A stretch of DNA of 64,000 bases from Octopus vulgaris (Eukaryota). How positions within the stretch are numbered: position 1 is the first letter of the stretch; each line of letters opens with the position of its first letter. A program made the translations under genes and the position numbers. The notes under the pieces are model-generated. The model had not been told where the DNA came from and did no database searches. It saw only the letters and a list, made by a program, of their open reading frames with translations. Below are positions 1 to 64,000 of this stretch, piece by piece. Where the stretch lies: contig OX597820.1 of assembly GCA_951406725.2 (NCBI GenBank), positions 117,676,001 through 117,740,000 of the forward strand, written 5' to 3'.

Positions 1-129
1 GCATCCAATAATTCTATATTTGTTCCACGTCCTCGCGTTGTTGTGTTTTCTCTTTGTGCTTTCATGTTTGGATTAACTATATATATATACATATACATAT
101 ATATATATATATATGTGTGTGTGTGTATA

Positions 130-620
130 CAGGGTGGACCAAAATGATCTGACACATTTGGAGGCTTAATAAAAGCACAAAATAAGAAATAATGAAAAGA
201 AAAATTTTATTTTCTGAATTAAGTTTTAAAAATTAAATCAGCTAAATGCTTCCCAACATTGTCAACACACTGTTGGAGATGGTCATGAAAGTTGTCGATA
301 ACTCTATGGATCATTTCTTCTGGAATGGTTGTTATTTCTACACAAATTGCACGTTTTAATTCATGAATAGATCGATGGCGATGACTGAATACTTTTGATT
401 TTAAATATCCCCACAAGAAGAAATTACATTTCACCATTCCAGAAGAAACGATCCATAGAGTTATCGATAACTTTCAACAGTGTGTTGACAATGATGGGAG
501 GCATTTAGCTGATTTAATTTTTAAAACTTAATTCAGAAAATAAAATTTTTCTTTTCATTATTTCTTATTTTGTGCTTTTATTAAGCCTCCAAATGTGTCA
601 GATCATTTTGGTCCACCCTG
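130..620. mobile_element. Fold-back Tc1/mariner-derived non-autonomous element made of two 3' ends head-to-head
   Basis: Ends CAGGGTGGACCAAAATGATCTGACA...TGTCAGATCATTTTGGTCCACCCTG flanked by TA. Arms ~130-329 and ~433-620 are reverse complements. ORF 219-437(-) has the transposase C-terminal motif FFLWGYLKSKVF. Confidence 0.85.
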
Positions 621-667
<47 letters not shown>

Positions 668-823
668 TGAATTTGTGTAAATGTGTATAGAATAATATAT
701 CAGTTGAATAAAGTTACAACATGGTCTGGTTTATACATTTTTTATTGTATTTTTAAAAAACTTTTACCATGTTGAAGTGTGTTAAACATTAAAAAATATT
801 TTATAATGTTCGTAAAGTTCAAT

Positions 824-930
824 AAAAATATGGAATGTTTCATGAATTTGCATGCAATCCTTGCGCCGGGGCCATGCTAATCTTCTCCGTATCATTCCAA
901 TTTTAGAATATGTGCTGCCAAAGCTAGCAC
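824..930 (-). pseudogene. U6: U6 snRNA full-length copy (107 nt), probably a pseudogene
   Basis: Reverse complement reads GTGCTAGCTTTGGCAGCACATATTCTAAAATTGGAATGATACGGAGAAGATTAGCATGGCCCCGGCGCAAGGATTGCATGCAAATTCATGAAACATTCCATATTTTT. About 12 differences from human U6 as recalled, several CpG>TpG/CpA. ACAGAGA box mutated to ACGGAGA. No PSE/TATA promoter recognised upstream. Confidence 0.92.
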
Positions 931-1129
931 TTAATTCATGAAGTGTTGCATATTTTTATTGAACTTTATGAACATAACGAAATATTTTTTTAATGTTTAA
1001 CTCACTTCAACATTGCAAAAAGTTTTTCTTAAATACAATAAAAAACATGAAAACCAAACCATAGTTTGGGGATAAAAAAATGATAAAGTGATCTATCGAA
1101 CACTCTAAAGTAATCTTTCCAAAATGGTC

Positions 1130-1637
1130 TACCTCTAGCAGTCTATCTCAAGGAGTCTATCTTGAGTAAGCTACCTTGAGTAGTCTATTTCGGGTAGTCT
1201 ATCATGAGTTGTCTCTCTTAAACAGTCTCTCTCAAGCTGTCTATCTTAAATAGTCTATCTCAAGCTGTCTATCTCAAGTAGTCTATCTTGAGTGGTCTAT
1301 TTCAAGTAGTCTATCTTGAGTAATCTATATTCAGTAGTCTATTTCAAGTGGTCTATCTTGAGTGGTTTATCTTCAGTATTCTATTTCAAATAGTCTATCT
1401 TGAGTGGTCTGTCTTCAGTAGTCTATCTTGAGTGGATTATCTTCAGTAGTCTATCTCAAGTAGTCTATATCTTGAGTAGTCTATCTTCAGTACACTATCT
1501 CAAGTAGTCTATCTTGAGTGGTCTATCTTCAGTAGTCTATCTTGAGTGGTCTATCTTCAGTAGTCTATCTTGAGTGGTCTATCTTCAGTAGTCTATCTCA
1601 AGTAGTCTATCTTGAGTGGTCTATCTTCAGTAGTCTA
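1130..1637. repeat. Minisatellite, ~14-bp unit AGTAGTCTATCT(TG/CA/TC)
   Basis: Directly visible tandem units; explains the spurious ORF 1542-1850. Confidence 0.9.
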
Positions 1638-1722
1638 TCGCATGCTCATATCATGAAACCCATTCTTCTCTTTTACACAGTAAAATATTGCCAACGGAAA
1701 GTATTTAGAAATGGAATCAAAC

Positions 1723-1967
1723 CTGTCTTCATTTATTTTGACGATGTTGTCAGATGTCAACGGGTTCTGCTCCACAGCTCGTGCAAATTTCAACGTGCTC
1801 CTTCCGAGTTCTTTGGCCACTTCATGGAACTTGTTGTTATCAGCCTGTGAGGGACGATAGGAGAATTTCTCTGCCTTTGATTTCTGTTTTTGAGCCAGGG
1901 CCGCTTTGTATTTCTCTTCCATGTCTTGCTGTTGCTCGACAGCTTCTTTCAGCACATTGTCAATAAT
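1723..1967 (-). CDS. IQCG: IQCG/DRC9 (nexin-dynein regulatory complex subunit) internal coding exon
   Basis: Acceptor ttgtttgctcctag, donor ag|gtttga. Open frame IIDNVLKEAVEQQQDMEEKYK...NPLTSDNIVKINEDR; its end resembles vertebrate IQCG 'TETLKKIQIDRQFF' as recalled. Phase 0 start matches the end of the 23185 exon. Confidence 0.72.
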
Positions 1968-2219
1968 CTAGGAGCAAACAAGAAAGAACAGGGAACATAA
2001 TGAAGGAGAAAAGGAAGAGGCAGCAGAAGAAGGAAGTGGCGGCGACGGGTGGGGTGGGGGCGGCTATGGAGATGGGTAAGGGGAGGGGAGAGGGGAGAAA
2101 GAAAGAAAGGAAGAAAGAAAGAAGGAAAAGGAAAATATATCAAAAAAACTGACAAGTTTCAAAATCAGTTTTTAAAAAATAATTAGTTTAAAAAATATGT
2201 GATTCTGTAACAAATATCA

Positions 2220-2317
2220 CCATCATTATCATCATTATCCTCCTCCTCCTCCTCCTCCTCATCATCATCATCATCTACATTGTCAACATTATTATAACTG
2301 TCATAATATCAATATTG

Positions 2318-2407
<90 letters not shown>

Positions 2408-2421
2408 CATCATCATCATCC

Positions 2422-2461
<40 letters not shown>

Positions 2462-2493
2462 CATCATCATCATCATCATCATCATCCTCATCC

Positions 2494-2584
<91 letters not shown>

Positions 2585-2658
2585 CATCATCATCATCATC
2601 CTCATCATCATCATCATCATCATCATCCTCATCCTCATCATCATCATCATCATCATCC

Positions 2659-2725
<67 letters not shown>

Positions 2726-2755
2726 CATCATCCTCATCATCATCATCATCATCAT
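2220..2755. repeat. (CAT)n/(CCT) microsatellite, ~0.5 kb
   Basis: Long interrupted CAT tract; source of the poly-His/poly-Met ORFs. Confidence 0.97.
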
Positions 2756-3109
2756 TGTTCTCATTAATAAAGCAATAATCAGCATTTTCATTACCGCCAT
2801 TATTCTTATCCTTTTCATGACAAATTATTTAAAATCCGATTCATCATTATCGTTATTACCATTATTGCTATTAACATTGACATTATCATATTTATGATCA
2901 TCAGTGGATTGTGTCCTTCAGCAAGACACTCTATTTCACATTGCTCCAGTCCACTCAGCTGTCAAAGGTAAGTTGTACCTGTAATACAAAGGGTACATAT
3001 GTCTATGGAGTATTCAACCACTTACATGCTAATTTCACAAGCAGGCAGTTCTGTTGATCAGATCAACAGGAAGCTTCGTCGTCATAACTGATGGAGTTTC
3101 CAGCCACAC

Positions 3110-4075
3110 ATTATAAAAAGCACCAACTGATCGTAGCTGATGCCAGTGACCCCTGACTGGCTCTTGTGCTGGTGGCACGTAAAAAGCACTGTCCAAGCGT
3201 GGTCAATGCCAGGCCCACCTGACTGGCTCTTGTGCCAGTGACACATAAAAAGCACCAACTGATTAGTAGTCGATACCAGACCCACCTGACTGGCTCTTGT
3301 GCTGGTGGCACATAAAAAACACCAACTGATTAGTAGTCGATACCAGACCCACCTGACTGGCTCTTGTGCTGGTGGCACATAAAAAACACCAACTGATTAG
3401 TAGTCGATACCAGACCCACCTGACTGGCTCTTGTGCTGGTGGCACATAAAAAACACCAACTGATTAGTAGTCGATACCAGACCCACCTGACTGGCTCGTG
3501 TCAGTGGCATGTAAAAAGCACCGTCCGAATGTGGTCGATGCCAGATCTGCCTGACTGGCTCCTGTGCCGGTGGTGTGTAAAAAGCCCCACCCAAACATGG
3601 CCAATGCCAGTGCCTGGCACTTGTGTTGGTGGCACGTAAAAAGCACCATCCGAATGTGGTCGATGCCAGGTCTATCTGACTGGCTCTTGTGCTAGTGGCA
3701 CATAAAAAGCACCAACTGATCGTGGCCAATGCCAGTGACCCCCTGACTGGCTCTTGTGCCGGTGGCATGTAAAAAGCACTGTCCGAACATGATCGATGCC
3801 AGTGCCCCCCTGACTGGCTCTTGTGCCGGTGGCATGTAAAAAGCACTGTCCAAGCATGGTCAATGCCAGTGCCCCCTGACTGGCTCTTGTGCCGGTGGCA
3901 CGAAAAAGCACCCACTACTTTCAGAGTGGTTAGTGTTAGGAAGGGCATCCAGCTGTAGAAACTCTGCCAGATCAGATTGGAGGCTGGTGCAGCCATTGGC
4001 TCTCCTGACATCAGTCGAACAGTCCAACCCAAGCAAGCATGGAATACGGACATTAAACGATGCTGATGATGATGT
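3110..4075 (+). mobile_element. SINE/RTE-tail repeat with an internal ~60-bp tandem array
   Basis: About a dozen units of TGACTGGCTCTTGTGCYGGTGGCACRTAAAAAGCACC..., then the common tail GTTAGGAAGGGCATCCAGCTGTAGAAAC...CCAACCCA..GCATGGAA..GGACRTTAAACGATGATG. The tail recurs at ~4600, 9290, 15940, 27010, 33500 and 45480. Confidence 0.75.
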
Positions 4076-4291
4076 AGTCTCAGAGAGATTATATCTAAAG
4101 AAGAAAAAGAGCAGTAGAAAACTCAAACCACTAATTATGGATAAATTCTCGAAAGGATTGAAAATTAAAAATGCGTTCTAATGTACACAATATTTTTATG
4201 TGAATAATATAGAGTCTATTGATTTTTTTTTTTGTGCTAGGCCACTGGTAATAATAATTTCTATAATTCTTATTACCTTAATATTTTTTAT

Positions 4292-4332
<41 letters not shown>

Positions 4333-5286
4333 GTGTGTGTGTATGTTTGTGTGTCTGTGTTTGTCCCGCAACATCGCTTGGCAACCGATGGTGGTGTGTT
4401 TATGTCCCCATCACTCAGCAGTTTGGCAAGAGAGACCAATGGAATAAGTGCTAGGCTTACAAAGAATAAGTCCTGGGGTTGATTTGCTTGACTAAAGGCA
4501 GTGCTCCAGCACAGCCGCAGTCAAATGACTGAAACCAGTAAAAGAGTAAAAGAGTAAAGAGAGTATTTGATGGCATTTAAATGTTTTCCAAAAACATCAT
4601 CATCATCATCATCATCGTTTAACGTCCGTTTTCCATGCTAGCATGGGTTGGATGGTTTGACTGGGGTCTGGGAAGCCAGGAAGCTGCACCAGGCTCCAGT
4701 CTGTTCTGGCAGTGTTTCTACAGCTGGATGCCCTTCCTAACGCCAACCACTCCATGAGTGTAGTGGGTGCTTTTTACATGCCACTGACACAGGAGCCAGA
4801 GAAGGCTGTCAACAACCACGATCGGTTGGTGCTTTTTATCAAAAAATCCCCCCAGGCCCAATATGCACTTGACTGCTTTAGACATTCCATGCCTTAACTC
4901 TCTCGTGTTCAGATTTCTCTGTCAAATGTGTACTGGCACTCTATTGGTTACGATGATGAGGATGCCAGTTGATCCAATCAACGGAACAGCTTGCTTGTGA
5001 GATTAACATGCAAGTGGTTGAGTACTCCACAGACACACGTATCCCTTCACATACTTCTCAGGGAGATTCAGTGTGACACAGAGCGTGACAGGGCTGGCCC
5101 CCTTTGAATTACTGGTACAACTCATTTTTGCCAGCTGAGTGGACTGGAGCAACGTAAAATAAAATGTCTTGTTCAAGGACACAATGTGCCGCCACCGAGA
5201 ATAGAACTTGCAACCCTACGATCACAAGCCTAACACCCTAACCACTAAGCCACGTGCCTTCACATCTGTGAAATGTCATGTTTGGT

Positions 5287-5694
5287 TACTCTTTTTACTC
5301 TTTTACTTGCTTCAGTCATTTGACTGCGGTCATGCTGGAGCACCGCCTTTAATCGAGCAACTTGACCCCACCGGGACTTATTCTTTGGAAGCCTAGTAGT
5401 TATTCTATCAGTCTCTTTTGCCGAACCGCGAAGTAACGGGGACATAAACACACCAGCATTGGTTGTCAAGCAATGCTGGGGGGACAAACACAGACACACA
5501 AACACACTCGCACATATATATGCATATATACGACGGGCTTCTTTCAGTTTCCGTCTACCAAATCCACTCACAAGGCTTTGGTCAGCCCGAGGCTATAGTA
5601 GAAGACACTTGCCCAAGGTGTCACGCAGTGGGACTGAACCCAGAACCATGTGGTTGGTAAACAAGCTACTTACCACACAGCCACTCCTGCGCCT
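5287..5694 (-). mobile_element. tRNA-headed SINE with CORE-like central motif (abundant family)
   Basis: Head GGAGTGGCTGTGTGGTAAG (A box)...GGTTCAGTCCC (B box), then ACCTTGGGCAAGTGTCTT and an AAAAGAGT tail. Other copies at ~10040-10498(+), 12665-13056(-), 19093-19505(+), 22215-22618(-), 24700-25052(-), 37670-38047(+), 39855-40410(+), 43908-44248(-), 55802-56176(+). Confidence 0.85.
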
Positions 5695-5893
5695 GTTATT
5701 CACATTGTTTTGAATTAATCATGGATTATCTCATAGCTTCAAGATTTCAATGATGTAACTGTTTATTTTTGGAATGACAATGTAGGGTAGGTGTGAGAGG
5801 CTGGATCTAGCCAGTTTAACCATAAAGCAAGTAGAATATTTGAGCTGGATATGGTTAGATTAAATATTAAAAGGTGAATGTACTAAGAACATT

Positions 5894-5961
<68 letters not shown>

Positions 5962-6699
5962 TCACTCTTAATACGTGTTGCTGAAATTCAAGTCTGTTTA
6001 AAATGCCGGCGTGTCTTTTAGGCCATCAAATATGGTAAAGCAGACAAAGAAAATAATAATTATAATGTTAACGAACTATTTATAGACATTTTAAAACATA
6101 GATTACAAAAACAAGAACAAAAGCCACAAAAAATAAACAAAACAACACATTTATAATAAAAAACCAAATTCTTCAGTTTTCAAATTCAAAATCAACATCG
6201 TATCAACATTTTGAAAACTTCTAGCCAGAAATTCTAAAACTTCAATTAAACTATTTCATTCACTCAATACATTAAATGAAAATATTTTCTTTACTTTATT
6301 TTAGAAATGGAAAATAAGAAGAAAAACTGCCAAACAAACATTCACAAATGGTTAGCCCTGATGGAATTATTTAGAATTATTTGAGGTTTTTCAATTTCTA
6401 TGTCCAAGGTTTGTTATTTCACTATTGAAGAAAAGATCTAAATGAAAGTTTGATGTAATGAACCATTCATAGATTTGGTGCTGCTGGTATGAATTTATAA
6501 ATGGTGCAGCAATTTACTTTTCATCATATTTCTTTCATTCGCTATCTTGGAATCTCGAAATTCTTGCATTGGAATTAATTATATGACATTATAAACATTA
6601 TTGATTGAGGAAGAGGAGGAGGGAGGGAGGGAGGGAGGGAGGGAGCATTTTCGAAGAGGAGGATGTATTTTGTTTCATAGGAGAAACTTACCACCAACA

Positions 6700-7291
6700 C
6701 AACAACAGCAACAATGACAACGGTGGTGGTGGTGAGGAGGAGGAGGAGGACGATGATGATGACGATGATGATGAGGAGGAGGAGGAGGATGGTGAGGAGG
6801 AGGAGGAGGATGGTGAGGAGGAGGAGGAGGAGGATGGTGATGAGGAGGAGGAGGAGGAGGAGAGGAGGAGGATGGTGATGGTGATGAGGAGGAGGAGGAG
6901 GAGAAGGAGGAGGATGGTGATGATGAGGAGGAAGAGGAGGGAAATAAATAAAATTATAAACCATTGAAAAAACAGTTTCCTTTTAAATTCTGTTCTGATT
7001 AACAGCGGAAATGTTGCTCTTTTGTTATTTATTATTATTATTATCATTATTATTATTATTATTTCATTATTATTATTATCATCATTATTTCATTATTATT
7101 ATTATTATTATTATCATTATTTCATTATTATTATTATTATTGTTGTTGTTGTTATTGTTATTATTATCGTTATTATTTCATTATTATCGTTATTTTACTA
7201 TCATCATTATTATTATTATTACTATCATCATCATCATCATTATTTTATTATCATCATTATTTCATTATTATTATTATTATCATTATTATTA

Positions 7292-7333
<42 letters not shown>
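6700..7333. repeat. GAG/GAT low-complexity tract followed by a (TTA/TCA)n microsatellite
   Basis: Trinucleotide tracts visible directly. Confidence 0.9.
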
Positions 7334-7494
7334 GTACATTTAATGTAGTTATGTGTACATTCATGTCATACACCGTGATACCTAGGTTTAATTTATTTTT
7401 AGAATTGTTTTTTCTGTTGTATTTCTTCTTCTGCTTCTTATTTTTTAAACTGGTTTTTGACTGTGATTTAACATTCCGTTATGAGAAGGACCGA

Positions 7495-7800
7495 GAGAGC
7501 AACAGTGAGAGAAATGTGTGGGGTGTGAAGGTGTTCGATAAGAGGAGGACTGAGGACTTGATGGGGATGCTGGAGTTGGAGGAATTGATGGAATGGTCAG
7601 CAAGGGCGAATGGAGTGAGGTGGTATGGGTATGTGTTGAGAAGGGATGAAGGGCATGTTCTGGGGTAAATGGAGCATGAAGGCAAGGTAGACCGAAGAAA
7701 AGGTGGAGGGGCCAGGTGGAGGGGGAGATTGGGAGGGTTGGTTTCAAAAAGGAGGACCCCCAAAACCGGGCAAGATGGTGAGATTGTGTGAAGGAGGTTG
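7495..7800 (+). mobile_element. RTE-clade LINE 3' fragment
   Basis: Translates ...GVKVFDKRRTEDLMGMLEL...RWYGYVLRRDEGHVL...GRPKKRW, the typical RTE RT C-terminus. Confidence 0.7.
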
Positions 7801-7987
7801 CTATAAATTCAAAGGTTATTCTTTAAAAATGCTGGTTAGATTCATCATCATCAAGGTTTATACCTGTTTAAAATTTTATCTGAAGATGGTGGATTATATG
7901 CTATAATGCAATCCAAGAATACATTAGTAAAATTTTACTGAAACAGCTGTCATAAATTTAAAAACCCATTTGTGATCTTGTATGAGT

Positions 7988-8033
<46 letters not shown>

Positions 8034-8231
8034 TATGAGAGGTAATGGTGTCAGTAAGACCCAAAGGGGTCAGGTAATGCTGAGTAAGCGCTATGGATAG
8101 ACCATAGTTAAGCTCCAGGTTCAATGATTATACGAATGAGGAGTCAGCATGTGTATATATTAAAAAAATTTTTTCAGAGTGAGATAAAAAAACTAAGGCT
8201 GTGAAGATTTTAGAACATTTATAAATAGAAG

Positions 8232-8279
8232 GTCTTACAGCTGTTTCCAGGATATTTATTATATCCCTTCATCGGAGAC
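8232..8279 (-). ncRNA. Minimal type I hammerhead-ribozyme-like motif (Penelope-associated)
   Basis: GTCT CCGATGA AGGGATAT-AATAA-ATATCCTG GAAA CAGCTG TA AGAC: stems I and II, palindromic stem III, U4C core variant. Confidence 0.6.
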
Positions 8280-8969
8280 GGTGTGAGAAAATGGTTAAGC
8301 AATAGTGAATTTAGATAAGATATAAAATATAGAGTGAAGTGGAGGAATGAAAACAGATGTGAGATATGCAGGGATATTGCAGTTGTAGATCCATTATTTA
8401 GGCAGAATGGTGTACATATAAGATTCCAATACCTTGTGAGTAAATTCTAATAGTATTTAAAATTGGTCATTCCAAGTATAGAGTTTTTACACAGTGCTAT
8501 TGAATCAAGGGTTTTATTTAAAGTGACCTAAAAGTAGGGAATGTATTTGTAAGATCAAATCGAAAACAGGAAGAGAGGAATAAAGAAAAGAGAAAAAAAG
8601 AGAAGAAAAAAGAAAAAAAAAGGAAGAAAGGAATAAAGTAAAGAAAGAATAAAAAGGAAAAAAGAAAAACAAGGAGAGATGATAAAGAAATGAAGACAGA
8701 GAAAGTGTACCAGTCAAGATAACTTGAAAGCAGGAATGGGGAGATGAGGGTGATAGAGAGAGAAATATATTAGAGTGTAAAAAGATGATAGGGTAAAGAG
8801 TAAAGGAGTGTCAGTTATGTAGTGATAGAGTCTAAGTGTTGGGGCAGAGAGAGGGGTAGTAATATGGTGGAATGAAGAATTTAGGAATATAGATTAGGTA
8901 GTTGGACAGGTCAGTGCTTAGTAGTAGAAGAAAATATGTGAAGATGTATACAGATGCATTATATTAGAC

Positions 8970-9012
<43 letters not shown>

Positions 9013-9968
9013 CATATCAATATCTACATATACAACTCATACTCATATGTATATGTATGTATATGGTCCAACCCATGCCAGTATGGAAAGCAGACATTAA
9101 ATGATGAGGAGGATGATGATGATGATGATATATAATTAAATACACAACTGAAAAAGCTACTAATAGTTTCATGCCATAATGATACTTGAGCAGGCATATT
9201 TATAAAATATGACATGAACCTTAAAGCAATCTTTCAGACTCTGCTTATTTGTGTTCTAATATATGTATGTATGTATGTATATCATCATCATCACCATCGT
9301 CGTTTAATGTCTGCTTTCCATGCTGGCATGGGTTGGACGGTTTGACTGAGGACTGGAGAGCCAGATGGCTGCACCAAGCTCCAATCTGATTTGGCAAAGT
9401 TTCTACAGCTGGATGCCCTTCTTAATGCCAACCACTCTGAGAGTGTAGTGAGCGCTTTAATGTGCCACTGGCACATGGCCCAGTCAGGTGGTTCTGGCAA
9501 CGACCACACTCAAAAGGTGTTTTTTGGGTGCTACCTGCATGGGAGACAGTCCGGCAGTACTGGTAACGACCATGCTTGAATGTTGTTTTTCACATGTCAG
9601 TAAGGCAACACTGGTGCCTTTTACATGCCGCCGACACAGGAGCCAATCCGTGGTCCTGGCAACGATCATGCTCAGATGTGCTTTTAACGTTCCACTGGCA
9701 CGAGTGCCAATCAGCCGGTACTGTCATCGGCCACATCAGTGATTTCGATTTGATTTGATTTGATTTCGCTTGCCTCAATAGGTCTTCGCAAGCAAAATTT
9801 ATTGTCCATTGAATGAGGGATACCCATAAGTGGGCTGGTTACACCCACTGGCATAGGCCATGGGCTATGGTCTCACTTGGCTTGTCGAGTCTTCTCAAGG
9901 ACAGCATATCTCCAATGGCCTCGATCACTAGTCATTGCTTCAGTAAGGCCCAAAAAGCATCCAGCAGA

Positions 9969-10042
<74 letters not shown>

Positions 10043-10213
10043 GAGTGGCTGTGTGGTAAGTAGCTTGCTAACCAAACACATGGTTCCGGGTTCAATCCCA
10101 CAGCATGGCACCTTGGGCAAGTGTCTTCTGCTATAGCCCCGGGCCGACCAATGCCTTGTGAGTGGATTTGGTAGACAGAAAGCCCGTCGTATATATGTAT
10201 CATCATCCATCGC

Positions 10214-10275
<62 letters not shown>

Positions 10276-11188
10276 CATGTGTGTTCGTGTGTCTGTGTTT
10301 GTCCCCCTAGCATTGCTTGACAACCAATGCTGGTGTGTTTACATCTCCGTAAATTAGCGGTTCGGCAAACGAGACCGATAGAATAAGTACTGGGTTTACA
10401 AAGAATAAGTCCCGGGGTCGATTTGCTCGACTAAAGGCGGTGCTCCAGCATGGCCACAGTCATGACTGAAACAAGTAAAAGAGTAAAGAGTAAAGAGTAT
10501 ATATATCAAATTAAATACACAACAACAGAAAGAGCCGTTAATAGTCTCATGTTATTATGATACTTGAACAGGCATAGTTATAAAATACGCCACGTATCTT
10601 AAAGCAATCTTTCAGACTATTTATATGCTATATATCATCATCATCATCATTTAATGTCCATTGTCCATGCCGGCATGGGTTGGACGGTTTGGCCAGAGCT
10701 GACAATATGGAGAATTGCACCAGACTCCAGTCTGATTTGGTATCGTTTTCTACCGCTGGATGCCCTTTTGCAAAACAAAAATGACCATCCCAAAATACAA
10801 CAATATATATAATAGGCTGGGATTTCGTTATTTTCTTTCTCTTTACCATATACGGGTTACAAATTCTGTTTGTTTGTGGAGACTTTTTTATTAGTAGGAG
10901 AAATAGTGATCTATTTGGCTGCTATTTCTAATATTTTCGGTATGTGGTTTTAACCCTTTATTATAATTAATATGATTCTTACCAAATTTGGTCTTTTCCA
11001 TACCGAAAAATCTACTAGGTGAAATTTATTGATTTTATTAAATTAATTATATTTCACCCTTTTTGTATATATATATATATGGATATATTTTGATTATAAT
11101 CAGCCCATATTTATATGGATAATACCATACCAAATTCTGTTGCTTATTAAGTTGATTCATCTGAATCTAAATTTTTACTGAATAGATT

Positions 11189-11219
<31 letters not shown>

Positions 11220-11327
11220 GAAAAACAAGTCAAAAATAGAAAATGCTAAAATAATTTTATAGTGAACATTTTAGCATTTTTCATTTTGACTTGTTTTTTC
11301 ATATATATCAACTCGTGTTTACTTTTG

Positions 11328-11380
<53 letters not shown>

Positions 11381-12004
11381 AGAGAGCATATTATATTAAA
11401 TCTCTGAGCAAAATATAAATAGTAGCAGTACGGAACCATAACATATATTTCCCAACTAAGTGTGGTGTCCTATACAGGACAGTGCCTCTGATGTTTATAG
11501 CCCCAGGAAGATATCTCTTCCAGCTGGCTAATGACACACATTCTGTGTTCAATTAGAATTTGTGAGGGGAGGTCATTGCTCCCATCTCTAGCCTTACGTG
11601 ATACACGTCCTCACCATCTGTTAATCACCAGCTAGTAATAAAAGCTCATTCCACTTGCAAATTACTATATATTTTTCTAGCAACTCACTGTCACTGATCT
11701 CGTAGAAGAGAGAGAATATTATATTAAATCTCTGAGCAAGATATAAATAGTAGCTGTATGGAACCATAACATATATTTGCCAACTATGTACACCCCTAAA
11801 AAATTTCAGTAAAATTGCCATTACTCTGACAATATCAAAGGAAATCAAACGAAATTTATACTGAATAAAATATATTATACATGCAAACATTATACAAAGT
11901 TGGAACACAAAACAATAAATATTTTCAAAGATATGAACAAAATATTAATTTTCAAACGATACAAAAATATGCACACTCTAAAAGATTATTTGCTATATTC
12001 AATA

Positions 12005-12386
12005 CTAGCAGTATCGCCCGGCGTTGCTCAGGTTTGTAGGGGAAATAACTATAAAGCATTTTTAGAGAGTTATAGCCAAAAAATAGCAAAAAAATGGAAA
12101 AAAAATGATGGTAAATTTTTTTTGAGTTAAAAAAGGTGGAGTTGCGTCCCCTAGACGGTCTGTGGTTTGGGTTTCTGATTCTCGACCCCATGTCGAATTT
12201 ATCGATTTTTTCAGAACGGGGGGAACTTTTCAAAATTTTCACTGCGTTAGTTTTGAATTATGATATTGGGCTATGTGTGTGTCAAGTTTCATCAGAATCG
12301 GTTGAAAGCCGTGGTCAGGGTGAGGGTACAAGAAAACAGACACACAGAAACACGCACAGACAAACTGCCGTTTATATAGAGAGAGA
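12005..12386 (-). mobile_element. Non-autonomous Helitron
   Basis: 5'-TC...CTAG-3' between A and T, with subterminal hairpin CCTGAGCAACGCCGGG. Near-identical to 14274-14659. Confidence 0.8.
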
Positions 12387-14273
12387 TTTGGTGTGACCAC
12401 CCCTACTTTCAATGACTGCATTAAGTCTTCTGGGCATAGGGTCAACTAAATTTCTGCAAATAATCGATGAAATTGACCTCCATTCGTCCTGAATGATGTC
12501 TTTCAACTATGTTACATTGTGGGGTTTTTGTCCTCAACCTTCCTTTTCAAAACACCCCATTATTTATCGGGTTTAAATCAGGTGACATGGTAGGCCATGG
12601 CAATGCCTTTACCTTTTTATCTGACAAAAACTTACTCATCATCTTTGAATATGTTTAACCTTTCGTTACTCTTTTACTTGTTTCAGTCATTTGACTGCGG
12701 CCATGCTGGAGCACCGCCTTTAATCGAGCAACTCGACCCCGGGACTTATTCTTTTGTAAGCCCAGTACTTATTCTATCGGTCTCTTTTGCCGAACTGCTA
12801 AGTAACGGGGACATAAACACACCAGCATCGGTTGTCAAGCAATGCTAGGGGGACAAACACAGACACACAAACATACACACACACATATATATACGATGGG
12901 CTTCTTTCAGTTTCCGTCTACCAAATCCACTCACAAGGCTTTGGTCGGCCCGAGGCTATAGTAGAAGACACTTGCCCAAGGTGCCACACAGTGGGACCGA
13001 ACCCGGAAGCATGTGGTTGGTAAACAAGCTACTTACCACACAGCCAGTCCTGCACCTGTATTTACTGTATTTATTTTGAGATGCTCTGTGTTTCTTTCAA
13101 TTAATTTTAAATATCACAAAGAATTTAGTAAAATAACTTAGTTATCATTAAGCTAGTGTTAGGAATGTAAATTGTGACTAAGGTTTAGGGGAAGATTTTA
13201 ATTCAAAACTTATGAAAACAAGACATTTGTGCTACAGACCAGAGCCGGTTTCAGCCGGGTTGGTAATGAAAGGGTTAAGATCATTATCATGTTGGAACAT
13301 GGAATGCTTCCTAGTTCCTCGATGCTTTTCAACATTGTTTTCTGCAATATGTCACAATAAAGCCTTGAATCCAGCGTGAGTCTTCCCACACCAGTGAGTC
13401 CTCCCCAAAGCATAACACTTCTGCCACCATGTTTCACAGTAGGTTCAGTGCATTTGTCCCTATTGTCTTCACCTGGTTGTTGCCCTACTCATTTAATTCC
13501 ATCTGACCCAAGCAAGTTGATTTTAGTCTCGTCTTTATTCCCAAACTCCTTCCCCTGACTCACATAGGTTTCGGCAAAAGAAAGACGACTTGATTTATGC
13601 CTGGTCATGAGGAGAGGCTTCCTACAAGGAACGCATCCATAAAGACCACACTGGTTCAAACTTCAGCAATCAGTTTGGGTGGATAAACTCTTGTCACTAA
13701 CAAAAGACACCTCTTGGGCCAAAGACGAAGTGGTACGACACCTGTCGTCCAGCATCCAACGTTGGATGTGGCAAATATTACGCACAGTCAACCTGGATGA
13801 TGTTTATGGCTCAGCTGTCCAGTAGCTTTGTACTTCTGAATTACTTTGGCAATTGTGTTTACGCCAATATGTATTTGTTTGCTAATTAATTTGTATCCTA
13901 AACCATTTTTGTGCAAATTAAAAATAATTTCCTTCGAAACTTCAGACAATCCTTTTCCTTTTGGTGCCATTTTAATTACAATGAAGAAGATTTTCACCAT
14001 GGTACACAAATCAGAATTCCTGCAGATGCAATAACAATGACCAGTGCAAAAATACCAGGAGAGATAATATATTAGAATTGAAATTATTAGCAAGATCTGA
14101 ATTTAGTAAAAAAAAAAAAAAAAATTGGATAAAATATTGAATATAGCAAATAATCCTTCAGGGTGAACATATTTTTGTATTGTTTGAAAATTGATATTTC
14201 GTTCATATCTTTGAAAATATTTATTGTTTTGTGTTCCAAATTTCTATAATGTTTGCATGTATAATATATTTTA

Positions 14274-14659
14274 TCTCTCTATATATAAACGGCAGTTTGT
14301 CTGTGTGTGTTTCTGTGTGTCTGTTAGGTTGTACCCTCACCCTGACCATGGCTTTCAACCGATTCTGATGAAACTTGACACACACATAGCCCAATGTCAT
14401 AATTCAAAACTAACGCAGCGAAAATTTTGAAAAGTTCCCCCAGTTCTGAAAAAAAATCGATAAATTCGACAGGGGGTCGAGAATCAGAAACACAAACCAC
14501 AGACTGTCTAGGGGACGCAACTCGACCTTTTTTACTCTCAAAAAAAAATTTACCATAAATTTTTTTCCATTTTTTGGCTATTTTTTGGCTATAACTTTCT
14601 AAAAATGCTTTATAGTTATTTCCCTTACAAACCCGAGCAACGCCGGGCGATACTGCTAG
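14274..14659 (+). mobile_element. Non-autonomous Helitron
   Basis: A|TCTCTCTATATATAAACGGCAG...CCCGAGCAACGCCGGGCGATACTGCTAG|T. Confidence 0.8.
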
Positions 14660-14758
14660 TTTAGTATAAATTTTGTTTGATTTCCTTCAATATTATCAGG
14701 ATAATGGCAAGTTTACCGATATTTTTAGGAGTGTATACTTCCATGAGATACTATATAA

Positions 14759-14799
<41 letters not shown>

Positions 14800-15558
14800 T
14801 GTATATACATATGTTAGCAGCAGCAGCATTTCAACATCCACTTTTCCATGTTTGTAAGGGTCACATGGAATTTGGTGAGGCAGATTTTCAATTGGCAAAT
14901 GCCCTTCCAGTCACCAACTCTCACCTGCTACTATCAGTTTTCATCCACCAAATCTACTCACAAGGCCTTGGTTGACCTAGGTTTATAGTAGAAGACACTT
15001 GCACCAAGGTACCACACAATGGGACTGAACCTGAATCCATGTGGTTGGGGAGCAAACTTCTTACCACACAGCCACTCCTGCACGTATACATATATATTGG
15101 CGAGCTGGCAGACACGTTAGTGCACCGGGTGAAATGCTTAGCGGTATTTCGTCTGCCATTACGTTGTGAGTTCAAATTCTGTCGAGGTCAACTTTGCCTT
15201 TCATCCTTTCAGGGTCAATAAGTTAAATACAAGTTACTCACTGGGTCAATGTCATCGACTTAATTCCTTTGTCTGTCCTTGTTTGTCCTCTCTATGTTTA
15301 GCCCCTTGTGGGCAATAAAGAAATATATATATATATAATAATAATAATTGAAGAAAAGAAGGATAATAATGCCCCTTGTTAAAAATCAAAGTGATATAAA
15401 TACACACACACACACACACACATATATATATCATTTGTAGAAATACATAAATCTGGAGAAGCACACCCAGTAGTGTTTGGGGTCTGAAGATACTTTGTAG
15501 GGCTAAACCCCTTATGAGTGAGAAACCCAGGGTAACCCCATAAACCAGCCTACCCCAC

Positions 15559-15603
<45 letters not shown>

Positions 15604-15692
15604 AAGAATTCATGAAAAAAGCAAAAGACGAAGACAGGTGGTGTAGAAAACAAATAGATGTATTAGTATAACGCTCGGGAGATTGAAAAAGT

Positions 15693-15728
15693 CTTTAATG
15701 TTTCGAGCCTATGCTCTTCCACAGAAAG
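15693..15728 (-). ncRNA. Degenerate minimal hammerhead-like motif
   Basis: CTTT CTGTGGA AGAGC-ATAG-GCTC GAAA CAT T AAAG. Core is mutated; same repeat family as 31966-32000. Confidence 0.4.
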
Positions 15729-16311
15729 GAACACAGAAAGAAACAAGGAGAGAAACAAGGAAAGAAAAAAATGAGTGCAGTGACTATCAATCTATCATGG
15801 TGAATGCAGGACAGCAGGGTCACATAGGAGATCTAAGAAGTAGGGGAGATAACAAAGTAGTAGTGATCCCAAAACGAAGGTGCGCATGTGTGTAAGAGAG
15901 TATGTATGTGCATATATATATATATATATATATCATCGTCATCATCATCGTTTAACATTGGCTTTCCATGATAGCATGAGTTGGACGATTTGACTGAGGG
16001 CTGGCAAACCAGATGGCTGCACCAGGCTCCAATCTTGATCTGGCAGAGTTTCTACAGCTGGATGCTTTTCCTCACGCCAACCACTCCAAGAGTGTAGTGG
16101 GTGCTTTTATGTGCCACCAGCATGAGGGCCTGTCAGGCAGTACTGGCAACGACCACGCTCGAATCATTTTACACATGCCACCGGCCAGTAAGGCGACATT
16201 GATAACAATCATGCTCGAATGGTGCCCTTTTACGTGCCACCGGCATGGAAGCCAGTTGGCTGCTCTGGCAATGATCGCGCTCGGATGGTGCTCTTTGCAC
16301 CCTACTTAGCA

Positions 16312-16352
<41 letters not shown>

Positions 16353-16360
<8 letters not shown>

Positions 16361-16558
16361 ATGTTACATTACTCGGTAGTCAAGATAAAACTCTGAGTTT
16401 CAGATGCCGAAGTGGAAATCCACAACACCATCTCTTCGGTTATCTGGCTATTTTCTAAAATAGCCAGATAACCGAAGAGATGGTGTTGTGGATTTCCACT
16501 TCGGCATCTGAAACTCAGAGTTTTATCTTGACTACCGAGTAATGTAACATATTGTATA
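16353..16558. repeat. Perfect ~200-bp palindrome
   Basis: Arms of ~100 bp are exact reverse complements around a 2-nt centre (GGCTATTTT-CT-AAAATAGCC). Confidence 0.9.
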
Positions 16559-18028
16559 GATAAATTTCCTCTATTTACATAATATTGAGGTCTCTTTCTT
16601 TCTTTTGTTATCTTACCGTTTTATCAATATATATATAAATACACACACATACACTCATACATTCACATACACACATGTTATTGCCAATATTGCTGAAAGA
16701 ATCTTAAATGTTAAACACGTTTTGTGTGTCTTCTTTTGGTGGAGAAATCTGACGATGAATTGTTATTCTCTCTCCAAAGAATTCAACATCAGAAGAGTCT
16801 GCAATGGATTCTATATTCTTCTTTTACATAATCTTGTCTGTTACCTACTGGTTCCAAATTTACCATTCTCAGCAGAAACTTCCATCTTAGAACATTAAAT
16901 AAACATTTTCTAATCCATCAGATAAGAATTTATAATGCTCAAACTCTATTTTTAAGTCAGCAAATTGGATTCTTAATTATTTTATTTCTGTCATTATTTT
17001 TAGTTTTTATGTATTTGTTTTCATTTTGATTCAATTAAAAATAGCAAAAATCCAATTTAGGAATAGTCATTAACAAAATAATTTTTTTTTTTTTTTAATG
17101 TTTAAAAATCAACAACAGAGACATACCAAAAAAACTCCATATTTTTAACTTAAAGTGATTTCCAAAATAGAAAGGCGAAAAAAAAAAAACAGAAATATAA
17201 AAAAATTATGAAAAAAAGGAGAAAAACCTAATTCTTCTATTATGTCTTCAAAATGGATTCTGTTCCAGAAAATTCTTGAACAAACGAAAAAGCATGCGAA
17301 TAATCTCAGAAGAGATCGTAAATGCAGATTCCATTTTAAGTTGTGCAATTGAGTTTTATTATTTTAGCTTACTGATTCTGAAGATTTGACAGAATCTCTT
17401 GGTATTTATGAAATTCGTTCTTATCTGTAGCTTAACTTGATCTTTACTTAAATTAGGAAAAAAAATTTTCTTTATTCTTGTTACATTTCTCCTTTTTTTC
17501 TTCTTCTTCTTCCCTTTTTTTTTTACTTCTTATTATTATTATCATTATTATTATTATTATCATTATTATTATTTAGAAAAAGGCAGTAAGCTGGCAGAAT
17601 TATTAGCACACCGGACGAAATGCTTAGTAGTATTTCATCTGCCGCTATGTTCTGAGTTCAAATTCAACTTTGCCTTTTATCCTTTCAGGGTCAATAAAAT
17701 AAGTACCAGTTGCATACTGGGGTCATTGTAATTAACTCATTGCCACCTCCCACAAGCTGCTCTTGTGGCAAAATTTTGAAATAATCATTATAATTATTCA
17801 GAAAGTGGCAGCAAGCTGGCAGAGTTGTTACCCCACCAGACAAAATGGCAAAATGTTTAAAGACATTTCTTCCAGAACTTTTTCACCAGGGTTGACTTCA
17901 TCTGTCTTCCTTCCAGGGTTGACAAAATAAGTACCAGTTGAGCTGGGATCAATGTAATTGACATGACCCACCACCCTTAAAACTTTCAGGACTTCTACAT
18001 ATAGCAGAAAAGATTATTGTTATTATTG

Positions 18029-18076
<48 letters not shown>

Positions 18077-18081
<5 letters not shown>

Positions 18082-18431
18082 TCTGCCTTAGCGAAGGCAG
18101 AGGCATTGTTTTCATGTTTGTCTGTCTGTGGACAAGATATCTCAAGAGCTGCTGCATGGATTCGGATGAAACTTCCAGGGATGTTTGGCCCCATGACTAA
18201 CATGAACTGATTAGATTTTGGGATCAATCTGGCCCCAGACAAAGATTTTGGATTATTTTTTCTGGGTTTTTTACTTAATTTTTGAGAGAGGTAGAGTTCA
18301 TTTTTAGTATCCTCGTTTGGGAGAGCAGTCAAGATTATTTCAGATATTCTCGTTTTAAAAATCGTCTCAAGCTAATCGTTGAGAGGATGTTGGTGTTGCC
18401 TTGGCAGAGATTTGCGCTCTGTGAGTGCTCT
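18077..18431 (+). mobile_element. Helentron-associated (HINE/DINE-1-like) element
   Basis: 5' subTIR hairpin TTACCTCTGCC..GGCAGAGG, GTCT microsatellite, 3' GGCAGAG plus hairpin GCGCTCTGTGAGTGC, in a T-rich site. Confidence 0.55.
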
Positions 18432-18666
18432 TATTATTATTATTATTATTATTTTCATTATAAAGTTGGGAAGCTGGCAGAATCGTTAGCATGCTGGACG
18501 AAATGCTTAGCGGTATTTCACTCATCACTACATTCTGAGTTCAAATTCCGCCGAGGTTGACTTTGCCTTTCATCTTTTCAGGGTTGATAGAATAAGTACC
18601 AGTGAAACTCAGGGGTCGACTAGTCCCCTCCCCACAAATTGGAGGCCTTGTGCCTTTAGTAGAAAG

Positions 18667-18702
<36 letters not shown>

Positions 18703-19773
18703 GGTGGCAATCAGGCTGAACTGTTAATGAACTGAACTGCATGGCAGCAGTTTCTCGCGACTCTTTATGTTTGAGTTCCAATGTCACCAAGGTCAACTTT
18801 GCCTTCCACCCTTTCAGGGTTGATAAAATAAAGTACCAATAGAGTACCAGGGTCAACAATTGACTGTCACCAACACACACACACACACACACACCACTTC
18901 CCCCCAGAAAGGCAAGTTAAAGACTTGAAGTAACAAAATTGTCAACAAGGAGCAGGAATGGTTAGGGTTGCAATAAAACTTAGTGCTATGGTAGCAGGAG
19001 TGAATGAGTAAGGGGAGGAGGAAGAGGGAGAGAAGGGGAGGGGAAGGGGGAGGAGACAAACTTCACTCACAAATTTTTTCAAACATACAACAGCAGGAGT
19101 GACTGTGTGGTAAAGTAGCTTGTTTACCAACCACATGGTTCCGGGTTCAGTCCCACTGCGTGGCACCTTGGGCAAGTGTCTTCTACTATAGCCTCGGGCC
19201 GACCAATGCCTTGTGAGTGGATTTGGTAGACAGGAACTGAAAGAAGCCCGTCGTATATATGTATATATATATATATATATATATGCATGTGTGTGTTTGT
19301 GTGTCTGTGTTTGTTCCCCTGGCATTGCTTGACAACCGATGCTGGTGTGATTATGTCCCCGTTACTAAGCGGTTCGGCAAAAGAGACCAATAGAATAAGT
19401 ACTGGGCTTACAAAAGAATAAGTCCCGGGGTCGAGTTGCTCGATTAAAGGCGGTGCTCCAGCATGGCCACAGTCAAATGACTGAAACAAGTAAAAGAGTA
19501 AAAGAGAGAGAGAGATATGTGTCTGTGTTTGTATGTCTGTGTGTCTAGCAAAGACACGTGGCTTAAAGTTGCTTAAAGTATTCGGCTCACAGTCATAAGG
19601 TCATGAGTTCAATTCCTGGTGGCCCTTGTTCTATTTGAGCAAGTCACTTTATTTCGTTTTGCCCCAATCATCCAGCTGACAAAAATGGGTTGTCATTCAA
19701 AGGGGCCAGCCTCGTCACATTCTGCGTCACATTGAATCTCCCTGAGAACTACCTTAAGGGTATATGCATCTAA

Positions 19774-20005
19774 AGGCGGCGAGCTGGCAGAAACGTTAGC
19801 ACTCCAGGCGAAATGCGTAGCTGCATTTCGTCTGCCGTTACGTTCTGAGTTCAAATTCCGCTGAGGTCGACTTTGCCTTTCATCCTTTTGGGGTCGATAA
19901 ATTAAGTACCAGTTACGTACTGGAGTCGATGTAATCGGCTTAATCCGTTTGTCTGTCCTTGTTTGTCCTCTCTGTGTTTAGCCCCTTGTGGGTAGTAAAG
20001 AAATA
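19774..20005 (+). mobile_element. tRNA-headed SINE with Meta-domain-like core
   Basis: GGCGGCGAGCTGGCAGAAACG...GAGTTCAAATTCC...AGGTCGACTTTGCCTTTCATCCTTT.GGGGTCGATAAA.TAAGTACC. Copies at ~15098, 17580, 18468, 25348, 28385, 36635. Confidence 0.75.
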
Positions 20006-20177
20006 GGTATACACATCTGCGGAGTACTCAGCCACTTGCATGTTAATTTCACAAGCAAGCTGTTTTGCTGGTAAAATTAACTGGAACACTCGTCGTTGTA
20101 ACTGACAGAGTGTTTGTTATGTATGTATGTGTGACTATAAATATTAAGAGATCAAATGAATGCATATGTGTGTGTGT

Positions 20178-20208
<31 letters not shown>

Positions 20209-21329
20209 AGCATTTGCATATCTTTGACTGTTTTCTGCAATTGTGATAAACTGATAAAGCATTGTGTCAAAACAAAAGTAACTTTGTCATGTATTACTCG
20301 ACCCAAGCTGCATAAATACTCTCTTATCACTCTTGCCATTACAAATGCTGTGAACCAGCTGCTGCTGTAGTCTTATCAGAAACCAATGACTTGATTGTTC
20401 ACAAAATGCACAGCAAACAACAGCAACAACAACAATAAGTTGGATTTGTTTGCTTCCCCTCTTAATCTACACAAACATTCAATTCTACCCAGCTGACTCT
20501 GACCCATCTTAATTTAATCTAACTCCATTTGATTCAATTATAATTTACTGCATGTCCCTTCTCTCTTCCTTTTGTCACTGTGTAAAACCCACCTAAGTCG
20601 CCTATCTCTCTTCATTATTGCTATGATTCTGACATTGTCCTGATAGATATCTACCTATTCCATCCTATCTTCTCCATCTCATTAAAGTTTGCTTGTAGCC
20701 CGAGCTGTTGCATTCTGTTTTGGAAACCGCCAGCATGGCTTCCATTTCCCAATGTTTGCGCTTTCATTTCCTGATGTTTCCGTATCCACCGTGTGCCCAC
20801 CCTTGCCTGCCACCATCATCTATACCAGAAACCTTTCACGGCAACCACTTTCTCCCACCTCCATCAGTACTGGCTCCCACCTTGCTGCAACACAAACACT
20901 GTAGCTTGTTAGTTTGTACCAAAGAATACAAAACTGAACATGACTATGCTTGTACTTAGTTTCATTGTTTTGTTAATTAATCAGCTAATTATCCATACAT
21001 AATGAATTAACTACCCTTATCTTATCTATTTACCTAACTTACCTGTCCTTGTATTAACATTCCTTTGTACTAATGCTGGTATATGGCACCCGCCACCAAC
21101 GAAGGTGACAATAATTAATGCATGTATTTACTTGTATCTCTACTAACACTGCTTGTACTAATGCTGGAATAGCACTGACCTCCAGTGGAGGCAGCAGTGT
21201 AACATGAATGATGGTGGATTAAATGTGAGGACAACTGCTATGACATGTCTGTTAACAAACACTCGTTACAACCTTCTTTTCAGATGCCAAGAGTCACAGT
21301 TCCCCATCCTCATGTTACCACCTGCCTCC

Positions 21330-22180
21330 TCTTACACTCCATCAGAGTTGGCACTATCAATGTAGGCACATTGAAAGGTAGGTTTGGTGAGATTGGTGAA
21401 ATGCTTGAATAGAGACATGTTGATGTGTGTTGCATCCAAGAAGTGAGATGGAGTGGGGCTTCAGCCAGGTTCCTCACTAGCAAAAGGCATAGGTATAAAT
21501 TCTTCTGAAAGGGCAATGGAGTAGGAGCTCTAGCAGAGGAATGGGTAAATAAGGTAACTGAGGTAGCCAAAGTATGTGCTGGAGTACATAAGCTTAAACT
21601 AATTTTGCAGATTAGCACACCTTAACCAGGTCTGTCAGATGAACAAAAGGACTGCTTTTATGGCGCTCTTTTGCAGGCTACCTCAAAGACAAATGATAGT
21701 GACCCTATGCTGAATTCAAAGGACATGTTGGACAACACCCAGGGTGTCTTCCATAAGGTACATAGAGGGGTGGTGGTGGTGGTGGTGGAGGAGGAGGGGT
21801 GGTGGTGGTGGTGGAGGAGGAGGAGGCGGAGGAGGAGGAGTTATAGAAATGTGACATAGAGAATAACTGGAAGTTCTAACGAAACAACTTACTGAGAGCC
21901 ACTGAACAAATTTGTGGTTGGTGCTGAGTCCTGGCCAGACCTTGAGTGACATGGTGGCAGAACAGTGCAGTTTGACAGGGCCATTAGAGAAAAGAAACAG
22001 GCTTTTGGGAGCAATGGAAAGGTGGTGGTAGCAAGAAACTGTATCGGATAATTAGAAGGCAGGTATACTCAGCCATGGAAGAAGCAGAAAGGAAGAAGTT
22101 TGCCAATGTTCTGCAACATGAGGACCAGCAGCTTGAAGTGTTTCAGTTTGCAAGGAAAATGGTGATGCGGGAGAGAAGTG
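21330..22180 (+). mobile_element. RTE LINE fossil (APE endonuclease region)
   Basis: IRVGTINVGTLKGR...VDVCCIQEVRWSG motif with stops and deletions. Confidence 0.75.
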
Positions 22181-23184
22181 TGTTCATATAAATGATGGCT
22201 CATTTCTTTTCTTTTTTCTTTTACTTTTTTCAGTCATCTGACTGCGGCCATGCTGGAGCACTGCCTTTAGTCGAGCAAATCGACCCTGGGACTTATTCTT
22301 TGTAAGCCCAGTACTTATTCTATTGGTCTCTTTTTGCCGAACCGCTAAGTGATGGGGACGCAAACACACCAGCAACGGTTGTCAAGCAATGCTAGGGGGA
22401 CAAACACAGACACACAAACATATACACACACACTTACATATATATACATATATACAACAGGCTTCTTTCAGTTTCCGTCAACCAAATCCACTCACAAGGC
22501 ATTGGTCGGCCCGAGGCTATAGCAGAAGACACTTGCCCAAGATGCCACGCAGTGGGACTGAACCCGGAACCATGTGGTTGGTTAGCAAGCTACTTACCAC
22601 ACAGCCACTCCTGTGCCTATTTGCAGTTACTCTGCAAAGAAAGGGGCTTGGAAGTGCCATTACGAAAGGCTGCTAAATGTAGAGAGCTCATGGGAGAAGG
22701 AGAGTCTGCTTAAAGTGGATCCATCTGAGGGGCCAGCAATAAAATAAATATAAACAAAATTAATTTAGGAAAAGAATAAGGAGCAGATGTGGCTGTGTGG
22801 TTCAGAAGCTTGCTTCTCAACCATGAGATCTTGGGTTCAGTCCCACTGTGTGGCACACTGGGTAAGCGTCTTCCACTATAGCCCCAAACTGACCAAAGCC
22901 TTGTGAAGGGGCCTGGTAGATGGAAACTGAAAGAAGTCCATCATGTGTGTGCGCGTGTGCGTATGTGTGTTTCCACCATCAATTGACAACCAGTGTTGGT
23001 TTGTTTATGGTTCCATAACTTAGCAGTTTGGCAAAATAGATTGATAGAATAAGTGCCATACTTGAAAAAGTGGTTATTGGTCAACTAAACCCATTGAGAT
23101 TGTGCCAGTCCACAGTCCAATAACAAATAAACAATAAAAACAATTATATATAATACATATAAAAGTCATAAATCTATGGCTTAC

Positions 23185-23314
23185 TTGTTTTTCTTGCGAG
23201 GTCCCTTCAAAAGTGTCGGGCATGATGTGACCAAGAATAGCAAATTGATCAACGCCGTCTTTTAATATAGTGACCAAATATATGGACTCCAAGCTTTTGA
23301 TTTTCACAGTGGAA
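23185..23314 (-). CDS. IQCG: IQCG/DRC9 coding exon 2
   Basis: ttttgtttttag|...|gtaagc, 130 nt, phase 2 to phase 0. STVKIKSLESIYLVTILKDGVDQFAILGHIMPDTFEGTSQEKQ resembles human IQCG '[24 protein letters not shown]' as recalled. Confidence 0.8.
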
Positions 23315-23440
23315 CTAAAAACAAAATAACAAAAAGTAAAACAGAGATGTTATCGGAGTAAAGATTATTTGCCAACATAACATGGCAGTCTTGATTTAGG
23401 ACGAATGTTGCTGTAATTTAGCCCCAGGAGAAATCATCTC

Positions 23441-23645
23441 CAGGTGGTTATACAACATGATCTGTGTCCTTATATTTTCGGACAAGGGAAGCTAGCACCA
23501 CCTCTAGCCAAACAAATATTCTGTGCCGACAAAGGGAAATAACCCGGAAATCATGATACACTGATATTGTTTTGAGCTGAGTGGGGGTGCTAGATTTCCT
23601 TGTTCGAAAATATAAGGACACAGATCGTGTCGTATAGCCAGCTGT
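23441..23645. mobile_element. Fold-back/MITE-like inverted repeat
   Basis: GATCTGTGTCCTTATATTTTCGGACAAGG...CCTTGTTCGAAAATATAAGGACACAGATC. Confidence 0.7.
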
Positions 23646-23752
23646 AGACAATGTCCCCTGCAAAGACAACCCCGATTTTACTTAACTTGGTGTCCTCTCA
23701 AGCACAGCAAAGCACCAGGAGCCTGGATCCCCTATCATCCCCTCTGTGAAGC

Positions 23753-23810
<58 letters not shown>

Positions 23811-23827
23811 ACATACATATACATACA

Positions 23828-24671
23828 TCTACTAAACATGTAGGAAATTCTGTCTGTGGGTGTGTTTGTGGAGTTGTTGGCTAACTCCTCCTACATCGTT
23901 ATATTCATTTTGATGAAACTTGACACGTGACTAGAACTCATGTCTGAAAACCTCATGGCATACTCAGATTGTTTAAAATAATCGATAATAGGGCCCCTAG
24001 AAGGGATCCTTCTCTATAGCCAAGGGAAATAACTCATTCATTTTCCTAAATGATTTGGTAAAAATGAAATTGAGTATACTTATTTCTTAGTATTTGAACT
24101 ATTAGAGTTATTTTCGCAATTCATCCAGTACAACCCTTAAACAAGTATATAGTATTTTCCTAAACAACAGATCCCCTTATTTCAGTAAGTGACTTATTCA
24201 TGAATATACCAACACTAGTGCCCTTGAGGGTAATCTTCTCTGGGAATGCACAAAAGCCCTATTCTGAGTTATTTACTCTGAATTCTTATCATCTCATATC
24301 TGATTAGCCTGTTATTACGTAGCATGCTTCACGATTTTAGTATGCATACCTTATTAGTATTTCCTCCTAAGTTCTATATACTCTGAGAATGCATTAAAGC
24401 CCTTTTCGGGGTTACTTTATCTGAATTCTTACTATCAGGTAACTAATTTCATGTTATTACATAACTGACTTCCCAATTTGGTTAGTCATAACTTATTGGA
24501 ATTCCTAAAAGCACGATCCTGTCCAAGATAGTTCGGTATTCTCTGTAAATGCAAAAAAACTGTTTTAAGGGCTACATATTTTGTATTGTTATTAGATTAG
24601 TGAAACAATTATGAGAATGGAACCAAGGCATCAGCCCCGCTTTCCCAGGAATTACCGGGTACATCAGCTAG
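23828..24671 (+). mobile_element. Non-autonomous Helitron with internal ~145-bp degenerate tandem repeats
   Basis: A|TCTACTAA...CCCAGGAATTACCGGG-TACATCAGCTAG|T. Internal repeats CTCTG.GAATGCA..AAAGCCC at ~24238, 24381, 24541. Confidence 0.65.
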
Positions 24672-25106
24672 TACATATATATATATATATATATATACTC
24701 TTACTCTTTTACTTGTTTCAGCCATTTGACAGTGGCCATGCTGGACCCAGGGACTTATTCTTTGTAAGCCCAGCACTTATTCTATCGGTCTCTTTTGCCG
24801 AACCACTAAGTGACTGGGACGTAAACACACCAGCATCGGTTGTCAAGCAATGCTAGGGGGACAAACACAGACACACACACATATATATACATATATACGA
24901 CAGGCTTCTTTCAGTTTCCGTCTACCAAATCCACTCACAAGGCATTGGTCGGCCTGGGGCAATAGCAGAAGACACTTGCCCAAGATGCCACGCAGTGGGA
25001 CTGAACCCAGAACCATGTGATTGGTTAGCAAGCTACTTACCACACAGCCACTATATATATATATATATATATATATAGATATAGATATCTATATATATAT
25101 ATATAT

Positions 25107-25137
<31 letters not shown>

Positions 25138-25570
25138 TATATATATATATAGATAGATATCAAAAGGATGTGTTATAATACTATTCCACATATACAAAAA
25201 CAGCCCCATGGATATCATTATGGTTTCGCCATCTGGGCAGTACCATTCACTCTGGCGGTGTCAACAGCACTAAAAGAAGTGCTGTTTGGGAACAAAACAC
25301 ACTCACACATATGTGTGTGTGTGTGTGTGTATATATATGCATATATAGGCGAGCTGGTAGAAACGTTAGCACGCTGGGCGAAATGCTTAGCAGTATTTCG
25401 TCTGTCGTTACATTCCGAGTTCAAATTCCGCCGAGGTCGACTTTGCCTTTCATCCTTTCAGGGTCAATAAATTAAGTACCAGTTACGCACTGGGGTCGAT
25501 GTAGTCGACTTAATCCCTTTGTCTGTCCTTGTTTGTCCCCTCTGCGTTTAGCCCCTTGTGGGTAGTAAAG

Positions 25571-25614
<44 letters not shown>

Positions 25615-25878
25615 GTGTGTCTTTGTGTTTGGGTTTGTCTCTCCACCACTGCTTTTGATGACTGGTGTTGGTTTGTTTACATCGCTGTAACTTAGCAGCT
25701 TAGCTAAAAGAGATTGATAGAATAAATACCAGGCTTTAAAAAGAAATCTAAGAACTGGGGTTGATTTGTTCACCTAAAATTCATGAAGGCAGAGCCCCAG
25801 CATGGCTGCAGTCCAATGAGTGAAACAAGTAGAAGATAAAAGGACACACAATTTTGTTGTTTTAAGTAATTCTAACAA

Positions 25879-25912
<34 letters not shown>

Positions 25913-27767
25913 GTGTGGAAGAGTGAAAGACAAAAAAGAAAGAAGCGTTGACCTCATTCTTTGACCAGTTCTTTATTGTTTAAAGCTAAAAGATAAAACT
26001 ACCTCTATGCAGTTCAGAGAACTGAAAGCTGTCACAATTACCACAAGGTATTCCATCAGATTCTCTAAAATATTTCTGCTAATTTACCATTTTCTTATAG
26101 GTAAGAACAAACAAAATTAAATACATTATCAAAGTTTTCTTTTCTGAGAATTTTCCAAGTTTTATCTAATGAAATTAGATAAAACTTGTTTTCCTGACTA
26201 ATTATATATATATTTCTTTATCCTGGTTATTTTTGCTTATTATTTTTATTTTCATTTTCTAATTAGCTTTTTCTAATAATATAATTTCAGCTAATCTTTG
26301 AAGTAATTTAATTTAGCAAGTTGCAAGAACTTGCACTGAATCATTGATACAGAATTATTATCCTTGAACATTTCTAAGTTTGAACTTCTAAGAAATTACG
26401 AAAACCGCTGATTGGATTAGTTGCATTTCAGATTTAGAATTTAGAATTCTACTAATCTAGACTCAAAAATTTGTTGTCATTCATTTTGTGTTTTGTTTCG
26501 CTTTTTTTTTTTGTTTTTTTGTCCTTCATTGCTTCATCAGGAGGAAGTGAAAAGTCACTGACTTTCTTCTTAGGATCTCATGCTTCAGCAAAAATAAACC
26601 CATTTATCAGACATCTATTGTTTCTTCCTTTATCTTTTTCTCGTTTCAATCACTGGACTATGGCCATTCTGGGGCACCTCCTTCGAGAGTTTAGTCAAAC
26701 AAATCACACCCCAAAAGGGCAAAAGGCAAAGTCAAACTCAGCAAGAATTGAACTCAGAACTTAAGGAACTGGGAGAAATGCTACTAAGTATTTTAAAAAA
26801 CTTGTATACATCTCAATGCATGCTGCCTAAAAATGACATACAATGGAATGTGCCTATCAGCTGAGCCAGAGGCTAAAATTACAGCATTGAAAGTCAGCAG
26901 CCCATAGCTTTCCTTACTCAGCACTGGTTATAGGAAGTTTCACCATAAACATTTTTAACATAGAAAAATTCAGCATAAAAAAAAATAAAAAATAAATTAC
27001 AAAAAGACTGGCTTCCGTGCTGGTGGCACGTAAAAAGCACCATCCGATCGTGGCCGTTACCAGCCTCGCCTGGCCTCCGTGCCGATGGCACGTAAAAAGC
27101 ACCATCCGATCGTGGCCGTTTGCCAGTCTCATCTGGCACTTGTGCTGGTGGTACGTAAAAAGCACTCACTACACTCACGGAGTGGTTGGCATTAGGAAGG
27201 GCATCCAGCCGTAGAAACATTGCCAGATCAGACTGGGCCTGGTGCAGCCTTCTGGCTTCCCAGACCCCAGTTGAACCGTCCAACCCATGCTAGCATGGAA
27301 AGTGGACGCTAAACGATGATTATGATTATGATGATGATGATGATAATGATTAACTGCTTTCTTAAAATGGCAACTTCATCTGCTAAACCTACCAATTACA
27401 GAAAATTATTTTTTAAAAATGAGTTTTCTAGTTTACAGTCAGCTGTGTGCTTCCTTTATGTTGAAATTTCCTCTGACGAATTTTCCAAAGGGAAAAATAT
27501 TTTAAGGTGAATTTTCTGGACATGGCTTCATGCCATCATATTTACTCTAATTAAATGTTCTGTTCCCAGCAAACATTAACGAGACGTTTTCCAAGAGAGC
27601 CTCTCTTTGTTAATGATTTCTATGGAATATAAAAAAAATAATTCCCACTTTACAAGCTATTGATTAATGAGTGTTAATTAGAAATGAGAATTACTTGTCT
27701 GCATGAACACCCAGGTACAAACGAGCTGAGAGAAGAACTGGGCAGAAGAGGAATCAGGTGTAGTGTG

Positions 27768-27805
<38 letters not shown>

Positions 27806-28659
27806 GTGATGGTCTGAACATGTGGTGTGCATGGAGGATGAGTGCTATATAAGGAAGTATTGAGTACTGAGAAGACCCCTTTCGGTCACGAATAACCATG
27901 GGATTGCACCTAGAAAGTTACCCTCCCAAGCACAAGTCCGGGCAAGGTTGTTTATGGAAGATCAGCAGTCGCCAATGCATACCATCCTCCCCTCTCCATG
28001 CCACTAATGTTATCCAAGGGAAAGGCAAAGGGGCCGATACAGCTTGGCACCTGTGACGTCGCAACTCATTTCTACAGCTGAGTGAACTGAAGCAATGTGA
28101 AATAAAGAGTCTTGCTCAAGGACACAACACGCAGCCCGATCCAGGAATCGAACTTGCAACTTCACAATCGTAAGCTCAATGCTCTAACCACTGAGCCATG
28201 CACCTTCACTGAGTCCTACAAGTAAATGAAACCTGTTGAAAAGGGAGGTCAAAGAAGAGGAGATTGGCCTGATGGTGGACAAAGAACTGGACTGATTGGC
28301 AATATGTCATGCAGCAGAAAACCCAGTGATTTATAGTAAAATATGCCCTGGCACAAGAAGCTATTACATATATATATTGTAAGAAAGCAGTGAGCAGGCA
28401 GAAACATTAGCATGCCAGGTGAAATGCTAGGTGGTATTTTGTCTGTCTGAGTTCAAATTCCACCGAGGTCAACTTTGCCTTTCATCCTTTCGGGGGTCGA
28501 TAAATTAAGTACCAGTTGCGTACTGGGGTTGATCTAATCGACTGGCCCCCTCCCACAAAATTTCAGACCTTGTGCCTCGAGTAGAAAAGAATATATATAT
28601 ATATATATTGTAAGTTCCAAAATTTGAACAGAAACGCAACAAAGAAACAAACGAAAAAT

Positions 28660-30542
28660 TCACACACAGGACAGGATGTTGCTAATTCCTCATCAGTTAT
28701 CATCACCATTCCTCCAGATCTTTCCTTCTCTGAGGCGATTGCTCCCTCCTCAGTAGGGGTCTGCACTTCATCCAGCAACGAATTTCGGACACATGCCAAT
28801 ATCCACAGCTTCATGCACGGTATGAGGTTGTGTGTGCTTTTCCGCGACACTCCACCTGCATCTAATGAGGAGGACTGCTTCACCGACCATCTTAGTGGAC
28901 GCCAGCTCCTGGCCAGTTCCAAGCAGTCGATCTTTTTGCAGGCGCCTGCCAGCGCACTGTGGACCGGTTTAACTTTTCCAGGCATCACTATCATCTGAAC
29001 ATCTCCCCAGCCAAACTCTCGGCCCCTCAATGTCTCCGATGCCACACTGACATCATCATAAAACCGGCTGACAAGGGTGGAGCCATGGTAGTTTGGCGTG
29101 TGCGGACCTCTACAAGGCCGAAGCTCTCCGCCAACGACAAGACACCTCCTTCTACTGTCTTCTGCCCTCTGACCCTATGCCCAGCTACCAACAGACTGTG
29201 TCCTCCACTGTCCATTGACCTCATCTCCTCCTCCTGTCTCCCCCCATCACCTCCAATCTCATTGTCAGCACCCCTCGCACCCCCACAATTTACTTCCTCC
29301 CCAAAATCCACAAACTTAACAACCCTGGCCGCTCCATCGTCTCTGCTTGCAACTGCCCCACCGTACTCATCTCCAGATATCTTGACCGTGTCCTTGATCC
29401 CCTAGTGGCTTCCTTCCCCTCTCACATCCATGACAAACCACATGCTTTGTCTGTTCAACTCCTTCTCCTTCCCTCTTAGCCCCTCTAAACTTCTCTTCCC
29501 TCTCGAGATACAGAGCCTTTACACGGTGATCCCTCACCACAGGGGGCTGCGTGCACTCCAACATTTCCTTGACCTTCAACCCAACCCCCAACCCAACACA
29601 TCCACACTCGTTCATCTGGCCAAACTTGTCCTCTCACTCAACTGCTTCTTGTTCACAGGTGATTTCTACCAGTAGTTCTCAGGCGCGGCCATGGGAACGA
29701 GAATGGGCCCCAACTATGCGAACCTGTTCGTTGGCAATGTTGAAGCCCAAATATTCTCAAGTTTCACTAGTCCCCCTCTCCCAAACTGTCCAGCTGGTAT
29801 ATTGATGACTGTATCAGTGCAACCTCACTCTCCCACAAACATCTAGACTCCTTCCTCTCTTTTGTCAAATCTTTCCATCCTGCCCTCCAATTCTCCGGCA
29901 CTATCTCTGACACCTCTTTCTCCTTTCTTGACATATCAGTCAGCATTCATCACTCCACTCTCACCACCTCCATCCACTACAAACACACAGACTCACACTC
30001 ATACCATAACTTCTCCTCTTCCCACCCCAAACACACCAAGCTTTCCATCTCCTATTCCCAATTCCTCTGTCTACGCAGGCTCTGTAGAGACGACCATGAC
30101 TTTGAGACTCAGTCTCAACTCATGGCTCGCCACTTCATCCTATGTGGATATCCTCTCACCACTATCCACACCGCCCTTGCCAGAGCACATTCCATGGACC
30201 ATGCATCTGCTCTTTCCCCCCAAAACCGCCCTGCCATCTCCCGCCTCCCGTTTACCCTCACCTACCACCCCATCTCTCCAATGCACCATTCTCCAAGCTT
30301 TCCGGCAACTCCAGTCCAACCTCTCCACTTTGCACATCTTCCCTAACCGACCCCTCCCCTCCTTCAAACGAGCCCATTTGGTCCACAGCTTCTTCCCTAA
30401 CCCAACCTCCCAACCGGGCTCATTTCCCTCCTCCCACCCACGCTGCCAACTTGCCTTTACATCTCCAACACCACCCTCCTCACTAGCACCCATCATCAAC
30501 CCTATCACATCACTGACTCCTTCACCTGCACTTCTACCAATG
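28660..30542 (+). mobile_element. Penelope-like retroelement fossil (RT plus start of GIY-YIG), frameshifted
   Basis: IIKPADKGGAMVVW, YFLPKIHK, GAAMGTRMGPNYANLFVG, YIDDC, FTCTSTNV. A further GIY-YIG C-terminal piece lies at ~30830-30970. Confidence 0.85.
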
Positions 30543-31965
30543 TCATGCAGTGGGACTGAACCCAGAACCATGTGGTTGGGAAGCAAGGTACTTACCACAC
30601 ACTCATTCCTGCACCTACAGCCACTCAACGGGCTTCTTTTCAGTTTCCATCTATTAAATCCACTCACAAGGCTTTGGTCGGCCCAAGGCTATAACAGAAG
30701 ACACTTGCCCAAGTGGGAATGAACCCGCAAACATGTGGTTGGGAAGCAAGCTTCTTACCACACAGCCACGCCTATGCCATTATATATATATAAATAAACA
30801 TATATATATATATATGCTGTAGACTGCCACAAGGGATCCTTAGGGAAACTTAAGTTGAACATCCTATCAACACATCCCACCGATGCAATGTTGAGACAGG
30901 TCACAGAAGCTGTTTGTATACAAGAATACAAACCTACTCTTAGCCGAAAATCCGAATGGAGTAACATCCAGATCCCATTCAGGAGGACCATTCTATAACC
31001 ACCCGTCTCTCTCTCATTTACATGATGAGAGGGACAAACACACACCCACACATATATATATATGTGTGTGCGTCTATACAAACATATATGTGTGTATATA
31101 TACAACCTTCAACAAAGTAATAGTCATGTACACAACTTGGACGGACACATACCAGTACACGGACATACGTTCACATGCACATACACACACAGACGCGTCT
31201 GCCCATTCTACATACATACTCACATACATACATAGCACACGAGTACAAACATACATACATACATACCTACGTATGGGCATACATACGTACATACGCACGT
31301 ACATACATACATACCTACATACATACATACATACATACATACGTGCGCGTATACATACATACGCACAGGCATACATACGTGCATACACACATACATACAT
31401 ACATACATACATACACACATACATAAGTATATATATTTAACCTGAACTAACTAGATGTAAGGGAGAAAAAACAAACAAGCAACAGTAAAACAAAAGTTTT
31501 GTGATATAGAGATAAATGTCTGATTATAGGTTTTAGAGTTTTGTTTTAGGGGTGAGGGTCGTCGTAAATCACTTCCTAGTTTCGGCGGGGAAGGTTGAAA
31601 ATTTATATTATTGTGATGAGTGGTCAGTCTACATCTATCCATCACTACTGGTTTATAGCTTTAAGTTTATAGTGTGTATGTGCGTGCATACACACACACA
31701 TACTTACATATATACATACATACACACAGGCGTATGTACGTACATACATACATACATGCATGCATGCATACATGCGTGTATACATACATACACACATACA
31801 TACGTACATATATATGACAACCACGCTGCAATTATTTTCGTTCCAGCACACGTTATATATATATAAAGTTAATCCAAACAAGAAAACACAAAAAAACACA
31901 ACAACGCGAGGACGTGGGACAAATATAGTATTATTGGACGCTCAGGAAAGAAGGAAAGAAGGAGG

Positions 31966-32000
31966 GTTTAACGCTTCGAGCGGAGCTCTTCGTCGGAAAC
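31966..32000 (-). ncRNA. Degenerate minimal hammerhead-like motif
   Basis: GTTT CCGACGA AGAGC-TCC-GCTC GAAG CGT T AAAC. Confidence 0.45.
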
Positions 32001-32103
32001 ATAGGAGAAGGAAAGATCCAGAGAAGGGAAGACAGACGAAAAAAAATCGCCAACGGTACACACGAGGTCACATATATATATATATATACATACATACATA
32101 AAT

Positions 32104-32148
<45 letters not shown>

Positions 32149-32166
32149 TATATGTATATATATATA

Positions 32167-32200
<34 letters not shown>

Positions 32201-32248
32201 GTGAAAGAGAGAGAGAGAGAGAGAAACCTAAGTATATATGTATATATA

Positions 32249-33479
32249 CATAGACATGACAGAAGTAAATAGACACCCTTATAATCATTAAAATTTATTT
32301 TAATCTGAAATTATATATCTATTAATTATTGTAACGTGAACATTTACTATTTAGTAGACATGCCCTTTGCATTTTCCAATGCAAGGACCCTATTAGGCAT
32401 GTTATTGATCAGTTGATAAATATTCTTTTAGGGAATTTCTTGCCAAGTTTCATGCAGTAATCTCAAAAGACCTGGCTTTGAAGATGCTTTCTTGTTCTTT
32501 TTATGAAGTGTCCTGTCCATTATGTTCCAGAGGCGTTCAACAGGGTTTACATCTGGTGACTGACTTGGCCATGGAAGTTTTTTAATGCCATTCTCATCCA
32601 ACGAATCTTGGGTCATTTTAGCCATGTGACCAGGAGCCCATCTTCCATAAATAAAGAGTTTTCTTTAATCATTTTACCACTGGAGAAAGTTGGAAGGAGT
32701 CCTTTCAACAATATGGACACATATTTATCTGACTTTATGTTTCCATCACTATCCACCAGCTCCGACTGACCATTGCTCCAAATTGCTCCCCAGACCATCA
32801 CAGAATAGCTGTCTTGTTTCATTGTTGGTAGCAATCTTTTCACATCAAATTCTTGATCACAGAGTCTCCAGACCCACATTCGACCACTGTCAGAAAATAC
32901 AGCAAATCTGGACTCATCAGAGAATATGATAATATCCCAAAATGCTAGTGGTCACTCCATCATTGGCCCAATCTTTTCTGCACTTGATATTGACTGGCTG
33001 AAGAAGTGGCTTCCTTCTTGCTGTTTTGTCATAGTAGCCAATTTTATGGAGATACCCAAAAGCTGTTCTGGGACTGACATCAACTTGTTCTGCCATGTCA
33101 GAAGCCTTGCAATGACGAATATCTTCCACACTTCACTTAACAAAGCAAAGGGTCTTTCAGAGGGCCCTGATCAACCTGAACAGTATGATGTGGACTCCTT
33201 CTCCTCTCTGGTGAATTGTGCAATCACTCTATTAACTGTAGAAAGCAGGATCCCATGGTTTTCTGTGACTTTACGCTAAGTACTCCTTCAGATTGATCCA
33301 CAATGCGGCCTCTTTGAAATTTGGACAGTACCAAGGTTTGTTTTGTACATGGCATGATTAAACCGTCACATATAGAACCTGAAACATAAAAATGTCCATT
33401 AATAAAAAGATACAAACTTTTCAAGTTAAACATAAAACAATGTTTTATGGGGTGTCTATGTACTTCTGTCATGTCAGTG
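32249..33479 (-). mobile_element. Tc1-like transposon, full-length but pseudogenised
   Basis: TIRs GACATGACAGAAGTA.ATAGACACCC at both ends with TA flanks. Frameshifted transposase with ARRKPLL, SVMVWGAI, FMEDG and WPSQSPDVNPVERLW. Confidence 0.9.
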
Positions 33480-34775
33480 TATATCTAAATATACTTTGAC
33501 TGGCTTCCGTGCTGGTGGCACATAAAAAAACACCAACCGATTGTGGTCGTTGCCAGCCCCCTCTGGCCCCTGCATGTAAAAAGCACCCACTACACTTTCG
33601 GAGTGGTTGGCGTTAGGAAGGGCATCCAGCTGTAGAAATACTGCCAGATCAGATTGGAGCTTGGTGCAGCCTCCTGGTTTCCCAGACTCCAGTCAAACCG
33701 TCCAACCCATGCCAGCATGGAAAACGGACGTTAAACAACGATGATGATGATGATGTTGATGATGATGATCTGTCTGAAGATGTTTGCCTGTGCAACAAGA
33801 AGAGTTGGAAATCTTCTGGGGAAAAAAATCATTATTTGGGTCATTCCTCTTTCTCCAACAGAATATCTATTTTTAGAAGAAATCAATACAAAGTAGTCAT
33901 GAAGAGTTCAAATCCCACTGGGGTAGACTATTACTCCTTATCCACCCGGGAATCAATAAAACCAGTTCCAATCAAAGAGTGACATTTGATTCCATACACT
34001 ACATCTCTTAAAAATCAGCACTGTTAACCATTATCTTGTTTTGGGATTGAACTACGACCAAGCTGGGGCATAGACATGAAGGGTTTGGACAATCAAATTG
34101 ATCTTTAGACTTGTTTTTTTTAATTTTGGTACTTATTCTGTGGATTTCTCTTCCTGAAATGCAACTGCTAAGTTATGGGGACATAAATGAACCGACACTG
34201 GTTGTCAAGCAGTGGTGGGAGACACAGAAACAAAGAAACGCACCAACAATTTAAATGTGTGTTTGTGTGTGTGTGCGTGTAAATGTGACAGGCTTCCACA
34301 CAGTTTCCAACAAACAGCTTCACTAACCAAAGCATTGGTCAGCCAGGGGCTTTACTAAAAGACACTTCTCCAAGGTGCTGCCATGCACTGGGATTGAAAC
34401 CCCAAACCACATGGTTGTAAAGTCAGCTACTTTAGCCACACGGCCATCCTTTCACCTGTGCTAAGTGAAAAGAATAAAGCGATATCAATCATTGAACTGT
34501 GGCCATGCTGGGGCAACACCTTGAAGAGATTTTAGAAGAGATCAAATCAATCCTAAATTATATTTCCGTATGGTTCTTATATTTCTTTCAGTCATTTGAC
34601 TGCGGCCATGCTGGAGCACTGCCTTTTAGTCAAGCAAACCAATCCTACAATTCTTTGTAAGTCTAGTACTTATTCTATCAATCTCTTTTGCCGAACCACT
34701 AGGCTACAGGGATGTAAACACACCAACATTGGTTGTCAAGCGATGGTGGGGGGACAAACACAGACACACAAATAT

Positions 34776-34820
<45 letters not shown>

Positions 34821-34867
34821 TATTATTTACATTTGACGGATATTTGTCCTCATCCAGTTTGTTGTTA

Positions 34868-34911
34868 ACACAACGTTTCGGCTGATATGCCATCCAGCCT
34901 TCATCAGGTGT
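34868..34911 (-). ncRNA. Minimal type I hammerhead ribozyme with intact core
   Basis: ACAC CTGATGA AGGCTG-GATGGCATAT-CAGCC GAAAC GTT GTGT: canonical CUGAUGA and GAAA, stem I ACAC/GUGU, loop-less ACGU stem III. Lies just 3' of a Penelope GIY-YIG fragment. Confidence 0.75.
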
Positions 34912-35029
34912 CTTGAGGAAATTTCAATATTATCATCACTGCCTGGAATCAAACTCAGAATCTTGGGGTTAGTAGCCCGCGCTCTTAACCACTACGCCAT
35001 ATGCCCGTGGGCAATTATGGAGTGAATTT

Positions 35030-35410
35030 TAGGGCTTATAAATCTAATAGTTTCCTAGCCTTCCTTAATACCGGTTCCCTTATGCTACTCACATCTGCAC
35101 TCGGTCTGCTTGGGAGGTTGTTGTGTCCTAGCATATGCATTTCTTCTTTTAGTTTTTGTATTTTCCAGTGGTGTTCTCTGTCTATTATTTTCACTTCATC
35201 CCACAGGGGGAGGTCATTTCCATTTTTTTCCATACATGATCAGCTATACCTGATTTATCAATATCTCCTCGTGTCACAGCTTTGCGAAGTTCGTCTACTC
35301 TTATTTTGAGGGGACAGCATGTTTCGCCTTTGTATAACCTACCACAGCTGCATGGGATGGAGTACACACAGTCTTTGGTGATATTCTCTTCTGTTGGTGG
35401 TTTTACTCCT
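35030..35410 (-). mobile_element. Penelope-like GIY-YIG endonuclease 3' fragment
   Basis: CVYSIPCSCG...GETC and IADHVW...PLWDEVKIIDREHHWKIQKLKE. Confidence 0.75.
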
Positions 35411-35814
35411 TTTACTCAAAGGAGACCGAGTGCAGATATGAACAACATATGGGAACTGTGAAGCAGTGAAGGGCAAACTGCACCTCGTGGGGCTTTCTGA
35501 ATGGTACACTAATTAAAATCACGCCATTACTGGCATAAGGCTAACAATTTCCAGGGAGAGGGAAAGTCCATTATTACCCAGAGGGTTCAACTGACATTTA
35601 TTTTATCTATCTCGAAATGATGAAAGGTAAAGTCGATCTTGGCGGAATTTTGACGAAATTCAGGACGAAATTCCACTAAGCATTTTAGCCGCCTTGCTAA
35701 AAATTCTGCCCGCAGCCGCCCTCATAACACCAAACATTTATATTCCTGTCACCGTCAGGAAGATCGCCTCGATCGAGAACTAAGAAACGTTGGAGAGGGT
35801 CTCTGTCACGTATA

Positions 35815-36201
35815 TGGCTGGAAGCACTCCGTCGGTTACGACGATGAGGGTTCCGGTTGATCCGAATCAACGGAACAGCCTGCTCGTGAAATTAACGTGT
35901 AAGTGGCTGAGCACTCCACAGACACGTGTACCCTTAACGTAGTTCTCGGGGATATTCAGCGTGACACAGAGAGTGACAAGGCCGGCCCTTTGAAATACAG
36001 GTACAACAGAAACAGGAAGTAAGAGTGAGAGAAAGTTGTGGCGAAAGGGTACAGCAGGGATCACCACCATCCCCTGCCGGAGCCTCGTGGAGCTTAGGTG
36101 TTTCCGCTCAATAAACACTCACAACGCCCGGTCTGGGAATCGAAACCGCGATCCTATGACCGCGAGTCCGCTGCCCTAACCACTGGGCCATTGCGCCTCC
36201 A
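35815..36201 (-). mobile_element. Young tRNA-derived SINE (resembles the octopus OK/OR-type SINEs)
   Basis: Head GGAGGCGCAATGGCCCAGTGGTTAGGG...GGTTTCGATTCCC with A/B boxes. Flanking direct repeat CACGTATA. Older copies at ~4940-5260 and 62740-63005. Confidence 0.75.
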
Positions 36202-37792
36202 CCACGTATAAATACACTTAACAAAAATGTTGCGAGTCCTTGCGCCAAAAAGTGAACAACGTCCGATAATTTTGATTATACAGGCCAGTAAGAGTTCTCT
36301 CCCTTTTTCATTAGGTTGTGAGGAAAACGTTTCAGAACCTCATCCGATCTGCTAGTAATAGCAGCCGAACGTCCCTCGAATACCATCTTACCCTTTTCGA
36401 AAGATCAAAGATACATTAAAAATATATATTTCTAGATACTCTTTAAAATACAGGATGATGGTGATCATAACTGGGCTTTGCTTTCACCCAAAGGTCGGTT
36501 CCTTTTCAATAAACGTTGTCTTCCGTCAGTTCTGCTTGGTAAGGTCTACTTCACACTAATCTTTGATCCACCGGAGGATTTGAACCCGTCTCGGTTGGCT
36601 AACAAAACACTCTTCAACATTATAGTGCAGTAGAGATGAGCTGGCAGAGCTATTAGCATGCAGGACATAGTGCTAAATGGCATTGCGTTCGACTTCACAT
36701 CGAGTTCAAATTCCGCCAAGGTCGACTTTACCTTTTGTCCTTTCAGGGTTGATAAAATAAGTACCAGTTACGTACTGGTGTCAATGTAATCGACTTGGCC
36801 TATCCTCGAAATTGCTGGTCTTGTGCCATAATTTGAAACTAATTTATAATGCATTGGTTATTTACGGAGACAAAATTGGTTTAGTTTAACCTAAGTCAAT
36901 CCAGATCGATCAGATAGAAAGCGTTCCATCCGTGACTATTCCAATATTTTTTACAATATTGTGTACCTTTACTAACACTGGCCAATGGTCCACTTTCCAG
37001 AGGTAAGGTATAAATGGATAAAGAGGTGACAGTTTGATGGTGTCTATTCAAAGTCTATTCAAAGTTTGGTTAACTTAGCAATTCATATGGGATATATTCT
37101 AGAGGTATGTGTAACAGTTTTTGAGAAGCGGGCCGCATGAGACATGACTCATCATCAGGTGGGCCGCACTAACAAAATTCAAGCTAGTTTTTCGCCAGGG
37201 TTGCCATTCAAAAAATCCTACATGCGGCTCTCAAGCATATTTCTGGCGGCCCCTGACGGTCATCTCTCAATAAATATATTATAAAATTTTCTTTAATTGA
37301 TTTTGTTTTACTCCTTTGTGAGGGGGAGTGCGGCCCCTCAACAAAATCCAGGTTTGGATCGAACCAGGATATCAAAAAGATAAAGAACCACTGTATTAAA
37401 CACAAAGTAATTTCAACAGCGCATGCTCAGGAAAAAATAGTTTTCAATGCATTAAACCTTACAAGAAGCCCATCTTCACGTAAGGGAGCCGAGGTGGGTT
37501 TTTTTAGATACTTTTTTGGAATAAAGTACGTTTTATATACCCTTAACTACAGTAAGTGCATTTGTCATATATATATATATATATTTATATTAAGGGCATT
37601 ACTACACGTAAATGCCTCACGCTATGAGGGACTCTTAAAGTCAAAACTACCTGTATATATATATATATAACCAATCACATGGTTCCGGGTTCAGTCCCAC
37701 TGCGTGGCATCTTGGGCAAGTGTCTTCTGCTATAGCCCCGGGCCGACCAATGCCTTGTGAGTGGATTTGGTAGACGGAAACTGAAAGAAGTC

Positions 37793-37879
<87 letters not shown>

Positions 37880-38116
37880 TTGTGTTTGTCCCTCTAGCAT
37901 CGCTTGACAACCGATGCTGGTGTGTTTACGTCCCCGTCACTTAGCGGTTCGGCAAAAGAGACCGGTAGAATAAGTACTGGGCTTACAGAGAATAAGTACC
38001 AGGGTCGATTTGCTCGACAAATGACTGAAACAAGTAAAAGAGTAAAAGTATATATATACATATAGAGCTCATTGTAAAATCTCAATAAGAGATGAGAATA
38101 GTAACCATAGTAACAA

Positions 38117-38505
38117 GTAAGGTTAGTCGCCACATCAGTGTGGCTGTTCTATGTTATTTTTAATATAACCCCAGGCAGATCTTCCACTAGCTGGTTATCG
38201 GTGCAGCACTGCACTCTGTACATGTATATTGCAAGCAGGGGTGCGGACCCCTTCCATCCACCAGCTGAGGACTCTGGCCATCTCTTTAGCGAGCAGGTGT
38301 TTGCGACTGAGGATGAGCACGAAACCGAATCGGTCTCGCGATCCTGTCGTCTGCTGGCAGACGATAGCAATTCGCTCCCCTGCTGGCAAGATATATATGT
38401 ACAGGGTGCAGTGCTGCAGTTATAAGTAGCTGCTGGAAGATCTGCCTGGGGTTAAACGAGTAGTAACATGGAACAGCCACATTGATGTAACAATCAACTT
38501 TACTT
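38117..38505. mobile_element. Fold-back MITE-like element
   Basis: GTGGCTGTTC..CCCCAGGCAGATCTTCCA..GCAGCACTGCAC mirrored by GTGCAGTGCTGC..TGGAAGATCTGCCTGGGG..GAACAGCCAC. Confidence 0.75.
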
Positions 38506-38615
38506 GTATGTGTGTGTGTGTGTGTGCGAGAGAGGGAGAGAGAGAGAGTTGTCTAAGATACCATAAACCAGGGAGAAGATGCACTCGTATAACTGTCAGC
38601 AGAGTGGGTATATAA

Positions 38616-38879
38616 TCCGAATTTTATAGTATTAAGTATCCATCATAGCTGGTCTTACCAATCGGTTTCACGTAAAGAATACAATGGAGTGTTAGGTAGC
38701 AATCCCATTATATAACTCTGCGCTCATGAGAGATAGCCGTTATGGAAGGGAATATCAGCTGTCTCTGATGAGCGTAGAGTTATCTAATTGGATTGTTACT
38801 CAACATTCCATTGTGTTCTTTATGCGAAACTGATTGGTAAGATCAGCAGTGATGGATGCTTAATACAATAAAATTCGGA
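38616..38879. mobile_element. Fold-back MITE-like element
   Basis: TCCGAATTTTAT.GTATTAAG.ATCCATCA...TGATGGATGCTTAATAC.ATAAAATTCGGA with near-continuous arms. Confidence 0.75.
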
Positions 38880-40122
38880 GTGTGTGTGTGAATAGTGGCT
38901 TAGAAGACTGATGGGCGTGTCAGGATGATCACATGTAGGGAAAAGATACGTTGGTGGGGGGGACACTGAGCACCAAGGTGTAGACACAAATGCTTTTAAG
39001 GCTTTGCACACACACACACAATAAGGTTTCACCCAGTTTCCATTTACCAAATTTACTTCTAAGGCATTAGTCGGTAAAACAGAAATGCCATGCAGTGGGA
39101 TTGAACCCGAAACCCTGTGGTTGCTAGATGAACTTCTAAACCACATAGACATATGTGTAGTCATTTAAGTTCTTATATTTCTGTTTTGTATCAACTGCAG
39201 ACGAAAGATAAAACGACTCTGAATGCCAATGTCGGTGAGTTGAGTTCCATTACAAGATCAGTCTAAGGATATAATGGTGCCAACCTAAATATTGGTTTCA
39301 AAGTTTGACACAAGGTCGGCTATTGTGAGTATGGGGAGCTGATTACATCGATTTAATTTATCGACCAAGAAAGGATCAAGGACAAAGTCGAAAAAAATAC
39401 CTCTGAGCATTTTTACCGGCGCGGTAACGATTCTGCCAGCTCGCCACTTTATTGGAAAACTAAATACTATAAAGATAATCTGTTATCATTCGGTCTCTAA
39501 TGAATTAATTCTAGATACTTAGAGAAGGTTTATTACATAAATTCAGAAATAAAGATTCCTTAGAAATGCAGTTTTCAGAAAGTACGATATTAAATTAATA
39601 AATAAATAAATGGAAGTTGTTGCTCTTCAATTACTGTCGCAAACAGCAGTAGCATTTTTCAACTAAATACACGACGTTAATTGGCAAAAATTACCCAAAT
39701 ACGACAACTTTAACACGAAATTTTGTCAAAATGTTTAAAGTAAACCGTGTTCAGCGTGAGAAATTACACCAGTATACAAAATTTCAAACTGTTTAGTTAA
39801 AAAAATATTTTTTTAATCTGTGAGCGAAACTGAACAGATCCAAATGAATAAGGCACAAGCGTGGTTGTGTGGTAAGAAGCTTGCTTCCCAACCACATGGT
39901 TCCGGGTTCAGTCCCACAGTGTGACACATTGGGCAAGTGTCTTCTACCATAGCCTCAAGTTGGCCAAAACCTTGTGAGGGGATTTGGTAGATGGAAACTG
40001 AAAGAAGCCCATCATGTATGTGCGTGCGTGCCCACCACCACCATCGCTTGAAAACCGGTCCTGACGTGTTTGCATGCTCGTGACTTAGCGGTTCAGCAAA
40101 AGTGACCGATGGAACAAGTATC

Positions 40123-40301
40123 GGTACTATTTAAGAAGAGTGATCCCGGTGCGTGCACTCGCGCTTGCTAGTCGTGACTAGTCTGTCCTTATTTTGTGTT
40201 TTATTTACTTTGCTAGGTAGTCGTTTTAGGATCGACTAGTCACGACTAGCAAGCGTGAGTATGCGAGTGCGCGCACCGGGACCACTCTTCTTAAATAGTA
40301 C
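40123..40301. mobile_element. MITE with ~60-bp TIRs and CAAGTATC target-site duplication, inserted into a SINE
   Basis: CAAGTATC|GGTACTATTTAAGAAGAGTG...CACTCTTCTTAAATAGTACG|CAAGTATC. Confidence 0.8.
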
Positions 40302-40977
40302 GCAAGTATCAGACTTTGAAAAAATTAATTTCTGAGATCGATTCATTCGACTTCAAAGCAGTGTCCCAGTATGGCCGCAGTCTAATGACTGAAACAAGCT
40401 AAGGATAAAAGTATATAAACCAATGACTTAACTTACAACATTTGTTACAAGTTGTTTTCTCCCCAGCGAAGAAAACAACTAAAGAAAACAAGGATCAAAG
40501 ACATTCCGATCTGTCTTTGACGCTTGTTGGCAGAAAAAGATGTATTTAGAAGGCATTCCTATACAATAGAGTCGGAAATAATCCACTCTGCCAAAAACAT
40601 AAATTTTGGGATCTAGATAGTTTAAGAGTCGTAGATAACGATTCTGTAAAAACAAAATGTGGCGAGGGATTATACCCCACCCCGCCTCGCCCCCAAAAAG
40701 CCGTCATGTTAAAATTTTGACCTTTTGCGATATTTTGTTCCTGATCTGGTTTAAACAACTGAAATTATGATTCGTAAAAAAGTTCAAAATTTTCTTCCCC
40801 CTCTTTTGGCCCTTTCCTATCCTTTCCGTAACCTTACAGACTTTTTTGGGGGTTTTTTTCGATTTTTTTCCCCTTCAAATTTACAAGTTTAAAACCATTG
40901 GAGTTTACGATCAAGTAAAAATACAAGGTATTCTTTCGTTTTATGATCACAAAATGAAGATATTCATGTACTGGATT

Positions 40978-41145
40978 CAGTAGCAAGAATGTGTGTGCCG
41001 CTGGGGGCAGCTCTTGAGTAACCCCACCACCACCAGGTCCCCAAGTTTATATAACCTTACACAACAGATATAATATTGACGCCCCCATAAAAGAATCACC
41101 CGGGGTGGACTGCCTTCCTCGCCCACCCCCTTAGTTACGCTACTG
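40978..41145. mobile_element. Small hAT-like MITE
   Basis: CAGTAGC...GCTACTG ends with 8-bp TSD ACTGGATT/ATTGGATT. Confidence 0.6.
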
Positions 41146-41723
41146 ATTGGATTCAGACATATCTACCTGTGATCACTTTCTCGGTTTAAAAAATAAAAAT
41201 GAACCACTGCATTAACACAATTTTACGAATCGACAAAAAAAAAAAAAAAAAAAGGGATTTTGTCTCATTTCTCCATATTTGTTTCCTTCATTCCATTCAA
41301 TAATATTAATTTTAGTAAAATGTATTTTATCGTCTGAATTAAAACATTTTCTCAAAATTAAATATAAGAAGTCCGATACAAGGTACGCAAAACATGCGCA
41401 TTTTTTCTTTTTTATATATATAATCAAACGTTTTCATTTGAAAACTTTTTGAAATTTTGAAAGAAAACCAAAAAAAAAAAAAATGAAAAATCTCGATCTC
41501 AAGTGTTTAAAACATATTTCTTTTCTTTTACAGAATCGTAATTTAAGATTTTTTAAATATGATAAAACCAAAATTTGTTTTGGCGTACCAGGTATATTCC
41601 GACGCTATTCGACAGGAATGCTATTATAATTCATGTTCATTAAAAAAAAATACGTATTCTTTAAAAACAATCAAAGATTTGTCAAGAAGAAATAAAAACT
41701 TAATGTTTTTGCTGGTATTTCAC

Positions 41724-41779
41724 CTTTTTTGGCGTTTTAATTTCGTCGAAGGCAGCATTTTCTTATCTCTTTCATTCAT
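41724..41779 (-). CDS. IQCG: IQCG predicted first coding exon (MNERDKKMLPSTKLKRQK-S)
   Basis: ATG at 41779, 18 codons plus AG, donor |GTGAAA. Phase 2 fits the 23314 exon. Lies ~50 bp from an X-box and ~120 bp from the RPL35A start. Confidence 0.55.
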
Positions 41780-41799
41780 CGCTAATTACGGGCACCTGT

Positions 41800-41900
41800 T
41801 GACATTAATTGTGTTAATTGTGTACAACGGTTGCTAACGACACTCTTCAGTTAAGAAGGCGCGCTTCAACATTTACCCAGAAACCAATTTGGTTCCTTTT
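41800..41900. promoter_or_regulatory. Bidirectional IQCG/RPL35A promoter with RFX X-box and TCT/TOP initiator
   Basis: GTTGCTAACGAC at 41830-41841 (reverse complement GTCGTTAGCAAC). Pyrimidine initiator TTCCTTTTCC at 41893-41902. Confidence 0.6.
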
Positions 41901-41919
41901 CCGGTTACCATTGAAAGTG
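41895..41919 (+). other. RPL35A: RPL35A non-coding exon 1 (5'TOP)
   Basis: CCTTTTCCGGTTACCATTGAAAGTG followed by the strong donor GTGAGT. Confidence 0.7.
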
Positions 41920-43655
41920 GTGAGTTGTATCTTTTACGTATGTCTCTTATTTTCCCTAATTATTCCCACTTTTAGGTACATATTTTAAATTAATTACAAT
42001 TGCACATTATTGTATGAACGTTCGACTGTATAATAATTACGATTTAAACCAAGGATGGGGTACAACAGTCTTGATTTAAATCGATATTTTCTATCATTAA
42101 CGTATAACACGCTGCCATCACAAATGATCAAATATGAATTTTTCTTCACTTCTTCGCTGATTCTCGTTTTCCCCTCTTGTTTTCCCAGATGCTTTATTCA
42201 TTAGTAATTATGTCCTATGCCATTACTTACTCCCCTATTATTTCAACAAATGCATGGAAATAATCTTATTTCTCGTCCACTTTGTGACCCCCCCCCTTGA
42301 TATTTAATTATCCTTTATATTTCATTATTATTATTATTATTATTAATTGTACCTCGTGGAAAACTATAATTTAATGTTGCTGTTTATGCAAAATATCACC
42401 AGAGGTAAGGATTCGAGGTGGTTTGTAAATTGGCGAATAATGAGAAATGGTCTTCCTCTCTTTTTTGCTGTCTCTGAAAATGTGTTTCTCTGCCATTCCT
42501 CATCTCCACCAGTTTATTAACTTCTTGGGTGGAATGTGTTAGGTTTAGGTTTTTAATGTACCTCTTCTGTTCAGATGTGGGGGATAAATAAATAAAGTAC
42601 CAGTTATGCACTGCAGTCCATGTAATCGACTTCACCCTTTCCTTACTGTATTTCTGTTGAGATGCTCTGTGTTTCTTTCAATTAATTTAAATATCACAAA
42701 GAATTTAGTAAAATAACTTAGTTATCATTCAGCTAGTGTTTGGAACATAAATTGTGACTAAGGTTTGGTGGAAGATTTTAATTCAGAACTTAGAAAACAA
42801 GACATTTATACTAAAGAGCCAGAGGTGGTATCAAAAGGGTTAAATTAATCATTTGTTAACCCTTTTGTTACCATATTCTTGTTGAGATTCTCTATTACTT
42901 TAAATATAACAAAGAATGTAGTAAAACAACTTAGTTATCATTCAGCTAGTGTTAGGAACAAATTGTGACTAAGGTTTGGTGGAAGATTTTAATTCAAAGC
43001 TTATGTTTAGCCCCTTGTGGGCAGTAAAGAAACATATGTTCAGATGTAGGGGATGTGTTTCATTGTAGAATAAAAATGGAAATCAACCTCGAACAGGAGA
43101 CGTACATTAAACACTAACATTCCATAAAAATTAGATTTTTGGATTGGTAATGTTCGCCGTCGACTTGTTTATATAAGCATGTGGAAGCGACATTATAGTT
43201 CTTCGACTCTCGATAGACAAACTGTTTTACCCCCATAAATAAGATACCACAATGTATTCCTGGCACGACACTCGATAAAAAAGGGACAAATTAAGAAGCA
43301 TATCCCATTGTTTCGGTCTGTCTGTCACGTCAAGTATATAACACGTGCAGTTTTATAGAGTGACTGGAAGGACATAGATTTTTTTTTTTAATGGGATACG
43401 GTCAAAAATGTATAAATTGAAAAATACTTGAGACTGATTCTAACGTTCCGAGCAAGGGATCCCTTCAGAGAAAGAAATGTCTAGTAGAACAGCTAACGAA
43501 ATTATATCTTATATTCAGAATTATTCAGAGACTTTTAATTACCTGCTGATTTCTCTCTAAGAGAAAGCTATCCTATATTTATTTGTTTTTTTACTTATAA
43601 TTACTGTTGTAAATAGATTTTGTTTTTAATCCCGTTTCCTTTCTCTTAGATTATC

Positions 43656-43729
43656 ATGTCGGAGGGTGAGGCAAAAGCAGCGCCAGCGGCCAAATCGAAA
43701 AAGAAGACCCCAAAACGAACACCTGGCAG
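43656..43729 (+). CDS. RPL35A: 60S ribosomal protein L35a (eL33), coding exon 1
   Basis: Acceptor tttctcttag ends at 43649, ATG at 43656. MSEGEAKAAPAAKSKKKTPKRTPG-R, donor ag|gtaata, phase 2. Confidence 0.85.
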
Positions 43730-44736
43730 GTAATATTTTTTTATGCATAATCCATGTGCTCATCACTTTATCAATATTTACAATGTTAAGTGGGATTCTT
43801 TTGTTTTCTGTTTCGATGTATCATTGAAGCGAATGAAAAGTTGCAAGACGAAATTAAACAGTCCAAACGGGATGTATTTAGTTTCTGTATAGCGATGCGA
43901 TTGTATACTTTTACTTGTTTCAGTCATTTGACTGTGGCCATGCTGGAGCACCGCCTTTAGCCGTGCAACTCGACTTATTCTATCGATCTCTTTTGCCGAA
44001 CTGCTAAGTGACGGGGACATAGACACACCAGCATCGGTTGTCAAGTAATGCTAGGGGGACAAACAGACATACACGCACACACATATGTACGACGGGCTTC
44101 TTTCAGTTTCCGTCTACCAAATCCACTCTCAAGGCTTTGGTCGGCCCGAGGCTATAGCAGAAGACACTTGCCCAAGATGCCACGCAGTGGGACTGAACCT
44201 GGAACCATGTGGTTGGTAAACAAGCTACTTACCACACAGCCACTCCTGTATATGTATTATTTCTGGAAATTTTACCTTGTAAGCGAACATGAACGGAAGG
44301 GTGAGGATTAGGCGGTGCACAGGGTTTTTATAATTTTAGTAAATAACAGTTGAACATAGGACAAATAAAGCTGTTTGCATATTGCTAAAATTCTTGCATT
44401 CTGATCAGATAAAACATTTGCATCATTATTTTAGCTGCTGGTCATTTGTGTTTTGCTGTGGCCAATATTCTTAAAACGAGATCCTTGGAGTCTTGTTCTG
44501 TTATTATTATTCACCCATAACAGAATTTAGGTTTTTTGGCTTAACTCACCAAATTAAAGTTTTGTCAATTAGGTACACTCTCATTAGACTGGGAGTCAGA
44601 TTTCTATGTTCCCATAGCAACAATTTTAAACTAAGCTTTGAAGACTACGTGATGTTAGTATATTCAAGAAAATCATGTATGAAATGATGCACATGGCTGC
44701 CCAATAGCCCTCAGACCACACCTTGCTGTTGTATAT

Positions 44737-44860
44737 AGGTACTTGTATCGCAGGCGTAGGCAGTCGATCCTACGAGCTGACTGGCGCGTACACGATATAT
44801 ACTTGTATGGCACGGACGCGTGTGTGCGCGAACCGGGACCACTCTGCGATACAAGTACCT
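44737..44860. mobile_element. Small MITE related to the 40123 element
   Basis: TIR AGGTACTTGTATCGCAG/CTGCGATACAAGTACCT. Shares subterminal ACCGGGACCACTCT with ~40275-40288. Confidence 0.65.
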
Positions 44861-45899
44861 TGTATATGTGTATATATATATATATATCCATCGGTTTGAC
44901 TATGCTAGGAGGCTGCACCAGACTCCAATCTGATCTGGCAGTGTTTCTAAAGCTGGGTGCTTTTTGCATGCCACTGGCACAGGAGCAAGTCAGGGTGAGA
45001 GGGCAGGCAGCGACCACATTCAGATGGTGCTTATTGCATGCCACCAGCATGGGGGCCAGTCAGGCGACACTGGCATCTGTCACTACAATTTCCGTTTTGA
45101 TTGTGAATTGATATTATTTTAATGCTGATGTACTTGAGCAAAGCATGTCGCCCAATGATCCAAAGGTACTTTTTTTTAAGTGGGCTGGTTATGTGACATT
45201 GGTGTAGGCTACAATTGATCTCACTTTACTTGCTGGGTCTTCTCAGTCACAGCATATCTCCAGGGTTCTCAGTCTTTCGTCATTTCTTCTGTGGGGCCCA
45301 ACATACAAAGGTCATGCTTCACCACCTCATCCCATACCTTAGATCTCTCTCTACCACAGGTTCTTTCCACTGATTGGCAGTGATACGTCTTCACACAGCT
45401 CTCTTCATCCATCTGTAGTACATGACCATACCAGTGCAGTTGTTTCTCATGCACATCACATCTGATGCTTCTTATCATCATCATCATCGTTTAACGTCCG
45501 CTTTCCATGCTAGCATGGGTTGGACGGTTCAACTGGGGTCTGGCAAGCCCGAAGGCTGCACCAGACCAGTCAGATCTGGCAGTGTTTCTACAGCTGGATG
45601 CCCTTCCTAACGCCAACCACTCCGAGAGTGTAGTGGGTGATTTTATGTGCCACCGACACAGGTGGCAGACGGCCACGCTCGGATGGTGTTTTCTTATGTG
45701 CCACCGACACAGGTGCCAGACGAGGCTGGAGAACGGCCACAATCGGATGGTGTTTGTTACGTGCCCACAGCACGGAGGCTAGTTGATGCGGTACTGGCTA
45801 CGGTCCCGTTCGGATGGTTTTCTTATGTGCCACCGGCACTGGTACCACAAGGATACAAATTCCATTGATGTTCATCTATTTTGGTTTGATTTGATTTTC

Positions 45900-47248
45900 A
45901 AGATTTCTCTCAGGTCGCTTACACTCTGTCGTGTGTGCACACTGACATCACACATCATGCTAGCTTCATGTCCCAATCCATGCGGTCTTTTCCCGTTATA
46001 CTTTTTATCTGTGTAAACATCGAAGTTTACACGGTATCCTGTCTCCAATTCACAAACTTCCCATTCCTTGATCCCCATTTAGTAGGTTTAGCAGGCATGT
46101 ACTGCTAAAGATGTACTCTGCCCTTATAGCCTATCATGGTTTCATCTACACTGAGATTTTTCCCAGGTAAATAAATAGTTTTATAATTCTGTACGAGTAA
46201 ATCAATTACAGGACGTACTTTGTGCAGGGGATCGTAGTTTGGGTCGTTTTTGCTGGGGGCATTGGCAGAATCAGTTAAATGCAAATACTGAGATATTTTC
46301 AAATACCTTGTCTGTATGGTTCGATCCCGCACTTAATTCAGTCTCCAATCAAATTCACAGTGTTTTGATTGGTATATTATGAGTGCTACAGCATTATTGA
46401 CTTAATTAAATGCAGCTTTTCTAATAAACGCTGTTATAATTAAATTCAGACAATTTTCTCATTTTGTGAGGTGGTGTACCTGCTTCAATACTTCATTAGA
46501 AAGTTGTCTGTTGGGCTTCGTGGGGCGGGGTTGGATGCTCGAAATATATGGATCGCCATACCTTACATCGGGTCTCCAATAGTTCCACATTCGAGGAAGC
46601 TGTTTAACTCCAAGCATAATTTTAATTGCGAAAAATGCTCTCATTTCTGCAGTATTAGTTGGCTGCCATAGCGGATCGTTTCTTCCTCGGACAGAAATTA
46701 AGTGTTGCGCATATTTGTTCATTTCCTCTGCAACATTTTCAAAAGAACTTTCAGGCAAAAATAAAAATAGATAGTCCAGTGGTTGAGCAACAGGAGGTAA
46801 ATTATGGCGAGGACCAGTGTTTTCTGTAAAATCAGAAATTGTGACTGGTGTCGTAATTTTCGACCATGTTGCCTTGTTTACAATATCGTTTTCATCAGTT
46901 TCGTTATGGAAATCTTCGTCCGACGAGTAATCACTGATATCAATATCAGGTTCATCCAAAGTCAAAATGCTTTCCTTTTCGTTGATATCTTCAAAGTCGG
47001 AATCGATACTTGCTGACGCCATTTCTTTCACAACAAACATATACACATGTGGTCTAAACAATTTCACAGTATTTATGCTTGAATAAAGGCGGGAAAGGCT
47101 CCCTCCATCTTGCATTTTCTCAAAGCTACGAGAATTTAATGTGACTTATTTTTTTTTGTGATTTCATAGAGCTGTCTGATACAGCCGGTTTGAACAAGTA
47201 AAGGGGAATTAATTTTAGCCAGTTACGGCCGGTTTGAACACTAAAGGG
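45900..47248 (-). mobile_element. piggyBac (PGBD4-like) transposon fossil
   Basis: EMRAFFAIKIMLGV, YLHLTD..DPLHKVRPVID..LSVDETMIGYKGR, YMPAKPTK.GIK. End CCCTTTAGTGTTCAAACCGG at 47248. Interrupted at 46311-46534. Confidence 0.88.
46329..46455 (+). ncRNA. Box H/ACA snoRNA-like gene, copy A1 (RPL35A intron 2)
   Basis: Hairpin 1 GCACTTA..CCAATCAAA/TTTGATTGG..TGAGTGC, H box ACAGCA (46388-46393), hairpin 2 TGACTTAATT..GCAGC/GCTGT..AATTAAATTCA, ACA at 46450-46452. Sense to the host gene. Confidence 0.7.
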
Positions 47249-47413
47249 TGAAACGACAATGATGTCTGCTGTGGAAGCAATTCAGTAAGGACCGGCAGGT
47301 AAAAGGATTATCATAGATGGAACTACCAATGTGAAATGTTTTTTAGGCTTTAATGTTAGTTGTGTCAACATTAATTTAGTCAGAAGTTATATTGTTGTTG
47401 TTATCTATTTCAG

Positions 47414-47566
47414 ACTCTATGTTAAAGCTGTGTTCACAGGCTACAAACGTGGTTTAAGAAACCAGTATGAGCACACTGCACTCTTGAAGATTGATGGTGT
47501 TTATAAAAGAAATGAAACTAGTTTTTACCTTGGCAAAAAATGTGCTTATGTATACAAGGCAAAGAG
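47414..47566 (+). CDS. RPL35A: RPL35A coding exon 2
   Basis: tttcag|...|gtgagc, 153 nt. [50 protein letters not shown]. Confidence 0.97.
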
Positions 47567-47884
47567 GTGAGCTTTATCTTTTTTTCTTTTAAAAAACGAC
47601 AGGTGGGGGTGTTTATGTAACACTGTATTGGCCCCCACATACTGCTCCCAATGCACTTCCAACCCATTTCTTTTACGTCTGGATCCCCCTACATCGTCGT
47701 GGAGGCCCCTTACAAAGTGGTGCTTTCTGCTCATGCATGCCGCTCGGCAACTGCACAAGTCCACCTGATGTTTGTGGAGCTTGTACTTTTGGTATTCTGC
47801 ATTCCCTACTCTCCACCCTCAAATTAACGCATTTTAAATATGCTCAGAAGAACTCGCTGTAAGGTCTCTGTATGGTTCGATCCC

Positions 47885-48011
47885 GCACTTAATTCAGTCT
47901 CCAATCAAATTCACAGTGTTTTGATTGGTATATTATGAGTGCTACAGCATTATTGGCTTAATTAAATGCAGCTTTTCTAATAAACGCTGTTAGAATTAAA
48001 TTCAGACAATT
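47885..48011 (+). ncRNA. Box H/ACA snoRNA-like gene, copy A2 (RPL35A intron 3)
   Basis: Near-identical to A1 (two substitutions seen); same hairpin-H-hairpin-ACA layout. Confidence 0.72.
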
Positions 48012-50332
48012 TTCTCATTTTGTGAGGTGGTGTACCTGCTTCAATACTTCATTAGAAAGTTGTTTGCTGGGCTTCGTGGGGTGGGGTTGGCTGCCCCACA
48101 ATATAGAAGCTTCAGTGACCTTCATCCTAAAGCGTGACTTTAAGATAATTAACATACGACAACTGGTGATTTGGTTTCTAAATCTCTGGTGAGAACCATT
48201 GGGTGTGGTTGAGTTCTTAAGGACCTGAATTGCTATCATCATCATTTAATGTCTGTTCTTCCTGGCACGGGTTGGATGGTTTGAAAGGAACTGTACCAGG
48301 CTTCATTTGTCTGTTCTGGTGTGAGTTCTACAGCTGGATGCCCTTCCTAATGCCAACCACTTTACAGTGTGTGTGTTGGGTGCTTTTTACATGGCACCAT
48401 TACCAACATCATCATCAAAGCAAAATCTCTCAACTCGGAAATGGGTGGCTTTGTATCAGTTGAGAGATTAAGTGTATAGAGGTGTTGGGACGGGTATCTT
48501 GCTGTAGGGTGGATGCATTGATAGACCAGTTAGAAGGGAAGGGACTAGTGAGAGAGATGGTAGATTGGGAGAGGTAACTCAAGAAGCTGCTGGGTGGTGC
48601 AGTGTCTATAAATCTCCGGATTTTTGGAGAAGGTTCAGATTTTGATGAAATGCAGTTAATTTTACATGCTGTATCATCATCATCATACATTTACTGCATG
48701 AGTTTTTGATGTTCTTTAGGAATCTGTTTTGTCGCTTTCACCTGCCCAGGTGTGTTGTTGAATATCGAAGCTTGTAGGTGTTTTCACTTACATTTTCAGG
48801 ATCTCAATCTCCGTCTTGGGTTTCTTGCCTGGAAGTTGCACACTTGGCATCAGGAAAATCATTCCAAGATATGCCTTCAGTTCCTCCAGGTGTTTTGTAT
48901 TGTCCAGCATATATGTGCTTTTATCGTTTACTTGTTGCACCCATCAGGTTACGGTCATGCTGGTGCACTGTGTTATAGAATTTTTGTTGGTCTCTTGTAC
49001 AAAGCCACTGTGTTACATTCTCTTTCCATCTACCAAATCCACTCACTCGGTGCACTCTGTGAGTCAGAATGTGGTTGGGAGACGAGCTTCTTGTCTCACA
49101 CCCATCCCTGCCCCTATTTCTGCAGAAATGTTTGTTTTTTCCCCCCTCTCTATCCTCATGGAAGCATCATCATTAACTATATGGATGCTCCACCCCAAGA
49201 AGTCCTGGTATCATTCACACTGAAATACCATTCTAAGTGTTTCCTTGAAAACCAAGCTCTCTTTCTATAAAAGTGACTGGTTTTGTATTTTGGCACAAGG
49301 CCGCCAATTTTATGGACGCTGTTCCTTATCTTGTTGACCATGGCGGAATTTGAACTCAGATTGGAGACGGTTAGCATGCCACTAAACGTCCTCACCAGCT
49401 TCTGAACCAGCCACATGCAAGATTGAAGGGGAATAAAAAAGAAAGATTTTTGGTAAGCGGTTCCCATGTCAGCCACATGGTTGAAAGATCAATTGCACAG
49501 CATGATAGATGGTTAAATATCTTCTATTATGGCATTGGGCCAACCAATAGCTTTGAGGTTGGGTTTTGATGAGAGGAAAGGAAAGAAGGCTCTCACATGT
49601 GTGTGTCTGTCTCTGATCCTGTAGCGTAGTGGTTTCTTAAAAGAGGTCAACTGAATATGAACCCAGGTCAATTTCTTTGACTAAAAGAAAGATGAAGCGT
49701 AGATTCTACAAGCTGGGAGTCTTGTAAAGTTTGGCTGGGCTCACCTGGACCGCCCTTTTCGTACTGCATTGATATGTGGTTCCTTATTGTAGAGGTCTTA
49801 GAGGATTAAGTTGCTGGTGGCAATGGCCACTGCCTGGCCCTCGTCCCGCACTCCTCAAAGCCCTAAAACTCCTATACCAGGGCCTCACCACCAGGTCCAG
49901 TTTCAGGTCTTTCCCAGGACCCTCCATACCTCAACAGCAAATTACAGCTGCAGCGTCTGCACTATCGAATGCAGTTGCTCTCCCAGTGGGGCATTTGTCA
50001 AATCTTCAGGATGGATTTTTGGGCCACAAGCTGAAGTATGACTTTGGCTGCTGGAATGGACAGGAATTCACCAGTCCCACTCTCCCCTTGTGAGTGCCAC
50101 TGAAAGTACTGCAAAGGACTATTTTCTGAGGAACACTTCCACAGTCGGTTATAAATATGCCTGAGACAAACAAATAAATGAAGTATTATGCTGCTCCTTA
50201 TAGTGTTTACCTGTTCGTCAGCTAATTATGAATTAACCAGATTTCGTTGTCTCTCAATTGATAACTTGTAATCAAGAGTTCAATTCCACTTTTTGTCTTT
50301 GTGTGTCTCTTGTACCCCGAAAGGATTACCAT

Positions 50333-50462
50333 GCACTTAAACAGGCCTACAATCAAAGGGTCACTGTTTTGGTTGATGGAATAATAAGTGCCACAGAAAA
50401 TTGGAATCTTTATATAATGCAATCATCCAAGTGGTGCCTGTCGCATAAAATTCCAGACAAAT
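50333..50462 (+). ncRNA. Box H/ACA snoRNA-like gene, copy B1
   Basis: GCACTTA-pocket-CAATCAAAG/TTTTGGTTG-pocket-TAAGTGC, H box ACAGAA, hairpin 2 TGGAAT..ATTCCA, ACA at 50457-50459. Confidence 0.65.
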
Positions 50463-52439
50463 TTTTAAGTGTAATTTTTTTTTTTTTTTTAACACCCTTC
50501 CATGGTTGTTTTGGGTGCACTGTTTGCCTGTGTGGTGAGGACAATCACCACCGTTTGACATCTGGTGTTGGTGTATGTATGTAGCTTAGAAGTTCAGAAA
50601 GGCCAACTGATGGAATAGGCATCAGGTTCAAAAACCAGTAATTACAGGGTTTGCTTCGTTCAATTAAAATTCTGTGTTTGTTCTGATAATTAAATATCAA
50701 GCATCGTTTTACTAAAATGTCAAGAGCAAGAACTCTGGAGCTTTGGAGAAGGTTAAGATTTTGGTGAAATGCAGTTAATTTGGCATGCTGTATCATCATC
50801 ATACATTTACTGCATGAGGTTTTGTTGTTCTTTAGGAATTTGCATTGTCAGTTTCACCTGCCCAGGTGTGCTGTTGAATATCGAAGCTTGTAGGTGTTTT
50901 CACTTACATTTTCAGGATCTCAATCTCTGGCTTGGGTTTCTTGTCTGGAAGCTGCATACCTGACATCAGGAAAGTCATTCCAAGATATGCCTTCAGTTCC
51001 TCCAGGTGTTTTGTATTGTCTGCCATGTATGTGCTTTTATCGTTTACTTGTTGCACCCATCAGGTTACGGTCATGCTGGTGCAGTGTGTTATAGAATTTT
51101 TATTGGTCTCTTGTGCAGAGTCACTAGGTTACATTCTTTATCCATCTACCAAGTGCACTCGGTGAGACGGAATATGGTTGAGAGACAAGCTTCTCATCTC
51201 ACACCCATCCCTGCCCCTATTTCTGCAGAAATGTTGGTTTTTTTCCCCCCTCTATCCTCATAGAAGCATCATCATCAACTGCGTGGATGCTCCGCCCCTA
51301 AGAAGTCCTGGTGTCATTCACACTGAAATATCATTCTAATTGTTTCCTTCAAAACCAAGCTCTTTGCTCTCTTTCTATAAAAGTTGCTGGTTTCGTATTT
51401 TGGCACAAGGCCGGCAATTTTGGGGAAGCTGTTCCTTATCTTGTTGACCTTGGCGGAATTTGAACTCAGATTGGAGACAGTTAGCATGCCACTAAACGTC
51501 CTCACCAGCTTCTGAACCAGCCACATACAAGATTGAAGGGGAATAAATGAGAAAGATTTTTGGTAAGAGGTTTCCTTGCCAGCCACATGGTTGCAAGATC
51601 ATTCGCACGGCATGACAGATTGGTTAAATATCTTCTATTATGGCATTGGGCCAACCAAAAGCTTTGAGGTTGGGTTTTAAAGCGAGGAAAGGAAAGAAGG
51701 CTGTGTGTGTGTCTCTGATCCCGTAGCGCAGTGGTTTCATAAAAGGGGTCAACTGAATATGAACCCAGGTCAATTTCTTTGACTAAAAGAAACAAAGATT
51801 CTACAGGCTGGAAGTCTTGTAAAGTTTGGCTGGGCTCACCTGGGCTGCCCTTTTCGTACTGCGTTGATATGTGGCTCCTTATTGTAGAGGTCTTAAAGGA
51901 TTAAGTTGTTGGTGGCAATGGCGCCTGCCTGGCATTCATTGTCCCGCACTCCTCAAAGCCCTAAAACTCTTATACCAGGGCCTCACCACCAGGTCCAGTT
52001 TCAGGTCTTTCCCAGGACCCTCCATACCTCAACAGCAAATTACAGCTGCAGCGTCTGCACTATCGGATGAAGTTGCTCTCCCAGTGCGGCATTGGTCAAA
52101 TCTTCAGACCGGGTTTTTGGGCCACAAGCTGAAGTATGACTTTGGCTGCTGGAATGGACAGGAATTCATCAGTCGGAACCAGCCCCCACCCTCCCTTTGT
52201 GAGTGCCACTGAAAGTATAGCAAAGGACCATTTTCTGAGGAACACTTCCACAGTCGGTTATAAATATGCCTGAGACAAACAAATAAATGAAGTATTATGC
52301 TGCTCCTTATGGTGTTTACCTGTTCGTCAGCTAATTATGAATTAACCAGATTTCGTTGTCTCTCAATTGATGACTTGTAATCAAGAGTTCAATTCCACTT
52401 TTTGTCTTTGTGTCTCTTGTACCCCGAAAGGATTACCAT

Positions 52440-52569
52440 GCACTTAAACAGGCCTACAATCAAAGGGTCACTGTTTTGGTTGATGGAATAATAAGTGCCA
52501 CAGAAAATTGGAATCTTTATATAATGCAATCATCCAAGTGGTGCCTGTTGCATAAAATTCCTGACAAAT
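52440..52569 (+). ncRNA. Box H/ACA snoRNA-like gene, copy B2
   Basis: Near-identical to B1; ACA at 52564-52566. Confidence 0.62.
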
Positions 52570-55003
52570 TTTTTAGTGTAATTTTTTTTTTTTTTTAACA
52601 CCCTTCCATGATTGTTGTAGGTGCAAGGTTTGCCTGTGTGGTGAGGACAATCACCACCGTTTGACATCTGGTGTTGGTGTATGTATGTAGCTTAGAAGTT
52701 CAGAAAGGCCAACTGATGGAATAGGCATCAGGTTCAAAAACCAGTAATTACAGGGTTTGCTTCGTTCAATTAAAATTCTGTGTTTGTTCTGATAATTAAA
52801 TATCAAGCATCGTTTTACTAAAATGTCAAGAGCAAGAACTCTGGAGCTTTGGAGAAGGTTAAGATTTTGGTGAAATGCAGTTAATTTGGCATGCTGTATC
52901 ATCATCATCATACATTTACTGCATGAGGTTTTGTTGTTCTTTAGGAATTTGCATTGTCAGTTTCACCTGCCCAGGTGTGCTGTCGAATATCGAAGCTTGT
53001 AGGTGTTTTCACTTACATTTTCAGGATCTCAATCTCTGGCTTGGGTTTCTTGTCTGGAAGCTGCACACCTGGCATCAGGAGAATCATTCCAAGATATGCC
53101 TTCAGTTCCTCCAGGTGTTTTGTATTGTCCAGCATATATGTGCATTTATCGTTTACTTGTTGCACCCATCAGGTTACGGTCATGCTGGTGCACTGTGTTA
53201 TGGAATATTTTTTGGTCTCCTGTGCAAATCCACTGTGTTACATTCTCTTTCCATCTACCAAATCCACTCGCATGGTGCACTCTGTCAGTCAGAATGTGGA
53301 ACAATGTGGTTGAGAAACGAGCTTCTTGTCTCACACCCATCCCTGCCCCTATTTCTACAGAAATGCTTGTTTTTTTTTCCCCCTCTCTATACTCATGGAA
53401 GCATCATCATCAACTGCCTGGATGCTCCGCCCCCGAGAAGTCCTAGTGTCATTTATACTGAAATGCCATTTTAAATGTTTCCTTGAAAACCATGCTCTCT
53501 TTCTATAAAAGTTACTGGTTTCCGATTTTGGCACAAGGCCGGCAATTTTGGGGAGGTTGGTCCTTGTTTTGTTGACCATGGCAGAATTTGAGCTCAGAAC
53601 GAAGAGACATTTAAGATGCCACTAAACGTCCACACCAGCTTCTGAACCAGCCACGCGTAAGATTGAAGGGTAATAAAAAAGAAAGATTCTTGATAAGAGG
53701 TTTCCATGTCAGCCACATGGTTGCAAGATCATTCGCACTGCATGACTGATTGGTTAAATACCATTAGAAAGGGTATCAGGCTGTAGGAGCTTTACCCAAT
53801 CAGATTGGAGCCTGGTGCAGTCAAACCATCCAACCCATGCCAGCATGGAAAGTGGACGTCTACGGATGATGACGATGTAGCAGTAGCCCAGTTTACAAGA
53901 TCATCAATTAGCATCCGCTTTCCATGCTGGCATGGGTTGGATGGCTTGCCTGGAACTGGTAAGCTGGAGAGCTGCACCTGGCTCCAGTCTGAATTTGGCT
54001 TGGTTTGTGTCACTATCATGGAAGCATCGTTTTCCAGTTATGTGGTCTTGGGTTCAGTCCCACAGCAGACCACCTTTTGTTGTAGTCCTCTGTTTAGAAA
54101 AACTTTGGCAGTGGATTTCGTAGGTGGAAAGTGAAGTGTTTGTGTGTGTGTGCAGAGCCTGGTCTTGAGAGGTTTTTGTTGTACATAAGCAATGTTGTTG
54201 TTTGTCTGTGGTGTTCCATGTAAAACATTGTCTGGTCCTTAGAAAATATTGCTTCCGTAAATTCCATCTCACACATGCAGGTACGGAAAAAGTGGACTTT
54301 AGATCGGTTGGGGGTTGGGCTTTGTCAGTTTTCTAATTGATGATATATCTTAGTTGTCATTCAGCACAGGTGGAGAGTTCGTGTTCAGGGTTCCACGTGT
54401 ATATACGCTGCACTTTAGGTCAATCCAGCAGTTGGGGAACTGGAACTCTGTTGGGTGTTGCTTCTGGGAACAATATTGGCTAAGTTGTCCAGCACTCCTC
54501 AAAGCCCTAAAACTCCTATACCAGGGCCTCACCACCAGGTCCAGTTTCAGGTCTTTCCCAGGACACTCCATACCTCAACAGCAGATTACAGCTGCAGCGT
54601 CTGCACTATCGGATGCAGTTGCTCTCCCAGTTGGGCATTTGTCAAATCTTCAGACCGGGTTTTTGGGCCACAAGCTGAAGTATGACTTTGGCTGCTGGAA
54701 TGGACAGGAATTCATCAGTCGGAACCAGCCCCCACCCTCCCCTTGTGAGTGCCACTGAAAGTACTGCAAAGTTATTTAGTAGCAAAGGACCATTTTCTGG
54801 GGAACACTTCCACAGTCGGTTATAAATATGCCTGAGACAAACAAATAAATGAAGTATTACGCTGCTCCTTATGGTGTTTCCCTGTTCGTCAGCTAATTAT
54901 AAATTAACCAGATTTCGTTGTCTCTCAATTGATAACTTGTAATCAAGAGTTCAATTCTACTTTTTGTCTTTGTGTGTCTCTTGTACCCTGAAAGGATTAC
55001 CAT

Positions 55004-55131
55004 GCACTATTCATATGCTCAATCAAAGGGACACTGTTTTGGTTGATGGGGGGGTAGTGCCACAGAAAATTGGAATTTTTCTATAATGCAATCATCTAAG
55101 TGGTGCCTGTCGCATAAAATTCCAGACAAAT
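55004..55131 (+). ncRNA. Box H/ACA snoRNA-like gene, copy B3 (different pocket)
   Basis: Lower stem GCACTATTC/GGGTAGTGC, same upper stem, H box ACAGAA, ACA at 55126-55128. Confidence 0.65.
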
Positions 55132-55526
55132 TTTAAGTGTAAATGATTTTTTTTTTTTTTTAACACCCTTCCATGATTGTTTTGGGTGCACTGTTTGCCT
55201 GTGTGGTGAGGACAATCACCACCATTTGACATCTGGTGTTGGTGTATGTATGTAGCTTAGAAGTTCAGAAAGGCCAACTGATGGAATAGGCATCAGGTTC
55301 AAAAACCAGTAATTACAGGGTTTGCTTCATTCAATTAAAATTCTGTGTTTGTGCTGATAATTAAATATCAAACGTTGTTTTACTAAAGTGTCAAGAGCAG
55401 GAACTCTGGAGCTTCCGGGTGAGTGTCTGGTCAATGCAAATGTGATTTGTTGTTCAGAGTGTTCCTTCTGCAAAGTATAATCTACGAATATGTTTTGTTT
55501 ATTATTTGTAAATATTTTCATTGTAG

Positions 55527-55674
55527 GAAAACAAGAATTCCAGGCACCAAAACTGCAGGTCACATTCGTATAATATGGGGCAAAGTCACCCGTCCCCATG
55601 GAAATAGTGGTGCTGTACGTGCGAAATTTAAGAAGAATCTACCTGCTACCGCTATTGGAAGACGCATCCGAGTT
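55527..55674 (+). CDS. RPL35A: RPL35A coding exon 3
   Basis: ttgtag|...|gtaagt. [49 protein letters not shown]. Confidence 0.97.
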
Positions 55675-56763
55675 GTAAGTGAAGAATGTTTTATATGTTG
55701 CTATTCTTGGCATTAGTTGATTTGGAGATGCTTGAAAGAGGAGCAGGTTCTGAAATTTTGGTGGGGGCTGAACAAGATGTGTACAAAGATTATTGAGAGT
55801 TAGGCGTAGGAGCGGCTGTGTGGTAAGTAGTTTGCTTACGAACCACATGGTTCCGGGTTCAGTCCCACTGCGTGGCATCTTGGGCAAGTGTCTTCTGCTA
55901 TAGCCCCGGGCTGACCAATGCCTTGTGAGTGGATTTGGTAGACGGAAACTGAAAGAAGCCTGTCGTGTATATGTATATATATATGTGTGTGTGCGTGTTT
56001 GTCCCCCTAGCATTGCTTGACAACCGGTACTGCTATGTTTATGTCCCCGTCACTTAGCGGTTTGGCAAAAGAGACCAATAGAATGAGTACTGGGCTTGCA
56101 AAGAATAAGTCCCAGGGTCGTTTTGCTCGACTAAAGGCGGTGCTCCAGCATGGCCGCAGTCATGACTGAAACAAGTGAGAGAGAGAGAGAGTTCCTGAGT
56201 TTAGCATGAAGGGTCGGTCCTCAGCCCTGTCCCTCATCAGTCCAATGTGCCATCACAGTGGAGTTAAACACTGGATGTGTGAGGGGAAGTATATATCAAT
56301 TGTTTGGGAGTGACACTACTTCACACGTCTCTCCTCATCCATCCGTATTACATGACCATGCCTGCGTGAACGTCTCTCTAGCACGCCACATTCTTTATGT
56401 CCAGCATTTAATGGATAGGTGATGGCCAGTTTAAATGCTATGGGGTTACAGGTTCTGTCTGGTTCCTAGTAACAACCATTCATTAATGCACTCAAATAGA
56501 AATTGTAGTAGTGGACGATGCCCATGCCACTTGACTGGCTCCCTGTGCTGGCGGCACATAAAAAACACCATCCGAACGTAGTTGATACCATCATGGAAAA
56601 AATGGGTGTTAAACATTTGTGTGGTCCTAAAAGTTAATAGGGCCCACTTGACATTCTTGTGTTTGATTTGTCCCCTCTCACAGTCACCATGTAATTATTA
56701 CCCATAAGTAAAATATTTTCTTTGGGATGTTTCAATTTGTTCTTTTTTTTTTGTTTCTTTCAG

Positions 56764-56787
56764 ATGTTGTATCCATCAAGAATCTAA
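56764..56787 (+). CDS. RPL35A: RPL35A last coding exon (MLYPSRI*)
   Basis: tttcag|ATGTTGTATCCATCAAGAATCTAA; AATAAA at 56799-56804. Total CDS 399 nt. Confidence 0.95.
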   Translation: MLYPSRI

Positions 56788-57059
56788 AGACATGTAAAAA
56801 TAAAATGTTTTCCAATCTATCTCTTCTTTTCTTGTTTCTTCTTGGCACTAAAATGCCTGTGATGAAAGCAGGTATCCCAGGTTTCTGGTTTTCTTCATCT
56901 TTATTTCATCAAAAATAAAAGTCCTGATTTGTTTGGGGCTGATAATCACATCTTTTATCCATCTCAGTGCCGGTATTGCTGCCGGTCTCTCTCTTCCATT
57001 TAGTGTCCCTCATCATTATCATGATAGTTTTCTGTAACAGAACCATTGTTTGGTTTTCT

Positions 57060-58020
57060 GCAGGTTGATATGAAAAGCATAAAGTCCAACTTAATGGTTC
57101 GCTGTCCGACGTCTCCAGTGCGAGCAGTGGTGTGCTTGGGCCCTTATTGTTCTTAGGCTTCGTAAATGACTTGCCCGACGACCTCGTGCAACAGACCCTT
57201 CTATTTGCCGATGATGTCAAACTGGTCTCTCCTCACGGTGATGTAGATGTTCTTCATCGATGCCTCCACCAAGTTTGGAGATGGTTTAACGAATGGGACC
57301 AGTGTCTGAACATGTCAAAGTGCTGTCGGCTCTACTCCTGCAACTCCACTTGATTTCGAGTCGGGTCATCTGCTGCTAGAGAGGACCGACCAGGTAAAGG
57401 ACCTGAGTATCTTCGTGGATTCTTCCTTTTCGCCTTTGGCCCAGTGCGTCCATGCTGCCAACAAACCACATGGAGTTCTGTTTCAGATTCAACGGTCTTT
57501 CGGAATGCTAACAGCAGCCATATTCCTACCGCTCTGTCCCGCTGGTGAGACCCCATATTGGAGTGCGGGATTCAAGCCTCTTCTCCTTATCTCCTCAAAG
57601 ACATCTGGCTACCTGCATGGTTCTTGGTCTCAAGCATTTGTCTTACAAAGAAAGGCTGAAGGCACTCGACCTTTATTCTCTAGAAAAACGACAACGCCGT
57701 GGTGATCTCATTGTTGCTCACAACATCACAACCGGAGAGTGTGACCTCCCGAAATAGCTGTTCTTCACTCCTGCTCCAGAGCGTCGGCTGCGGGGTCACT
57801 CTGAAAAGCTCTATGTGCGACGATTTCATCTCAATCGAAGGAGAGGTGCTTTCTCTGTCCGGGTTGCGGATCCGTGGAATAAGCTGCCGGTAGAGATGGT
57901 GAAGATGCCGACAACTGCTCGGTTCAAAGTCTCTTGACCCGAAATGGCATGAACACCACCCTGTACGTAACTGCATGTCACCCTACATGGCCTTGCTTCT
58001 TGAGCCAAGATATTAAATTA
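57060..58020 (+). mobile_element. CR1/L2-like LINE 3' RT fragment
   Basis: VLGPLLFLGFVNDLP..LLFADDVKL; LSYKERLKALDLYSLEKRQRRGDLI. Confidence 0.85.
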
Positions 58021-58442
58021 ACTTGTGCATGAAAGATCTCTGTCATCAAATCTAGGACAAGGGAGTTGACTCGGTTTTCGTGACTACAATATTGGGGCAG
58101 ATGCAAGTTCTTTGGCATCTTTGAGCATTTCGTTGCTTTTAGAACCCTGCGCATATTACACTAGGTTATGCAAAGACAGAATGGCAACCCTTAATGTTAG
58201 ATTGTGGTTTAATATTAGTTTCCGGCATGGATAAAGTGAATGTTAGGGTAGGTATGAGAAGCAAGGTTTAGCCACTTTGATCAAAACGGTTTTCTCAAAG
58301 TTGAAATATTTTGTATTCAGTCACTCCCTTTCAATAAGAGAATTGTTCATAGAGATAGTTGGAAGTTTTATTTTGGGACATATTTTAAAGTTAAAATTTC
58401 TCATCTCGACTGTGTGCTGTTTCAGAGCCTTTTGGGGATTAA

Positions 58443-59494
58443 CCCTTTCTTTACTAACCCGACCGAAAAGTTTTTTGGTTCATAATACCAACCCGGCCGA
58501 GAGAACCTATTATTTAAATGTAAATTTGAACCCAAATTTCGTTGGTATATTCATTAAAACATGTGATTTCACTTTGTAAATAGTTGGGTTAGGGTTAGTA
58601 ACGACATTGCTTGAAGTGATATCTCAACTGAATTTTGGGAGATTTTTTTCAGCATCGATTTTTCTTCAACTTTAAAAGGGATAGGAGCTTCATGTTATCA
58701 AGAATTGATTTCGAATTTAAAGCTTTTTCAACGGAAAATAGGGAGATATGAAATGGGTACAAAATATTGAATAGGATATTTTTTTATCCGAAAGCAGTGA
58801 TTCCAAAGAGCAAAGACGATTTTACATTGGAATGAAGTAAAAAGCTTTAAAAATGTTTTTACTAGCAATTTTTCTGAGGAGATCTATAGTCTTTCTTAGG
58901 AAGCGAAACCATTAGACTTTCACTTTATTTCAGTATGCTTGTTTGGAGCGATCACTGTGGAAGCCAAACTATTTCGCAGACTGTAAACAAACACAAAATG
59001 GGGGATCAAAGTTCGGAAAGTTTGTGAATCAAATACTGGGTACTGCGTGGATTTAGTTTTTATACAGGGAAACTAATGTTAGCGTGGTCTGGAATTTATC
59101 ACTTCCATACCATAACCAAGGCCGTATATTATTTTTTGACCGATTTCTTTAGTTCGGTCAAACTTGCAGTGGATTTCAGTTTATTCCACCTTTATGGTAC
59201 ACCTGTTGTGCATTAAATTCAGCTGATCTAGTGATGTGCACAATTCTTCTTTATCAAAATTTTGTTGCATACCCATTTGAATATTAGCTGATGATTCATT
59301 TTCTATGATGTTTAAACAAAATTTTAATATTTTTACCTGTAATTAAAGTCAAGTTATGCAATAGAATTGATTAAGAACCCTTTCTTTAATCATGTTCCAA
59401 ATATCACATTAAAATGCTGATAAGTAAAAAGGTTACAGTTATTTAATTGAAACTCATGAGGGGTGTATTTTGGTCAAATATAGTAACGGAAGGG
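58443..59494. mobile_element. Internally deleted piggyBac element
   Basis: TTAA|CCCTTTC...GGAAGGG|TTAA with a GIKVRKVCESNTGYC remnant. Shorter TTAA/CCCTT MITEs at ~12655-13278, 42635-42843 and 60057-60274. Confidence 0.75.
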
Positions 59495-61364
59495 TTAAAG
59501 AGGTAACCACATCCATTTATAGGAGATATGCCTATTAAATGAAATAGTTGTTTTTCAATACTTTTATTGTATTGTTTAACCCTTCAGTTACTGTATTATT
59601 TTGAGGTGTTCTGTGTTTCTTTCAATTTCAAATATAAAGAATTTAGTAAAGTTATTTCAGCTAGTGCTAGGAACAAATTGTGACTAAGGTTTGGTGGCAG
59701 GTGTTAACGAGTCCTGAATTCTGGCCCACCTTGTATGTACACAAACACTTGTCACAACTCAGACCAGCCAGGAGTGTTGCCACATGTGGTAGAAGGTCCA
59801 TGGTGAAAGGATTGTCTGCCATGTCCCGGCTAACAATTATGTAATGAGATGAGACTAACGTACAGACAGGCTTCATTCAGTTTCCCCAAAACCACTCACT
59901 ATCATTAGCTTAACCCTTTAGCATTCCGATTATTCTGTCTAATGCTTATCTATTCATTGTTTGGAATTGATTATCCATTATGTCATCTTTGAAATTTTGT
60001 GCTATAGTATATTTTTAGAATGACTCTCAGGTAACTGAGGTCAGATTCGGTTAGTTTAACCCTTTAGTGTTCGCATTATTCTGCCAAAATTTATGCTTTT
60101 TCATCCACATTGTTTTGAACTAATCATGCATTATCTTGTAGTGATGAGATTTTGATGAGGAAGCTGTTAATTTCTAAAACGATATTGTAGGGTTTGTGTG
60201 AGAGACCAGATCTGGCCAGTTTGCACATAAAACAGGCAGAATAGTCTTGGCCGGTTTAAATACTAAAGGGTTAAAGAATAGAGGGGTGTTGGGGTAGAAA
60301 GTCGAAAATGCAGTGGAACAAAGGCTCATTAGTTTGGAAACGAAGTTGTTAATGACACAACCAGGAAAGGATGAAATAATAATCTATAAGCACAGGGCCT
60401 GAAATTTGGGGGAGTGGATAGGATAGTCAATTGCATCGACCCCAGGGTTTCTGTTGATCTTGGCAAAATTTGAACTGATGGTAGTAACGAGCAAAATACC
60501 ACTGAGCATCTCTGCCAGCTTGCTGTTAACATATTCAAGGTAGTCACCCTAACCACCACAACAAAGGAGCCAAAGATGTTCATGAGGTTACTCAATGCCA
60601 GAAATAGCAGCTTAAAACAAAGAGAAAGGAAAACTTGGTCATTAACCTGATCAATCGCAGTTCAATAACATTAAAAACAAGTTCTGAATTTTTTATTTTC
60701 TTTTTTTATTAAATAAATGAAAAGTCAATTAGTTTACAATTAAAATTTTTTTTGTTCTTTTTCCCCCCAAGGAACATTTCTTGAAAAAACATTCTTGATT
60801 GAATGTAACAATATGCTCCATGTAAATGCTTGAATATATGTAGTTATACCTATGTGTATATATATACACACATGCTTATACAGATGTATGGGTGTTAATG
60901 TTGTGTTCGTAGCTCTACGTAAAGTTTCATAAACCAACCTGCTGTATAGCAGTTAATTAACTTCTATACAGAGGAGGTAATTATCAGTTTACGAGCAACA
61001 GAGCAGATGAAAGAATAAGGGTGAAACGGAAGTTTATATTAAAAGGGACATAGTTATTCTTAACTTGGTATAATGGGGTTTCCTGAGGATTCGTTGTTGT
61101 TGAGCATCTGAAATGCATTTGGAACATCCATTGCCAAACTCGAAACTACCATGCAAAGGAACTTGCTTTCAACCTTATCTTTCGTGTGTATAGATAGATG
61201 TATGTATGACACACCCACACATATATCCAACTTGCATATATACATGAGATTTATTGAATGTGAGAAACATGCGTAATTATTCCAACATGACCCCTTATAT
61301 ACATACATGCTTACATAGCGACCCAGTCCGCAGCTAAGAAAGAGCAGGACCGGCAGTTCTCCCT

Positions 61365-61538
61365 TTAACCGCTGCACATCAAACATTCCTCTCTGTTGTT
61401 AATCGAACAGGCAATGGCGGCTTCGTTTTGTTCTTGAGTTTTCTTGACTGGTGTGGTGAGTTTCGTTTTATCAACAGTGAATTGAATGGCATTCACTGCC
61501 GGCTTGGTCCGTAAGTAGTACATTCCTGTCTTTAAGCC
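61365..61538 (-). CDS. RRM1: Ribonucleoside-diphosphate reductase large subunit, last exon
   Basis: aaccag|[24 protein letters not shown]...[10 protein letters not shown] with C-terminal CxxC. Candidate AATAAA(-) near 60705. Confidence 0.96.
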
Positions 61539-62223
61539 CTGGTTATTAAGAAATAAAGGTTTATTCATTATGTTATCAGTCTTTTAAAGAATGGTTCGAT
61601 TATTCAACATTCTCATTACTTTATCAAATGTATATTTAGGAAGGGCATCCAGCCGTAGAAACACTGCCAGATCAGACTGGGCCTGATGCAGCCTTCTGGC
61701 TTCACAGACCCCAGTTGAACCGTCCAACCCATGCTAGCATGGAAAGCGGACACTAAATGATGATGATATTTATTCACATTTTATACATTAAATCTTGTAT
61801 TATTTGATAGCTTTGAGACCTCGAAGCTGTGATCATTCAGTTTTAGTGTGACACTGTAGGGTAGGTGTGATAAGCCAGAGGTGGCCAGTTTAAACTCTAA
61901 GTGATTAATCTAAAGACTGAACAGTTATAGAATCCGGCAACCATTCCTGCTAATGGTAGCATTTTGAAACCAGGACACTTACGAGTTACAACCTACCTGG
62001 ACTCTTGAGTGTCACACCAAAACACCTGTTCAATGGCAGTTGTTCGGAAGGTACCCCTTGCTGTTCTCTCACCCTGTAGCAAGACTCGATGCCAGGAAGT
62101 GGTCAGAATACTCTCAGATATAATGCTTATCCATTTACATGGTTTTAAATTAATCATGCATAGCTTTGAGAATGATGTTTATAAAATTGAATGAAACGAG
62201 AAACAGGAAACAAGAACACTTAC

Positions 62224-62409
62224 CATTTTCCATGCATAGAAGTGCATGCTGGTTAATTTTCCATAGTTTGGTTCCGCAATATGTAAATTCAGGGACTGAC
62301 TTTGATCGATATAAATTCCTCGGTCAGCTGCCATTTTGATCACAATTTTCTGGGAGATTTCCCAAACAGTTTTGTAGAGTTTTTTAAGGTCATCAGGAAC
62401 ATCCATGGA
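62224..62409 (-). CDS. RRM1: RRM1 penultimate exon
   Basis: tcttag|[21 protein letters not shown]...[29 protein letters not shown]|gtaagt; 186 nt, phase 0/0. Confidence 0.96.
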
Positions 62410-64000
62410 CTAAGACAGAGGAAAATGGTGATTTAGAAATACAATCAGAAATAGAGATATCAATTCTTAAAACAGCTGAGGATTTAGTTAGTTAATTTTT
62501 TGGCTCAAAAGCAAAAAGCAAGGCCATGTAGGGGGACATGGAGTTAAGTACAGGGTGGTGTTCATGTAAAGAGTTCAGGCCACTTAAGGTCAAGGGAGAC
62601 TTTGAACAAAGCGGTCGTCGGCATTTATTTCTACTGGGCAGAAGGATTTACAACATGATGGTCAGTACTTTGTTACTGGGCATTAATCTTGAGCTCAAGA
62701 GGATTATATTTATTTGGGGCTTCTTCGGTTATGTGTTCCAGTTGATCTGATCAACAGAAGAGCCTGCTTGCGGAAGTGGTCGAGTACTCCACAGACACAC
62801 ACCCTCAACGTACTTCTCAGAGGTTCAGCTGGACGCAGAAGGTGACAAGATGGCTATTTTGAAATACAGATACGACTCACTTTTGCAAACTGGAGCAATG
62901 AGAAATAAAGTGTCTTGCTCAAGGACACAAGGCACTGCTGGGAATTGAACTCATGACCTTATGATTATGATCCAACTACCCTAACCACTAAGCCATGCTC
63001 CTTCAAAGGAGGAGGACAGATTCATATTAACTTCAGTGTAAGGGTTTGCACTGAGAATGTAACTGAATACACAGCAACCTGTTTGGGCTCTCCCAATACA
63101 GGAGACCTTCATAATCAATAATTTCTAATTAATGGCACAAAGTCACCAATTTGAGGAGGAAGGAAGCAAGTTAATTACATCGCTGCCCACCCCAGTACTT
63201 GTCCGTTACTTTCTTTTATTGACCCCAAAAGGATGAAAGCTAAAGCCAGGAGAAATGCAGCTAAAGATTCTGCCAGTTGCCATGAGAATTCTTTAAACAC
63301 ACCAGCATCGGTTGTCAAGCAATGTTGGGGAGACAAACACATATGCATACATATTATAAATATATATATATATATATAGTAGAAATATGTTACGAAAAGA
63401 AAATATAAAATACACGTGGAAATGTAAGGGTAAAATATGAAAAATCAACGAAAATGCATATTGCAAATAAAAAAAGGCTATTTATGACAGGTAACGACAA
63501 ATATATACATTTAGATGGACTGAGGTAGTAATACGAGTCATAAAGGTCATTATTATGAGATGATAATAAAGTAAGAGAACAAAACGAACCAATAGTTTAC
63601 GCGAAGGCTATTCATCGTTTTTGAATATATATATATATACACACACACACACACGACAGCCTTCTTTCAGTTTCTGTCTACTAAATCCGCTCACAAGGCT
63701 TTGGTTGGCCAGAAGCTATAGCAGAAGACACCAGCCCAAGGTGCCATGCAGTGGGACTGAACCCAGAAGCGTGTGGTTGGTAAGCAAGCTTCTTACCACA
63801 CAGTCACTCAAGAATGGTTTAAAAACACAATGCATCTCTTTCCATCATCCTTTGAAATTCTCAATTCAAATTTTGTCGAGGTGACTTCCCCCCTTTTCTT
63901 TGCTTAAATATCCTGCACTTTGTGAACCAAACTGTGATTGGTTATAGGTTTTCAGTGGGACAGTCACTGGTTTGCAATATTTCCTATTTTGTGAGGAACA

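Follow-up and report, generated by a model that had tools for sequence, protein, structure and literature searches.

Duplicated elements, likely box H/ACA guide RNAs, in introns of octopus RPL35A, with tandem-copy pockets that change faster than the surrounding intron

How snoRNAs gain targets is the issue raised by a group of five short, duplicated elements in the RPL35A introns of Octopus vulgaris, which carry different pockets on a common scaffold. In box H/ACA RNAs, splicing of the host intron releases the RNA, dyskerin, NOP10, NHP2 and GAR1 bind it, and two pocket strands lying 14–16 nt from the box pick the uridine. A preliminary description of a 64,000-nt stretch of contig OX597820.1 (hereafter the window) had ascribed H/ACA anatomy to the elements, placed all five in sense to RPL35A and four of them in one intron, and read them as a locally amplifying set. 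Our analysis upheld each of these points. When the window was searched on both strands for the scaffold pattern, exactly five matches were returned, all on the plus strand and at the starts listed in Table 1, and exons 3 and 4 are identified by the Pfam Ribosomal_L35Ae domain. Intron 2 houses A1, and intron 3 houses A2, B1, B2 and B3. The amplification is evident in a 228-nt duplication and in kilobase duplications, B1–B3 being passengers of 0.9–3 kb tandem duplications with 90–92% identity.

Table 1. Elements, repeat units and host exons in the window
Feature	Positions	Strand	Details
RPL35A exon 2	43650..43729	+	start codon ATG at 43656; read from sequence
A1, H/ACA-like RNA, RPL35A intron 2	46329..46455	+	pocket strands 46334-46344, 46373-46381; box H 46388-46393; ACA 46450-46452; predicted guide, 18S U380/U381
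Duplicated block with A1, 228 nt	46311..46538	+	partner 47867-48094, 97% identical
RPL35A exon 3	47414..47566	+	Pfam PF01247 (Ribosomal_L35Ae) E 8e-21
A2, copy of A1, intron 3	47885..48011	+	2 differences from A1, both in hairpin 2; box H 47944-47949; ACA 48006-48008
Tandem duplication with B1 and B2	48614..53760	+	period ~2.1 kb; 48614-51630 vs 50733-53760 at 90.2%
B1, H/ACA-like RNA	50333..50462	+	no supported target; pocket strands 50338-50349, 50376-50386; box H 50393-50398; ACA 50457-50459
B2, copy of B1	52440..52569	+	pockets identical, 2 differences in hairpin 2; box H 52500-52505; ACA 52564-52566
Partial repeat unit with B3, 930 nt	54485..55414	+	92.3% to B2 unit, 91.6% to B1 unit, pockets included
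B3, scaffold as B1	55004..55131	+	pocket strands differ, 55009-55019, 55046-55055; box H 55062-55067; ACA 55126-55128
RPL35A exon 4	55527..55674	+	Pfam PF01247 (Ribosomal_L35Ae) E 1e-17
RPL35A last coding exon, to stop codon	56764..56787	+	read from sequence

Counting a further copy on contig C1 (see below), two hairpins were recovered in 6/6 copies in the MFE or centroid fold, with an ANANNA box H directly 3' of hairpin 1 (ACAGCA in A1 and A2, ACAGAA in B1–B3) and hairpin 2 followed by ACA. Counted to a predicted 3' end 3 nt beyond ACA, the lengths are 127 nt for A1 and A2, 130 nt for B1 and B2 and 128 nt for B3. The sense strands of the five window copies gave folding z-scores of -2.76, -2.53, -1.18, -1.13 and -1.81, those of the B copies being weak; three antisense strands folded worse (-1.45, -0.31 and +0.13), and a minus-strand reading was rejected. 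The hairpin-1 stems are 98.8% paired, with no two-sided changes in the MAFFT alignment, and every copy covered retains its boxes and core stems undamaged. Box H lies 15 nt from the upper stem in A, whose extra C-G pair is counted, and in the other copies it lies 17 nt (B1 and B2), 16 nt (B3) and 18 nt (C1) from the core upper stem; should the upper stem extend over ATG, the distance would be 14 nt in B1 and B2 and 13 nt in B3. The pocket-top rule of 14–16 nt thus holds for A and approximately for B. The CAB box of H/ACA scaRNAs, UGAG in the terminal loop, is absent from the hairpin-1 loops in 6/6 copies and, by eye, from the hairpin-2 loops as folded. A comparison with Rfam, which the preliminary description had proposed, matched no curated snoRNA family (snR49, SNORA29 and SNORA31 among those): at gathering score the whole window yielded U6 only and no snoRNA family, and at E up to 10 the region 44000–57000 yielded 9 weak matches, none of them H/ACA. 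From these sequence features it is likely that the five duplicated RPL35A-intron elements are box H/ACA guide RNAs.

The hairpin-1 pocket occurs, as originally proposed, in three versions on a fixed scaffold: A, the version shared by B1 and B2, and B3 (ATATGCT/ATGGGG). Natural guide pairs, in the account of PMC6800473, comprise at least 8 bp with as few as 3 per side, 14–16 nt from the box, and such a pairing is available to the A copies at 18S U380/U381. At U380 the 5' arm forms 7 Watson-Crick pairs and 1 G-U pair, and the 3' arm forms 3 bp and, past a mismatch, 1 bp more, with 15 nt to box H; the register is ambiguous between U380 (8+3(+1)) and U381 (7+5). Among 1529 uridines U380 ranks second for A and sixth for the C1 copy, and the A match by itself is borderline, being equalled by 9/60, 3/40 and 6/100 null sets under different scorings. 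The earlier suggestion that the pockets may belong to orphan guides probably does not hold for A, whose pocket motif, as named there, matches the 18S of this genome at U380/U381. A1 and A2 are probably not orphans, and they are predicted still to direct pseudouridine at 18S U380. The U380 site lies at position 210 of the Rfam model and is likely pseudouridine 211 of yeast and frog. The 18S target stretch is identical in 11/11 full 18S copies, and rRNA variants were accordingly rejected as a driver of pocket change. If the position mapping holds, the site is described as pseudouridylated in zebrafish and two frog species as well as in yeast (PMC6984369).

In the tandem copies the 3' arms break after 2 bp at U380. 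Nevertheless, when four tandem-type pockets are pooled (B1, B3 and two of another organism, D), their 5' strands jointly rank U380, a site named beforehand by A, 1/1529, or 6/1529 without two invariant positions, in a comparison for which six groupings were tried in one analysis and five in another. Taken alone, B1 and B3 place it no higher than 81st, or 718th once the invariant positions are dropped, so the joint rank rests on strands from the contigs of other organisms; nor is the joint score high in absolute terms, as 100/100 column-shuffled sets had some site as good. Given that these strands jointly place U380 first, 18S U380 was probably the original target of the family.

We also searched for new targets of the B pockets in a scan covering 18S, 28S, 5.8S, U1, U2, U4, U5, U6, U12, the spacers and the host exons. 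By the contiguous-pairing score, the best matches of B1, B3, C1 and four pockets from other organisms were equalled by 20–97 of 100 shuffles in mature rRNA and snRNA, and those in the spacers and host exons by 12–98 of 100; for U6 and U12 the best raw score was 9 points. Under the energy score, few shuffles did as well as C1 (0/40, at 28S U4045), B1 (1/40), B3 (2/40) and contig 10 of organism D (2/40). These candidates were rejected: their arms were of 3 bp, or they contained mismatches or numerous G-U pairs, they lay for the most part in G+C-rich sequence, and they did not recur under two other scores. No convincing site was found for the hairpin-2 pockets by the raw energy score alone. One 11-nt and one 9-nt sense identity to rRNA were encountered among 16 pocket strands, and a general origin of the pockets as sense copies of rRNA was rejected. 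Of the earlier claim that the family has been re-targeted at least twice, the departure stands, in that pairing with U380 is lost; the arrival does not, in that no new target was steady across scorings. Re-targeting of the B copies is thus something that we infer from sequence.

The distinctness of the pockets is most apparent from their rate of change. B1 and B3 differ at 13/24 pocket positions, 4/107 scaffold positions and 45/622 flank positions (pocket against flank, Fisher p 8e-9), with pocket borders that were stem-guided but drawn after the variation was seen; neutral decay would predict 1–2 changes in the 24 pocket positions. Scaffold divergence (3.7%) is not clearly under that of the flanks (7.2%, with indels). 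The tandem-copy pockets change about eightfold faster than adjacent intron DNA, and their strands keep lengths of 11–12 and 10–12 nt despite insertions and deletions. The same pattern recurs between related organisms, which makes the case for pocket swapping stronger than the preliminary description could have known. In the contigs of other organisms, which span B3 only and come from 4/24 sequencing runs, the B3-type contig of organism C differs at 3/21 pocket positions against 0/168 outside, and two contigs of organism D, whose orthology is not established, differ from B3 at 7/21 against 6/155 and 15/21 against 6/164 positions. Pockets of both the B1 type and the B3 type occur in organisms B and C, where the hairpin-2 states are mixed across the types; the two organisms show 3 changes in the B3-type pocket and 1 in the B1-type, which they have in common and which were counted once, and organism D adds two further versions. 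Counting each changed strand once gave 8/10 against 2.8 expected (p ~0.0005, with rough background rates and comparisons that share lineages). The three pocket changes of organism C sit within 8 nt; clustered changes of this kind can be single complex mutations. Between A and B the scaffold is kept while the flanks fail to align. The terminal loop between the pocket strands differs at 1 position among the B copies and diverges freely between A and B; an old shielded island would thus not by itself account for the pockets.

The explanation that we propose, and to which we give a little under an even chance, is that a single U380 guide was ancestral, that A1 and A2 keep its site, and that the B pockets have left it, with selection likely re-aiming the spare copies at other substrates. 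Intron duplication would have yielded five RNAs from the one guide; because A1 and A2 would cover the old site, the tandem copies would be free to change. Duplication or conversion would hold scaffold and flanks alike while new pockets were retained, selection being the putative cause of their fast change. The new substrates would most likely lie beyond rRNA and the tested snRNAs, for example in mRNA or repeat-derived RNA. Expression, the ancestral target and the activity of A are steps that we infer. A bolder form of this proposal, in which an expressed tandem array has its pockets under recurrent positive selection and re-aimed between sister species at fast-changing mRNA, transposon or viral RNAs, leaving the ancestral 18S site behind, appears to us unlikely, though by no means far-fetched.

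Comparably unlikely, yet the most serious competitor, is a reading that leaves the origin and the role of A unchanged but makes the B pockets functionless, with complex multi-base mutation concentrated there as at a hot spot, in tandem DNA that forms hairpins, and with selection on stems and boxes only, or none. It would account for the failure of any new target to hold up and for changes that are clustered and accompanied by insertions and deletions, and it agrees with the variability of the 5' loop strand of hairpin 2 (5/9 positions across the set); template switching is reported, in the account of PMC8794818, to create complex changes in RNA hairpin genes. A 10-nt twin of the B1 3' strand also lies about 230 nt downstream (6/300 shuffles of the 930-nt unit), but it is not significant gene-wide (122/300) and the other strands have no counterpart. 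No strand reverse-complements an opposite strand (0/64 pairs at p <=0.05), and none is clearly the reverse complement of nearby DNA (lowest 13/300 among 48 tests); an origin of the pockets by template switching or from a local donor is thus unsupported. A hot spot would further have to spare the terminal loops, which are equally unpaired and nearly constant, and to preserve pocket length. The C1 copy points the same way weakly: its scaffold is as in the family and its pocket is the same in three other organisms among the matches listed (one short for organism B), where only about 1 change was expected.

A less probable alternative holds that the copies are old paralogues with stable, distinct targets, their scaffolds and flanks evened by gene conversion, and that species kept different subsets. 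The tandem array with its 90–92% similar units is compatible with this, as are the two pocket types of organisms B and C on mixed hairpin-2 states; conversion is described as shaping the SNORD115/116 arrays, one subfamily of which carries 11 antisense-element substitutions (PMC12429941). However, the pockets are unstable between close relatives, no conserved target was found in the scan, and there is no dip in identity beside them (1/33 upstream bases differ between B1 and B3). We give still less credence to the idea that A, perhaps with C1, is alone a real RNA and that the B copies are dead passengers whose pocket pattern is chance. Their position inside repeat-rich duplicated blocks, their weak folding scores, the one change in the hairpin-2 lower stem of B2 and the lack of an assigned function would suit it, but chance would have to produce the large pocket excess over neutral expectation and over the flanks, and its recurrence in other organisms, while boxes and core stems stayed intact.

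The remaining reading concerns what the elements are, and was tested through their copy number, as a dispersed high-copy transposon fragment had been named as the outcome that would overturn the H/ACA assignment. DNA and pattern searches, which may miss remote members and in which only the best candidates were scored, so that counts are lower bounds, found at least six copies in the 2.8-Gb genome. In the DNA search B1 had 4 matches at E up to 1, B3 had 4 at E up to 10 and A1 had 2. The genome pattern search gave 7 matches, one of which, on contig C3, lacks the lower stem, fails the family model and was rejected as a member. The sixth copy, with a fourth pocket version, is the one on contig C1, where it is a dispersed 174-nt insertion; no Pfam match above cut-off identified a host gene there (28/73 reading frames of one 9.9-kb stretch). 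Outside this genome, 61 metagenome pattern matches included none below E 0.37 by the family model. The reading as a piece of a transposon, or as some other dispersed repeat that resembles H/ACA RNA, which the dispersed C1 copy and the repeat-rich host intron might suggest, is largely refuted by a count of only six, itself a lower bound, and is very improbable.

At this locus the likely ancestral target can be set beside a copy predicted to retain it, young tandem copies departing from it and intron DNA that serves as a neutral clock, a combination that is seldom available. Ordinary and minor by comparison are an additional H/ACA guide for an 18S site that is already known and the presence of several snoRNAs in one intron; even a mutational hot spot, if true, would still describe a route to new guides. 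In the open-access literature searched, which lacks most subscription papers, neither cephalopod H/ACA RNAs nor H/ACA pockets changing faster than neutral turned up as the subject of a paper. In general build the elements resemble animal intron-encoded box H/ACA snoRNAs, with two hairpins, an ANANNA hinge, an ACA following hairpin 2, a length of 127–131 nt, a sense position in ribosomal-protein gene introns and a pocket 15–17 nt above box H, but they match no Rfam family, either at the gathering threshold or with the cut-off relaxed to E 10. SNORD115 and SNORD116, unlike the RPL35A set, are imprinted box C/D RNAs that occur in dozens of copies, each in its own intron of a non-coding host. As described, they share with the B copies a tandem array, gene conversion, one more variable antisense element and a subfamily with many guide substitutions (PMC12429941; PMC4063771). 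Their variable element, however, is interpreted as drift on the timescale of mammals and not as change that outpaces neighbouring intron DNA. Described guides of 18S pseudouridine 211 are yeast snR49 and Xenopus pug18S-211, human U222 being unmodified (PMC5699541; PMC6984369). A is like them in probably addressing the same rRNA position, but there is no sequence family match, and pug18S-211, for its part, is described as limited to frogs, with Taf1d as its host gene; the likeness is of working only and a separate origin is likely. For variable pockets of orphan guides, both readings, junk or re-aimed, have been posed (PMC6984369). Described snoRNA paralogues usually keep their guide regions while the remainder varies (PMC2653536), and the B copies present the reverse pattern. 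Cis-duplicated paralogues likewise occur in neighbouring introns of one host (PMC2653536), and in Drosophila several H/ACA RNAs are described as clustered within introns (PMC3089462); here, by contrast, the copies ride kilobase tandem intron duplications that provide a neutral clock, and it is against this clock that the pockets run about eightfold faster.

All five H/ACA-like elements of the preliminary description were recovered by a scaffold pattern search at the places it gave, on the plus strand, and the anatomy it claimed (box H, ACA, lengths of 127-130 nt) was confirmed. RNA folding favored the two-hairpin structure on the sense over the antisense strand, and a Pfam match identified the host gene as RPL35A. 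The elements display the sequence features of intron-encoded H/ACA guides; an Rfam search returned no matching family for them. The family is a real feature, and its members are predicted to work like such guides. The B copies carry a small GAAA-loop hairpin where the A copies carry GGTTCGATCC, presumably a tRNA B-box-like motif.

Features of the RPL35A region and other elements in the window
Feature	Position	Strand	Remarks
U6 snRNA copy	824-930	-	96 bits; several substitutions relative to the genome's top-scoring U6 sequences; probable pseudogene
RPL35A first exon	41895-41919		short, non-coding; starts with pyrimidine tract, presumably as in 5'-TOP genes
GGTTCGATCC	46318-46327, 47874-47883		just upstream of both A copies, within duplicated block
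A1	46329 (start)	+	RPL35A intron 2
Acidic reading frame, terminal-repeat-like end	46540-47252	-	directly after A1 block; minus strand refers to the reading frame; resembles a piggyBac-type remnant; no Pfam match for 46720-47022
A2	47885 (start)	+	RPL35A intron 3
B1	50333 (start)	+	RPL35A intron 3
Short hairpin region	50595-50625 (also 52701, 55266)		downstream; resembles both B1 pocket strands side by side
B2	52440 (start)	+	RPL35A intron 3
Long inverted repeat	53818-53952		weak MIR7724 match, at E 7e-4 well short of the gathering cut-off; a repeat element is likely
B3	55004 (start)	+	RPL35A intron 3
Hairpin 2 5' loop strand	55081-55088		also variable: 55081, 55083, 55084, 55086, 55088 (5/9 positions across copies and organisms); possible second variable pocket
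Degenerate reverse-transcriptase-like stretch	57060-57940		by eye; just downstream of RPL35A

Genome searches detected four B-type and two A-type copies, and a stem-pattern search drew in the same six with one unrelated match. The sixth is a 174-nt insertion on another contig (the C1 copy); some 35 bases from upstream came with it, so more than the mature RNA was copied, and no host gene was found for it in the 28 of 73 reading frames scanned. A1 and A2 form a 228-nt duplicate, and tandem duplications of 0.9-3 kb carry B1-B3. A and B agree in their hairpin-1 stems, in box H and at the 3' end, yet their flanks do not align, a pattern that points to selection having long acted on the scaffold.

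The B copies show a repeated, pocket-limited acceleration. B1 and B3 differ at 13 of 24 columns in the pocket strands (the loop strands of hairpin 1, predicted to pair with a target on either side of the uridine), as against 4 of 107 in the scaffold and 45 of 622 in the flank (Fisher tests of the pocket excess, p 1e-8 and 8e-9). The proposal that pockets change on a fixed scaffold is supported. B1 versus B2 and A1 versus A2 have 0 pocket changes each. The 26-nt upper hairpin between the B pocket strands and the 33 bases upstream of B1 versus B3 have one differing position each, terminal loops are not variable, and strand lengths hold within 1-2 nt despite indels.

Contigs of three related organisms (B, C and D), from 4 of 24 listed runs of which one yielded no contig here, were compared on B3. 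The B3-type contig of organism C differs at 3 places over 189 nt, each of them within the 5' pocket strand; that of organism B, not independent of C, has the same three among the differences listed, 4 in total. Their B1-type contigs depart from B1 by a single pocket change. Two tandem-type contigs of organism D add another two pocket versions, one differing from B3 at 7/21 pocket and 6/155 remaining positions, the other at 15/21 and, among the differences listed (there is one more), 6/164. Among the differences listed, none alters the C1 pocket in any of the three organisms. With each changed strand counted once, 8 of 10 were changed against 2.8 expected, given rough rates and shared lineages.

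Some pocket strands resemble other sequences. The hairpin region at 50595-50625 has 10 nt in common with the B1 3' strand, and a 150-nt stretch there hardly varies from one of the three units to another. An organism-D 5' strand (contig 9 of run X17, aligned at 55009-55019) shares 11 nt in sense with 28S 3509-3519 (0/500 shuffles), and B3 (55011-55019) 9 nt with 18S 24-32 (16/500); with 16 strands tested, these identities are probably chance.

The A pocket, formerly left as a possible orphan, now has a likely target. Against this genome's 18S, 5.8S, 28S, U1, U2, U4, U5, U6 and U12, its best site in three scorings was 18S U380/U381, a match that is borderline alone (9/60, 3/40 and 6/100 null sets score as well). 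At U380 the 5' arm forms 8 pairs and the 3' arm three, with a fourth beyond a mismatch, at a distance of 15 nt to box H. The target stretch is identical in 11/11 full 18S copies. The 18S (2643 nt, L011) and 28S (4890 nt, L017) far exceed the Rfam models (1831 and 3401) and contain G+C-rich expansions, and many dispersed 18S fragments occur in the genome. In the Rfam 18S model U380 falls at position 210, and we take its motif to be the place numbered 211 in Xenopus and yeast and U222 in human. This is supported by the U-x-U-x-U spacing, in which model positions 206, 208 and 210 would face human 218, 220 and 222. Xenopus 18S pseudouridine 211, whose human counterpart U222 is unmodified, is reported for two frogs as well as for zebrafish and yeast (PMC6984369), and the guide for yeast 211 is snR49 (PMC5699541). 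The natural pairing range in PMC6800473 covers the A-U380 geometry, and PMC9122591 concurs with its 8-bp minimum. From sequence, the A copies are likely ordinary H/ACA guides for U380/U381.

U380, fixed in advance, was then ranked in the B and C1 pockets (six and five groupings tried; other-organism strands hand-read from a difference table, among the differences listed). The C1 copy pairs 6 + 9/10, 17 nt from box H, ranking U380 6/1529 among uridines. The 5' strands of B1, B3 and the two organism-D versions jointly rank it 1/1529 (6/1529 without two invariant positions); B1 and B3 alone rank it 81st, and column shuffles of the joint score gave some equally good site in 100/100. Single tandem 5' strands reach 8.5/10 and 7/10, some pairs falling at positions unpaired in A, and in every tandem version the 3' strand stops pairing after two pairs. 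The B pockets may thus keep a memory of U380 on the 5' side, lost on the 3' side. Of the re-targeting suggested earlier, this loss was observed, but no candidate for a new target held up under every scoring of mature rRNA, snRNA, spacers and host exons; low shuffle counts by energy for four pockets were not repeated by contiguous scoring.

Selection on what the B pockets bind would drive fast pocket change. It is our first choice because neutral decay, a shielded island, template switching and rRNA variants (absent) are disfavored, and the whole account, in which expression is a prediction, falls a little short of an even chance, the negative target scans counting against it. Its stronger form, a tandem array under recurrent positive selection and re-aimed between species, we consider doubtful. 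A complex-mutation hot spot, our second choice, is unlikely: template switching, a described mutation source (PMC8794818), predicts reverse-complement donors, none of which were found for the pocket strands, and a local direct donor fits one strand only, weakly. Stable old paralogues under conversion are less probable still. The shielded island is disfavored because, if old and sheltered from conversion, it would extend over the loop separating the two strands, and that loop varies freely from A to B yet hardly at all among B copies. Dead passengers come last of these four, as neutral decay cannot produce pocket-limited change.

Our search of an open-access literature library turned up no paper on H/ACA pockets that change faster than the intron DNA beside them, or on cephalopod H/ACA RNAs; the B-copy acceleration is directly testable. 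Published work describes cis-duplication as well as guide functions that are at times gained or lost (PMC2653536, PMC6984369), frequent failure of predictions when tested (PMC8522698), and snoRNA-guided mRNA modification that human cells can carry out, though with low efficiency (PMC9122591). H/ACA clusters within introns are described from Drosophila (PMC3089462), as with the several copies in the RPL35A introns, and variable antisense elements are known from the SNORD115/116 tandem arrays (PMC12429941, PMC4063771).

Follow-up and report, generated by a model that had tools for sequence, protein, structure and literature searches.

The guide is normally the best-kept part of a snoRNA copy. 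However, in the young and comparable copies of a predicted H/ACA-type RNA of Octopus vulgaris (the B family), it is the guides that change fastest, at a rate well above that of neutral intron sequence. In this work, we asked what could drive the guide pockets of these copies apart while the surrounding duplicates stay alike. The window analyzed is a 64-kb stretch of DNA, part of the 2.8-Gb genome that was searched. The host gene of the B array and the repeats within it are as follows.

43656-56787, forward strand: RPL35A-like host gene, with Pfam PF01247 on two exons
43656-43729, 47414-47566, 55527-55674, and 56764-56787, forward strand: RPL35A-like coding exons
49843-50743, forward strand: part of unit 1 that matches the unit 3 block
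51939-52849, forward strand: part of unit 2 that matches the unit 3 block
54485-55414, forward strand: unit 3, a 930-base block common to units 1 and 2

When joined, the four coding exons maintain an open frame of 132 codons. Three B copies (B1, B2, and B3) and one copy of a related RNA (A2) are all located within a single intron of this gene (47567-55526), on the same strand as the host. This intron contains four H/ACA-shaped copies; the usual case is one such RNA per intron. The intron also holds a 2.1-kb tandem repeat that consists of units 1 and 2. The original prediction described the duplicate units as near-identical, which is correct for the block of approximately 930 bases shared with unit 3 but not for the remaining parts of units 1 and 2, which diverge by 9-10%. 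Nor are the flanks of the three units separated only by scattered single changes, as had been stated, because indels of 11 and 16 bases and a cluster of differences near 55135 are also present. The RNA copies and the elements of B3 are listed below.

46329-46455, forward strand: A1, an older paralog with the same 5' hairpin scaffold, whose 5' pocket is predicted to pair with 18S rRNA at about U380/381
47885-48011, forward strand: A2, a duplicate of A1
50333-50462, forward strand: B1, in unit 1
52440-52569, forward strand: B2, with the B1 pocket and two changes in the 3' hairpin
55004-55131, forward strand: B3, a predicted H/ACA-type RNA (hairpin, hinge, hairpin, tail)
55010-55019, forward strand: 5' strand of the B3 5' pocket, variable, with three further changes in the public sequencing runs X4 and X11
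55020-55045, forward strand: B3 upper stem-loop, nearly constant across all B copies and similar in A
55049-55054, forward strand: 3' strand of the B3 5' pocket (G-run; seven G from 55048), kept in the runs X3, X4, and X11
55062-55067, forward strand: B3 H box ACAGAA (ANANNA), aligned with ACAGCA of A
55126-55128, forward strand: B3 ACA box, immediately 3' of the 3' hairpin

The prediction that the B copies are intron-encoded H/ACA-type RNAs is based on their boxes, shape, and position. The fold predicted for B3 has the order of hairpin, hinge, hairpin, and tail. An H box that fits ANANNA was found in the hinge of all copies, as ACAGAA in the four B copies and as ACAGCA in the two A copies. 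An ACA follows the 3' hairpin in all six copies; in a box H/ACA RNA, it is expected three bases from the RNA end. Intronic placement on the host strand applies to the array copies. As originally predicted, the upper stem, the H box, and the ACA are unchanged in B3, and the changed segments do correspond to two guide strands, namely, the two sides of an internal loop in an H/ACA-shaped RNA.

Compared with shuffled sequences, the 5' hairpin folds better in B3 (z = -3.2), B1 (z = -2.5), and A1 (z = -4.2) but not in B4 (z = -0.8), a further copy described below, and the 3' hairpin gives a weak signal (z = -1.7). Whole-molecule folds were no better than shuffles (z of about -1), and the minimum-energy fold of the whole B1 differs from the H/ACA fold. 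Wherever a copy has letters at the basal positions, all seven pairs are intact. Among the A and B copies, which are very alike, compensatory changes were found in none of the 22 pairs of three named helices, and RNAalifold reported such changes in three of 24 pairs. No Rfam match over any A or B copy was found at the gathering score or with a low E-value. The expectation that the basal stem of B3 still pairs was borne out, but the longer stem depends on two U-G pairs and one C-G pair and is broken at 55010 in X4 and X11.

Elsewhere in the RNA, B2 has changes at 52549 and 52562 in the 3' hairpin, one of which breaks the outer basal pair beside the ACA, and this copy may be decaying. Scaffold differences between B copies or between runs are few, and several of them (55077, 55081, 55086, and 55088) lie in the 5' strand of the second pocket (55077-55088).

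Substitutions were proposed to cluster in the B3 pocket, and the clustering test agrees. Between B1 and B3, 14 of the 21 pocket columns differ, compared with 48 of the 914 columns elsewhere (Fisher p = 6e-13), and the top 12-column divergence window was reached in none of 5,000 permutations. When unit 3 is compared with unit 1, eight of 11 columns differ in the 5' strand (55009-55019) and six of 10 in the 3' strand (55049-55057), and the 29 columns between them contain one difference, located in the loop (55031). The strand lengths are kept across copies (10 and 9-10 bases), and one basal pair in B3 is gone on both sides at once. A second cluster, with seven to eight differences, lies at the start of a T-run near 55135, where the alignment is uncertain. 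B1 and B2 have identical pockets (0/21), and 31 of 914 columns differ elsewhere. The contrast between pocket and flanks rejects plain drift at the flank rate, in line with the earlier argument against neutral drift.

For contigs from public sequencing runs, four of the 24 listed runs were compared (X3, X4, X11, and X17, with the organism labels A, B, C, and D, respectively). Differences were read among the matches listed (40 of 61 substitutions, 12 of 21 indels, and 32 of 48 pieces), and some versions are partly readable. The G-run in B3 is not a consensus error at a homopolymer. The X3 contig spans 54979-55082 of B3 with no differences and no gaps, and X4 and X11, which have different organism labels and belong to different studies, have contigs that span the G-run with no gap. 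The runs that confirm the G-run come from three studies, and a link between X3 and the assembly sample is possible.

In both X4 and X11, B4 is present alongside a B3-type pocket and a B1-type pocket that carries one change. The B3-type copies of these runs keep the G-run, differ in the 5' strand at 55010, 55014, and 55017, and have zero or one difference in the other 179-190 bases. In the X11 contig (189 bases), three of three differences are inside the 10-base 5' strand (p = 1e-4); in the X4 contig (200 bases), three of four are (p = 4e-4). When B1, B3, and B4 of X11 were pooled, changes were found at four of 51 pocket positions compared with seven of 527 other positions (p = 0.011), counted among the matches listed and with flank contigs that are not tied to one copy with certainty. 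Because X4 and X11 keep the G-run but differ in the 5' strand, the two pocket strands change separately, and the claim that both were rewritten together is unsupported.

Two further 5' strands were found in X3 (records 20 and 22), and X17 has two array-type contigs (records 14 and 15) in which the B1 3' strand is absent and the G-run is not intact. Several changes are common to records 14 and 20, which may represent the same old version. There are thus at least six pocket versions (B1, B3, B4, record 20/14, record 22, and record 15). With multiple versions in the family, the B3 pocket is not a single event, and the proposed direction of change, from the B1 pocket to the B3 pocket, is unsupported. 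The B1 pocket shows one change over three organism labels, and the length of the 7-G run is constant in three.

The background in which these pockets occur is also uneven. Over the first 1,477 bases of the period, each stretch of 150 columns contains 6-16 substitutions between units 1 and 2, compared with 13 in the 639 columns that surround the RNA. Near 54800, there is a switch in which unit is the odd one out. Judged from these alignments, the RNA neighborhood has probably been homogenized by gene conversion, and the identity of the B1 and B2 pockets is therefore weak evidence of selection. Part of the contrast between pocket and flanks may reflect old pockets that survive in converted surroundings.

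A copy on another chromosome was found by genome search.

Contig C1:168827236-168827578 (L004:1330-1670), reverse strand: B4

B4 is a 172-base insert that carries a third pocket. Compared with B3, approximately six of 145 non-pocket positions differ (scaffold approximately 96% identical), but most pocket positions differ. B4 has approximately 35 bases of B upstream sequence and is fused to a fragment of a high-copy repeat that lacks its 5' part (957 candidates, of which 40 were scored and are mostly 92-96% identical). The end is A-rich, and there is a candidate target-site duplication. A rough look at open reading frames found no host gene within 20 kb around it. B4 is likely a chimeric retrocopy, which would point indirectly to a discrete B RNA. 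The lone copy with a truncated repeat tail resembles snoRNA retroposons and U6/U3-type chimeric retrocopies (PMC1687206). In that source, upstream sequence was found for one snoRNA only, and adjacent elements usually have separate duplications, unlike B4 (PMC1687206). The B4 5' strand is identical in all four runs, with eight of its 10 bases visible.

For additional members, a genome pattern search gave 44 matches. Among the 35 inspected, the scaffold was found only in the six known copies; eight of the other nine resemble a SINE variant by their matched letters, and one is a twin of an inspected match. A second pattern search gave 12 matches, namely, the four B copies and eight sequences without the scaffold. 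Model R1 recovered only the five known copies in the 64-kb window, a scope in which far-diverged members in the genome may escape. A metagenome scan gave no matches.

The A1 and A2 regions (46311-46548 and 47867-48105) lie in adjacent introns and are 96% identical over 239 bases. In the first hairpin, they share both stems, basal and upper, with B, whereas the pocket differs and the second hairpin has diverged. The A 5' pocket is predicted to pair with 18S U380/381 in normal geometry (two of 25 and one of 30 shuffles were as good), which makes it plausible that A and B form a guide family. This best site of paralog A is presumably equivalent to human 18S U218. SNORA31 is reported to guide human U218 (PMC9961685), but neither A nor B has an Rfam match to SNORA31 or any other family. 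The A1 3' pocket scored above 12 of 12 shuffles against 18S 858-862, with a loose register range. In A2, two changes weaken the 3' hairpin whose A1 counterpart may pair with this site. The 18S rRNA itself (L012:6688-9330) has 2,643 bases with large GC-rich expansions. Directly 5' of the A hairpin (46313-46332), and also before A2, is GGTTCGATCCC, which by eye is like a tRNA T-arm/B box; a tRNA scan of the 64-kb window found no tRNAs.

For the B pockets, targets were sought by scoring the pairing on both sides of each uridine, 13-16 bases from the H box, against shuffles. The target set consisted of rRNA, U1, U2, U4, and U5 from the same genome and a U6-like copy from the window (824-930, reverse strand), which is full-length (96 bits), has several changes relative to the consensus, and is possibly a pseudogene. 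The scan of the B 5' pockets covered 18S, 5.8S, and 28S rRNA, the spacers, and these snRNAs. Within this set, no rRNA or snRNA site beats shuffles for the 5' pockets of B1, B3, and B4 (26, 13, and 6 of 30 shuffles as good, respectively) or for two sister pocket versions (27 and 21 of 30). The best score of the B 3' pocket was 25, compared with 23-29 in the null. A joint scan of B3 and its sister version found no prominent rRNA or snRNA site, the best one being in non-rRNA flank.

Several individual candidates were rejected. B4 could pair with 18S U792 (5 + 9-10 pairs at a distance of 15), but four of 25 and six of 30 shuffles equal it; B3 with U1 U67 and 28S sites is within the null. Same-sense likeness of the pockets to 18S was also dismissed, as matches of 8-11 bases are equally common outside the pockets. 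Genome-wide, patterns for predicted targets were not enriched for B1 (125 compared with 249 in the control) or B3 (34 compared with 40), in counts that would miss a single-copy target. For the antisense strand of an abundant SINE, one of 40 shuffles was as good as B1, a comparison that was chosen after the fact and concerns one of four pockets; for B3, B4, and A, 22, 38, and 40 of 40 shuffles were as good. The match of B1 is a lead only.

Taken together, the reading we tentatively favor, with confidence somewhat short of even, is that a near-constant scaffold carries 5' pockets that selection for different RNA targets drives apart and maintains as distinct. The B RNAs would be released from the intron and associate with dyskerin, the likeness of scaffold and flanks would be due to recent duplication and gene conversion, and conversion that overwrites a useful pocket would be selected against. 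Meanwhile, each pocket strand would continue to change on its own, step by step. As targets, this reading predicts mRNA or repeat-derived RNA rather than rRNA or the major snRNAs, or else non-standard pairing. Selection for a new target, as first proposed, remains the best reading, but none of the scanned rRNA or snRNA targets beats shuffles.

Several lines of evidence favor selection. First, a narrow pocket peak in a converted background is a described selection signature, as in the divergence peak at exon 5 of the red/green opsin genes under gene conversion (PMC3924837). The likeness lies in a narrow peak of difference inside conversion-homogenized duplicates; the octopus peak instead consists of two strips, approximately 10 and 7 bases long, within a non-coding RNA, and it is also seen when B3 is compared with a copy on another chromosome. 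Second, B4 and B3 differ mostly in the pocket, pocket lengths are kept, and the basal pairs hold. Third, the changes between organisms concentrate in the pocket, both in the X11 copy of B3 and in the pooled X11 counts. The 18S pairing predicted for paralog A, which makes a guide family plausible, is a further point in favor. This reading is weakened by the lack of targets above shuffles for B1, B3, and B4 among rRNA and snRNA, by the nature of the strands (a G-run is a low-specificity guide, and all 3' strands are low-complexity, as from slippage), and by conversion as a possible cause of the identity of B1 and B2. It is further weakened by the absence of compensatory pairs in the named helices and whole-molecule folds at the shuffle level. 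An evenly elevated mutation rate could likewise produce three, one, and zero pocket changes in the individual copies, and a stepwise useful path between wholly different guides is hard to imagine.

The main rival explanation, although on balance unlikely, is a targetless 5' pocket at a mutational hotspot (slippage, hairpin-clustered errors, possibly tied to transcription), with fold selection keeping the stems and the diverged pocket stopping conversion. The failure of the B pockets to find a target above shuffles fits such a process, as do the 3' strands, which are G-, T-, or AAT-runs, and the two extra pocket versions within the single run X3. The 5' strands of B1 and B3 contain 6-base palindromes (p = 0.03 and 0.06, noted after the fact), and B4 has none. 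Outside the host, the 5' strand of B4 is the same in four of four runs while the array pockets turned over, which fits an expression-tied process or selection. However, the loop and hinge are also single-stranded and almost constant, B4 has the same hairpin with no change, and pocket lengths are kept. The near-constancy of the B1 pocket and of the G-run length across three labels also speaks against a hotspot.

It is decidedly improbable that pockets were swapped in blocks from a template, either another DNA copy or an RNA through reverse transcription. Such swaps could account for approximately 17 positions turned over within a scaffold divergence of 4-6%, which is beyond easy supply by single mutations, and B4 suggests that B RNA meets reverse transcriptase. 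Against this, the templated, conversion-like rewrite originally suggested lacks a donor in all searches conducted: the assembly contains no second copy of the B3 pocket, no pocket strand matches the rest of the window over more than nine bases, and none of 24 comparisons for a fold-back or direct donor within 150-200 bases beat shuffles (lowest p = 0.26). No pocket strand has an exact match of more than nine bases to rRNA or snRNA in either sense, and the pocket differences of the X4 and X11 copies are three scattered point changes. Finally, an assembly or homopolymer error is hardly credible, as the 7-G run lies inside a repeat array but the X3 contig is exact and the X4 and X11 contigs are gap-free over it.

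Beyond selection for different targets, a broader proposal is that the octopus has a variable-guide H/ACA repertoire, in which a constant scaffold from a ribosomal-protein intron has its 5' pocket actively diversified by a dedicated mutational or templated process and selection, aiming pseudouridylation at fast-changing repeat-derived or messenger RNAs. We consider this improbable at present.

Pocket switches between H/ACA paralogs are known from vertebrates, namely, E2/ACA6 (PMC1687206), SNORA10/64, SNORA2/34, and the Xenopus SNORA26 and SNORA58-like RNAs (PMC6984369). In these pairs, as in octopus, a duplicated RNA retains its scaffold and alters one pocket (PMC1687206; PMC6984369). The vertebrate pairs have few point changes or approximately 46-55% overall identity, and their targets are in rRNA. 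In contrast, the octopus B copies combine 95-97% scaffold identity with a near-total replacement of both pocket strands, seen in at least six versions, and none of the scanned rRNA or snRNA targets exceeds shuffles. SNORD115/116 are also tandem arrays of orphan snoRNAs, for which conversion and positive selection have been reported, and one antisense element evolves faster (PMC4063771). However, these are C/D-class RNAs with many copies, no target is reported for the element that evolves faster, and the approximately 4-fold excess is between elements rather than over neutral flanks (PMC4063771). The usual case is that snoRNA paralogs vary yet keep their guides (PMC2653536). In the literature, of which coverage was partial, we found no report of octopus snoRNA guides or of a pocket that outruns neutral flanks.

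The B family offers a rare opportunity to follow how a new H/ACA guide arises, by comparing copies, alleles, and close species. This allows a test of whether divergent orphan pockets drift or find new targets, a question raised in PMC6984369. If the targets are mRNA or repeat RNA, these guides would add a guided and fast-evolving modification layer in octopus. Octopuses are known for heavy RNA editing.

Two other elements were observed near the array. At 53818-53952, an inverted pair of short repeats gives a long hairpin, whose match to a miRNA family is weak and far under the threshold. Just 3' of the host gene, at approximately 57080-57950, is a broken frame with a reverse-transcriptase-like motif recognized by eye, which is probably a LINE remnant.
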